Shown here piece after piece: positions 1-64,000 of a stretch of 64,000 bases of DNA. The notes under the pieces were generated by a model. It saw only the letters and a program-made list of their open reading frames with translations, was not told where the DNA came from and searched no databases. The position numbers and the translations under genes are program-made. This DNA is from Octopus vulgaris (Eukaryota), in NCBI GenBank assembly GCA_951406725.2, contig OX597820.1:69998001-70062000 (forward strand), in the 5' to 3' direction. Positions within the stretch are counted from its first letter, which is position 1; the number at the start of each line of letters is the position of its first letter.

Positions 1-913
1 GCTCTCCGTGTCTCCATCACAAACTAAAAATAGAAAGAAATTCCATGACATCATGAAGAATTAGCCCTAATTCCTTGAATATTGAGCTATAGATTGAAAA
101 CATCTCATACATAACAAAAGTAAATGACGGTTTAACTAGAAACAATAGCCAGCAGTTTGAGATAATTCGGATTACTCTTCAAAAAATAAAACCTAATGTC
201 CAAAAACTGCAGGATATCGAAGGTCAAAATGGTACTGGAACCAGAAGTATTCTTGGTCTTTGCATTACAAGCTAATGGTGCCGGTGTTTCAATGTGATTC
301 TGCCATCATCTACGTAACAATTGCTGCCTAACGTTCTAGTATTCGCAAGGGAAACACGTGTAAAGATTGTGTAATTTATGGCGTCATAATAAACTATTAC
401 GCTAACTCCTGTTTTATTCTGCTCTCGGATATAAACGCAATAGATAATTTAAATGTATACAAAAGCAAAAAGACAAAAAAAACAATAATCGCTTGAGAAT
501 GTATGTTTAGTAATTGTTTGAAATTTTGATATATATGGATATACACAGAAATCTAAGTATTGGTGAACCGTTTATGTTACCTCACTCGATACAGCAATTC
601 TATAAAACAAATAGTGCACACACACACACGCACATACACACATACACACATACACACACCCATACACACACACACACACACACAAACACAGACACAACAC
701 ACAAACATACATATATCTAAATATATATTATAGTATATATATCATGGTTGTATATGTATGTGTGCTATTGTCTGTAGTGTATGTATGAATATCTTTTATG
801 TAGCTGTTGACATCTCATATCTTTTCATATTCATATGCTCTTTCATATGATATCGTCACATTTGGCTGCTTTATCAAACAGATCAAGGAAGCAACTCTCA
901 CGCACAAATTCAT

Positions 914-949
<36 letters not shown>

Positions 950-971
950 GGATGGATGGATGGATAGATAA

Positions 972-1019
<48 letters not shown>

Positions 1020-1074
1020 AACTTACTTGGAGAAGGATGAGTGGCATTCGATCATATAATAATAAAAATAATAC

Positions 1075-1145
<71 letters not shown>

Positions 1146-1208
1146 TATATACATACGTAAATAAATGGAGTTGAACGCAGGTATTATAAAAATTCTTTTA
1201 CTTTCGAC

Positions 1209-1299
<91 letters not shown>

Positions 1300-1368
1300 G
1301 TAATATAGTTTTGGTCTCCGAGGACAACCCCAACAGAATTAAATTTGTGTCTAATAATTCTAAGATTC

Positions 1369-1400
<32 letters not shown>

Positions 1401-1411
1401 GTAACATAGTT

Positions 1412-1825
1412 TTGGTCTCCGAGGACAACCCCAACAGAATTAAATTTGTGTCTAATAATTCTAAGATTAAGAATTCTATATACCAATGTAAAATTTCTTG
1501 CGGTACCGATGTCTATTTCTACATTGGCGCGTCCTCTTCCCAATTATCTAAGAGAATTTCCAATCATTATTCTTCATTTAGGGATAGCAGTAAACGTTAT
1601 AGCACAGGGCTAAGTAAATTGATTTGGTATCTTAAAGACAACAATAAGGATTTTAAGTTAGATTGGTTCATTCTGTCCCTTATGACAAGGCAAAGGATTT
1701 TGTAACATTTGCAACTCTGAACTCTTCCATATTCTCTTCTCTAAGAATCACCTTGTTAACACACTTATAGAGCGATCTTACAAATGTATGCCCTGGTAGA
1801 AACATACCTTTAGCTCATATAAGTT
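1412..1825 (+). pseudogene. GIY-YIG endonuclease fragment of a Penelope-like element
   Basis: ORF 1412-1705 reads SIYQC...FYIG...KRISNHYSSFR...TGLSKLIW. The Cys-containing C-terminal motif continues after frameshifts. The upstream (AAT)n tract reads as in-frame poly-Asn. Confidence 0.8.
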
Positions 1826-2094
1826 ATTTTCCCAGTCTGTATAATTTGAACACTTAGTTCACCTTGCACTTTACTTCAATAGAGAAATCTACTTCCAAGC
1901 CTTTGAACATTTTTTCAACCAATATATCCCTCTTTATTTGTTCTCCATTTATTATTTCTTTACCCCTTTTCTTCCTAGGGTCTGCCTTTGACGTCGGATC
2001 TACTAACGGTTTTTTAAAAAATACTTAATAGCGTTCTGTTTATCATTTATGCAGTCATCAAAATTATTATGTCTTGTTGAGATTGGTTCCCTTT

Positions 2095-2180
2095 CTTTCC
2101 TGATGAAAAGATTGCATTATTTTACACCGTTTATTCCTTTGGAATAAAACCAATGTTGTCTTCGAAACATATGTCGAAAG
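2095..2180 (+). ncRNA. Type I hammerhead ribozyme, canonical core
   Basis: CTTTC-CTGATGA-[long stem II: aagattgcatt...aatgttgtctt]-C-GAAA-CATAT-GTC-GAAAG. Stem I is CTTTC/GAAAG, stem III is the palindrome ACATATGT, predicted cleavage after GUC at 2175. Confidence 0.8.
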
Positions 2181-3083
2181 TAAAAGTATTTGAATAACAC
2201 CTGCGCTCAACTCCATTTATTTACTTAAACTATACAAATAACTGCATATTAACCCGGAGTTTCTACCCTTTAATAGGTTGCTACATCCTTGTTACTTGCG
2301 TGAATTTTGCTACCCTGGTAACTGTTTATTGAATTTTCTATGCTAACGGTAAAACAAAGGATAATTCATTCATCCATTTATATATATATACAAATACATA
2401 TATATATATACAAATCGATTGTGTATATGACTCTCTTTGTAAGTACAAATCGATATATGTACACATGAGTATATATGTTTGTCTATGACTATTTGTGTGT
2501 GCGCGCGTGTGCGCGTGTGTGTATGTTTACACGCTCTTTACTCTGAAGGTATATTTAGTTCAAGCGACTATCTCTGACTTAGCATTCTTCTTGTTTGTGA
2601 TGATGTTATTGACAATGTATAAATGAAACTAACAAGTAAACAATTTCCAAAACAGAGAAAAGAGAAAGTGAGAAATCGATGACAGGTGAGTAAGTTAATT
2701 CATACGTACATTTTATTTTCATATTTATTTAAACCTTAATTAAAGGCAGTCTTTTAAGAGATTGTTCCATCGCTATATTTTAATTAAAATTTATTAGTGG
2801 TGTGATTTTGTCAAGAGACCACACGGGATTACACGCTTATCGGTTAATGAGCAGATCATAGACGAATCTAAAATTCATAAATATATTAAATTAACTTGTC
2901 TATTTCTGTTTAATATCAAATCAAATCAAATTTCTCAAAATTTAAGAGTAAACTTACTTGTATAACAAAAGTTTATAAAGAAATTCTTACAAATAAATAC
3001 AGACATACATATATACATACATATACATTCATTTATACATACATACATGCATACATACATACATACATACATACATACATACA

Positions 3084-3114
<31 letters not shown>

Positions 3115-3200
3115 GTATATATATATATATGTATGTATGTATTAATGTATGTATGTACATGTGTGTGTAATATATATTTACATATGTATATCTGTATGTG

Positions 3201-3265
<65 letters not shown>

Positions 3266-4498
3266 AGGACAGGGAGGAGGGAAGAAAGAGTATTTAGAAA
3301 GAATATTTTAATTTTAGGAAGAAAAACAAGATCCAATTTATGCAGTTCTTTATATTTCATGCGCGGCAGAAAACCTAATTTTAATTACAAATTCAAAAGT
3401 TTTATAATTCTGTTAGTGAGTAAAAAAAAAAAAAAAACAGTTTTGATATTCGTAAATTTAAAATACTGATCAATAAGAAAATTAGATTTGTTGTCTGATT
3501 GAATTTTCCTTTTTTTTTTGTTGTGTAGTTTTTTGTTATTATTTTTTTAAAAACATTTTTTTCTTTTTATTTCTTTGCAAAATATTTCCTGGAAAATTAA
3601 GAACATATTAAACGATTTCAGTAATTAAAAATACAATAGAAATCTCAGCTATTTTAAAAATTTATGTAAACTAATCTCCAAATAACACGACTTAATTTTC
3701 AGCAAATTCTGTAAAAATATTTGAATCTATTTTTAAAATCGAATATTTTGCAATGAAATTACTATTAATATTAAAAACGAAAGGGGGATATAAACCATCG
3801 TTACAAATGTAAGAGATAGTTTGCAGATACTCATGTTTCGTTCGTTTTTTTTTTTATATTTAAGAGGTGAATTGATTACGCAAATTGAGCGGAGGTTTTC
3901 AGCGTTCATTAACTCGTTGCATTGACTAATCAAAATTACCATTTTTGCTCTTTATTTACTGTTACAAGAACTAAATGGAAGCCGAGTAATTTTTATTGCT
4001 TAATCATTTATTTTGTTGTTGTAGTAGAGATTTCAATGAAAGACTTCAAATTCAGAGAACTTCTTGGAAACAATTTATCATGTGATTACTTTTAATATCA
4101 GGAATAGTGAAAAAGTAGTATAAGCACAGCAGTTCGAATCTATCTCTGTCAATGACTGCTTCCCGAAATATATATTATTCTGACTGCTTAGTTGAAAGTC
4201 TTCTCGAATGTTTTCTAATTATTAACATTTTGTTTTTACAATTTGGAGAAAGTGAAACTGACCATTGACTAATAAGGTGAAATCTCCGGATATTCTTCTG
4301 TCTAATGACTCTTTATATTAACTATGTTAGCACCAACTTAACTATATATACTCAATGCAGAACGCAAGCCTAGGTTTTTTTCTCTAGTCGTTCTCTTAAT
4401 ATCGGACATCTGTTAATGTTTGTTAACTCAAAATTTTAATATCTGTCAGTCATTTAACACCTAGCAATCTGCGATTAAAATATAATCAGAATTGTAGT

Positions 4499-4887
4499 TC
4501 TTTTCTTGGCACTCCGTCGGCTACAACGACGTATGTTCCAGTTGATCCGATCAACGGAACAGCCTGCTCGTGAAATTAACGTGCCAGTGGCTGAGCACTC
4601 CACAGACACGTGTCCCCTTAACGTGGTTCTCGGGGAGATTCAGCGTGACACAGAGTCTGACAAGGCTGGCCCTTTGAAAGACAGGTACAACAGAAACAGG
4701 AAGAAAGAGTGAGAGAAAGTTGTGGTGAAAGAGTACAGCAGGGTTCACCACCACTCCCTGCCGAAGCCTTGTGGAGTTTTTTGGTGTTTTCGCTCATTAA
4801 ACATTCACAACGTCCGGTCTGGGAATCGAAACCGCGATCCTAAGACCACGAGTTTGCTGCCCCAACCACTGGGCCATTGCGCCTCCA
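4499..4887 (-). mobile_element. tRNA-derived SINE (family 3, tail type a)
   Basis: Head GGAGGCGCAATGGCCCAGTGG...GGTTTCGATTCCC with A/B boxes on the minus strand. 12-bp TSD cagaattgtagt at 4487-4498 and 4888-4899. Confidence 0.85.
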
Positions 4888-5159
4888 CAGAATTGTAGTA
4901 GATTAAGTTGAAGGTTCACAGAAGACTTGCAACGTACTTCCCTATAGTTCAGCAGTTGCCATATTTGATACACGAACTCAGAGCAGTGGTTTACCTTAGC
5001 GTCGTATTCCATATTTCTCAACTCATCGGGAATTTCACATTATTGAGCTATGACGTAACATACTGAATCAGGTGAGAGACCTATTTGAAACTCAAGAATG
5101 TCACAGTTTGATTAGATGGTATAAAACTAGATACCGTGCAGAAGAATTTGTGTATATAC

Positions 5160-5370
5160 TTTTCTACTCTTGGCACAAGGCCCGAAATTTTGGGGGAAGG
5201 GGCCAGTCGATTAGATCGACCCCAGTACGCAAATGATACTTAATTTATCGACCCCAAAAGGATGAAAGGCAAAGTCGACCTGGGCGGAATTTGAACTCAG
5301 AACGTAAAGACAGACGAAATACCGCTAAGCATTTCGCTCGGCGTGCTAACGTTTCTGACAGCTCGCTGCC
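5160..5370 (-). mobile_element. SINE family 2 (Nin/Deu-like central domain)
   Basis: Matches the other copies in the window: GAGTTCAAATTCC B-box and GCCTTTCATCCTTT..GGGTCGATAAATTAAGT body. Confidence 0.8.
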
Positions 5371-5419
5371 TCCATCCTGCTTCATACTCTTGTGGAACCT
5401 GGGCAACTCTTCAGTTGGT

Positions 5420-5490
5420 CAGCTCCTGTCAACCCGTCCAACCCAAGCCAGCATGGAAAGCGGACGATAAATGATGATGATGATGAGGAG
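5420..5490 (+). mobile_element. 3' tail fragment of a retroposon ending in (GAT)n
   Basis: gtccaaccca.gc.agcatggaaagcggacg.taaa-(gat)n, shared with 40977-41075. Confidence 0.6.
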
Positions 5491-5519
5491 GAGGAGGATC
5501 ATCATCATCATCATCTAAT

Positions 5520-6330
5520 GATATATTTCAGGATGGTCATTTCTTTCTTGCCAAATAAACACACGTGCTTCACTCCTTTTTAATTGCTCTTATTTTATAT
5601 CCTGGAATTTAATTGCTCTTATTTTATATCCTGGAAAACTCTCGTCACACACCTGTGACCTCTTCGGTGACTCTGCATCCTGCGTGTCTCTTGTTCTGTT
5701 TAGTCCAGGAGGTGACATGTAGGATGGAGTGACGCTGACGAGGTCAAATAATGTGTGGCGAAAGATTTCCAGACAATGGACATAAGATAAAATAAGAACA
5801 ATAACAAACGAGTGAACAAAGAATATGTAGTGCGTGTGTTTATTTGACAAGAAAAATAAAATGACCATTTTATTTTTATTAAGGCGGCGAGCTGGCAGAA
5901 ACGTTAACACGCCGGGCGAAATGCTTAGCGGTATTTCGTCTGTCTTTACGTTCTGAGTTCAAATTCAGCCGAGGTCGAATTTGCCTTTCATCCTTTCTGA
6001 GTCGATTAAATAAGAACCAGTTACGCACTGGGATCGATATAATCGACTTAATCCGTTTGTCTGTCCTTGTTTGTCCTCTTTGTGTTTATCCCCTAGTGGG
6101 TAGTAAAGAAAGAAGTATTTCGTCTGTCTTTACGTTCTGAGTTCAAATTCCGCCGAAGTCGACTTTGCCTTTCATCCTTTCAGGGTCGCTAAATTAAGTA
6201 CCATTTACGCACTGTGGTCGATGCAATCGACTTAGTCCCTTTGTCTGTCCTTCTTTGCCCCTTCTATGTTTAGCCCCTTGTGGGCAATAAAGGAATTAGA
6301 AAAATAAAATGACCATACTGAAATATAGCA
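5520..6330. mobile_element. Diverged inverted-repeat element, probably PLE-derived, interrupted by a SINE dimer
   Basis: 5520-5672 is a diverged reverse complement of 5727-5868 plus 6317-6330. Each arm has a hammerhead-like C(T/C)GANGA-stem-GA(A/G)A core. Confidence 0.55.
5881..6297 (+). mobile_element. SINE family 2, head-to-tail partial dimer
   Basis: Full copy 5881-6115 followed by a 5'-truncated copy 6116-6297. 19-bp TSD agaaaaataaaatgaccat at 5850-5868 and 6298-6316. Confidence 0.85.
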
Positions 6331-6570
6331 ATATCTGTTTCAACACGTTTTCACATCAGGAATCTTGTAAAACAAATACACAAACGTAACATATATGATC
6401 ATAGTTTTGATGAAACATAAGATGTATTGATAGGCATTAAGTGAAATTTCTGTATTGAACTCAAGTGATATATTCTGTTTCTGAGCTTAAACCTTTAGTA
6501 TCTTAGTGATATTAGATAATTCTGTTAGAAAACAATAACTGTGGTATGTAATAACTGTGACATGTAATCA

Positions 6571-6780
6571 TTTCTACTCTAGGCATAAGGCCCGAAATTT
6601 TGTAGGAGGAGGCCAGTCGATTAGATCGACGCCAGTACGTTACTGATGCTTAATTTATCGACTCCGAAAGGATAAAAGGCAAAGTCAACCTCGGCAGAAT
6701 TTGGACTTAGAACGTAAAAACAGATGAAGTACCACTAAGTATGTTGCCCGACGTGCTAACGTTTCTGCCAGCTCGCCGCC
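6571..6780 (-). mobile_element. SINE family 2
   Basis: Full-length match to the family. Imperfect TSD aactgtga.a.gtaat on both sides. Confidence 0.8.
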
Positions 6781-8098
6781 AACTGTGATAAGTAATAAAA
6801 GAAATTAGAAGTCAACAAAAATGTTTACCGGTGCCTTACAGCTTACATAGATTTAGCAACATTATCCACCCTAAACTGTGCTTGGTGTCAGGTAGGAAGA
6901 CTACTAAAATTGAAATAACTAGTAACTGTTCAGTATTTAGTTTTAAAACCATTTATCTCAGCTATCTTCGTTGAGATGTTATATCGGAAACTTTTATCGA
7001 GAGCTGTATCAATAATGGTTCAAGCAAGCAATTTTGACGCATATTTCTCATAACCTCCAATATTATAGTTTCACACCTGATATTTAGTTTAAAATCTATC
7101 ATCTGTATATTGCCAAAGTTCCTAATTGAGAAAGTGTGTGAAAGCCTTTCGCTTTATTAGTATCTAATTGTATAAATAGAAAGAACCAATGAGGTTGTTG
7201 GAAGTACTAAAATGCTGCTTCGGGTAAAAAGTCAAACTGAAATAAGATAATCACAATTGTCTCTAGTTAATCAATTAGGCCTGAGGTTGATGATTTCTTC
7301 TCACCATACTGCTGGATTCACGAAGCCGCATCAAGAAAAGATAGGATAACTTGCAAACACCTCTGAAAATGTGGCTAATTGCTTTGAGAATGATAATTTA
7401 AAGAGGGAAAATTGAAATAATACAAAGCAAAACAGAATGAAACTAAACAAAAAATAAAACTTATACTAACATCAAGAAACCAAAACACAATTGAATTATA
7501 AGAATTGTTTAAGTTTCAAAAATATATGGCTGTATATAGAATAATAAACAAAGACAAACAAAAAAAACAAACATTGCGGAGCATTGCGCTGCACCACCTG
7601 CAAGATAAGATTTAGTAAATGTGATAAGTCCCATACCAACTGACTAATTTGCATAGTGTTTTAACTGAATACTGGTTTAAGCTGACTAAGCAACGACCAA
7701 AAATCGATATTTTAGGCGAAATACCTCTTCTAAAGGCGACTTTTGTTAGGCATGATAATGAATGTGTCACATATAGCGTTAATTACAGGATTTCTATGGC
7801 GTTGTTTCAACATTGTATCTTTAGATCTAATGTTACCTAAGGTCACTGTTTCTCACTGGAATACTGTAACTGTCGGGGTTTCTATCAGCATCTACCGTTA
7901 AAACATAAGCAGCACTAATGTGATTTGTTTGGGATTCTCAACTATACTCTTACTACTTAGAAAAGATTACGAGGTAAATGTATCAGTTGATTAAATCGAC
8001 CGCGGGTTTATCTGCCACTTTATCTTATTGACCTTGTGATAATGAAAGGTAAAATTAACCTCTATGGAAATTGAAGTCATAACTTAGGAAAATGTACA

Positions 8099-8403
8099 CA
8101 GTGATCCTTCGACAATCGCGAAGGTGAAGATCCGCGATAGGTGAAAATCCGCGAAGTAGAAACTATACTGTACTTCATCATTTATCTTTTATTCTTTTAT
8201 TTGTTTCAGTCATTTGAGTGCGGCCATGCTGGAGCACCGCCTTTATTTGAACAAATCTACTCCAGGCTTATTCTTTGTAAGCCTAGTACTTAATCTATCG
8301 GTTTCTATTTTGCCGAACCGCTAGCTAAGGGGGATGTAAACACAGCAGCATCGGTTGTCAAGCGATGGCGGAGGTCCGAACACACAAACACACATACACT
8401 TAT

Positions 8404-8448
<45 letters not shown>

Positions 8449-8771
8449 ACGGGCTTCTTTCAGCTTCCGTCCACCAAATCCAATCAAAAGGCTATGGTTG
8501 GCCCAAAGCTTTAGTAGGAAACACTTGCCCAAGGTGCCACGCAGTGAGACTGAAACCGGAACCATATTGTTGGTAAGCAAGCTATTTACCACACAGCCAC
8601 TCCTGCACCTATATATATATATATATATATACAAATTATTTTTATTATTTGTATATTTTAATTTTAATATACACGCAAGAAATCACCACGGAGGAATCGA
8701 CGTTAGCTTAAATAATTAGCTGCGATAGGTGAACCACAGCAGTAGAACCGCGATATGGCGAGGAATTACTG
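8099..8771. mobile_element. pogo/Tigger-type MITE with nested SINE
   Basis: Imperfect TIRs cagtgatccttcgacaatcgcg / cgcgatatggcgaggaattactg. TA at the right end. Internal repeats of gcgataggtgaa. Confidence 0.65.
8185..8610 (-). mobile_element. SINE family 1 (internal microsatellite)
   Basis: tRNA-like head, ccttgggcaagtgt body, internal (TA)n/(TG)n, tail ending gaaacaaataaaaga. Confidence 0.85.
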
Positions 8772-8775
8772 TACC

Positions 8776-9005
8776 TATTTCTTTACTACCCACAAGGGGC
8801 TAAACACAGAGAGGACAAACAAGGACAGATAAACTGATTAAGTCGATTATATCGACCCCAATGCATAACTGGTACTTAATTTATCGACCCCGAAAGGATG
8901 AAAGGCAAAGTCGACCTTGGCGGGATTTGAACTCAGAACGTAACGGCAGACGAAATACGGCTACGCATTTAGCCCGGCGTGCTAACGATTCTGCCAGCTC
9001 ACCAC
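8776..9005 (-). mobile_element. SINE family 2
   Basis: Near full-length match to the 5881 copy. Confidence 0.85.
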
Positions 9006-9348
9006 ATTACTGTACCACGAGTATTTTCTTCGTGTGTGTGTGCTGTCCTGTGATCTCCTAGGTCTCTCTCCCACCACGTAAGAAGTTATACGTATGAGAT
9101 GTGAAATTGAACTCATAACTTAGGAAAATGTACACAGTGATCCTGTAAAATAATGTAAAAAACATTATTTATTGCATGAAATTTTTTTTAAATATCCGTA
9201 TAAGTTTTCAACGCGAGATAGCTGTGAGAAGACCCTAGAAAGTTGGATAATTACTTTTAGAAGTCGGGGGGAAAAAAACAAAATGTTATCGAAAAGTACT
9301 CGAAACTTGCACCTTATTCACAGTTTCCAAACAACTTAAGCAGTGACT

Positions 9349-9397
<49 letters not shown>

Positions 9398-9493
9398 ACA
9401 CCAATACACACATGCGCTCACACATAGATACACATACACACAAATGAAAGGCAATGAATGTGTGTGTGTACGTATGTGTGAGTGCATGTGCGT

Positions 9494-9593
<100 letters not shown>

Positions 9594-10134
9594 CACTGTC
9601 AAAACTTCGTGTTGCATCATTTTTATGAAATTTGTCAGTGAACAGGTCGTGGTTTCGAAGCGACAGTAATATTTTGACACAAATGAAATTTTAATGTTGA
9701 AGTGAAACTAACGGCATTTGTGTATTCTTGAATGGCTTACAAACATCTTCTACGCTGCAATTGGTTTTGCTTCGGCACACGATCTCGGATCAGGTCACTT
9801 GCTACGCAAGTACACCTCCGTAATTTTTAAAAATCAATGTGGATAAATGCCAGCAATGACCTTCACAGGCTCTCCAATATTTTAGTTTCTAAACAGAAAC
9901 TATCGGGGGTAGGGAGTGGGGCTCAGGGACAAGGCGCTGTAATTGTTGTTGTTGATGAGATGAGAATCACGTCTGAGGTTCATTATGCTGCAGGCTTGAA
10001 CACACTTTCTTATTATATTCTAAATTTGCGGACTGAGAAAATCTAATTTTTATGATGCTAAAGTGCATTTTGAGAACAATTTTGCTGTGATTTTCAGAAC
10101 TCTTGTAAAAACATATTTCACCATTTTTTTTAAT

Positions 10135-10530
10135 TCTTTTATTTTATTTGATTCAGTCATTTGACTGCGGCCATACTGGAGCACCGCCTTTAGTCGAACG
10201 AATCGACCCCAGGACTTATTCTTTGTAAGCTTAATACTTATTCTATCGTTTTTTTGCCGAACCGCTATGTTACGGGCACGTAAACACACCAACATCGGTT
10301 GTCAAGCGATGGTAGTGGGGGACAAACACAGACTCACAAACACACAGACACACACACACACACACATATATACGACGAGCTTCTTTTAGTTTCCGTGTAC
10401 CAAATTCACTCACAAGGCTTTAGTCGGCCCGAATTTTATTGTAGAAGACACTTACACAAGGTTCCACGCAGAGGGACTGAACCTGGAACCATGATTTTGG
10501 GAAGTAAGCTTCTTACCACGCAGCCACGCC
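10135..10530 (-). mobile_element. SINE family 1
   Basis: Match to family 1 head, body and tail. Confidence 0.85.
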
Positions 10531-10639
10531 TCTCCAAGAAAAGAAAATAATAAAAGTATAAAATTAAGCGCAGACTAAATTCTGTTCTGTTTATGTATTC
10601 CCGAAATTTCTTCAGTTTATGGAGAATCTAACATAAAAT

Positions 10640-11016
10640 CTTGTTTTACTTGTTTCATTCATTGGGCTGCGACCATGCTGGGGCACCGCCTGGAAGGGAT
10701 CAGCAGAACGAATCGAATCCAGCACTTATTTTTCTTCTACAGTTTGGTATTTATCGTATCGGTGTATTTTCGCCGAAACGTTTTGTGCGTGTTTGCGTAT
10801 GTGTGCTTGTGGGTGTGTTAGTGTGTGCGTGCGCGTATATGTGTATGTGCATGTGTGCGTATTTGTATATATGTTCTTGTATATGCATATTTGTGTATGT
10901 GTTTGTGTGTGTGAGTGTGTGAGTCTGTGTTGTATGTGTGTTTGCCTCTGTGTGTGTGTGTCTTTGTGTGTATCTGCTTGTAAGTGTTTATTTGTATATA
11001 TGTTCTTGTATGTATG

Positions 11017-11047
<31 letters not shown>

Positions 11048-11911
11048 TTGTGTGTGTTTGTCAGTGTGAGTGCACGCGTGTGCGAGTGTATGAGTTTGTG
11101 TGTGTATGTGTGTTTGCCTCTGTGTGTGCGTGTTTGTGTGTATGTGGTTGTGTGTATATTTATGTGTGTGAGTTTCTGTGTGTAAGTGTCTGCGTGTGTG
11201 AATTCGTGCGCGTTAGTCTGTGTGAGTATGTGTGTATGTGTGTGTATGTGTGTGACTGTGTATATGTGTGTGAGTCTGTGACAAGAAGTTTGCTTTCCAG
11301 CCACGGGGTTCCAGGTTCAGTCCTGCCGCGTGGTACTTTAGGCAAATGCGTTCCACTATAGCTCCGGACCAACCAAGATCTTTTGAATGGATTACGTAGA
11401 CGGAAAGAAGCCCGTAGTATGAATGTGTATATACATGTGTGTGTGTATGTGAGCGTGTGCGTGCGCGTGTGTATGCGTGTATATGTGTGGATGTGTGTGA
11501 GCATGTTCATGCACATGTGTCTGTGCGCACGTGTGTGTGTGTGTGTTTGTGTTTGTCCTTCAACACTGGACAACTGGTGTTCGTTTGTTTACGCTCTCGT
11601 AACTTAGCGGTTCGGCATAGCAAACAGTTACAATAAGTACTGAGTATAGTTAATGAGGTACAGCTGTCGTTTCGTTCGACTAAAACCCGTTGCAGCAGTG
11701 TTCCGGTAGGGCCACAGTCCAAACACAGAAACAAGTAAAAGATATAATACATGCACATATAGGCGCATGCGTGGGTGTGTGGTAAAAAGCTTGCTTCCCA
11801 ATTACATGATTCCGGATTCAGTCCCACAGCGTGGCACTTTGGACAAGTGTCTTCTACCGGCCGACCAAAGCCTTGTGAGTGGATTTGGTAGACGGAAACT
11901 GAAAGAGCTCG

Positions 11912-11973
<62 letters not shown>

Positions 11974-12150
11974 GTGTGTGTGTGCATTTGTGTGTGCATG
12001 TCGCTTGACAGCCCGTAACTTAGTGGTTCGGCAAAAGCCACCAACAGAATAAGTAGATGGATTACAATGAATAGGTCCTGGGGTTGATTTGTTCGATTAA
12101 AGGCAGTGTTCCAGCATGGTCGCAGTCAAAATGACTGAAACAAGAAGGAA
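10640..12150. mobile_element. Cluster of SINE family 1 copies and degenerate (TG)n
   Basis: Partial minus copy about 10640-10780, degenerate TG tract 10785-11280, plus-strand copies about 11280-11740 and 11761-12150. Confidence 0.7.
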
Positions 12151-13054
12151 AATAAGAAGGAAAGAATATAGAGACAGAGCGTGTGATAAATAAAGAGAGA
12201 GAGAGAGAGAGAGAGAGGGGGGTGTGGATGAGAGATTTGCATATTTGTACTTATACATGCCTATGTAAGTGTGTATGTGTGTGTGTGTATACACCCACGG
12301 TTGTGTTCCAGCATGACCGTTGCCGCATGGCTGAAACAAATAAAAGGATATATGCATATCTATATATTTCAAGCCTAATCATGCTTATTTGTATGGAAGT
12401 GGCAGTTATGTTTACAATCATCATCTCGAAATGTGGCACTTAAACCATGGACTAACTAACAATGAAACTGGCACAATATATTCTTCCGGCACTAGTGATG
12501 GCGTTGTCAGCACGCCTGGATGAGCAGAGAAGCTGCACAGATTTCAGCCTTTTGTAAAAACCAATTTTAAAGTCAATCTGATTCATATATTTTGGTTTAT
12601 CCTCCTGTGTGAAAACGTTATTTCTTGCTAGTTTATAAAACTATAGTTTTGAGAATGCATACAATACCACGAAAATTAGAGCGGCAGATCAGTGCATTGA
12701 ACCAGAATTCAGGTTCAAATTAGAGGTGGAACCGGATTAATGATAGTCGGCTGCGATCAGTCACAATTTCAAATCGTAATTCCTATCTTTTTTTTTTAAA
12801 CAGTCGCTACCTGATTCGGAGGCGTCGTATCAGAAGCCTGTAAGGAATTAGCAGAGATTCTTATATAGAGATGAATATTTTAATTTGATTTGAGACGAGA
12901 TTTGATGTCAACATATCCTTGAAACTACTGTTTGTTTAGAAGTAACTTTATTACGAAGATTTAGAAATAGGTTTCATATACTGTTTTGAATTAGATTTAA
13001 TCCAAAACACTGCTCTAAACAATATCATTGCGTCTTCCATTATTGATCTTCTTC

Positions 13055-13927
<873 letters not shown>

Positions 13928-15102
13928 GAAATTTCGAAAATTCAAGAAAAGCAGCGCAGACGAGGAAAGTCAGCAATCAAATATTCATGGCAGCCAGCTA
14001 ATGAGTGGAAACGAAGAGTGTAAAGATATAGGTTGATAAGCATCAAAGTATAAGAAGGAGAGAAAGAAAGAATGAAATGCAGAGAGAGAGCAAGAGGGGG
14101 AAAGCGAGAGGGTGAGGGAGACAAAGAGAGCGGACAAGCCGCAGGCTAATGTCAATTCCATTCTGTATAGTCTTCTTTATGATCTCATAGTTTTGTAGCT
14201 TCTCGACACTTTTCTGTTGGTCCTCCACGTCGTTATTATACAGAAAGCGGATTATGTTCCTTCTTGTTAGCACTTCAGATCGATTAAACAACATCGTTTC
14301 AGACATATAAGAACGAAGTTCATAAACCCAAGTCCTCGGTGTTTTTAAAACTTATCTTAGCCGTCGTAAAGTGTCAGCGACAAAAGTAATAAAGGCAACG
14401 CATTTGAAAATTGTCTGTCTGTCTTTTACCATTCGCTTTTACAATGCTAATGTACTAAGTTTTGCGTACGTCTCTCTATGAGTGATACCCTATGTGTGCT
14501 GTTGAGAGTGTGTACATGTGTGTATGCTTGCAGTGTGATTGGGAGTGTGAGAGAGAGAGAGAGAGACAAAGAGAGACACAGAAACAGACAGACTGGAAGA
14601 AAGTACGTGAGCCCGCGTGTGTACGTACCTATATGTGTACTTCTGTGTGTGTGGTGTGTGATTGTCAGTTTAAATTTCTGTGTATGAAGATGCTAATATT
14701 GACTATATGTATGAAATCATTTGCGAAGAAAATAAGACAAAACAAGGTTACGGCGATAGCTTTTAATGCCGGTTTTGGCTCTAATCAATACGTACATACA
14801 CCTCCACGTCTATACACCTACACATGTACATACACACTCGCACGCGTGCATACTGAAATAATATATGTTTCTCAAATACAACAAAGAGTATTTTGCAGTA
14901 AACATGAGGAAAAGGTTCGATAGTCATAAATAAATCGAGAACAGTCGTTCCCAGCCGGGGTCCATATGATTCTTGAAGGCCCATACAAGACTTTGTTGTC
15001 AAAATTGATGCAATAAAATGGGTTATACTTCTACAGTGCATCAAATATTTTAATATTTCTACACAATTCTTAATAATAATTAATTATTTTAAAAAATATA
15101 AT

Positions 15103-15290
15103 GGGCGCGGCAGTGGCTGTGTGGTAAGTAGCTTGCTTACCAGCCACATGGTTCCGGGTTCAGTCCCACAGCGTGGCACCTTGGGCAGGTGTCTTCTACT
15201 ATAGCCTCGGACCGACCAAAGCCTTGTGGGTGGATTTGGTAGACGGAAACTGAAAGAAGCCCGTCGTATATATGTATATACGTATATATG

Positions 15291-15374
<84 letters not shown>

Positions 15375-15580
15375 GTGTGTGCGTCTGTATTTGTCCTCCC
15401 AGCATCGCTTCACAACCGATGGTGGTGTGTTTACGTCCCCGTAACTTAGCAGTTCGGCAAAAAAGACCGATAGAATAAGTACTGCGCTTACAAAGAATAA
15501 GTCCCGGGGTCGATTTGCTCGACTAAAGGCGGTACTCCAGCATGACCGCAGTCAAATGAATGAAACAAGTAAAAAGAGAA
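15103..15580 (+). mobile_element. SINE family 1, full length
   Basis: GGCGCGGCAGTGGCTGTGTGGTAAG...GGTTCAGTCCC head, internal (TA)n, conserved tail. Confidence 0.9.
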
Positions 15581-15639
<59 letters not shown>

Positions 15640-16190
15640 CGTGTATATATACGTCGCTCATTTTCATATGTTTGCTATGTCAACTACACACATCTTTTAT
15701 CCTTTACTTTACTATTTTCAGCTTGAAACCTCCTCTGATATGTGGTATTTGTTAAATGAGAGAGTTTGGTGTTGCTAACCTCATCAGCGTATCTTTGAAG
15801 ACACCGAGAGACTTTTGAGGAGAATATTGAAGAGCTGTGAGCTCTCAAAACCCAAGATGTAGTCTCTGGTCCTGTAACCTGATGGCAATTTTTGGATTTT
15901 TGGCACTATGCATTGGCGTCCCGTCTGCTATTGGTGTAACTTTCAGTGCGAAAGTTTGTTAGAAGTTTTTCTAAGATTTTCCAGATGTATATCACTGTAT
16001 ATTTTCCCCGCCTTCGTTTTAGGGAATAGAATTATAACTTTTCAGCTTCTCCCAGGAGCTGACAGGTCACATTGAGGCGATCTGTATGTAGCTTCGCTGG
16101 GTTGCTTCGAGTTCGGTCGTTAACTTTACAGTGTACTGACCATAACTGGGAGAAGTGATGTAAACAGTTGGGAACAGATATGTGCGCGTT

Positions 16191-16222
<32 letters not shown>

Positions 16223-16532
16223 GTAGAAATATGTTACGAAAAGAAAATATAAAATACACTGGAAATGTAAGGGTAAAATATGAAAAATCAACGAAAATGC
16301 ATATTGCAAATAGAAATAGGCTGTTTATCACAAGTAGTGACAAATATATACATTTAGATTGACTGAATTAGTAATACTTTATTATCATCTTATAATCATC
16401 TCATAATAATGGCCTTTATGACTCGTATTACTACTTCAGTCAATCTAAATGTATATATTTGTCACTACCTGTCATAAACAGCCTATTTCTATTTGCAATA
16501 TGCATTTTCGTTGATTTTTCATATTTTACCCC

Positions 16533-16572
<40 letters not shown>

Positions 16573-16686
16573 TAGTTATCGCCAAGCTAATATGGTAGTC
16601 CATAAATATAAGACTAAAGCTGCCGTTGATTAGCTCCAAGAGACCATCGCCTCTAGCTAGCTATATGACACAGATATGTGCGCGTT

Positions 16687-16760
<74 letters not shown>

Positions 16761-16771
16761 ATATTCATATA

Positions 16772-16822
<51 letters not shown>

Positions 16823-17035
16823 GTAGAAATATGTTACGAAAAGAAAATATAAAATACACTGGAAATGTAAGGGTAAAATATGAAAAATCAACGAAAATGC
16901 ATATTGCAAATAGAAATTGGTTGTTTATCACAGGTAGTGACAAATATATACATTTAGATTGACTGAAGTAGTAATACGAGTCATAAAGGCCATTATTATG
17001 AGATGATTATAAGATGATAATAAAGTAAGAGAATA

Positions 17036-17077
17036 AAACGAACCAGTGGTTTACGCCGTGAAGGCTATTCATCGTTT
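17036..17077 (-). ncRNA. Hammerhead-like motif, variant core (family A pLTR)
   Basis: AAACG-ATGAATA-GCC ttcac GGC-GTAA-ACC act GGT-T-CGTTT. All three stems pair, but the core deviates from CUGANGA/GAAA. A second copy lies at 17713-17754 (+). Confidence 0.4.
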
Positions 17078-17218
17078 GAACAACACAGGTTAATATACGG
17101 TCTCAAGTCTAATAGTTCCTGAGAAAAAAGATTATTTGTAAGGGAGGTAAGTAGTTCTGGAATTAGAGATGTGAGAGATGTAGGTAGTGTATAGGGTTTA
17201 GTGGTTTCAAGTGAAGAG

Positions 17219-17615
17219 TTAGTGGTGTTCTGTATTGAGTTGTGTGTTCATATTTAGTTGGGAGAGAAATTTGTTGATGAAAAATGTCTCTTTATTCAGC
17301 CTTTGTTGCATTGTGGTGTTCTGTGAGCATTGGTAAAAGTGGAATATTTGGAAATTGGGATTAAGATTCCTGGCGCATCTTTCTATGTGTTCACTCACTT
17401 TTAACTGTCTGTATTGTGGGTGACGGATTTGCTCTTTGTGAAAGGTGATTCTTTGACGGAGCGAAATTCCTGTTTGTCCAATATAGAGTTTACCACATCC
17501 TATGCATGTCATGACATAGATTACATTTGCTGAGGCGCAGGTGAAATTTGATTTGATCTTAAATATTTCTCCTTGTTTGAATTGGAATTCTGAACCCTCC
17601 AGAAGGTGGGGGCAT
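17219..17615 (-). pseudogene. GIY-YIG endonuclease C-terminal fragment (Penelope-like)
   Basis: C(ASA)NVIYVMTCIGCGKLYIGQTGISLRQRITFH...VSEHIERC...RLNKETFFINKF, a typical PLE GIY-YIG motif set. Confidence 0.88.
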
Positions 17616-17920
17616 CCCTTACAAATAATCCAGAACTACTTACCTGCCTTACAAATAATCTTTTTTCACAGGAACTATTAGACTTAACACCGTATATTAA
17701 CCGGTGTTGTTCAAACGATGAATAGCCTTCACGACGTAAACCACTGGTTCGTTTTATTCTCTTACTTTATTATCATCTTATAATCATCTCATAATAATGG
17801 CCTTTATGACTCGTATTACTACTTCAGTCAATCTAAATGTATATATTTGTCACTACCTGTCATAAACAGCCTATTTCTATTTGCAATATGCATTTTCGTT
17901 GATTTTTCATATTTTACCCC

Positions 17921-17964
<44 letters not shown>

Positions 17965-18129
17965 TAGTTATCGCCAAGCTAATATGGTAGTCCATAAATA
18001 TAAGACTAAAGCTGCCGTTGATTAGCTCCAAGAGACCATCGCCTCTAGCTAGCTATATGACACACGAACCTGTGTCCATTATAACCTTCGAACAGGGGAG
18101 GTCAGTCGCTTCCCCTTGCTGGTCAGACA

Positions 18130-18172
18130 TCTGCAGACATGTTTCAGGGTATTTGCTCTTTATCAATGCAGA
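18130..18172 (-). ncRNA. Minimal type I hammerhead-like motif (family B)
   Basis: TCTGCA-TTGATAA-agagcaaataccct-GAAA-CAT-GTC-TGCAGA. Confidence 0.55.
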
Positions 18173-18527
18173 GTAGCCAGACCCAGCAGGCGTCGCTACT
18201 AACCGTAGATGTCTGACCAGCAAAGGGAAGCGGCTGACCTCCCCTGTTCGAAGGTTATAATGGACACAGGTTCGTGTGTCAAATAGCTAGCTAGAGGCGA
18301 TGGTCTCTTGGAGCTAATCAACGGCAGCTTTAGTCTTATATTTATGGACTACTAAATTAGCTTGGCGATAACTATTAATATCCAGTACCGCTGCCGTAGT
18401 CTCCTTTAGAAAGACTTAGAAATTTTTATATTTCTATTTTTGAAAACCAGTGGATGTATTCCACTGAAATTAGGTAAATAATCCTTCGAACAGACGGTTA
18501 GTAGCGACGCCTGCTGGGTCTGGCTAC

Positions 18528-18570
18528 TCTGCATTGATAACGGGCAAATACCCTGAAACATGTCTGCAGA
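18528..18570 (+). ncRNA. Minimal type I hammerhead-like motif (family B)
   Basis: TCTGCA-TTGATAA-cGGGcaaataCCCt-GAAA-CAT-GTC-TGCAGA. 6-bp stem I, palindromic stem III ACATGT, core UUGAUAA in place of CUGAUGA. Confidence 0.6.
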
Positions 18571-18788
18571 TGTCTGACCAGCAAGGGGAGGCGGCTGACC
18601 TCCCCTGTTCGAAGGTTATAATGGACATAGGTTCGTGTGTCATATAGCTAGCTAGAGGCGATGGCCTCTTGGGGCTAATCAACGGCAGCTTTAGTTTTAT
18701 ATTTATGGACTACCATATTAGCTTGGCGATAACTATTAATATCAAGTACTGCTGCCGTAGTCTCCTTTGGAGAGACTTAGAAATTTTA

Positions 18789-18819
<31 letters not shown>

Positions 18820-18837
18820 TGTATATCTTTTTATCTA

Positions 18838-18894
<57 letters not shown>

Positions 18895-19964
18895 ATATAT
18901 ATATATATATATATATAGGGCAATGACCTACTACTGGTAGACACGCAATCTAAAACAACCTGAACAAACTCGAGCCGCTGGCGACAAAGCCGTCAACTAT
19001 CAATCGTCACCCACAGCCCCAGCAAGCTCGGTTAGATGAATGGATATTTTTTTTCTTTTGGCAGGGGTGAGGGTTATTTTATTGGGACACCTTGCAAGAT
19101 GAAAAACAAATTATCAGAGGACAGATGAACTGAATAGACTCAATGACCACCTAAATAAAACATCTATATTATTATTGTTGTTGTCGCTACTGCTATTATT
19201 ATAACAACCAACTATCGGGAATTATAACAAACACTATCGGGAATTGTGTTTATTGATTTATATATTTTTCTGGATTTTATTTTTATATCTTTTTCATATA
19301 TACTTGTTGTTGTTTCTCCTTTTGATTAATGAACCCCATCACCACCACCGCCAGTTTTTTTGTTGCATTTTGACTTTTAACATAGACATCAATGTGTTGG
19401 GCCATTGTGACAGATAAAAGAAATCATGATTATTATAAATAAGTAAATGAGTGGAAACGTTACCGGTGGATGTGTTAAATAATAAGGCACTAAACGAGAA
19501 TGACTCTTCCCAGGCACAACAAAATATGCTTCAACGCACGAACTCACATAAAGAATCTTGCAAACCAAATCCAAAAACGAAATGAATATTATAGTTAATC
19601 ATTGAATCATAGAACCCTTTCCTACTGGCTGACAACTGGTAACAACAACAACAACAACAACAACAATAATTCTTTGGGATTTAAATAATTCACCTCTGGA
19701 AACATAGGTGTTTTGTTCAGCATCCTTAAACAAAACTTATTTAGGGACCTTTTGAGCAGGATGGACTACTCAACCTGAAAACAATTCTAACTGGCCCCAC
19801 CTGCGAGGTCATGCGCTGTTTATCTTGAGATCATTATGTCGCCCACATATAGCTGTGATGCATGTGCCTGGTGTAATACCGCTAAGCATGTTGTCTAGTG
19901 TGCTAACAATTCTGCTAACACGCGGCCTTATTCATAATAATAATAATAACCCTTTATATAATAA

Positions 19965-20175
19965 TCCTTTCTACTTTTGGCACGAGGCCTGAAATTTGGG
20001 GCGTGGAAGTGGGATTAGTTGATTACATGGACACCCAGTACATATTCTATCGACCCCGAAATGAAGAAAGGTAAAGTCGACCTCGGCGGAATTTGAACTC
20101 GGAAAGTGAAAACGGACGACGTGCCGCTAAGTATTTTGCCCAGCGCGGTAACGATTCTGCCAGCTCGCCACCTTA
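19965..20175 (-). mobile_element. SINE family 2
   Basis: Match to family 2. Confidence 0.75.
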
Positions 20176-20212
20176 ACAACAACATCAATAATAATGATCA
20201 TGATAATAATAC

Positions 20213-20243
<31 letters not shown>

Positions 20244-20446
20244 AATAACAATAATAATGATGATGATGATGATGATGATGAGAAGAAAAAGAAGAAGAAG
20301 AAGAACAACAACAACAACAACAACAACTACAACTACAACATCAACGTGGAGGAAAAAGAAAAAGAAGTAGAACAACAAGGAGGAGGAGGAGGATGTGGAG
20401 GAGGAAGAAGAAAAAGAAGAAGAAGAAGAAGAAGAAGAAGAAGAAG

Positions 20447-20476
<30 letters not shown>
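20176..20476. repeat. Compound trinucleotide microsatellite (AAT/GAT/AAC/GAA)n
   Basis: Directly visible. Confidence 0.95.
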
Positions 20477-20477
<1 letters not shown>

Positions 20478-20959
20478 GATGGAAGGATCAAAGTGGGAGG
20501 AGGGAGATAGGGTGGAATAAACGGGGTAAAGGTGGAGAGAAGAAGTCTAGCGTATAAGCTAATCAAGCTTCGTAACATGAGCAACAGTAAGGTGTGTTAG
20601 TTAACGTGATTTCAGTGTGTAGCAGGGAGGCAAACCTTATTAAGATTAGGGAATTAGCATAGAGTTACTTCCCTTTGCTTTTTCGATTGAATTAATGAAG
20701 AATACAAGGAAATTTTTTGTTTCCTTTCTTTTACCTTATATTTTTTGTGCGTGATTCGGCCTCGATGATATTCTGGTCGACCAGACCTATAAATAAATGC
20801 GTTCCAGTTATGACCACTACGTCTATTATTCTAACATGATTTATCAAGGACTACATACACCAACATATTTTACTCATTTCCAGACGTTCGGTTTTTCTTT
20901 TTAAGGGAGAATTGTTTACTATTTCGAACACGTTTTAGAGGCTCACTTGTTGGCTTCCG

Positions 20960-21856
20960 TTCTGGGTTCGAATCTCGCCGAGATCAGTTTTATTTTTCGT
21001 TCTCCTTCGCTCGATAGAACCAAAACCCAATCAAGCAGTGAGTTTGCCTTGATCAATTAATTGTTCCCACCTCGACAAAAATTGTGTATTTGTGGTATTG
21101 TGTCTATAGGAGAAAAAATTAATTCTTTCTAATTTGGGCACAAGGCCAGCAACTTTAAGAGGAAGAGACAATTCGATTACCTCACTCCCCAAGTTGGTAA
21201 CTAGTATTTTATTAAACGACTCCGAAGGAATGGAAAGCAAAGTTGACTTCGGCCGAATTTAAAACAACGTATAGCTGGAAGAAATGCCGCTAGGCATTTT
21301 AGCCAACGTGCTAATAATAATAGAATGCCAGTTTCGAGATGTTATCTTCCGTTCTTTGTCCTTTTTTTTATTTTTGGTGTTGTTTTTGTTACCTTATTTT
21401 AAAACTGCGTCATTTAGAGCATTCCACGAATGCACGGTTAAGTTATTTCACATCATCATTTACAGAGAGGCAAAGTTACAGGGACGTAACAACAAACCAA
21501 CGCCGATTGTCAAGCGATGAGGTACAAAATCGAACACAAATACACACACACACATATTTACTTAGAAGACACCAATGTGCTACGCAGTGGGACTGAACCT
21601 GGATCCATGAGCCTTGAAATCAAACTTCGTACGATACAACCAATCCTACACCTATTTGTAGTTTGTATTTATTTATCCGACAAGTTATACTGGAGCACCA
21701 CCTTCAGTCGAACAACTCGATCCCAAGACTTATACTTTGTAAGCCTAGTACATATTCTACCAGTCTCTTTTAGCGAACCGATAAGTTACGGGGACGTAAA
21801 CACACCAGCATCCGTTGTGAAGCGACGGTGAGGAGACAAACACATACACACAAACA

Positions 21857-21860
<4 letters not shown>
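20960..21860. mobile_element. Degenerate SINE family 2 and family 1 fragments
   Basis: Family 2 remnants about 20960-21020 (+) and 21125-21315 (-). Family 1 remnants about 21480-21650 and 21690-21860 (-). Confidence 0.6.
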
Positions 21861-21891
<31 letters not shown>

Positions 21892-21901
21892 GCACACACA
21901 T

Positions 21902-21963
<62 letters not shown>

Positions 21964-21967
<4 letters not shown>

Positions 21968-22140
21968 GGTGATTCAAAAGTTGCCATACATGAGAACAAT
22001 TTATTTTTTTAGAAGAAACAGTTTTACCTAGATATAAGATAAATTTTTCATGTTTGTTGCACTCACACGTCTTTGCCAGTATATACGCAGTGAAGCTTTA
22101 CTATAGCGTCGTAAATGTATCGACTGCTACTTCCCTTAAA
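21964..22140. mobile_element. Possible Tc1/mariner terminal fragment
   Basis: TA-CAGGGTGATTCAAAAGT start resembles a Tc1/mariner TIR. No partner TIR seen. Confidence 0.35.
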
Positions 22141-22167
22141 TATTAGTTCCTTGTTGTACAATTAATC

Positions 22168-22219
<52 letters not shown>

Positions 22220-22379
22220 CATATGCATATATATAAACATATATACACGCATATATGAGTACAGGACACCAAAGGGACGTCGAACACTTAGAGAAACGAA
22301 AACATAGACACAAACCGCGATCCTACGACCGCGAGTCCGCTGCCCTAACCACTAGGCCATTGCGCCTCCACACACACAC

Positions 22380-22878
<499 letters not shown>

Positions 22879-23119
22879 TATATATATATATACATACACA
22901 CACGACGTTAGTATAATAAATTAGGTTAATCGTTTGACTTTTCCTCAGCAATAATGCCTATGAACAACTCATCATCAACAGCGAGAACAACAACCAATAG
23001 ATATTATGTTCTCGACTCATACCACCGGTTGCCTGGTTTCCATGGCGTATAAGTCAGTATGATGACAACAATCTCGCTGAATGGTACGCCGGGCTGTTGC
23101 GGGGTCCAAGGCAAGCTAC

Positions 23120-23580
23120 TAGGGTGGAGAAAAAGTTTGTGCACCGTGTTAAAATAATGATTTTTTACGCTATAATTTATTAAAAAATACAACTATTCTT
23201 CAAAATGAAGGCCATTATTTTCCATAACCTTCTGCCAACGATGTGCAAGCTTTCCGATTTGGTCAAAGTGCCAATCCTTCGGCTTTGAATCGAAACATTT
23301 TTGACTCAAATCGGCGACCTTTCATAAAGTGCTGCATTGGTCGGGAGAGACTATGGTCAGATGGAGCAACGTCTGGACTATTGGCTGGATGCAGTATTAC
23401 TTCGACACCGTCCAGTTCTTCAATCTTGTTGCTGCTCTTTCTGGCGGTATGCGGCTTTTGAAACAAAGCGCGTTTTCGACGAACAAGCGTTGGATACTTT
23501 TCAACCAGCGCATTGTAGACTCGGTGAAGTTACTCGCAGTAAAGTTCAGCGTTGATGGCGCAACCATAATATGTTGAGGA
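23120..23580 (-). pseudogene. mariner transposase 3' fragment
   Basis: EVILHPANSPDVAPSDHSLSRPMQHFMKGRRF is a degenerate HPPYSPDLAPSDY mariner motif. Confidence 0.8.
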
Positions 23581-23778
23581 GAAAAGACAAGACGATTACA
23601 CTGAGTCCAGTATTTGACTGGCACTTTATTTCATTGACCATGAATGGATGAAAGACAAGCGGTAAGTTGATAGAATCGTTAACGCGTCGGGCAAAATGCT
23701 TAGCCGAATTTCCCTCGGCTTTTTACGCCGCTGAAGTCGACTTTGCCTTTCATCCTTTCGGAATCGGTAAAATAATAT

Positions 23779-24271
23779 CATTATTTACATTGGACGGATA
23801 TGCATCCTCATCTTGTTTGTTGTTAGCATAACGTTTCGGCTGATTTAATCTCCAGCCTTTATCAGGTATCCTGATGGAATTTTGAACCCAACCCTAAGTT
23901 ATTATTATTATTATTATTATTCAAGGCACTGCCTGGAATTGAACTTGCAATTGAACTCGCGCTCTTAACCATTACGCTATATACCCGTAGGTAATTATAG
24001 AGTGAATTTTAGGTAATTTAGAGTGAATTCTTCCTTAATACGGTTCTCGTATTCTACTCACATATGCACTAGGTCTGCTTACGAGGTTATTGTGGCCTAG
24101 CATATGTGCTGTCTCTTTTAGTTTCCATATTTTCCAGTGGTTTTCTCTGTCTATTATTTATATTATAATGTCTGTTCTGCCGAAACGTTGTGGTAACAAC
24201 AAACAAGATGAAGACACGTATCCGTCCAATGTAAATAATGTACAGAATTCTTCATCTTTAAAATATAGAAC
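23779..24271. mobile_element. PLE-derived element with inverted terminal arms
   Basis: 23779-23840 is the reverse complement of 24179-24240. The left arm continues into a hammerhead motif. Confidence 0.65.
23826..23870 (-). ncRNA. Minimal type I hammerhead ribozyme, degenerate
   Basis: gatac-CTGATAA-aGGCTGg agattaaa tCAGCC-GAAA-C-GTT-atgc. Stem II is intact, stem III is the palindrome AACGTT, there is one core change and stem I is weak. Confidence 0.55.
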
Positions 24272-24469
24272 AAAACAAATATCAGTTTAGTACTGAAGCC
24301 TATGTATTTGCCAAGTCAATTCTTTCACATTTCAGGCCTTGTGTCTATGCTAAAAATATGTACTGCGCTGGGTGTAATCGGCTTACACCCTCTCCCGAAC
24401 TTCTTGGTCTTGTACCAAAATTTAAAACAAATAATCAAAGACATTCATTTATCCATTTTCTCCTCCCAA

Positions 24470-24740
24470 TATTCCTGGGAGGATTGTAGGTATGGAGTCT
24501 CCAGGCACCGTCTGGAGACTCTATACCTACAACCCTCAGATGCAACCACCATTCCACTTTCCGGATGGTTTCTCACACATAACCATCTGATAATGGATAT
24601 TCCAGCCATCTCGTTTTTTATCTTCGCCTTGGTCTTCTGTCGGTTGACTCGCCCTGAAGAATCCGTCTTGCAATTCTTTCTTGTGACATTCTAACTTATC
24701 CGTAGTACCGGAGCTACGGCGTAACAATGCTGAGAAATAA
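24470..24740 (-). pseudogene. RTE-clade LINE 3' fragment, decayed
   Basis: Manual translation gives LRYYG*VRMSQERIARRILQGESTDRRPRRR*KTRWLEY, matching the RTE C-terminal pattern LRxxGHV..R..RGRP..RW. Confidence 0.65.
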
Positions 24741-24844
24741 GTACACGACATGAAGAAACTCCTCTATCTCCGAACTATGCGCCCTGTCGAATAATGACAT
24801 TCCAGGGATAAATAGTGTTGCATATAAATGTTAGTGTTATTTAC

Positions 24845-25039
24845 AGGCGCAGGAGTAGGTGTGTGGTATGTAGTTTGCTTACCAACCACATGGTTCCAGG
24901 TTCTTTCCCACTGCGTGGCACCTAGGGCAAATGTCTTCTACTATAGCCTCGGGTCGACCAAAGCCTTGTGAGTGGATTTGGTAGACGGAAACAGAAAGAA
25001 GCCCGTCGTATACATGGATATGTGTGTGTGTGTGTGTGT

Positions 25040-25101
<62 letters not shown>

Positions 25102-25305
25102 TTGTGTGTCTGTGTTTGTCTCTCAACATCGCTTGACAACCGGTGGTAGTGTATTTACGTCCCCGTAACTTATCGGTTCGGCAAAAGAGAGACCGAAAGA
25201 ATAAGTACTAGGCTTCACAAAGAATAAGTCCTGGGGTCGATTTTCTCGACAAAAGGCGGTGCTCCAGCATGGCCACAGTCAAATGACTGAAACAAGTAAA
25301 AGAGA
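24845..25305 (+). mobile_element. SINE family 1, full length
   Basis: Match to family 1 with internal (TG)n. Confidence 0.9.
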
Positions 25306-25339
25306 AAAAAAAGATATCTTTTTATATTATTACTTTGTA

Positions 25340-25870
25340 ATTCTTTTCTGGTTTCAGTCATTAGACTACGACCATGCTGGGGCAGAGCTTTGAAGAAATT
25401 TTATCAAACGAATAGACCCAAGTACTTATATTTTTAATTCTGGTTATTTAGTTGGTCTCTTAGGCCTAACTGCTAGATCATAGGGACGTAAAGATACCAA
25501 CACCGATTGTCAATCGGCGGTGGCGGAATAACACACACAACATAAGTATGTGTGTGTGTGCGTGTGTGTGTGTCTGTGACAAGATTCTTACATATTCCGT
25601 TCACTAAACCCACTAACAAAATTTTGGTCGGCCCGACGTGATTTTGATCACTGAAAATATTGGTTTCAAACGTTGGCACATGCCCAGTAGTTTCGTGAGT
25701 GAGGGATTAGTTGATTGCATCGACCCTAGTACTCGAGTGGTACTTATTTTATCGACCCCGAAAAGATGAAAAGCAAAGTTGGCTGACTTCGGCAGAATTT
25801 GAACTCAGAACATAAAGACGGACGAAATGCCGCTAAGCATTTCACCCGGTGTGTCAACGAATCTGTCAGC
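25340..25870 (-). mobile_element. Degenerate SINE family 1 and family 2 copies
   Basis: Family 1 about 25340-25640, family 2 about 25670-25870. Confidence 0.65.
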
Positions 25871-25971
25871 TCTATACCCTGCTCTATACTCCATTTCTCT
25901 GTATGTAACACATAATGATATTATTAGATAATTAAGCACTGTTTTATTATATGATTGCTTCTGCTAATTAA

Positions 25972-26280
25972 GTGGAGGCTCAATGGCCCAGTGGTTAGGG
26001 CAGCGAACTCACGGTCGGAGGATCGCGGTTTCGATTCCCAGACCGGGCGTTGCGTGTGTTTATTGAGCGAAAACACCTAAAAGCTCCACGAGGCTCCGGC
26101 AGGGGGTGGTGGTGGCCCCTGTTTCTCCACAACTTTCTCTCACTCTCTCTTCCTGTTTCTTGAGTAACGCTGCGATGGACTGGTGTACCGTCCAGCTAGG
26201 GGGAACACATACGCCACAAAAACCGGGAAACCGAGTCCATGAGCCTGGCTAGGCTTGAAAAGGGGCGACGTTTACCGTTA
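25972..26280 (+). mobile_element. tRNA-derived SINE (family 3, tail type c)
   Basis: Same head and body as 22572, different tail (gcgatggactgg...gaaaccg). TSD tctg(c/t)taattaa at 25960 and 26281. Confidence 0.85.
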
Positions 26281-27074
26281 TCTGTTAATTAATGTAACGA
26301 ACATCCTATGATATGTATTGTTTTCTGTAGAGGCCATCGACAAGTAAATGATAACGGCTTTGAGAGAAGAATTTCAATTCTAGCAAAAATCGTTAGTATT
26401 GGTAAGTTTTATATCTAAGTTTCCATTGGATGGATGTCATTGGTAACTTGCGGTTGATCGAATATTTTGTAAAGTGGTGTTTTGTTTCTAAAGATTACTA
26501 TCCAATTTTAGGAAAATATGGCAATCATAGTTTTGCTCGTATAACAAGGTCATATTCGATAATTTGCGTTGCTTGCGTTGGAACTAACAATTTCAGAATG
26601 TTGATTGAACGCCTCAGGAAATGCAAGGATTTCTTCATTTGACTTAATCGGTTTATTATCGTATGAGTTTAAGAAAGAAAAAAGTGAATTCTCTCTTGGG
26701 GGACAAGGTTTTCAAATATATTGAAATTATTCATGTTCAGACCCATCCAAAACTATTAAATAATCAAGACATCAAATCTATCTGCTGTCTGTCCGTTTGT
26801 CACTCTCACTTGAGAGATAGATTAAAAGATAGTTAAACAAATAAGCGAGAGAGAGTCATAACATATGTGAGTGTTTTGCGGTGTTTCTTTTGAGTGTCTA
26901 TGCTCAAAGTTCAAATTCTGCCTACATTAACTTGGCTTTTTATTTTTCTCGGAAATAAACTAGCAGTCAAGAATTGAAGTCGATGTTATCAACTACAACC
27001 TCTCCCCTCATAACTAGAGGCCCTGTGTCAAAGCCACGAATCACTCACGCACGTGCGCGCATACATATATGATG

Positions 27075-27365
27075 TGGTCACATGATCGACCAGACTATCG
27101 GATGTTGCTATACATCGCTGATCACAATGCGCGTTGCATCGTTTTAACTTCTGAATGATGCCACACCGCTTGCTAGGCGAGCAGGCCGACGTTCACTATG
27201 ATCGGTAGGTTACTTCATCGCAAGGTGTCCCATTTACAGCTGAATCGAATGAAGCAGCGTTGAGTGAAGAATCTTGCTCGAGAATACGCGTAGCTGCTAT
27301 GGGAATCGAAACCACGATCCCACGATCCGAAGTGCAACACGCCTAACCACTAGATCACGCACCTT

Positions 27366-27367
<2 letters not shown>
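27075..27367 (-). mobile_element. tRNA-derived SINE with alternative body and tail type b
   Basis: The tail is homologous to 22760-22878 and the body resembles 58870-58935. Confidence 0.65.
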
Positions 27368-27410
<43 letters not shown>

Positions 27411-27465
27411 CATACAACATTGGAAACAGAAACAGCTGTTAGATGGGATGCAGACCATTTGCATT

Positions 27466-28390
27466 GAATTAATAAATAATAACGCAACCAAACTGCAAAG
27501 AATATTAATGCAGTATATGGAGACTGGGCAGTAAGCGTAAGCCAGTGTCAACGGTGGTTCCAGAAATTTCGAGTTGGAAACTACACCCTAGAAGACAAGC
27601 CTCGTCCTGGAAGATCTCAAGAGCTCGACGAGGATGTCCTGCAAATCCTGGTGGAACGAAATCCCATCGTAACTGTTGAGGAACTAGCAGAGAAGCTTGG
27701 ATTTGGTCATTCAACTATTCATCGACACATGCGTGCCATCGGAAAAGTCAATAAATTGGGTTCATGAGTTCCGCTCAAACTTTCTGAGTTCAGCTGCGCA
27801 CAGTGAGTGAATGTGCGCACTTCTTTGCTATCACGTCTCACGAATGAACCTTTTTTGGACCGATTGGTGACTGGTGACGAGAAATGGGTCCTCTATAAAA
27901 ATGTCAAGCGCCGATGACAGTGGACAGAGAAAGGAGAAACACCGGTACCCCAGGCCAGGGAAGGCCTTCATGCACGTAAAGTGTTGATATTTGTTTGGTG
28001 GGATATGAAAGGTTTAAACCCAAACTAAACTACAACAAAGGTGATCTACTGTGAGCAGTTTGAGCGGTTTAAGTCAGCGCTAAAAGAAAAACGACCATCT
28101 TTGGTTTGAAGACGAAAGTTATTCTTCCATCATGCTAATGCTCGGCCACATACAGCGAGGATGACATTCCAAAGGCTGGAGCAGTTTGAACGAGAAACGA
28201 TGCACCACCCATCATATTCGCCGGACATTGCCCCATTTCATTATCATTTATTCCGCAGTCTTCAAAATCATTTGGACGGAAAAATATGAATTATGTAGAC
28301 GAGGTCAGAACAGTACTGGAGAAGTGTTTGTCGTCACGGACAAGTGAATTTTGGAAGAGGGACATTGCATGTCTACAAGATAGATAAAAG
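27466..28390 (+). pseudogene. mariner transposase, decayed
   Basis: HTH region (CQRWFQKF, LDEDVLQILVERNPIVTVEELAEKLG), DRLVTGDEKWVLYKN, HANARPH and HPSYSPDIAP. Multiple stops and frameshifts. Same family as 52603. Confidence 0.9.
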
Positions 28391-28719
28391 ATGCGATCAC
28401 AATGCGTAGGTAGCACGGTTTTGGGTGTCGAATACACGCACACGCGCGCATATGTATGTATGTATGTTTAGATCGTAGGTCCATTATGGTTATAGTCACA
28501 ATTTAGTCGAAGCAGACTTATACGTTTAGTCATAATGGTTTCATCTATTCACTGATGTTTGTATTTGTTTTTCAAAGTAGTCAATAATATTCTTTAAAAG
28601 TTTCAACATAACTTCGTCAGAATTAAATTTAAAGTTGTCCACTGTTTGGGTAATCTTTCCTTTCGGATTGTTTTAAATTCTACAATTGAATTTTAGCGTA
28701 CATAATGAGCGGTACTCTT

Positions 28720-28980
28720 ATACTCTTTTACTCTTTTACTTGTTTCAGTCATTTGACTGTAGCCATGCTGGAGCACCGCCTTTAGTCGAGCACATCGACC
28801 CCAGGACTTATTCTTTGTAAGCCTAGTACTTATTCTATCGGTCACTTTTGCCGAACCGCAAAGTTACGGGGACGTAATCACACCAGCGTCGGTTGTCAAG
28901 CGATGTTGGGAGGACAAACACAGACACACAAACATATACACACATACACACACACACACACGCACGCACACACACACACG

Positions 28981-29040
<60 letters not shown>

Positions 29041-29160
29041 CGTCGAGCTTCTTTCAGTTTACGTCTACCAAATCCATTCAAAAGGCTTTGGTTGGCCCGA
29101 GGCTATAGTACAAGACACTTGTGTAAGGTGCCACGCAGTGGGACTGAACCCTGAACCATA
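28720..29160 (-). mobile_element. SINE family 1, head truncated
   Basis: Match to family 1. Confidence 0.85.
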
Positions 29161-29407
29161 TAGTTTGTAACGTTGACTTATTTCTTTGCGTGTATCTTGA
29201 AAGCGCTGTGTTTATATACTAAGATGCCTATATCGTTTTAATAGATATCCTGAAATATATGTAATGTTTAAAGCACCTATGTAAAAGTATTCGTTTGTAA
29301 CCTTACCGCACTCAATAGCTCAACTTTTCCAATATTTGATGTTGTTGTCATATGGGCAGTAATTTCACATACACAAATACCGGACTGATCATAACGGACA
29401 CCATGTG

Positions 29408-29828
29408 GTATGTATGTATGTATGTATGTATGTATGTATGTATGTATGTATGTATGTATGTATGTATGTATGTATGCATGCACGCTTGTCCTTGTTCAGT
29501 TTTATTTCAAGATTTCTTGCCAATAGAGAAAAAGTCAGTTTCTAACCTAGATCCAAGGCTCCCTCATTGGAATTTTAACATAAACAACAGGCCATTTTTG
29601 TTTTTATGTATGTATGTATGTATGTATGTATGTATGTATGTATGTATGTATGTATGTATGTATGTATGTATGCATGTATGTATGTAGATTTGTATGTTTT
29701 GCTTTATGTATGTATTCTCATACATACATTTGCATATCTAGACATGCTTATATATATCTAAAAGATAAACTTCCGGAAAGTTTTACAGATTTTTACATTT
29801 CCAGTGATGGATTGGATATGTATGTATG

Positions 29829-29862
<34 letters not shown>

Positions 29863-30225
29863 TGTATGTATGTGTGTATGTATGTATGTATGTATGTATG
29901 TATGTATGTATGTATGTGTTTATGCATGTACGTATGTATGTATGTGTGTGTGTATGTATGTATGTATGTATGTATGTATGTATGTGTGTATGCATGCATG
30001 TATGTATGAATGTATGTATGTATGAATGTATGTATGTATGTGTGTATGCATGCATGTATGTATGAATGTATGTATGTATGTATGTATGTATGTATGTAGG
30101 TAGGTAGGTAGGCAGGTAGGCAGGTAGGTAGGTAGGTATGTAGGTAGGTAGGTAGGTAGGTAGGTAGGTAGGTAGGTAGGTAGGTAGGTAGATAGGTTGG
30201 TAGGTAGGTAAGTAGGTAGATATGT
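29408..30225. repeat. (TATG)n and (TAGG)n tetranucleotide tracts
   Basis: Directly visible, interrupted by short unique pieces. Confidence 0.95.
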
Positions 30226-30480
30226 ATGCGTGTGTATATATTTATGCGTGTCCTCCACCGTCCTCTGACAACCAATAGACCGATAGAATTAGTACTAGGC
30301 CTGAAACAATAAATCCTGGGTCGATATCTTCGACTAAAACCTATCAACATGGTACTCCAGCATGACCTCATTAAATGACTGACACAAGTAAAATAATAAA
30401 AGAATCTATGAATCGAAGGAGTGTGACCTACATTTTAAATCCACAGACATGTCACTTATACACACCCCGGCGCTTATAAA

Positions 30481-30513
<33 letters not shown>

Positions 30514-30839
30514 ACACACACACACACATACACACACAGGGGTGGGGCATGCATAGGCATAAACACAAATGATTTAAACAATTTATCGAATTTAGACTAA
30601 GATAAACTGACGAGTTTTTTTTATCATAGTCTAACAGTGCTTTGCTTTTCTTTAACAAAGGTAAAACCTTTAATGGATATTATGAAAACATACACGAAAA
30701 GAGATAAGGTAAAAAAATAAACGTGCAAACTGATTATGTTTATCAATTAAGTTAATACACTTAAACAACAAACCGGTTAATGAAAAACGAATAAAGAGAT
30801 ATATACATACATATATACATAGAAACATGTATATATATA

Positions 30840-30884
<45 letters not shown>

Positions 30885-31206
30885 ATGCTTGTGTTCATGT
30901 ATGCGCGTTTGTGATTTTTCAGAGTTCAAGATAGCTCACCCAAATAAATATTTCTCCAAATAAGATGATTACCATAAGGCGCTTATTGCAACAAGGATCT
31001 GATACAATCAGACCTGCTATGGAAGTTCTATCACATCAATTGCTTTCGGCTAGAAATTCTCTACCTTCTTCTACAATCCCTAAGTAGCCATCTGCTTGGC
31101 AAAAGTTCTTAAATTTCAGCTAAGATGACCCAAGGCAAATATTAGTGTATTTAATTAATGGAAGCTAACTCTGTACGGCATTGCACGTATTCTGTGTGTA
31201 TGTGTA

Positions 31207-31250
<44 letters not shown>

Positions 31251-31399
31251 TGAGAGTGAGAGAGAGGTTAGTAATAAGACTGGAATTGATGAAATCACGC
31301 ACTAATATACATTCCTTCGTGTATTCCATGATCTGTTGTTCTGCATAGTTGGTGCACATGTTGGAATTATTACAATTGATCTGTTGGCTGCTGCTGTGG

Positions 31400-31571
31400 T
31401 TGAGGAAGATGGTGATGATGATGATGATGAGGATGATGGTGGAGATATGGTGATGAGGAGGAAAAGGATGGTGGTGATATGGTGATGAGGAGGAGGATGG
31501 TGGTGATATGATGATGAGGAGGAGGAGGATGGTGGTGATATGGTGATGATGAGGAGGAGGATGGTGGTGAT

Positions 31572-31603
<32 letters not shown>

Positions 31604-31793
31604 TGTGGTGGTGGTGGTGGTGGTGGTGGTGGTGGTGGTGGTGATGATGATGATGGTGATGGTGATGACGATGAGGAGGCGGCGGAAGAGGAGGTGAAGG
31701 ATGATGACCACGATGACGACGACGATGATGATGATGATAATGATGATGATTGTGATGAAGACGACGACGACAACGATGTTGATCATGATCATA

Positions 31794-31830
<37 letters not shown>

Positions 31831-31865
31831 GAAAGACGTGGAAGTAGAGATAAAGGAGGAGGAGG
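31400..31865. repeat. (GAT/GGT/GAG)n compound microsatellite with about 27-30 bp higher-order units
   Basis: Repeated ggatggtggtgatatggtgatgaggagga units at 31430-31580. Confidence 0.9.
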
Positions 31866-32632
31866 GGATATGGAGGGGAGAACAAAAGTGGGATGTTGTT
31901 GTTGTTTAATCCCAAGTCAGCCACGACCCCTCTAGATTCATCATCAAAGATATTCTCCCCAAGGCAACCGCCTCGTTTCAGTCCATCTCGAAATAAATTA
32001 TACAATGTATCATTCTTACCTTTTTAAGCCGTCAGGACGTAGTTTGAGGAAGATTTGACTGCCATTGCCTGCATTGTCACCACAGAGAATTCTTTATTGA
32101 CTTATTGTTCATGTTCTTGCTGTCTTTGTCATTGATGGTGTTGTTGCTGTTGTTGTTGTTGTTGTCACTGCTGCTGCTGTTATCGGTTGCTATGCAACCC
32201 TGATCAGCCCTGGTTGAACAGATCTATGGATCCATGGATTCAACGCTCCAGATATTCCTCTGTATACGCTACAGGCGCTAGTGACTCACTCGTCTTACCT
32301 CTTCCTGTCATTCATATGGATTTCCTACAACCACAGTTGTAATCCCAACCGCTATCATCACAGCTCCCGCACGAACCATTGCCCCCAGTCATTTCTTTCC
32401 ACTTTCTGAAGACTGGCTTTATCTTCCTCCTTTCCCATCCTCCTCTCTCTACCCCTCTCCCCTCTTTCCCCCCTTTCCCTCTTTCTCTGCCTATTGACTT
32501 GCAACTGTTATAAACAAGATCATTTACCACGTCACTTTGTTGACTGGATTCGAAGAGTATATATATCGAGATACCAATGTATATTTAGCCAATGATGATG
32601 ATGTTTTCGATATATCAATGTATATTTAGCCA

Positions 32633-32789
32633 GAGGCTGTGTGGTAAATAGCTTGCTTACCAACCACATGGTTCCGGGTTCAGTCCCACTACGTGGCACC
32701 TTGGGTAAGTATCTTCTACTATAGCCTCGGGCCGACCAAAGCCTTCTGAGTGGATTTGGCAGACGGAAAACTGAAAGAGGCCCGTCGTA

Positions 32790-32834
<45 letters not shown>

Positions 32835-32985
32835 TATATATTATATTATATTATATTAAATTAGAGATAAAACCACTATTAGGCAAATCATACAATGAAA
32901 AACTTAGCCAATACATAAGATTAATTAATTTATATTATTTTAAATATATATCAAAATTATTAAAAAAAGATAATTAGTATATATA

Positions 32986-33021
<36 letters not shown>

Positions 33022-33027
33022 TGTATG

Positions 33028-33058
<31 letters not shown>

Positions 33059-33295
33059 GTATGTATGTGTGTATGTGTTTGTGTGCCTGTCTTTGTCCCC
33101 CCCCAACATCGCTTGACAACCGATGCTGGTGTATTTACGTCCCCCGTAACCTAGCGGTTCAGCAAAAAAATATGACCGATAGAATAAGTACTAGGCTTAC
33201 AAAGAATAAATCCTGGGCTCGATTTGCTTGAACTAAAGGCGGTGCTCCAGCATGGCCACTGTCAAATGACTGAAACAAATAAAAGAGTAAAAGAA
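32633..33295 (+). mobile_element. SINE family 1 with foreign insert in its microsatellite
   Basis: Family 1 head and tail, with non-SINE sequence at about 32855-32975. Confidence 0.85.
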
Positions 33296-34091
33296 GGATG
33301 ATGATGTGTTCGATATATCACAGTATATTGATATAACGATATATCAGTGTATATTTAGCCAATGAGCTGGTTTGTGTAGCTTGTTATAATGTATTCTAAA
33401 GACGTTAGGGATTTGACGAGAAAGATAAAATCCATATTGGAACAAATATATTGTTTTTGTAAATGCATTGTAGATTCTTAATGACGGGCACGTATTGTTT
33501 AGCTCCGGGTCATCTCTGCTCGAGCGGATCTATTATTTAAAGCTTTCTAACTCTACCGCATCTGGTTTTTCGTATGTAGCGTCATCCAAATTATCTAACA
33601 CGCCTTTTCTTCATTGAAATGGAGGGTAGGAATTATCTGTTTAATTTTATATAAAAATTCTTGAACAAAACGGTCGTTGGTTACAGGTTTCTAACTGGCC
33701 TATCACTGCTTCACCGTATTTCTAACAGCAAGAGTGACAAAGGAGTGTCTGGAACTCGATGTGAAACAAATATCTCGAGGGATTTTATTCATAGGCGTAC
33801 ATTTGACGCAAAGGTGAATCTTCGAATTATCATATGAAAATGTAAGTTAATATCTTTATTTTGGAGCATAAGAAGTATGACCACGGGACAGACAGGTGTC
33901 CGACGCTTCGGCATTTTTGACAAACAGTAGATTCTATCAATGGTTTTTATATGCTAAATGAGAAAGGGTTGCCAGCGTTATGCGATTTGAAAAAGGGTTT
34001 TGCTGATAATGTTATTTTCGTAGTTTAACCCTAAGTTTTCTCTGATCGAGCCGACATATAATCAAAAGTATTCCAGCTATGACCATCCAGT

Positions 34092-34465
34092 TTATTTCTT
34101 TCTTTCCTTCTTTCTTTTTCTTTCCTTCCTCCTTTTTTCTTTCTTTCTTTCTGTCTTTCTTCTTTCCTTCTTTCTTTCCTGCTTCCTTCCTTTCTTTTTC
34201 TTCTTTCTTTCTTTCCGTTCTTTTTCTTTCCTTCTTTTTCCTTCCTTCTTTATTTCCTTCGTTCTTTCTTTCTTTCCTGCTTCTTTCTTTCCTTCCTTTT
34301 TCTTCCCTTCTTTATTTCCTTATTTCTTTCTTTCTTTCCTCTCTTCCTTCCTTATTTCTTTCCTTCTTTCTTTCCTTCCTTCCTTCTTTCTTTCTTTCTT
34401 GCCTTGTTTCCTTATTTCCTTATTTTGTTTGTTTGTTTGTTTCTTTTCTTTTTCTTTCTTTTTTT
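34092..34465. repeat. Polypyrimidine (CTTT/CCTT)n tract
   Basis: Directly visible. Confidence 0.95.
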
Positions 34466-34713
34466 TGGGGAGGGGGGGTCAGACACACAGTACCTAGAAT
34501 TATATTATCTCATGTGCTCTTACTTTTCAACACATTTTTGGTGTGATTTTGACAACTCTTTTTGGCAGTTGAGTGACCACGGAGAGGCTAACTCACTTGG
34601 TCCATTGAGGAGTCTACATGATGTCTTTACGCCATTTGTTCGAAAAAAAAAAAGGAATATTCTTCGTGTCCTCCTATGGTTCTTTCACAATACACTGAAA
34701 CTGATTCTGAGAG

Positions 34714-34776
<63 letters not shown>

Positions 34777-35005
34777 TTTTGAATCGCTTCAGTACAGTAA
34801 TAAATGCATAAATCAAAAGCCCTTGCTGTAAACAATGTCTCTTCAAGTCTCACTGCAGTTGATTTCTTCCAAGAAGGCAGCCGGACACATGCCCACTACA
34901 GAACCGGTACTTTATTTTTGAACCTGAAGCATAAAATAAAATGTTGACTCAGCTTATTTGAACTCGGAGTGCCCGAATTATGAGCTCAAAACAGTTTATC
35001 CGATG

Positions 35006-35305
35006 AGTAAAGATTATTTGCCAATATAACATGGCAGTTCTGATTTAGGGCGAATATTGCTGTAATTTAGCTCCAAGAGACATCGTCTCCATCTGGCTAT
35101 AACGCAATTTGTGTCCTTATATGTTCGAAAATATAAGGACACAGATTGCGTCGTATAGCCAACTGGAGACGATGCCTCCTGGGGCTAAATTACAGCAACA
35201 CTCGTCCTGAACTAGGACTGCCAAGTTATATTAGCAAATAATCTTTACTCTAGAGTACTGTTGCTGAATATCTATCTTTGAGAGATTTACAAATAGCAAT
35301 TTTCT
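35006..35305. mobile_element. Fold-back insertion related to PLE family B, with 13-bp TSD
   Basis: About 120-bp arms centred on TTCGAA (35124-35129). TSD agtttatccgatg at 34993-35005 and 35306-35318. Arms are homologous to 18020-18092. Confidence 0.75.
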
Positions 35306-35886
35306 AGTTTATCCGATGTTCTAGCGATTCTGCCAACAGGTTTGCCCGTCCACCAAATCCACTCACAAGGGTTTAGTCGACTCGGGGTTAGAGTAGAAGA
35401 AACCCAACGTCGGACTGAGCCCATTTGGTCTCGAGTTCAATCCCACTGCATGAAACCTTGGGCGAGTGAGATCTACTAAAACCTCGGGCCGACCAAAGCC
35501 GACGGAAAGACGGAGACCGAAAGAAACCCGTCGTGTGTATATATATGTGTGTGTGTGTGTGTGTGTTACTTTGTGTTTTGTCACCCACCAGCGCATGAAA
35601 ACCGGTGCTGCTTTGTTAACGACACCGTAATTAAGCATTTCGGCGAATAAGTACCAGATTTAAGACAATAAATATACTGAGGTCTTTTTGTACGACTAAA
35701 CCCTTCAGGGTGGTGCCCCAAAATGGCCGCATTTCAATGGCTGAGAAAGTAACACACACACATATGCATGTTTGTATGTATATATATATATACATATATG
35801 TAAACAGAAAGAATAAAATCATTAAAAAATGAATGAATTTTATCAGTGTCCAGTATATCTATCTATATATATATATATAGATATAG

Positions 35887-35917
<31 letters not shown>

Positions 35918-36222
35918 TGTATGTATGTATGTACATATATATTATACGATTGACTCTCTCATCGTGTTCGATGCAGTGGGGGTGGGTGTGCAAAGAATTT
36001 TCTTTTTTTTCCTCCAAATTTTAGTGTTTGTGTCTCCGGTGAGACGCTAGACCAGATTTGTTTTACAAACCAGACCGCATCCTTCCCACGTTGAAAGAAA
36101 ACTGCTTTCACATATATGTGTGTGTCGGGTATGCTTGGGTTTGCGCGCATGTGTGTGTGTATGTATATATGTATGTATGTATATATATATATATATATGT
36201 AGAGAGAGAGAGAGAGACCTGC

Positions 36223-36290
<68 letters not shown>

Positions 36291-36349
36291 GTGCATACAA
36301 ATACCTATATACATACATACATACACATAAATATATATGTACATTTACA

Positions 36350-36411
<62 letters not shown>

Positions 36412-36453
36412 TACCAGAAAGAGAGTGATAGAATGGGAGAGAGAGAGGGGGGA

Positions 36454-36524
<71 letters not shown>

Positions 36525-36736
36525 CGATGTATTGTTGCTTTTAGTCTCTAAGATTTAAAATATTATTTAAAGTTCAAATTAACAAGTGAAAAAAGTTACC
36601 TTTAACAAAAACTCTTGAACGTTGTTTTAGTTTTGTTTTTGCTTATGTTTTGGAGTTTTCGTTCATTCTTTTCTTCTTCTCTTTTCTATTTTTTCCCCGT
36701 TTTCTTTTGCACTATAATTGTCTGAGTGTTTCTCAT

Positions 36737-36752
36737 CGCCATCTAGCGGCAG
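36737..36752 (-). promoter_or_regulatory. Candidate CTCF-binding motif
   Basis: The minus strand reads CTGCCGCTAGATGGCG, a close match to the CTCF core CCASYAGRKGGCR. Motif match only. Confidence 0.4.
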
Positions 36753-37693
36753 TGATGCAATAACAAATCCAGAGATGATGAAAACAATAAGAAGAGTGTT
36801 GAAGGAAAGAAAGAGCGAATAACACGGAAGCAAATTAACCGCAAGGATTCGTTTTCAATAAAAACAAGTGAGGCAGAAAATAAATGGTGTGTTTAGGGTG
36901 TTTCATAAAATATTCAGTATCAATGCTTCCTTAAAATAGCAAGGTGTAACTGCCAGACTATCAGCTTCTTGTTTCAATTAGTGCTTGAACGAGGCTACCG
37001 TGACTAAGTGCTTGTATTTCTGACTGGGTTTAGCTCGCTACTTCTCCAAGTGTTATTCAGCAATCATGCTCCGGTTTTGATTTACCGATACGGACGATAT
37101 AGACTAACGTTCTGAACAAACATTTTCCATTCAGAACTTCATTATTGTAAAGAGCTGCACCACGAAACACAAAAGAGGATTTTTCCCTCGCGATTGTTAT
37201 TACGAGAAAAAGGGAGGACGAATAGAGAGCAAGAAAGAAAAAAAGAAAGAATGGGGAAAGAGGAAAAGAAAAGTGAAAGGCAATGGATAAATGGGACGGA
37301 AAAGAAGGTGGAAAAAAGAAATAATTCGAGGTAAAAGACAAAGAGACAGAAAGGGCCAATGACAGACAGTAAAACGAAATGGGGGAGATAAATGAAAGAA
37401 AGAAAGATGGTGAGGAGAAACTCTCGTCGCCAAAGCCGTGAAATATTACTTTCAAACGCGATATTAATTGATTATTTATTGAGTTGAAGAGAAAGTGGAG
37501 AAGGTATAGTTATTAACGAATGAGAGGAGGAGAAGCGGGAAAGAAAAGAAAAGAGAAGAAAAGAAAAGAGAAGCAAAGAAAAGAAAAGAGAAGAAAAGAA
37601 AAGAGATGGTAGGGGTGAAATGTTATTCACCGAGGCTGTTTATTTGTATCTTGAATGGCATGGAAAGAAGCGGTGTATTTAGGGTGCAGAAAA

Positions 37694-37714
37694 TATTATT
37701 ATTATTATTATTAC

Positions 37715-37768
<54 letters not shown>

Positions 37769-37809
37769 TATTATCATCATTATCATTATTATTATCATTA
37801 TTATTATTA

Positions 37810-37841
<32 letters not shown>

Positions 37842-37889
37842 TTATTATTATCATTATTATTATCATTATTATTATCATTATTATTATTA

Positions 37890-37944
<55 letters not shown>

Positions 37945-38163
37945 CATTATTATCATTATTATTATCATTATTATTTTATTATTATCATCATTATTATTAG
38001 TATCATTATTATTATTATTATTATCATTATTATCATTATTATTATCATTATTATTTTATTATTATTATCATTATTATTAGTATCATTATTATTATTATCA
38101 TTATTATTATTATTATCATTATTATCATTATTATTTTTATTATTATTATCATTATTATTATTA

Positions 38164-38194
<31 letters not shown>

Positions 38195-38265
38195 CATCAT
38201 TATTATTATCATCATTATTATTATTATTATTATTATTATCATTATTATTATTATTATTATTATTA

Positions 38266-38327
<62 letters not shown>

Positions 38328-38350
38328 GTTATTACTATTATTATTATTTA
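37694..38350. repeat. About 650-bp (ATT/ATC)n microsatellite
   Basis: Directly visible. It explains ORFs 37606-38358 and neighbours. Confidence 0.97.
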
Positions 38351-39332
38351 TGGGGTAAAATCAGTCTGAAAAACTGAAAGTCGTCAGCTGAGTTGCTTTG
38401 CTTATTCGGTCTCTAATGCCAGGTTTTATCCGAATCATCTGAAAAACAAAATGTCGGGGAACATGAAGAGTGCCCTAAAAGAGTTCAGTTGTTGAAGCCT
38501 ATGAAATGATGCTAAAAAAAGGAAAACAAGGTATAAGGGGTTGGAGGTTTAAAAAATATGACATATTCACAGGAGCAGGAGAGAAAAGGGATTTTATGAT
38601 AAACCCTGGACAAATTTAGAGCATTAATTCCAAGAGTTTATGTTAATACAATGCATCGGACACAATCCGATTCCGAGGTTGTTATTGTGTTGTATAGTTA
38701 TAGAAAGCTATTCCGAGTGTCATTACCCTACCCCTATCAGGTACCCTTAATGAACTTTCGTCTACGGTTTCGGTTTTGTTGTTGTAGTTGTTATTGTTGC
38801 CGTTCTTGTGTTAATTGTGGCTTATTATCATTGGCTTTAAGTAGTCTTCCATATCATGTCATCGTTATTCATTGCCAAGCCATTGTAGGATTATTTACTT
38901 TCTTTCTTTTCTCTTTTACTCTTTATTATGGTAGTGGTAGTGGTGGTGGTGATGGGGAGATTATTACACGAGTTATTGTTGTAGGTGTTGTTTATATATA
39001 TATATATATATATTTTATTGTTGTAGGTGTTGTTTTTAGGAGTTGTAGTTGTTGCTGCTGTTGTTATTGTAGTCGATTTTTGTTGTTGTTGATCATATTG
39101 TTATAGTTGCAATTTTGCATATGAGTATATGTGTATATGTATATATGTGTATATGCATTGTATATGGGTGTATGTATATGGGTGTATACACATACAAACA
39201 TCCAGCCGGCCAGCCATTCGCCCATCCACCCATCCATTCATACATACATACATCCACCCAAACATTCATACATGAATATATAAATTTACGCATATGCATA
39301 CATACACTCGAATGCACATGCACGTATATACA

Positions 39333-39380
<48 letters not shown>

Positions 39381-39533
39381 CACATACACTCACGCATATA
39401 AGTACATAAATATATGTATGTGAAAAGATAGAGAGAGACAGAGACAGACAGACAGACAGGCAGATAGATAGAGAGAGAGAGATAGGGAGAGAGAGATAGG
39501 TAGATAGAGAGAGAGATAAATAGACAGACAGAC

Positions 39534-39624
<91 letters not shown>

Positions 39625-40249
39625 GTTATACATGCATATGAACATACACGCACACAGATACGCTTACACACACACACACACACACACATACATCGTTATT
39701 ATTATTTTCAGTATTGTTGTTTATAGTAAAAGCGTTATTATTCTATAATTTTTCGTTTTGGGAAACTTTTCTTTCTCCTTTATTAATCTGCTTACTAAAC
39801 CCTTTATAACTGGGCTGTGTTCTTTTGTCTTTTTGTTTTCATTGTTTTATTTTTGTATTCATATTGTTTAATTTTTTCCTTCTTTACTATTTCCGTTGCT
39901 GTTGTTGCCGTGTTGTCTTTTCAAGTTTCTTTGCTGCTGTCGTTGCTTAATTATTGTCTCTGCTGCTGTTGTACTCATTAATTTCATATTTATTTCATAT
40001 TTTAATATATCTCGAGTGGTGGGGTCATCACACCACTAATAAACACATGCACTGATTCTATATCACTTCCTTTTTATACTATTAATCAATTGGTAAACAT
40101 TTAACCAATTAAACTAATCGATAATTTCATTAATCGATCGGCCAGTCAATTAATCATATAAGTTTGTCAAATCCCTTTCATCGCCAATCACAAAGAACCA
40201 CTACGAAACGAATCCAGGTAAAAAAAAAAAAGACAAGAAAAACAGCCAC

Positions 40250-40460
40250 GGTAATAAAGTCGCAGGAAAAAAGTCACAGGGGTTTTGACCGGGGTTGTTG
40301 GTGTCCGAGGGGGTTTTGTACGATTCCCATAAATTAATTCTGACTTTTTTCCTGTGATTTTATTACAGGCCACCATAAATTAATTGTAACACTTTTCCTG
40401 TGACATTTTTTCCTTGCCAAATTTGTGACTTTATTTATTTATTTTTTTCCTGTGAACTCC
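40250..40460. mobile_element. Small palindromic MITE-like repeat
   Basis: Inverted motifs ggtaataaagtcgcaggaaaaaagtcaca / tgactttttcctgtgattttattac. A homologous piece sits at about 43150-43243. Confidence 0.5.
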
Positions 40461-40597
40461 AATACAGCAGTAATAACTGTTTCGAGCATAAGAACGAGGT
40501 ATAAAATTTATGGCGAGGGGACAAGTCGATTTAGTCTTAATCAAAAACTTGACTGGTACTTTATTTATCGACCCCATCCTATCATTTTATTTTCAGA

Positions 40598-41014
40598 TCG
40601 AGCACCATCCGAGCGTGATCGTTGCCAGAGCAGCCAACTGGCTTCCATGCCGGTGGCACGTAAAAAGCACCGTTCGAGCGTGATCGTTACCAGCGTCGCC
40701 TTACTGGCACTTGTGCCGGTGGCACGTGAAAAACATTCGAGTGAGGTCGTTGCCAGTGCTGCTGGACTGGCTTCTGTGCAGGTGGCATGTAAAAACACCA
40801 TTTGAGCGTGGCCGCTGCCAGTACCGCCTGACTGGCCCTCGTGCCGGTCGCATGTAAAAGCACTTACTACACTCTCTGAGTGGTTGGCGTTAGGAAAGGC
40901 ATCCATCTGTAGAAACTCTGCCAGATCAAGATTGGAGCCTGGTGCAGCCATCTGGTTCGCCAGTTCTCAGTCAAATCGTCCAACCCATGCTAGCATGGAA
41001 AGCGGACGTTAAAC

Positions 41015-41075
<61 letters not shown>
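40598..41075 (+). mobile_element. Retroposon 3' part with four about 63-bp internal tandem units and (GAT)n tail
   Basis: Units of gagcgtg.tcgttgccag...actggc...tgccggtggcacgtaaaaa, then ggcgttaggaaaggcatcc...ccaacccatgctagcatggaaagcggacgttaaacg(atg)n. Confidence 0.7.
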
Positions 41076-41834
41076 TATCCTATACTACATTATCCAGAGT
41101 CATTTTAATTTTCGTTTAGAGAGATTTAGCTGCTATTTCTAGTATGTAGAGCAGCCACTTAGATGTTCCACCGTTCTAGTTTCAGTTGTTATTGTGGGTG
41201 TTATCAGAGTTTGTTATTACTGTTAATATTTCCTTTGTGTCGGTTATAAAACTTATCTTTAACATTGTTCTGTATTTTTATTATTACTATTGTTGAAAAA
41301 AAATTATCATTCCGTCATGTGTTCGAGCCCAGAGGCTGTGGCCATGCTGGAGTACCACCATTATTGGAAACTATCGCGTTTTTCTTGTTTCCTTCTTTCT
41401 TCATATCTCTTTCTCTTCATATTTCCTTATCGTTCACGGTTGTCTGGCTTTCTCTCTTCACCCTCTCTTTTGTTTTTTAGTCTCTATTTTCATTTCCCCA
41501 TCTCTCTCTCACTCTCTCTTTCATACACATACATACACACTCATACCCAAAAGCACACCTCTCTCTTTTTCTTTCTCTTATTCACTGCCTTTTGTTCTTT
41601 GAGTTTCGCTTCCTATATCTCAAACCCTCTCTTTCTCTCTTACTCTATCTGCTTCTCTCTCCCTCTCTCTCTTAGTTTGTCTGCTTTTCTCTCTCTCTCT
41701 CTTTCTTTCTCTTTATCTTTCACTTTGTCCTTCTTTCGTCTGTTATCTATATTTCACAATATTCATTCACCGTCTCCTCGTTTCTTTTCACCTTTCTTTA
41801 CCCCACTCATCAAATTGTTATCGAAACAATTGTT

Positions 41835-42157
41835 ACTACTACTACTTCTACTACTACTACTACTACTACTATAATGATATAAAGAAGATGATGATAATGA
41901 TAATAACAATAATCACAACTGACATGGTGCTCGCCACCACCACCACCACCACCACCACTACCACCACACCACTACCACCACCACTACATCTAATACTATA
42001 ATGATATAAGGAAATGATGATGATAATAATAATAATCACAACTGACATGGTGCTCACCACCATACCACCACCACTACCACCTCCACCACCACCACCACCA
42101 CCACCACCACCACCACCACCACTACTACTACTACTACTACTTCTTCTTCTTCTTCTT

Positions 42158-42190
<33 letters not shown>

Positions 42191-42196
42191 TTTCAT

Positions 42197-42245
<49 letters not shown>

Positions 42246-42295
42246 CAGCCTCAGCACTACCACCGCTGCCGCCTCCACCGCCGCCGCCACGACGG
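41835..42295. repeat. (CTA/CCA)n microsatellites with about 125-bp tandem duplication
   Basis: ataatcacaactgacatggtgctc occurs twice (about 41909 and 42032). Confidence 0.85.
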
Positions 42296-42958
42296 CAGCT
42301 ATCAGTGTCCGTATTGCTGTTATTGTTAACCTCGAAGATGCACGTGCAATGAAAACAAGTAAAAAATAAAAACTGAAACAAAAAAATCAAAAAAGTTAAA
42401 AAAAAGGTAAGAAAACAGATGTCAAAAAAAAAAAGGAAAATGAGAACAAAAAGAAAAGAATCAATAAAATTTTACTATTATCTTTCGATTAAATCATTTC
42501 CTTCGCTTCTTTCCTTCGAGAAGTGATAACTTTAAAACGATCGTTTAATTGGAGGAGACAAGTGAAGCAGCGATGAACTAAAGCAGCGAAACAGCTATCA
42601 ATTGAACGTCAAAGATTTCTGATGACTGGCCTTGAACTTTGTCTAGCCCTGGTCTGGATGGACATTACTGCTGCCTTGTAAATTGGTTCAACAAGCACGC
42701 TGACCATGTATGTAACGTCTCCTATGGTCATTACCGTATACTGCATACACTTAATAAAAAATAAAAAAAACTCAATCTCTTGCTTCGCCATTTTCCGGAC
42801 AATAAAGCAGCTTTTATTGTCTTATTTGGAATGATATTGTTGTTCTTGGTCGTGGTGGTGGTGGTGGGGTGGTGGTGAGCACTACGTTAGTTGTGATCGA
42901 GCAGACCAATGATCAAATGCGTTCCTACAATGAAACATGTATTCTAACAATTGTATTT

Positions 42959-43445
42959 AGGCGTGGCTGTGTGGTAAGTAGCTTGCTTACCAACCACATG
43001 GTTCCGGGTTCACTTCCTCTGAGTGGCTCCTCGAGCAAGTGTCTTCTACTATTGCCTTGGGCCGACCAAAGCCTTGTGAGTGAATTTGGTAGACGAAAAC
43101 TGAAAGAAGCCCGTCGTATATATGTATATACATGTGTATATAGTAAGTGTTTGTGGTTGGTGGTGTCCGAGGGGTTTTGTCCTGGTGGATTTTGTACGGA
43201 TCCCATAAATTAATTGTGACTTTTTTCCTGTGACGTTATTACCCCAACATGTTTGTCCCCCCCCCCCCGAACATCGTTTGACAACCGATGCTGGCGTGTT
43301 TACGTCCCCGTAACTTAGCGGTTCCGCAAAGAGACCGATAGACTAAGTACTAGGGTTACAAAGAATAAGTTCTGGGGGCGATTTGTTCGACTAAAGGCGG
43401 TGCTCCTGCATGGCCTCATTGAATTGACTGAAACAAATAAAAAAA
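42959..43445 (+). mobile_element. SINE family 1 with MITE-like insert
   Basis: Family 1 head and tail, with an insert at about 43142-43245. Confidence 0.85.
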
Positions 43446-43559
43446 GAAAAAAGAATATGAATGGCCCATCAATCTATGTACTGGGAAATTCCATGTGTGT
43501 GTGTGTGTGTGCGTGTGTGTGTGTGTGTGTGCGTATGTGTATGTATAGATATATATTTT

Positions 43560-43832
43560 TTTTATTGCCCACAAGGGGGTACAAACAAAGACAGACAAAG
43601 GGATTAAGTCGATTACATCGACCCCAGTGCGAAGCTGGTTCTTTATTTATCGACCACGAAAGGACGAAAGGCAAAGTCGACCTCGGCGGAATTTGAACTC
43701 AGAACGTAAAGGCAGACGAAATACGGTTACGCATTTCGCCCGGCGTGCTAACGATTTTGCGCAGGAATGGCTGTGTAGTAGGTAACTTGCTTACCAACCA
43801 CATGGTTCCGTGTTCAGTCCCATTGCGTGGTA
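43560..43832. mobile_element. SINE family 2 (-) joined head-to-head to a family 1 head (+)
   Basis: Family 2 at 43560-43758, family 1 head at 43759-43832. Confidence 0.75.
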
Positions 43833-44202
43833 CCCATGGTCATTTGTGACCACCGGAGTCGAGAGTTATATATATATATATATATATAACTTTTACTTTT
43901 CATCTTTCACTTGTTAAATTTATTGGTTTGCGACCATGCTGGGGCACCACTTTCATGGGTTTAATCGGGCAAAGCCAAGCATTCAAGTATACACTTATTG
44001 AAGATCAGCTGTTACAAACTCAATCACAGACCAACTTCCTGCAATAAAGTGACTAAAAAAATAATAGAAAATAAGTTAAGGCGGTGCTCAAGCATGGCTG
44101 CCGTCCTATGATTGAAACTATTAAAAGAACAAAAGAAAAGTATTTACTTTTTTTATAAATGTGGTACTTATTCTATTGGTATAAATCGATAGATTATGTA
44201 GC

Positions 44203-44372
44203 AGGCATGGCTGTGTGGTAAGAAGATTGCTTCCTAACCACATGGTTCCAGGTTCAGTCCCACTGCGTGGCACCTTGGACAAGTGTCTTCTGCTATAGCC
44301 TCGGGCCGGCCAAAGCCTAGTGAGTGGATTTGGTTGACGGAAACTGAAAGAAGCCCGTTGTATATATATATT

Positions 44373-44430
<58 letters not shown>

Positions 44431-44645
44431 TGTGTGTATTTGTGTGTTTGTGTTTGTCCTCCCACCATCGTTTGAAAACCGATGTTGGTGTGTTTACGAT
44501 CTAGCGTGGTTCGGTAAAAGAGACCGATAGAATAAGTACTAGGCTTGCAAAGAATAAGTCCTTGGATCGTTTCGTTTGACTAAATGCGGTGTCTCCGCAT
44601 GGCCGCAGTCAAATGACTGAAACAAGTAAAAGAATAAAAGAATAA
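44203..44645 (+). mobile_element. SINE family 1, full length
   Basis: Match to family 1. Confidence 0.9.
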
Positions 44646-44807
44646 AGGAATGACAAAAGATTTCTCTATTTTAAAAGATGCTGGTACCATTATTCCAAAT
44701 TCTGATGTGTTGTAGTTTGTGCGCATGTTATCTCGTTGTACACATCTTTGTGGGCACTCTGCATTGCCCTCTTGATACAAGAGACTGATGTGTTGTAAAG
44801 CGCTGAG

Positions 44808-45146
44808 CAGTGGCGGACTAGATCTAAAAATATTGGTTGCCAGGAAACTAAGGGGGCGCACCCGTAACTACAACGGGGCCCACCTGCAACTAGAAGGAGG
44901 CCCACCCGCAACTACAATGCTATCGTTTTTTTTTTCTTCTTTTCTCTTAAAAATATTCTTTTCAACTGTCTACAAACACAACCAGGCTGAAATAATTAAT
45001 GCATTCTTGCAGGCGTGAATTTAAAAATTCCAAACTTGAAGGGATGGGCGCTTTAGATACTAACATGGGCCCCCATATATGGATTCTAATGGCACAGGGG
45101 CCCACTTGCCATCGGGCAAGCTGGCAACCTGGCCAGTCTGCTACTA
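44808..45146. mobile_element. hAT-type MITE
   Basis: TIRs cagtggcggactag / ccagtctgctacta. 8-bp TSD gcgctgag (44800-44807) / gcgttgag (45147-45154). Subterminal ggg(g)ccc motifs. Confidence 0.75.
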
Positions 45147-45306
45147 GCGTTGAGTATGAGAATTTTAGCTGCTTCTGATTCAATAATGCATGCGCATCCT
45201 CGTATGACTGGAGTGAAAGCAATGATTTATCAACTTTAGTTTCTCCATGTTTTACTTCCATACCGAAATACTATTTATATTCTATGTACATAAATAGTGC
45301 TAGAAA

Positions 45307-45821
45307 TAGAATATAACTAACTAACTATCCGCTCAGTCGAAGTCGACTCTCGGTTACTCGATGGATCAGTCTTCTCCAGTCAGTTCTATCCTGTGTCGCT
45401 TCTTTCAGATTGGCCATGGCCATTCCCATATCACTCTTGATGGTGTCAAGCCAGCGGGTTCTTGGTCGGCCTCTTCCTCTCTTGCCACTGACCATTCCAA
45501 GTATGATATCTTTCTCCAGGGATTTTCTCCGCATAATATGACCAAAATATGCCAATCTATGCTTGGTGATCCTAGCTTCCAGTGACAGTTTCGGCTTGAT
45601 CTGGTAAAGAACTTCTCCATTGGTGAACCCCGCTGTACATGGAATCCGTAAAAGTCTTCTCCAACCCCAAAGCTTGAATGCATTAATTCTCTTCTAGTCA
45701 GCTTTCTTCAGTGTCCAGGTCTCGCATCCATATGTTGCTATTGGGAAGACGATCGCATTCACCAATCTGCATTTGGTAGCAAGGCTGATGTCTACTCTTC
45801 CAGACCTTGCTCATGCTGACT
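45307..45821 (-). mobile_element. 5'-truncated RTE-clade LINE
   Basis: YGCETWTL and YFGHIMRRKSLEKDIILGMVSGKRGRGRPRTRWLD. (TTAG)n tail. 17-bp TSD ataaatagtgctagaaa at 45290-45306 and 45822-45838. Confidence 0.9.
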
Positions 45822-46378
45822 ATAAATAGTGCTAGAAAACTTGATAGTTTTGCAACGGTGGTAAAGTCTGTGGTAGTGTTGTTATATATCGAAACTTAAG
45901 TCTGTGCGGTTACAGATTTTGGTATCCAGCTGTGTTAGAGAAGTGAGCATATGTCAACGGTTTTCTTTGAAGTAGAACGGTAACTGGCACAAGAGACGGA
46001 TAATTGTTAAAGTATACTCTTTTATGATATCCTTATCCTTAAATGTTCTTTTTTATTTTCCTAAAATTCCAGACAAGTCTGTGGTTAAAGATCGAATGAA
46101 TATGCGGTTTCTTTATCCTTTATTTTTTATTTCCCTTAATGTATTTGTAATTCTTTGTATTTCTTTGGTCTTCTTTGTCGGTCGAATACTAAAAATATTT
46201 TAGTACGGGTATAAAGTGTGAAAAATCTGAAGATGGTACAGCAGTGCTTTGACTCTGGTCACCCGCCGATGCGCATGTGCGAAGCATGTACAAATCATGT
46301 ACGAAACAATTATAACGAATCATCAAAGGTATGTTAAAGAATTTCTTTGTCTTCCTATTTGGATTGTGTGTGTGTGTG

Positions 46379-46443
<65 letters not shown>

Positions 46444-46469
46444 CATGATATATACTACTATCATCGACT

Positions 46470-46965
46470 TGCTCTTTTACTCTTTCACTCTTTTACTTGT
46501 TTCAGTCAGTTGACTGTGGCCATGCTGTAGCACCGCCTTTAGTCAGGCAAATCGATCCGGAGACTTATTCTTNNNNNNNNNNNNNNNNNNNNNNNNNNNN
46601 NNNNNNNNNNNNNNNNNNNNNNNNNNNNNNNNNNNNNNNNNNNNNNNNNNNNNNNNNNNNNNNNNNNNNNNNTGTAAGCCTAGTACTTATTATATCGGCT
46701 TCTTTTGCCGAACCGCTAAGTTACGGGGACGTAAACACACCGGCATCGGTTGTCACGCGATGTTGGGGAGACAAACACACACATATAAATATACATATAT
46801 ACGATGGGCTTCTTTCAGTTTCCGTCTACCAAATCGACTCACAAGGCTTTGGTCAGCCCGAGGCTATAGTAGAAGGCACTTGCGCAAGGTGCCACGCCGT
46901 GGGACTGAACCCGGAACTATGTGGTTGGTAAGGAAGCTTCTTAACACACAGCCACTCCTACGCCT
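46470..46965 (-). mobile_element. SINE family 1 spanning the assembly gap
   Basis: Family 1 sequence on both sides of the N run. Confidence 0.85.
46573..46672. other. Assembly gap (100 N)
   Basis: Run of N. Confidence 1.
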
Positions 46966-46980
46966 AGTTGCAACTACGAC

Positions 46981-47626
46981 TTAGTTGCAATACAGACTGA
47001 TCTGTGACTCGAAATTGTAATCGATGGGATTCTTTTCGTACCAATGAAATCTGTGAACAACCCGCCACTTTTAACACTACAACATATCTTTACTTCACTA
47101 CAAAGCAAACATCTACTTTGTGATATCAACGAAACACCAGATTCTAAGAAAGTAAGCAACAGTGAGATGTTATGAAGTTGCAAGTTTATACAAGACATTA
47201 CCAACAGCCATATTTCACTGAGAATTAATTGAAAAACTGGCAGGATAGCGGTTTATGTAATAAAAAATTTATAGAGACGTTTACTCTATGTATAATATTG
47301 AAATACGTATATACTATGGCTATCGTTTTAGTTGCTATAGAAACGGATCCATGATTCGAAATTATAATCGATGGAAATTTTATGCCAGTGGAATCTGTGA
47401 ACTAGTCACCACTTGTAGCTTTACAATATATCCTTATTTGACTTCAGAGCAAACATCCACTTTGAGAAATCAACAGAGCACTAGATTCTAAGAATATAAG
47501 CAACAGTGACGTGTTATGAAAGCTGCAAGTTTATACTAAACATAACCAGCAGCCATTTTTCGCTGACAATTAATTGAAAAACTGGCAGGATAATGGTCGA
47601 TGTAATAATAATTTTATAGAGACGTT
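46981..47626. repeat. Diverged tandem duplication, period about 346 bp
   Basis: 46981-47281 aligns with 47327-47626, e.g. aattaattgaaaaactggcaggata occurs in both. Confidence 0.85.
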
Positions 47627-49013
47627 GCTTCCGGCCAAAAAGAAAGCTTACCTAATAGTCTCCGGGTTCATATCTACATTACACAAACATAATATCTAAT
47701 TCTTAAAATGTATTAAATGCTTGAACTAGAGACTGCCTTTCTAGTTGACTGCTTCAAACATACAAACAATTTAGTCAGGATTTAGACAAGCTGTCTTCCA
47801 TATAATTCATGCATATTCTCTATCGCCACCTCTCTCTATTTCTCTCTCTCTCTCTCTTCCTCCCTCTCTCTTCCTCCCTCTGTTTCTTTTAATTCTTTCT
47901 TTCTTTCTTCCATTATTTATATATTTATTACGTTGTATATTCCAATTTCTTCCTCTTTTTTGCCCATTTATCTATCACTTTCCAACTTCCTACTCCTCCC
48001 CTCTTCCGCCGCCTCCTCCTCCTCCTCCCATCTGTCTTTCGTTTTGCTTTCTACTCTTATGTAATCTTTATAGCAGGGAAATTTTATTTTATACACACAT
48101 ACGCAAACACACACACAGAGGCACATATGCACACATAATATACATATCTATATCATGCATAATATGCATATATACATATACATATGTTCATATATACATA
48201 TAGAAATATGTAAATACACATGTATATATACGTCTATATTTATATACATGTATACACATAAATGTATCTGCATGTATACGTATGTGTATATGCGTGAGTG
48301 TACGTGTGTATGTATATATAGCAAGGCGTGCGCTGAATAATAGAAACAAGGCTCATTGAATTGCAGTATTTCGTTACATTTTTTGCATGTACTTTCTGAG
48401 TTAAAATCCAGCCAAATGACCGTGAATGTGTTTTGCTTCTCATTTCCCCCAGAACTAGTGAAATAAATACCAGTTATACTCTCATACTGATCATATTGAA
48501 TATAACTTGCTTTAGAATGGTGTAGCCTTTGTGGCACTATTTTATATCTTAGCCTCGTACCTGTGAAGAATGACAGAGCTTACTTCTTTTTGTCAGTGAA
48601 TTTGCTTTATTGATAAAAGTACATCTTATCCTGATGACGGTGTTTCGGCATGGTTTAGCTCCTTCAGTGATAAACGCCACCTCGGTCATTTTGATCATGG
48701 CCAAAACTTTTATCTATAGGGCGGAATTTTTCTCTGTAACAAAACCAGCAGTGAATGCTTTTCACGCCCTAGTGTGCAGAGGCCTGGTAAAAATAAATGT
48801 ACTCATCTTTATTTCGGTTGTCGCAGCTTAGAATGTTTACGCTGAATTAAATCTAGTTTGGCAATCCTCAGCGCATAGCTAGCATTCGTTTTTTTGTTTT
48901 CTATGCTCGAGCAGAAGTTCAAGCCTAACTCCAAATTACTAACATTGTATACCTCTGAGGAGAGGAAACAAACAAACACACACACACACACACACACACA
49001 TACACACACACAG

Positions 49014-49104
<91 letters not shown>

Positions 49105-50430
49105 TAATAGATAGATATATACATACATACATGCATACATACATACATACATACATACATACATACATACATACATACATACATACATACATGATAGATA
49201 GATAGATAAATAGACAGACAGACAGATAGATACTTTTCGGTAAGGAATTGTCAACTTAAGTAGACATTCAGCAATAACGTTTGTTTCTATTTTCAAATCA
49301 CTGCTGAAACAGCATAAATACCCGTGCAAAAGCATGAATATCTCCACATCCTTTTCTCATTACACGGATATTTAAAGTATGGAACCTATGTACAGAAATT
49401 CCTTCAATATCGACATAAAGTAAGAGTTAAATATCCTTTAAGACGAACCAAAACCGTGGAGGTATAGAAATTAGCCAGCCAAGAATTTGTTGGAGTTAAC
49501 ATTAAGCTTTCGAGAAAGCCACGAAAATCACAAAACTATAATTTTTCTTATCCACAAAACAGTAACAAGGTGTCTTATCATGAAATATATCGTGGTACGC
49601 AACATGAGTGAATACGAAATTAAAACCCTTTCCCTTCACTGGGGTATGCACATATAATGTTTTTACTATCATTACGAACGTCACAATACCCTCAGATTCT
49701 ATGAATCTAAGGCTTATTGTAAAATTGCAATAAATTGAGAAGGTTTTATAGAACAGTTTTTGAGTAAGTGATGAAAACTTAAACCAGTGAAAGATGTGAG
49801 TTGACAGCAAAAGAACATAAATTATGGGATTGGGTGCTTACCATTCCTTACAATCTAGAACCAGAAACTAGAATTATATATCAAATGTGCCGAGAGACGA
49901 TATACAAACAGATACCGTCAAGATGGTTTGTATGCCCAAGTGACTCTCGAAAGTCATTAAGCCCTAACAGAGCTGTGTCCAGTTAAAGGGGCTGTTATAA
50001 AATTCGTGAGACTAGTGGTGCGGGCAAAAGGCTACACGCGGTAGTTTTTCATTTGAAGAACTACGGACTAGCGTTTCTAATACGGGGAATGTCGAGTTGC
50101 ATGTAAGATACCCTGAAATGACTAAGGCGGTGGACGAGGATTATAAGTGCTTTTAATTTTCATGCTATGTTTAATTTTTCTGTTAAGATATATTTTATTT
50201 TAATTCTATAGAGTTATATTAAATATTTAATTTATATCTGCAACCATGCTTTTATAAACTTTTAATTTGTTCTCTTTTTTTTTATTGTGTGCCTTTCACA
50301 CCTCACTGCGACCTTATATTATTTGTGTGTTTGTATTTGTAAGTTTTGTACAGTTTTTTATATTGTTTTAGTGCATCTTTTTGTCTTTCATCACTAATAA
50401 AGAAAATTATCATCATCTTCATCGTATATG

Positions 50431-50511
<81 letters not shown>

Positions 50512-50514
50512 AAA

Positions 50515-50855
50515 TGAAAGAATGAATAGAACCAAAAGTAAGATGGAGTACGATTCGACAGCTTTTTAATGACCACTACAAATGTTTCGATTCAACATAG
50601 ATCCACATATGTACAGGATTTAAATTTAAATCCTGTACATATGTGGATCTATGTTGTATCGAAACATTTGTAGTGGTCATTAAAAATCTGCCGAATCGTA
50701 CTCCATCTTACTGTTAGCTCTATTTATTTTTCACTGACGAAAAGCGCCTAAACCTACAATTGGTAGTATGCCATAATACTGCTGGGTGTCTGGTAATTCT
50801 AAGGGTGAACGAGCTCTGTTTTGTTCTCTAATACGTTCTTAACGGGATACACCTC

Positions 50856-50860
<5 letters not shown>
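50515..50860 (+). mobile_element. PLE-derived fold-back element
   Basis: Loop-less palindrome 50537-50712 (88-bp arms) containing an HHR 3' half (GAAAC-ATTT-GTA-GTGGTC, 50661-50678). An isolated CTGACGA lies at about 50734. The element ends in (TA)n. Confidence 0.6.
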
Positions 50861-50946
<86 letters not shown>

Positions 50947-50947
<1 letters not shown>

Positions 50948-51735
50948 CATGGCTTGGCTTCGCGAACGAAGATCAGGAAGGCTGTCCACGTCACGTGCAT
51001 GCACGCTCATGACTGACAAGTCCGATATGGGAAAGACAGGTCCGTGAGCAGTGTCTACAGACGAAGGTAACATCCGGTGTGGTATCAGAGGCGGCTCGCA
51101 CCTTCCTCCTGCGTCTCTTGTCTTTAAGTGCGTCTCTTCTTTATTCCTCAAACTTGCTGACTGCGTTGAAGATCGTGTGGCGCCAGACGTCACGGTCCAC
51201 AGCCAGGTCTGACCAGTATTGGTGGTTAATATGACATGCTGTTAGAGATTTCTTGAGGCAGTCTTTGTAGCGCTTCCTCGGAGCTCCTCTCACTCGGTGG
51301 CCGGTGGAGAGTTCGCCAAACAGGGCAATCTTGGGAAGGCGATAGTTCTCCATTCTGGAGACATGCCCTGCCCATCGGAGGTGGTACTTCAGTAGCATGG
51401 CTTCAATGCTGGGGATCTCGACTCGCTCCAAGACTTCAATGTTTGTGACGAAGTCACTCCAGTGAATGTTGAGGATGGTGCGGAGACATCGCCGGTGGAA
51501 GCGCTCGAGGAGACGGATGTGATTGCGGTAAGTGATCCAGGTCTCTGAGCCATAGAGAAGAGTGGTGGGAACCACGGCCCTGTAGACACTGATCTTTGTT
51601 TTGTTCTTCAGATTATTATTGTGCTAAACACGTTTGTACAATCTGCCAAAGGACCTATTTGCCTTGGAGAGTCTATTTTCAATTTCTTTGTCGATCATTG
51701 CATCGAATGAGATGATGCATCCCAGGTATGTAAAA
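50947..51735 (-). mobile_element. 5'-truncated RTE-clade LINE with C-terminal zinc-finger remnant
   Basis: LLYGSETW...RFHRRCLRTILNIHWSDFVTN...LRWAGHVSRM...RGAPRKRYKD, then RIGLVSHERAC. 3' end tcttcgttcgcgaagccaagccatga. Confidence 0.92.
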
Positions 51736-52440
51736 TGTAAAATGCCCAAGTATGTAAACCTACATACAATTAGTAGTACACCATAATACTGCTGGGTGTC
51801 TGGTAATTCTAAGGGTGAACGAGCTCTGTTTTGTTCTCTAATACGTTCTTAATGGAATACACCTCAATTACATATATATATGCATGTATGTATATATATA
51901 TATATATATATATACATACATACAAATTTATGTATATACACATACATATGCATGCACCCATACACATGTGCACACACACACACACATACACATTCCCATT
52001 CCGTCCACGCACATACGCCAACACATACACACACACACACACAACGACACTCACCCATTCATACAGGTACACCCACCCATTCCTATAGCTGTGAGCCTCT
52101 CAGAACGACATTAACACACACGCACAAAGGTCCTACCACACACTCACAGACTGTGCACACAAACACAAGCACACACACACACAGAGAGTTAATACCATAC
52201 ACATGCCACCACACGCTACCATACATATACACGCTACCACACACACAGACGCTAACACACGCACTGACACTAACACACACACACACACACAAACATAGTG
52301 ACCATTTTTACACTCTCCTGTCCCAGAAAGCACTTTCGCTTCATTCCTTCTACTTCCCGTGACTTCAGAAATGTAACCGCACGTGATTGTTGGCGATTCC
52401 CCCCCCCTGCCTTTCGTCCTGGACTTCCCTGTTTTTCCTG

Positions 52441-52473
52441 CTTCCGAGGAAGAGCTATGCTCGAAACGTAAAA
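52441..52473 (+). ncRNA. Minimal hammerhead-like motif in probable PLE remnant (about 52300-52590)
   Basis: tt-CCGAGGA-a-GAGC tat GCTC-GAAA-C-GTA-aa. One core change, short stem I. Confidence 0.5.
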
Positions 52474-52602
52474 CTACTGCTCTTTTCTCTTTCTGAGCGT
52501 CTTATTAATACATTGCTTGTACAACGCCCTCACGTTTGTTTGATTTTTCTTTTTCTTTTACTCTGTGTTTTTTTAATTCGTAATTTACTATATATGCATA
52601 TA

Positions 52603-53796
52603 TTGTGTCATCTCATAAATAATGCGGCTTTTTCAATTACATAAACTAAAAATCGGAGGGGGTGGCATAAAATAATTGCATCAGCTTGCTATAAAAGCGG
52701 GTAGTAATTTTACTTTGTGTTTATTCTTAGTGCAAGTTTTGAAGAGTGTAGTTCGATTTTAACAGCTATTTTTTCAAAGCTATAAAGGAAGTGACAAAGG
52801 AGCATATTCAATATATATTACTTCATGAGCCCAATAAAGGCAACGACGCAACGGAGAGTGCGAGGAATATTAATGCAGTATATGGAGATCGAACAATAAG
52901 CGTAATTCAGTGTCAACGGTGGTTCTAGAAATTTCGAGTTGGAAATTACAGCCTAAATAACGAGCCTCGTTCTGGAAGATCTCAAGAGCTCGACGAGGAC
53001 GTCTTGCAAATCCTGGGGGAACAAAACCCCATCATAACTGTTGAGGAACTAAGAGAGAAGCTTGGATTTGGTCATTTAACCATTCATCGACACCTGAGTG
53101 CCATCGGAAAAGTCAGCAAATTGTGTCAATGTGTTTCTCAAACTTTCTAAATGTAATCGCGCGCAGAGAATGAATGCCTTTTTCGACCGAACAGTGACTG
53201 ATGACGAGAAATGGGTTCTCTATAAAAATGTCAAGCGCCGAAGATAGTGGGTAGGGAAAGGAGAAACACCGCACCCCAGGCTAGAGAAGGTCTTCACGCA
53301 CGTAAAGTATTATCTGTTTGGTGGGATATGAAAGGTTTAGTCCACTTTCAACTTTTAAACTCAAACCAAATTATAACAAAGGTGATCTATTGTGAGCATC
53401 TTGAGTGGCTTAAGTGAGCGCTAGAAGAAAAACGACCATCTTTGGTTTGAAGACGAATATGCTCGGCTGCATACAGCGAGGATGATATTCCAAAGGCTGG
53501 AGCAGTTTGAATGGGAAACGATGCCCTACCCATCATATTCACCAGACATTGCCCCATCTGAGTATCATTTATTCCGCAGTCTTCAAAATCATTTGGATGG
53601 TAAAAATATGAATTCTGTAGACGAGGTCTGAACAGTACTGGAAGAGTATTTTGGAAGAGGAGCCTTGCATGTCTACCAGATAGATGGAAGAGTATTGTGG
53701 AAAATGAAGAGAGTATATTTTAGATTCAAAGAACTTTATTATCTTAATTTTGAAAAATAAAAGTATAAAAACCGCATTATTTATGGGATGACCCAA
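52603..53796 (+). mobile_element. Near full-length decayed mariner transposon
   Basis: TIRs ttgtgtcatctcataaataatgcgg / ccgcattatttatgggatgacccaa with TA on both sides. Transposase motifs VTDDEKWVLYKN and YPSYSPDIAPSEYHLF, with many stops and deletions. Confidence 0.92.
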
Positions 53797-54084
53797 TATA
53801 TATATATATATAAGTTTTAAAATATACTGTAAATGCACAAATGAAAAACAGACACAGAATGGCAAGCTAAAAATGATACAGTAAATATGAGTAAATATTT
53901 GAGTAAAGCGTTGCCTTCTGATCGTTATTGTCGAGTAAACTTGTTTCTGAAACGTTTCTGTATAGAGCCATCGCAAGAGATACAAGATGAGTCCTCTATT
54001 ATCATAGCTAACATAAATGACAATGGTTAGCGCCCAATGAATAGGGAGAATCCAACCCCCAACTAAGACTACACCCGAATATAG

Positions 54085-54545
54085 AAATGCCATTTGTTTC
54101 GTAGGATGTGAAGGGTGTCGACTATTATGAAGTATTAAACCAAAATGAAACAGTTAATGCACAGAAGTATTATCGTCAGTTAGAAGCATTGTATAAAAGA
54201 TTTGCAGAATCAGAGTCCCTCATTGGTAAATCGTAAAAGTGCGTTGCTCTTATGCGATAATACACGACCGCGTGTTGACCAAGTCATTCAGTAGAATGTT
54301 ATGACATTAAATACGGAAGTTTTTCCTCGTCCTCCCTACTCTCCTGTCCTTGCTGCATCTGACTATCATTTTTTCAGATCATTGTAGCGTTATTTAGAAG
54401 GGAACCAGTTTATTAATTGTGAAGAAGCAGAAATTAATATTGTTCCTTTGTTTTGAAACATGAAACTTTTTCGTCGTAGTGATCAACAATTATTTACATA
54501 TATGGAATATTATCAATAATGAGGGGGAATATTAATTTGGACCAA
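54085..54545 (+). pseudogene. Older mariner transposase fragment, different subfamily
   Basis: ETVNAQKYYRQL, CDNTRPRV and PPYSPVLAASDYHFFRSL motifs. Confidence 0.75.
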
Positions 54546-54622
54546 AGAAGCATTTGCTTCTTTTCCATATTTGGAAGCGACAGAATTTTCAACCTTAAAT
54601 ATATGATACATATGGGGTGGCA

Positions 54623-54692
54623 TATGTCAAGCGCCGAAGACAGTGGGTAGGGAAAGGAGAAACACCGATACCCCAGGCTAGAGAAGGTCTTC
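54623..54692 (+). mobile_element. 70-bp internal mariner fragment
   Basis: Near-identical to 53228-53295 and homologous to 27901-27969. Confidence 0.8.
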
Positions 54693-54845
54693 GAAAGCCA
54701 AATGAATGGTGAAGTGCATTGTGTTCAGCTGTGCATAACAGCAGCCAATACTCTCGTCGATAGCATGATACCATGATATGCGCCGCGCGCGCACACACAC
54801 ACAAACACACATATATAATGTTATCGACTAGAGCATCGGATGCTG

Positions 54846-54888
<43 letters not shown>

Positions 54889-54894
<6 letters not shown>

Positions 54895-55504
54895 TTAAAT
54901 AATGAGGGTGAGAAATTGAATATTAATTTAATTAACATCAATTTAAAACCAGTAGCCTAGCATATAGAAAAATCTGAAAATTCAGAAAAAGCGTAATACA
55001 TGCGTATAATAGGGATGACTACTAAGTGGACATCCAATATGCTAGAAGAAAATCACCTACGATCTAACTACAAAGAAAAGAATGTTCTCTAGAGAAATTC
55101 AGCAAACACTAGAACATAAGCGGGTAAGACAGATGAAAATATACAAAATACAGAATTAATCGTTGATCGATTTCGTCATCAACGATTTTACTTACGTAAT
55201 CATCGTCCGTAGAATCTTCAGTACGACCGTTCCAATTCAATATTTGTAGAACTATACACTAGTTGTCCTTATAAAATTAGACGTGTGTGTAGTTCTACCG
55301 ATTACATTGGGGTTATTTTCAAATATCTAAGTTCTGGCGCGCTAAATCCCGGAAAGAGTTCCGCAGTAGATAATTCCCGCTTATGTTCTGGTGTTTGCTG
55401 AATTTCTCTAGAGAACATTCTTTTCTTTGTAGTTAGATCGTAGGTGATCTTCTTCTAGCATATTGGATGTCTGCTTAGTGGTCATCTCTATTATACACAT
55501 GTAT
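54889..55504 (-). mobile_element. PLE-derived element with about 128-bp inverted arms
   Basis: 54996-55124 is the reverse complement of 55376-55504. A hammerhead motif lies between the arms, and the element abuts (TA)n. Confidence 0.7.
55159..55227 (-). ncRNA. Type I hammerhead ribozyme, canonical core
   Basis: gtcgta-CTGAAGA-[gacgat...atcgtt stem II]-GAAA-TCG-ATC-aacgat. Palindromic stem III ATCGAT, AUC cleavage triplet, first stem I pair mismatched. Confidence 0.6.
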
Positions 55505-56815
55505 ACATATGCATAGACACACGCACGCGCACACACACACATGTATAAGCATGTGTATATATGTGTGTTTATGTGTGTATGTATATATACTTATATGCAT
55601 GTATGCATGTATGTATGTACATAGATATTTGAAATTTCTTTTTTAATTCTTACAAAAGTATTTCAAAATGTGACCGTACGCATTATTCTAAACATCGATG
55701 TCACACATTAACCGTAACCTACTTTGGTACGTTCCTTGAATATTGAAACATCAGGGTCTTGGTATGGAAATGAGACAAGACCAAATGTTACGACCTAATA
55801 AAAGGAATTTCATTTATTTTCTCTCTATGTTTATCATATTAGGGTGCAGATTCTTCAATGTCTATAACGTCCCAGTCACTTTCGGAAAACCTTTTTGCCA
55901 AAAAACTATGGTCGAGGAACTTTTTTAACTCATTTACCTCCCCTTCACACACATCTCTTTCTTTCTCCTCTCATATGCATAAATATATACATACATGTGT
56001 ATACATGGGTGTGTGTAAACATATACAAATATGCAAACATACACAGATATATGCATACATATATATATATATATGTGTGTGCATATCTATATATGTATAT
56101 AATATTTTGTATATGTTAGCTTTAGATTTCCTTATTTATTTTTATTTATTTTACTGAAAAAAAACATTGAGGAATTTTTTATGCCATTTTTATGTTTTTT
56201 GTCCCCTTCTTTCATTTATTTTCTTTGTTAGTTTGTTTGATTTCTTTCTCTGTGAGGACAGAGAGATAATCAAATATACACACTCATAAAAATATAATAA
56301 ACATTGCCACGCTAACAACAATATAAAAATATAAATACAGGCCAAACAAAAAGAAAAAAAGAAAAGAAAATGTGATGAATCCAAGCGACAGGCTAGTTGT
56401 TAAAGCAAATTCTGTGTCGCATCCCTTATAATAAAGTTGTATTTTGCTGCGGGAATAACTCGTTGGATAAACAAGTCAGTTGCTTTATGTTAAGTTCTTA
56501 GTTTAAGTGTGAGAAAATAAAATTACCGTCCTCTAGCTTTTGGCCAAAACATTTCGCCTAAGAGACTCGTTTTATAAGACAGACAACAGGACAAATATTC
56601 AATCAGAGCAAAGCTTCGATTTTCTTGAATAGAATCTAAAACGTAATAAAGAAAAGCTAAGTCTTGCCTGGGGCAGTAGCGAATTGGTTTTCGCAAATAG
56701 TCACCCAACGTTCTTCTTTATTGAGACGATGATTTTTCTCAGAGACTGCAACGTATATACTAATGTCATCTACGCTTCTTTAAACATGATAGTTACCAAA
56801 TTCTCAGATTTGTTT

Positions 56816-57890
<1,075 letters not shown>

Positions 57891-58669
57891 TCGTTGGTGT
57901 TTTAATTGTTATGTTGTTTGAGACACGTTATGCCGTTCTTGATTGTCTAAATAATAGTTTTGTTGATAGTTAATTCTTGTAATGTTTGCCTCAATATTTG
58001 TCTTGTTGGTTGTCAATGATTGTAACCATATATCTGAAGTTGATGTATCAATGAACCGCTGGAGGCTTCCTTATTCTGATTGTAGCCGGCGGGAGTTTAC
58101 TGATCAGAGACAAGAGAGAAAAAGAAAGAGGAAGAGAGGAAGAGAGAGAAAAAATCTATAAAAGAATCTTTTTTTGGAATTTTTTTTAATTTTTAAAAAT
58201 ATCTTTGACAAGTGCTATTGTCAGGATTTTTTTTTATTCATTTCAGTAAACAGTTAAATAGCTGTTAAATAGTAGAATATACTTCTACATAGGAAGTGCT
58301 ATTGTAATATAAAGTCGTTCGCGTAGTTAGTCGAATATTGAGCATTTTATGAAACCTACAGAATATTTCAGGAACATCGACCGTTAATGAAAAAAAAAAA
58401 AAAGATCTGGTAGCATTTCGCTCACTAATGAATCTTATTCAATTCTTTCTTGCTTGTTCTAGGGAGCTCTGTTGATCACGAGTTATGCGTTAAGTGAGCT
58501 ATGTTTGCGATCTTGTTTCGGTTTCTAGTAGAAGATATTTACCTCCACGGATATCATAAATATCATCGAGCAAGATATTGTTGAATCACAATATCCAACG
58601 CACGACTTTCATGAGTCTAGTCGTTGTTCCATTCATCCTTACAGTATCGGTCGATTAAGGTAAAATAAA

Positions 58670-59005
58670 GTAAAAGTAAAGAACCCCTTCGGTCATGAAT
58701 GGTCATGGGATTGCACCAAGAAAGTTCCCCTCAGAGGAACAAATCTGGGAAAAGCTGGTTATAGAAGACCAGCAGCCGCCCATGCATACCAGCTTCCCTT
58801 CTCCACGCCGATGTCATCCAAGGGAGTAGCAAAGGCCGATATAGCTTGGTACCTGTGACGTCGCAACTCATTTCTACAGCTGAGTGAACTGGAGCAACGT
58901 GAAATAGTGTCTTGCTCAAGAACACAACACACAGCTCGGTCCAGGATTCGAACTCTCTACCCCATGACTGTGAGCTCGATGCTTTAACCACTGAGCATTG
59001 CACCT
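58670..59005 (-). mobile_element. tRNA-derived SINE with CORE-like body and a distinct tail
   Basis: Head with GAGTTCGAATCC B-box, body tcttgagcaagacactatttcacgttgctccag, tail ending (ttttac)n. Confidence 0.75.
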
Positions 59006-59149
59006 TTGCCAGATCAATTAAAGTACCCTGAAAGTAACTGTGTTCATAAAGCTAACTATAACACCCAACCCAAGTTACGGGTCTTGACAACTATTTTAGA
59101 ACCTATTATTTGTTGTTTTTGACAAGTACTATATAGAGTAAGGACAGCA

Positions 59150-59400
59150 CTGAAATGTTCGGTTGTGTGAGGAATGGAGAGTGATTTAGTCACAGACGTC
59201 TAAAGAAACCAAGTTATAATTTCGTAACCGGTTGTAACAGAGCGCTCTTCTAGGATATATCACAAAACCTTCACAGACCGGAAAAGGAGATTACCCGGGA
59301 CTCATAACTTTCTCAATGTCGCTAGAAGCTGAAATGATACCATCAATGTTTGACAGACTTGGAGATAAAGAAGTGATTTGCTGTATCCTTGTGTGGTCGA
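59150..59400 (-). pseudogene. Possible highly decayed LINE reverse transcriptase fragment
   Basis: Weak motifs SDIEKVM and RNYNLVSL (compare NYRPISL). Confidence 0.3.
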
Positions 59401-60656
59401 TGTTCTAATTTAAAATCTTTCGTGTCCACGTCATAGGTCTGTTGACGCTAGTAACAGCTCACCTGCCCAGCATCGTATGAGTTTGTTATAAGTCAATAGA
59501 TGAGTCTTTCGCCGAGACCGCACGTCACCATGCCAATTCTCATAACTTCACTAGAAAACAGAGGGCAGTTTGGCTTCAGCTGCTCTGCACTACAAAAGGG
59601 CTATCTGTTTTCGATCCAGGAAGGCGCATCTCATATTTGTAACTAATCTCTATTATGTAGAAACTAATCCTCTTTCTACCACCGGAGGATCCTCTGGTAT
59701 CATAGAAGTTGTTACATTTAAGTGCAGGGTACATGGCTGTATTGAAGAGTATCGATATGTTCTGAATGTGTAAACTCCGATGACATTGGTTCGATTATTC
59801 CTTGAGACATTTTACTTCATCTTCTCCTTCATATCACGAGTTACGAGTCATTTTTTCTTTCTTGATAATTTTCAATAACCTGGAGAGGGTTAAACTCTGA
59901 TGAAGACTTCGAAAGTAATCCAACATTTTCAATTCAGTGTTTCAAACCTTGCTTTCACTCACAAGACCAGAATTGAACTCAGAACGCAATGACAGAATTC
60001 TAAATAATGTTCACCATTTAATCTGCCAAGTATATATCAATATGGATTTATTCTTTAAAAACAGAGCCAATTATCGAAAGAAGGAGAGGTATGAAGAACA
60101 ACTGATTGACAAATGTATATGACATGTACTTTATTTCACGAATCCTGTCCTGAAAGATTGACAGGTAAAATCGATATAAAGCTCGAACGGAGGCGAATGA
60201 AACTCAATAACGTTAAGCCTTTAATCTGGATGTCTAAAGTTTCTGCCATTCAATAACTTCCAATATATGTCAATAGCATTAACAGCATTTTGTTTTTCTG
60301 ATAGTTCTGTTGGTTGCTTTAGTTCCTCTGTCATAGCACTACATTTGTTTAAAATTACTTGTAGAAAAGAGATCAACAACATTACTGAATATACATGTAC
60401 CATCTTGAAAATGGAGGTACATAGTGAATAATGTAGTCCTCGATATGCAATGACCAAGTATTGGAAGAAAAGGTCATAGCTAGTTCTAAGCTGGGACAAA
60501 TAAAACAAAAACAATATTACAGAAGAATAGTTGTTGTACACAGTGATGTTAATTTCTTACTTAATTATACATGCAAACACACACAGATATACAAACACAA
60601 CACAATACACACACACGCATACAGATACGCACACACATACAGATACGCATATATAT

Positions 60657-60724
<68 letters not shown>

Positions 60725-61299
60725 ATATATATATAATTGTTTTTACTGAAACGGAAGCATTAGGTTTGTCTTATGACTCGAGTTTCACGCCACTGGTTTC
60801 ATGGTTAGATGACGTTTGTCTATCAATTTTATTCGTTGTTTATATAATTTTTTGTGATGTAGTATATTTCTTACAAATGTAAGTGGAAGAGAGCGTAATC
60901 AAACTATCGATTTATATAGGATTCGTTGGTGTATTGGTATTGGGGTATGTTGATAATGGGCTATGCTTTGTGTGCGCGTGCGCATGTGTATGAAGTGGTG
61001 AATAAATGTTGTTTTCGCGAAAGCTTGTTTATTTCAAAAATATTTAAGGATATATCTATTACGTATAACCATAGCTAGAAGGTCATAGCTAATCTTCAAT
61101 GAATAGTACTAGTGAGGAGCGAAAACATAAAAGACTCTAATATATAATTTACCAAAGAGGTCTTCGATAGAACCGCCACTTACTTCAATAACAATGTTGA
61201 GGTCAGTGATTTTAATGATGATATCATAGAGTAATGATTGCCTGTAGCTGTCCCGCTATCATAAAATTATCACAAATTTCCAACCCAATCATTGAAGCC

Positions 61300-61615
61300 A
61301 TAAGTTCATATAAGAATGATACTGCATGTCTGTTGAGTGGATCATGAAGCAGTGATCAAACCTGTGTATTGGAGTCTGTACAACAACCTAAATTCAATAA
61401 TTCGGAGGACGCTTCACGATAAAATTCTAACCGCGTCGTAAAACTGAGTACATCATGTCATGGAAGGTAGCCGATAAATCCAGATCATAAATAAATGCTA
61501 CTCAAAGATGCATGTTCTGCATTGCAGAAAAATGCATGATTTTAAGAAGCTTGCGGAAGCCAGAATTGTTCCATAATATTAAGAGAGAGATATTCAACCA
61601 TTGCGTACACGAAAG
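61300..61615 (+). pseudogene. Decayed Penelope-like GIY-YIG C-terminus
   Basis: IMSWKVADKSRS*INATQRCMFCIAEKCMIL...NIKREIFNHCVH matches the PLE pattern W.I...CxLCxxEK..I...N.R.E....CRH. Confidence 0.6.
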
Positions 61616-61780
61616 AGAATTCATGCTTAGATATGAACAGACTCCCATAAACCCACTTTCAAACCAGGGAAATGTTTTGTTTTTTTTTTCTACCTCTATA
61701 AAGTTATGTTCCGAAAATATTTTTACATATATTTTTCAGCATTTATTTTCTCGGATATTTGTATATATACACACATAAAT

Positions 61781-61850
<70 letters not shown>

Positions 61851-62251
61851 GGATATACATATATATGTGTGTATACACAGACACAAGAAATATCAGGTTA
61901 CGGAATTCCACACTTGCAGCAAATGTAAAGAATGGCCAGCTATTTTGGGATAGGGCTTGTAATTCGACCTTTACGTTGTTCTTGCTTAGATATAATATTA
62001 TGCTTAAAATAGAACGGCTTTATGTATGTTGTTTGATCCAACGTGTAGATACGGTGGTCTTTCAAGCGAAAACCAAATGTTTACGTGAGGATTTTCAAAA
62101 TGTGGAAGGTGCAACTTGTATTTCGACACACACTTGCATACACCCAGATACCATATTTTGCATATATACGCATATATTGACTTATGCCCACGATATTGTT
62201 TTGTATGAGATTCAATGTCTCAAGTGTCACCCTATTTTTAAGGCTATATGT

Positions 62252-62458
62252 ACGAGCTGGCAGAAGCGTTAGCATGCAGGGTGAAATGCTTAGCGGTATT
62301 TCGTCTGTCTTTACGTTCTGAGTTCAAATTCCACCGAGGTCAACTTTGCCTTTCATCCTTTCGAGGTCGATTAAATAAGTACCAGTTACGCACTGGGGTC
62401 GATATAATCGACTGGTCCCCTCCAAAAATATTCGGGGCTTGTGCCTAGAATAGAAAAG
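62252..62458 (+). mobile_element. SINE family 2
   Basis: Match to family 2. Confidence 0.85.
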
Positions 62459-62777
62459 TATTTGTGCGAATTTCTATAAACTGTTATTCCCTATCAACCA
62501 ACGAACACTCTCTGCAATAATAGTCCTCTTTTTATGCCTTTTCTGCACTCATTTTCTGATGCGTAAATCTTGGTTTGAAACCGTTCAAAAGCTCCTTAAT
62601 TTGCACATCATTGAAAGAATAGTTGGAACTTCCTGAGATGATACAAAAGCTGTTACTCATAATCCTGAGGATCGGAAGAAAATTATTCCTCAGGCAGGAT
62701 AGACGCAAAAACATTGTTACATTGTTGTTGTAACTGAGCTTTCTTAGAAAAGCATGTCTACTTGGAGTTTTATTTGT

Positions 62778-63180
62778 AGGGAGTGACTGTGTGGTAGGTA
62801 GCTTGCTTACGAACCACATGGGCAAGTGTCTTCTACAATAACCTCGGGCCAACCAAAGCCTTGTGCGTGGATTTGGTAGACGGAAACTGAAAGAAGCCCG
62901 TCGTATATATATATATATGCATATATATATATGTGTGTGTGTGTGTGTGTTTGTGTGTCTTTGTTTGTCCCCCCCCCCCCCAACATCGCTAGACAACTAA
63001 TGCTGGTGTGCTTACGTCTCCGTAACGTAGCGGTTCGACAAAAGAGAGAATCGATAGATTAAGTACTGGGCTTACAAAGAATAAGTCCTGGGGGCGATTT
63101 TCTCGACTAAATGTGATGCTCCAGCATGGCCACAGTCAAATGTCTGAAACAAGTAAAAGAGTAAATAGTAAAGAGAGTAA
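62778..63180 (+). mobile_element. SINE family 1 with internal head deletion
   Basis: Match to family 1, B-box segment deleted. Confidence 0.85.
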
Positions 63181-63224
63181 GAATAGATCAGCACCAAGAT
63201 TTAAGGCGTCAAATAATCACCATA

Positions 63225-63344
63225 CTCGTAGAATGTGTCAAAAGAAAACATTATTGTAAACAAAATTGAAAACAAAATTGTAATTTGTAACTTAAATGTA
63301 GTTTAATTTTTACGAATTTGTTTTTTTTTGACACATTCTACCAG
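63225..63344. mobile_element. 120-bp Tc1/mariner-type MITE
   Basis: TIRs ctcgtagaatgtgtcaaaa / ttttgacacattctaccag flanked by TA. Confidence 0.7.
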
Positions 63345-63371
63345 TATACGAAGTTTCAAATTGTTTAGTTA

Positions 63372-63600
63372 ACTAGGAAAATCTGGCCTTCAAAAAGAAA
63401 TGATCCTCTACATGTAGTAAGCAAACATCATGTTCAGCAAGATACTATGGAACTGGCTGAAGGTCTGAAGAATTCACCGAAGATGTGATTGAAGGTCCCT
63501 CGAAAAACTTATTGAATAAAGAGCCAATGATGTTGGAACAACACCGAGCGACAGGGCGAGAAGAGGATACAGAAGTTCCACCTGTTCCACTTTAGTTGAT
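63372..63600 (+). pseudogene. Possible pogo/Tigger transposase C-terminal remnant
   Basis: RKIWP followed by acidic EEFTEDVIE...NKEPMMLEQH, similar to the WKKLWP...EEL..LEQ tail. Confidence 0.4.
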
Positions 63601-63825
63601 TGTAGAGAATATGATTAACGGATTGGTTTTTACAGATAACAAGCCTAATAGTGAATGTAACATAAATTTACAAAAAAAAGCTACATAACAAGCTCCGTTT
63701 GTATACTAGGTGTGGTGGGAGATAGCATACCGGTAATATCAAAGAACTTTGGATAAGTTCTCTAGCCCTATAGCAAATGCTGCTGCTGTTGCTGTGGCTA
63801 TTGCTGTTGCTGCAAGTTGTGATGA

Positions 63826-63859
<34 letters not shown>

Positions 63860-64000
63860 GGTGGTGGTGGTGGTGGTGGTGGTGGTGGTGGTGGTGGTGG
63901 TGGTGGTGGTGGTGGTGGTGGTGGTGATCTATGTGCTGAGTGGAAAGTAATGTCCCGCTTCCCAGGAAATCCGATTGTACCAGCTTCTGTCACAGAGCAG

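Follow-up and report, generated by a model that had tools for sequence, protein, structure and literature searches.

Non-LTR retrozymes of animals are high-copy, non-coding units of 150-450 nt with a GC content under 50%, strong self-pairing and a type I hammerhead with a short palindromic helix III (PMC7229834 and bioRxiv 10.64898/2026.07.22.740005, in their available portions). The 361-nt repeat family found here in Octopus vulgaris is like them in all of these respects, and the retrozymes nearest to it in size are the mussel units of 350-390 bp (PMC7229834, in part). Unlike the retrozymes covered by those portions, it has a U3-A8 core and an A-U pair at the base of helix II. The 2026 preprint (bioRxiv 10.64898/2026.07.22.740005) links retrozymes to Penelope-like elements (PLEs); as far as its available text goes, non-vertebrate cases lie outside its scope. 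By analogy with it, the 361-nt family probably works like an animal non-LTR retrozyme, that is, as a non-autonomous PLE derivative. PLEs themselves leave insertions with a partial tandem, an adjacent inverted and 5'-truncated copy, a tail of 30-40 bp and a bias for microsatellites (PMC8557442, in part), and the available part of PMC3846280 gives the same signature. For an anole PLE, two internal RT start sites account for the tail, hammerhead cleavage was dispensable for insertion in vitro with uncut RNA as the main template, and the 3-8 double swap C3G/G8C partly restored cleavage (PMC11167929, in part). Eight of nine Xenopus dimers did not cleave in vitro (bioRxiv 10.64898/2026.07.22.740005, in part). 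The U3-A8 swap is not new, since U3-A8 covariation has been published for about 1,300 Schistosoma PLE hammerhead matches (PMC4209133, in part); no activity measurement for U3-A8 hammerheads was found in the literature searched, as far as the portions available extend.

The window, the whole stretch of 64,000 nt that was analysed, holds the 361-nt repeat between two (TA)n tracts read from the sequence, which are the likely target site: one at 17923-17960 and the other, with a related microsatellite, at 18788-18918. With (TA)n on both flanks, any target-site duplication is masked. The insertion starts with an inverted, 5'-truncated arm of 249 nt on the minus strand (17958-18206; unit positions 288-361 and 1-175), which meets the left-hand (TA)n tract at unit position 175. 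It continues on the plus strand with a full 361-nt unit (18207-18567) and a partial second unit (18568 to about 18784-18787; positions 1 to about 217-220) that runs into the right-hand tract. The locus thus totals the inverted arm and 1.6 direct units, with one predicted hammerhead per strand. The segments 18207-18437 and 18568-18798 form a direct repeat that is 93% identical at a spacing of 361, and the inverted arm complements 18494-18742 at 97%. The three arms have 175 nt in common, in which 4, 5 and 1 private substitutions were counted; these differences fit one insertion followed by neutral decay.

A preliminary description of this DNA had presented a non-coding unit of about 360 nt that ran from one cleavage site to the next. 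The 361-nt spacing bears out the length, and the end of the unit at the GUC of 18564 was well placed, this triplet standing at 18562-18564 in a type I hammerhead layout. The proposed start just after another predicted GUC does not hold, nor do the cleavage-site-to-cleavage-site bounds: position 18207 follows the inverted arm and is the inversion junction, homologous to a point 3 nt downstream of the predicted cleavage site, and the three post-GUC bases are missing before it. The tandem plus-strand copies exist as a direct repeat of the unit and not as hammerheads, which stand one per strand. The absence of coding capacity was confirmed, as the longest Met-started open reading frame (ORF) of the circularised unit has only 25 aa on the plus strand and 51 aa on the minus strand. 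A simple pattern search of the unit found neither Pol III A/B boxes nor a plus-strand TATA box. In its length of 361 nt, GC content of 0.43, folding z of -5.6 and longest ORFs of 25/51 aa, the unit has the properties of a retrozyme unit.

A generic type I hammerhead descriptor that allowed either C3-G8 or U3-A8 was run on both strands of the 64 kb. It matched exactly twice, at 18534 on the plus strand and at 18166 on the minus strand, both times with UUGAUAA; a match of equal helix I length occurred in 3 of 40 Markov-shuffled windows (mean 0.075). The core UUGAUAA with its U3-A8 pair, the GAAA and the GUC are all present, at 18534-18564 and at 18166-18136. The predicted plus-strand hammerhead spans 18528-18570, with a predicted cut after C18564. 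It is built of an open helix I of 6 bp (18528-33/18565-70), the core from U3 to A9 (18534-18540, with U3 at 18534 and A8 at 18539), helix II (18541-44/18551-54) closed by the loop 2 CAAAUA (18545-50), the GAAA box (18555-18558), a palindromic helix III ACAUGU of 2 bp with a 2-nt loop (18558-63) and the GUC cleavage triplet (18562-18564). The second predicted hammerhead lies at 18130-18172 on the minus strand, with U3 at 18166 and a predicted cut after 18136. Both motifs therefore read UUGAUAA as previously described, the second of them on the minus strand within the inverted arm; because both come from one insertion, they are not independent evidence of maintenance.

Both copies at the locus carry a private defect. 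In the plus copy, a C-U mismatch at the base of helix II leaves 3 bp; in the family majority the basal pair is A-U and helix II has 4 bp, an A at 18541 accounting for 81-84% of the depth in the DNA runs X2, X4 and X9. This majority A closes helix II, its pair probability rising from 0.00 to 0.97. The minus copy has an A-C mismatch in helix II (18157), at a position absent among the family variants listed. The fold constrained to the hammerhead came within 0.3 kcal/mol of the free fold for the majority sequence and within 1.3 kcal/mol for the window. The core differs from that of the usual hammerhead by U3-A8, and the basal pair of helix II is A-U where G-C is usual. Rfam yielded no match of any family in the window at the gathering score, and three scans of narrower stretches with E relaxed to 10 brought up no hammerhead; this is a gap of the library and not a structural failure. 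The miRNA and snoRNA matches that Rfam did return were set aside as microsatellite or chance matches. By analogy with studied retrozymes, a hammerhead with this U3-A8 core may cleave itself.

Two known kinds of motif are close to this hammerhead. The pseudo-LTR hammerheads of PLEs, among them the U3-A8 variant of Schistosoma Cercyon elements, share with the locus the U3-A8 covariation, a palindromic helix III region and the arrangement of dual motifs on opposite strands 100-700 bp apart (PMC4209133, in part). The motifs in that portion are minimal: their helix II is long (7-8 bp), they have G10.1-C11.1, and their loop 1 is poorly defined, whereas the motif of the locus has a canonical architecture of 6 bp, 4 bp and 2 bp and no linked ORF. 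In the terms of the same source, it has the 'canonical' metazoan type I layout and not the minimal PLE form. With the full-length hammerhead of Schistosoma mansoni (PMC2632901, in part) it shares the loop 2 CAAAUA and an internal loop 1 in which U18571 stands on the 3' strand and UAC (18525-27) on the 5' strand, and it differs from it by the core swap and the helix sequences. The triple IL1.U1 / IL1.C8 / L2.A6 of S. mansoni would correspond to U18571, C18527 and A18550, a tertiary contact suggested by the letters alone. None of these three positions appeared among the best 40 of the 112 family variant rows.

Parts of the stretch were present in 20 of the 24 public sequencing runs listed, which belong to 9 studies and carry four organism labels. 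For the family comparison, a permuted unit (18300-18660) was used as the reference at 80% likeness in four runs of four studies, and 4752, 4040, 1881 and 51 contigs matched the unit per run. Variants were taken from the 40 best-supported of 112 rows, under a ranking rule that we infer, with a lowest maximum share of 0.22. Among these 40 rows no other letter was seen at U3 (18534) or A8 (18539), which suggests that UUGAUAA is the majority core of the family; a C3-G8 minority of 3-22% may exist. The preliminary description had called UUGAUAA a maintained variant, and this applies to the family and not to the locus. Neither of two outcomes that would have spoken against the description was encountered: CTGATGA was not seen as the family consensus, UUGAUAA being the apparent majority among those best 40 of 112 rows, and the junction is not unique to the locus, as the 361-nt continuity recurs in other copies that are 9-18% divergent.

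Within helix III, TA replaces AT in the loop, the two positions changing at near-equal depth (19/19%, 11/11% and 20/20% in X2, X4 and X9), with contig counts at the two positions of 70/69, 76/74 and 49/48. The equal depths suggest that the two changes sit on the same molecules and so keep the palindrome, whose two forms have computed self-duplex energies of -6.0 vs -6.2 kcal/mol. A loop 2 variant was also observed in three DNA or unclassified runs: the adjacent letters at 18548-18549 change at similar depth (13-27%), and the loop still begins with C and ends with A.

Position 18431 was bridged, with at least 31 letters on each side, in 7 of the 24 pieces listed (X2, X4, X9); the bridging pieces are 9-18% divergent from the window, and two of them may be one locus. 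Because such divergent copies bridge 18431, no ORF lies between the tail and the hammerhead. Loose ends with AT-rich sequence behind them gathered at two sites, at 18381 (unit position 175; at least 16, 18 and 14 contigs in three runs) and at 18423 (unit position 217; at least 17, 21 and 19 contigs). These two preferred end sites are 42 nt apart, much as the two RT start sites of the anole PLE are spaced (PMC11167929, in part), and are the points where both arms of the locus end: the inverted arm uses position 175, and the direct arm stops, in its second unit, at 217. Strand-changing joints were found in other copies too, making up 5 of the 15 joints listed, at varied places. In four of these five inversion joints, one side falls within 18521-18576, close to the hammerhead; this is a hint only, as that interval was chosen post hoc and 72 further rows lie beyond those listed. 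Joints that 'go back 361' were rejected as evidence for arrays or circles, for they merely reflect the permuted reference. Among the contigs listed, none held a whole unit or two consecutive hammerheads; among the matches listed, none came from a run recorded as RNA. In X11, a run guessed to be RNA, 51 contigs matched, 39% continued into unlike sequence and none of those listed spanned the unit, so that they carry no information for or against circles. No match was obtained when metagenome contigs were scanned for the exact pattern. A dip in contig depth was noted at 18495-18533 in the DNA runs, where such depth is not interpretable. The family is high-copy, non-coding and retrozyme-like, and is probably a new non-autonomous PLE family. 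The literature listings searched, limited to open-access main texts and with cephalopods covered, held no description of it, and the supplements of the cited papers may already list the 361-nt family or canonical motifs with U3-A8.

Folding was explored beyond the hammerhead itself. A long rod is predicted on the plus strand at 18478-18619, where it would prolong helix I to either side of the cleavage site, and by this model it would keep the two ends of a monomer together. Only 1 of 13 minority alleles in the rod was damaging, compared with 6.3 +/- 1.4 expected (P 0.0004), in a test that was chosen post hoc on 40 of 112 variant rows with non-independent alleles; the sole damaging allele has a matching change at its partner (18526/18573). 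For the free circular fold of the whole unit, 9 of 31 alleles were breaking vs 12.4 expected, which is not significant (P 0.10). The majority letters lowered the energy of the circular fold by 11.1 kcal/mol; placed at random, the same changes raised it by 11.0 +/- 5.8 kcal/mol (60 trials). The folding z of the unit was -5.6 and that of its reverse complement -4.7 (60 shuffles). A local hairpin upstream (18500-18528) was discarded, since its pair probability was 0.03 or less and the long rod was preferred.

The features of a PLE insertion are present at the locus: the partial tandem with an adjacent inverted 5'-truncated copy, and, for tail and target, the two end sites 42 nt apart and the AT-rich flanks seen in three runs. 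The locus is in this like the insertions of endonuclease-bearing PLEs (PMC8557442, PMC3846280 and PMC11167929, in part), which have the same partial tandem and head-to-head inverted 5'-truncated arm, an optional tail (30-40 nt vs 42 nt here) and AT-rich or microsatellite targets; unlike those PLEs, as described in these portions, it has no RT or GIY-YIG coding sequence in the unit. At the locus both the inverted arm and the (TA)n at the ends stand out clearly, and the words 'inverted' and 'microsatellite' are absent from PMC7229834. PLEs also exist in this genome, as a GIY-YIG fragment (PF01541, E 1.1e-7) adjoins the locus. We therefore consider it probable that the locus is an insertion of a high-copy 361-nt U3-A8 hammerhead family copied into (TA)n by PLE enzymes in trans. 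That the enzymes are supplied in trans follows from the unit encoding nothing.

In the mechanism that we propose, source copies elsewhere would be transcribed as an RNA of more than one unit, and the hammerhead would cut it at GUC, likely aided by the pairing of two palindromic helix III segments. The long rod would then hold the ends of the monomer for ligation to a circle. A PLE protein would nick (TA)n and begin reverse transcription at an internal site, position 175 or 217; copying would proceed over more than one unit, and a 5' inversion would yield the head-to-head arm. As copies end at 175 or 217, yet some pass position 231 and the hammerhead, the template would have exceeded one unit in length or been a circle. 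For cleavage, dimer dependence, ligation and circle formation the model is that of studied retrozymes (PMC7229834, in part), and by that likeness these steps may take place here. In its fullest form, this reading makes the family a very high-copy, tertiary-stabilised retrozyme with fixed U3-A8 and A10.1-U11.1, invisible to Rfam, cleaving as dimers, giving 361-nt circles and leaving a full PLE footprint, a combination that we put forward tentatively and at somewhat below an even chance.

The main competitor differs from our preferred explanation in the template only. According to it, the family spreads from uncut linear multimeric RNA, and the U3-A8 fold is slow or inactive and is kept for structure or protein binding with no circle formed. 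PLE hammerheads cleave poorly in vitro, and the basal pair of helix II is A-U and not the usual G-C, both of which suit this explanation. Selection for cleavage would instead be expected to leave an intact core, tertiary nucleotides of the Schistosoma type and a loop 3 swap that keeps the palindrome, as found here, and comparable mussel units of 350-390 nt cleave and give abundant circles (PMC7229834, in part). Because the anole PLE prefers uncut RNA and 8/9 Xenopus dimers remained uncleaved in the available accounts, we rate circle and uncut linear multimer as about even templates; the complete linear version, with its inactive fold, is a serious contender and falls a little short of probable.

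If this fullest form is correct, circular retrozyme RNA would be tied directly to the target-primed insertion of PLEs outside vertebrates, and surveys built on a CUGANGA core would undercount such families. Should circles be found, the family would allow a direct test of circular vs linear RNA as PLE template. The importance is modest, since hammerhead-bearing tandem units and the U3-A8 swap have both been published already. The family is nevertheless a clean natural test case of a canonical-architecture hammerhead with the U3-A8 swap, in which the palindrome-preserving loop 3 change supports the dimer model and a non-coding unit carries the tail and inversion marks of PLEs.

A less favoured explanation is that the unit is the pseudo-LTR and tail of an autonomous PLE, so that the locus would be a truncated insertion with no independent non-autonomous life. 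Architecture and tail signature are indeed the same as in autonomous PLEs, and a rare ORF-linked form could have been missed, with 732 loose-end rows beyond those listed. The characteristic feature of an autonomous PLE, an ORF for RT and GIY-YIG, is absent, and copies bridge the place where it would be expected; the tail region runs straight into the hammerhead in the 7 of 24 listed pieces described above. The unit has no ORF of its own, and a tblastn search of 150 PLE-type proteins against it gave marginal matches only (best E 0.001). We regard this explanation as improbable, and the non-autonomous family with enzymes in trans is retained.

The preliminary description had seen in the locus itself the layout of a monomer, from cleavage site to cleavage site, that could circularise; on this model the locus would release a 360-nt RNA. 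The 361-nt spacing, a 5' end only 3 nt from the homologous cut site and the strong self-pairing (z -5.6) speak for it. They are outweighed by the single plus-strand hammerhead, the inversion junction at 18207 and the private helix II mismatch; furthermore, in a read-through RNA that includes the inverted arm, the whole plus hammerhead is predicted to pair with that arm and to be buried in a long duplex. A plus-strand transcript carries a single hammerhead, so that at most one cut could be made in it and no unit-length RNA would be released. We consequently give the monomer very little credence. With 1.6 units and one hammerhead per strand, the locus also falls outside the definition of an active retrozyme by two consecutive hammerheads (Li et al., in part). 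It counts as one slightly decayed insertion from a retrozyme-like family, without active-retrozyme status, and the copy is likely a dead end. Least credible of all is that the motif arose by chance or through mis-assembly of microsatellite-rich sequence, for which the missing Rfam match and a nearby rearrangement or mis-assembly (the deleted duplicate at 16174-16672) could be cited, against a null rate of 0.075 per window, three arms each with substitutions of its own (4, 5 and 1 over 175 nt) and thousands of related contigs in independent studies.

The neighbouring PLE is a 5'-truncated element on the minus strand (16820-17925). It comprises the end of a GIY-YIG ORF, a Cys-rich linker that is presumably Neptune-like, an inverted arm at 17629-17925 and a 3' UTR that runs out into (TA)n. 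Its GIY-YIG fragment lies at 17219-17635 on the minus strand; the homologues that it matches at their C-terminal part have about 745 aa, and 2 of the 5 scanned have RT and GIY-YIG. The element has the (TA)n tract 17923-17960 in common with the hammerhead insertion and the same layout of inverted arm and (TA)n. It was rejected as the autonomous partner of the 361-nt family because its sequence is unrelated to that of the unit, the best match being 10 nt long (E 0.68). A degenerate hammerhead-like stretch was noticed in both arms of its 3' UTR (17717-17760 on the plus strand, 17075-17032 on the minus strand), and this stretch does not fit the type I descriptor. The segment 16174-16672 is an internally deleted duplicate of 16670-18064, 97-99% identical, which joins pieces of both elements and is a local duplication or a mis-assembly.

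Other repeats were observed in the window. A distant relative of the 361-nt unit is found at 35017-35306 (nhmmer E 2.5e-10 and 1.2e-4). It too is 5'-truncated and has the head-to-head inverted form, and it lacks the hammerhead part. At 50515-50860 and 51762-51870, a repeat of about 190 nt ending in (TA)n is present twice, together with a 220-nt palindrome followed at about 50735 by CUGACGA, which resembles core 1; these repeats are possibly another PLE-type family. A broken coding-like fragment at 15690-16170 on the minus strand, of which one frame was translated, is presumably similar to LINEs of the CR1/L2 type at their 3' end. A microsatellite at 22312-22629 is flanked by the head of a short tRNA-like repeat, present in two copies inverted to each other. 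The window as a whole is AT-rich (GC 0.26-0.43) and microsatellite-rich, with many copies of a SINE-like repeat of about 450 nt that may be an octopus SINE.
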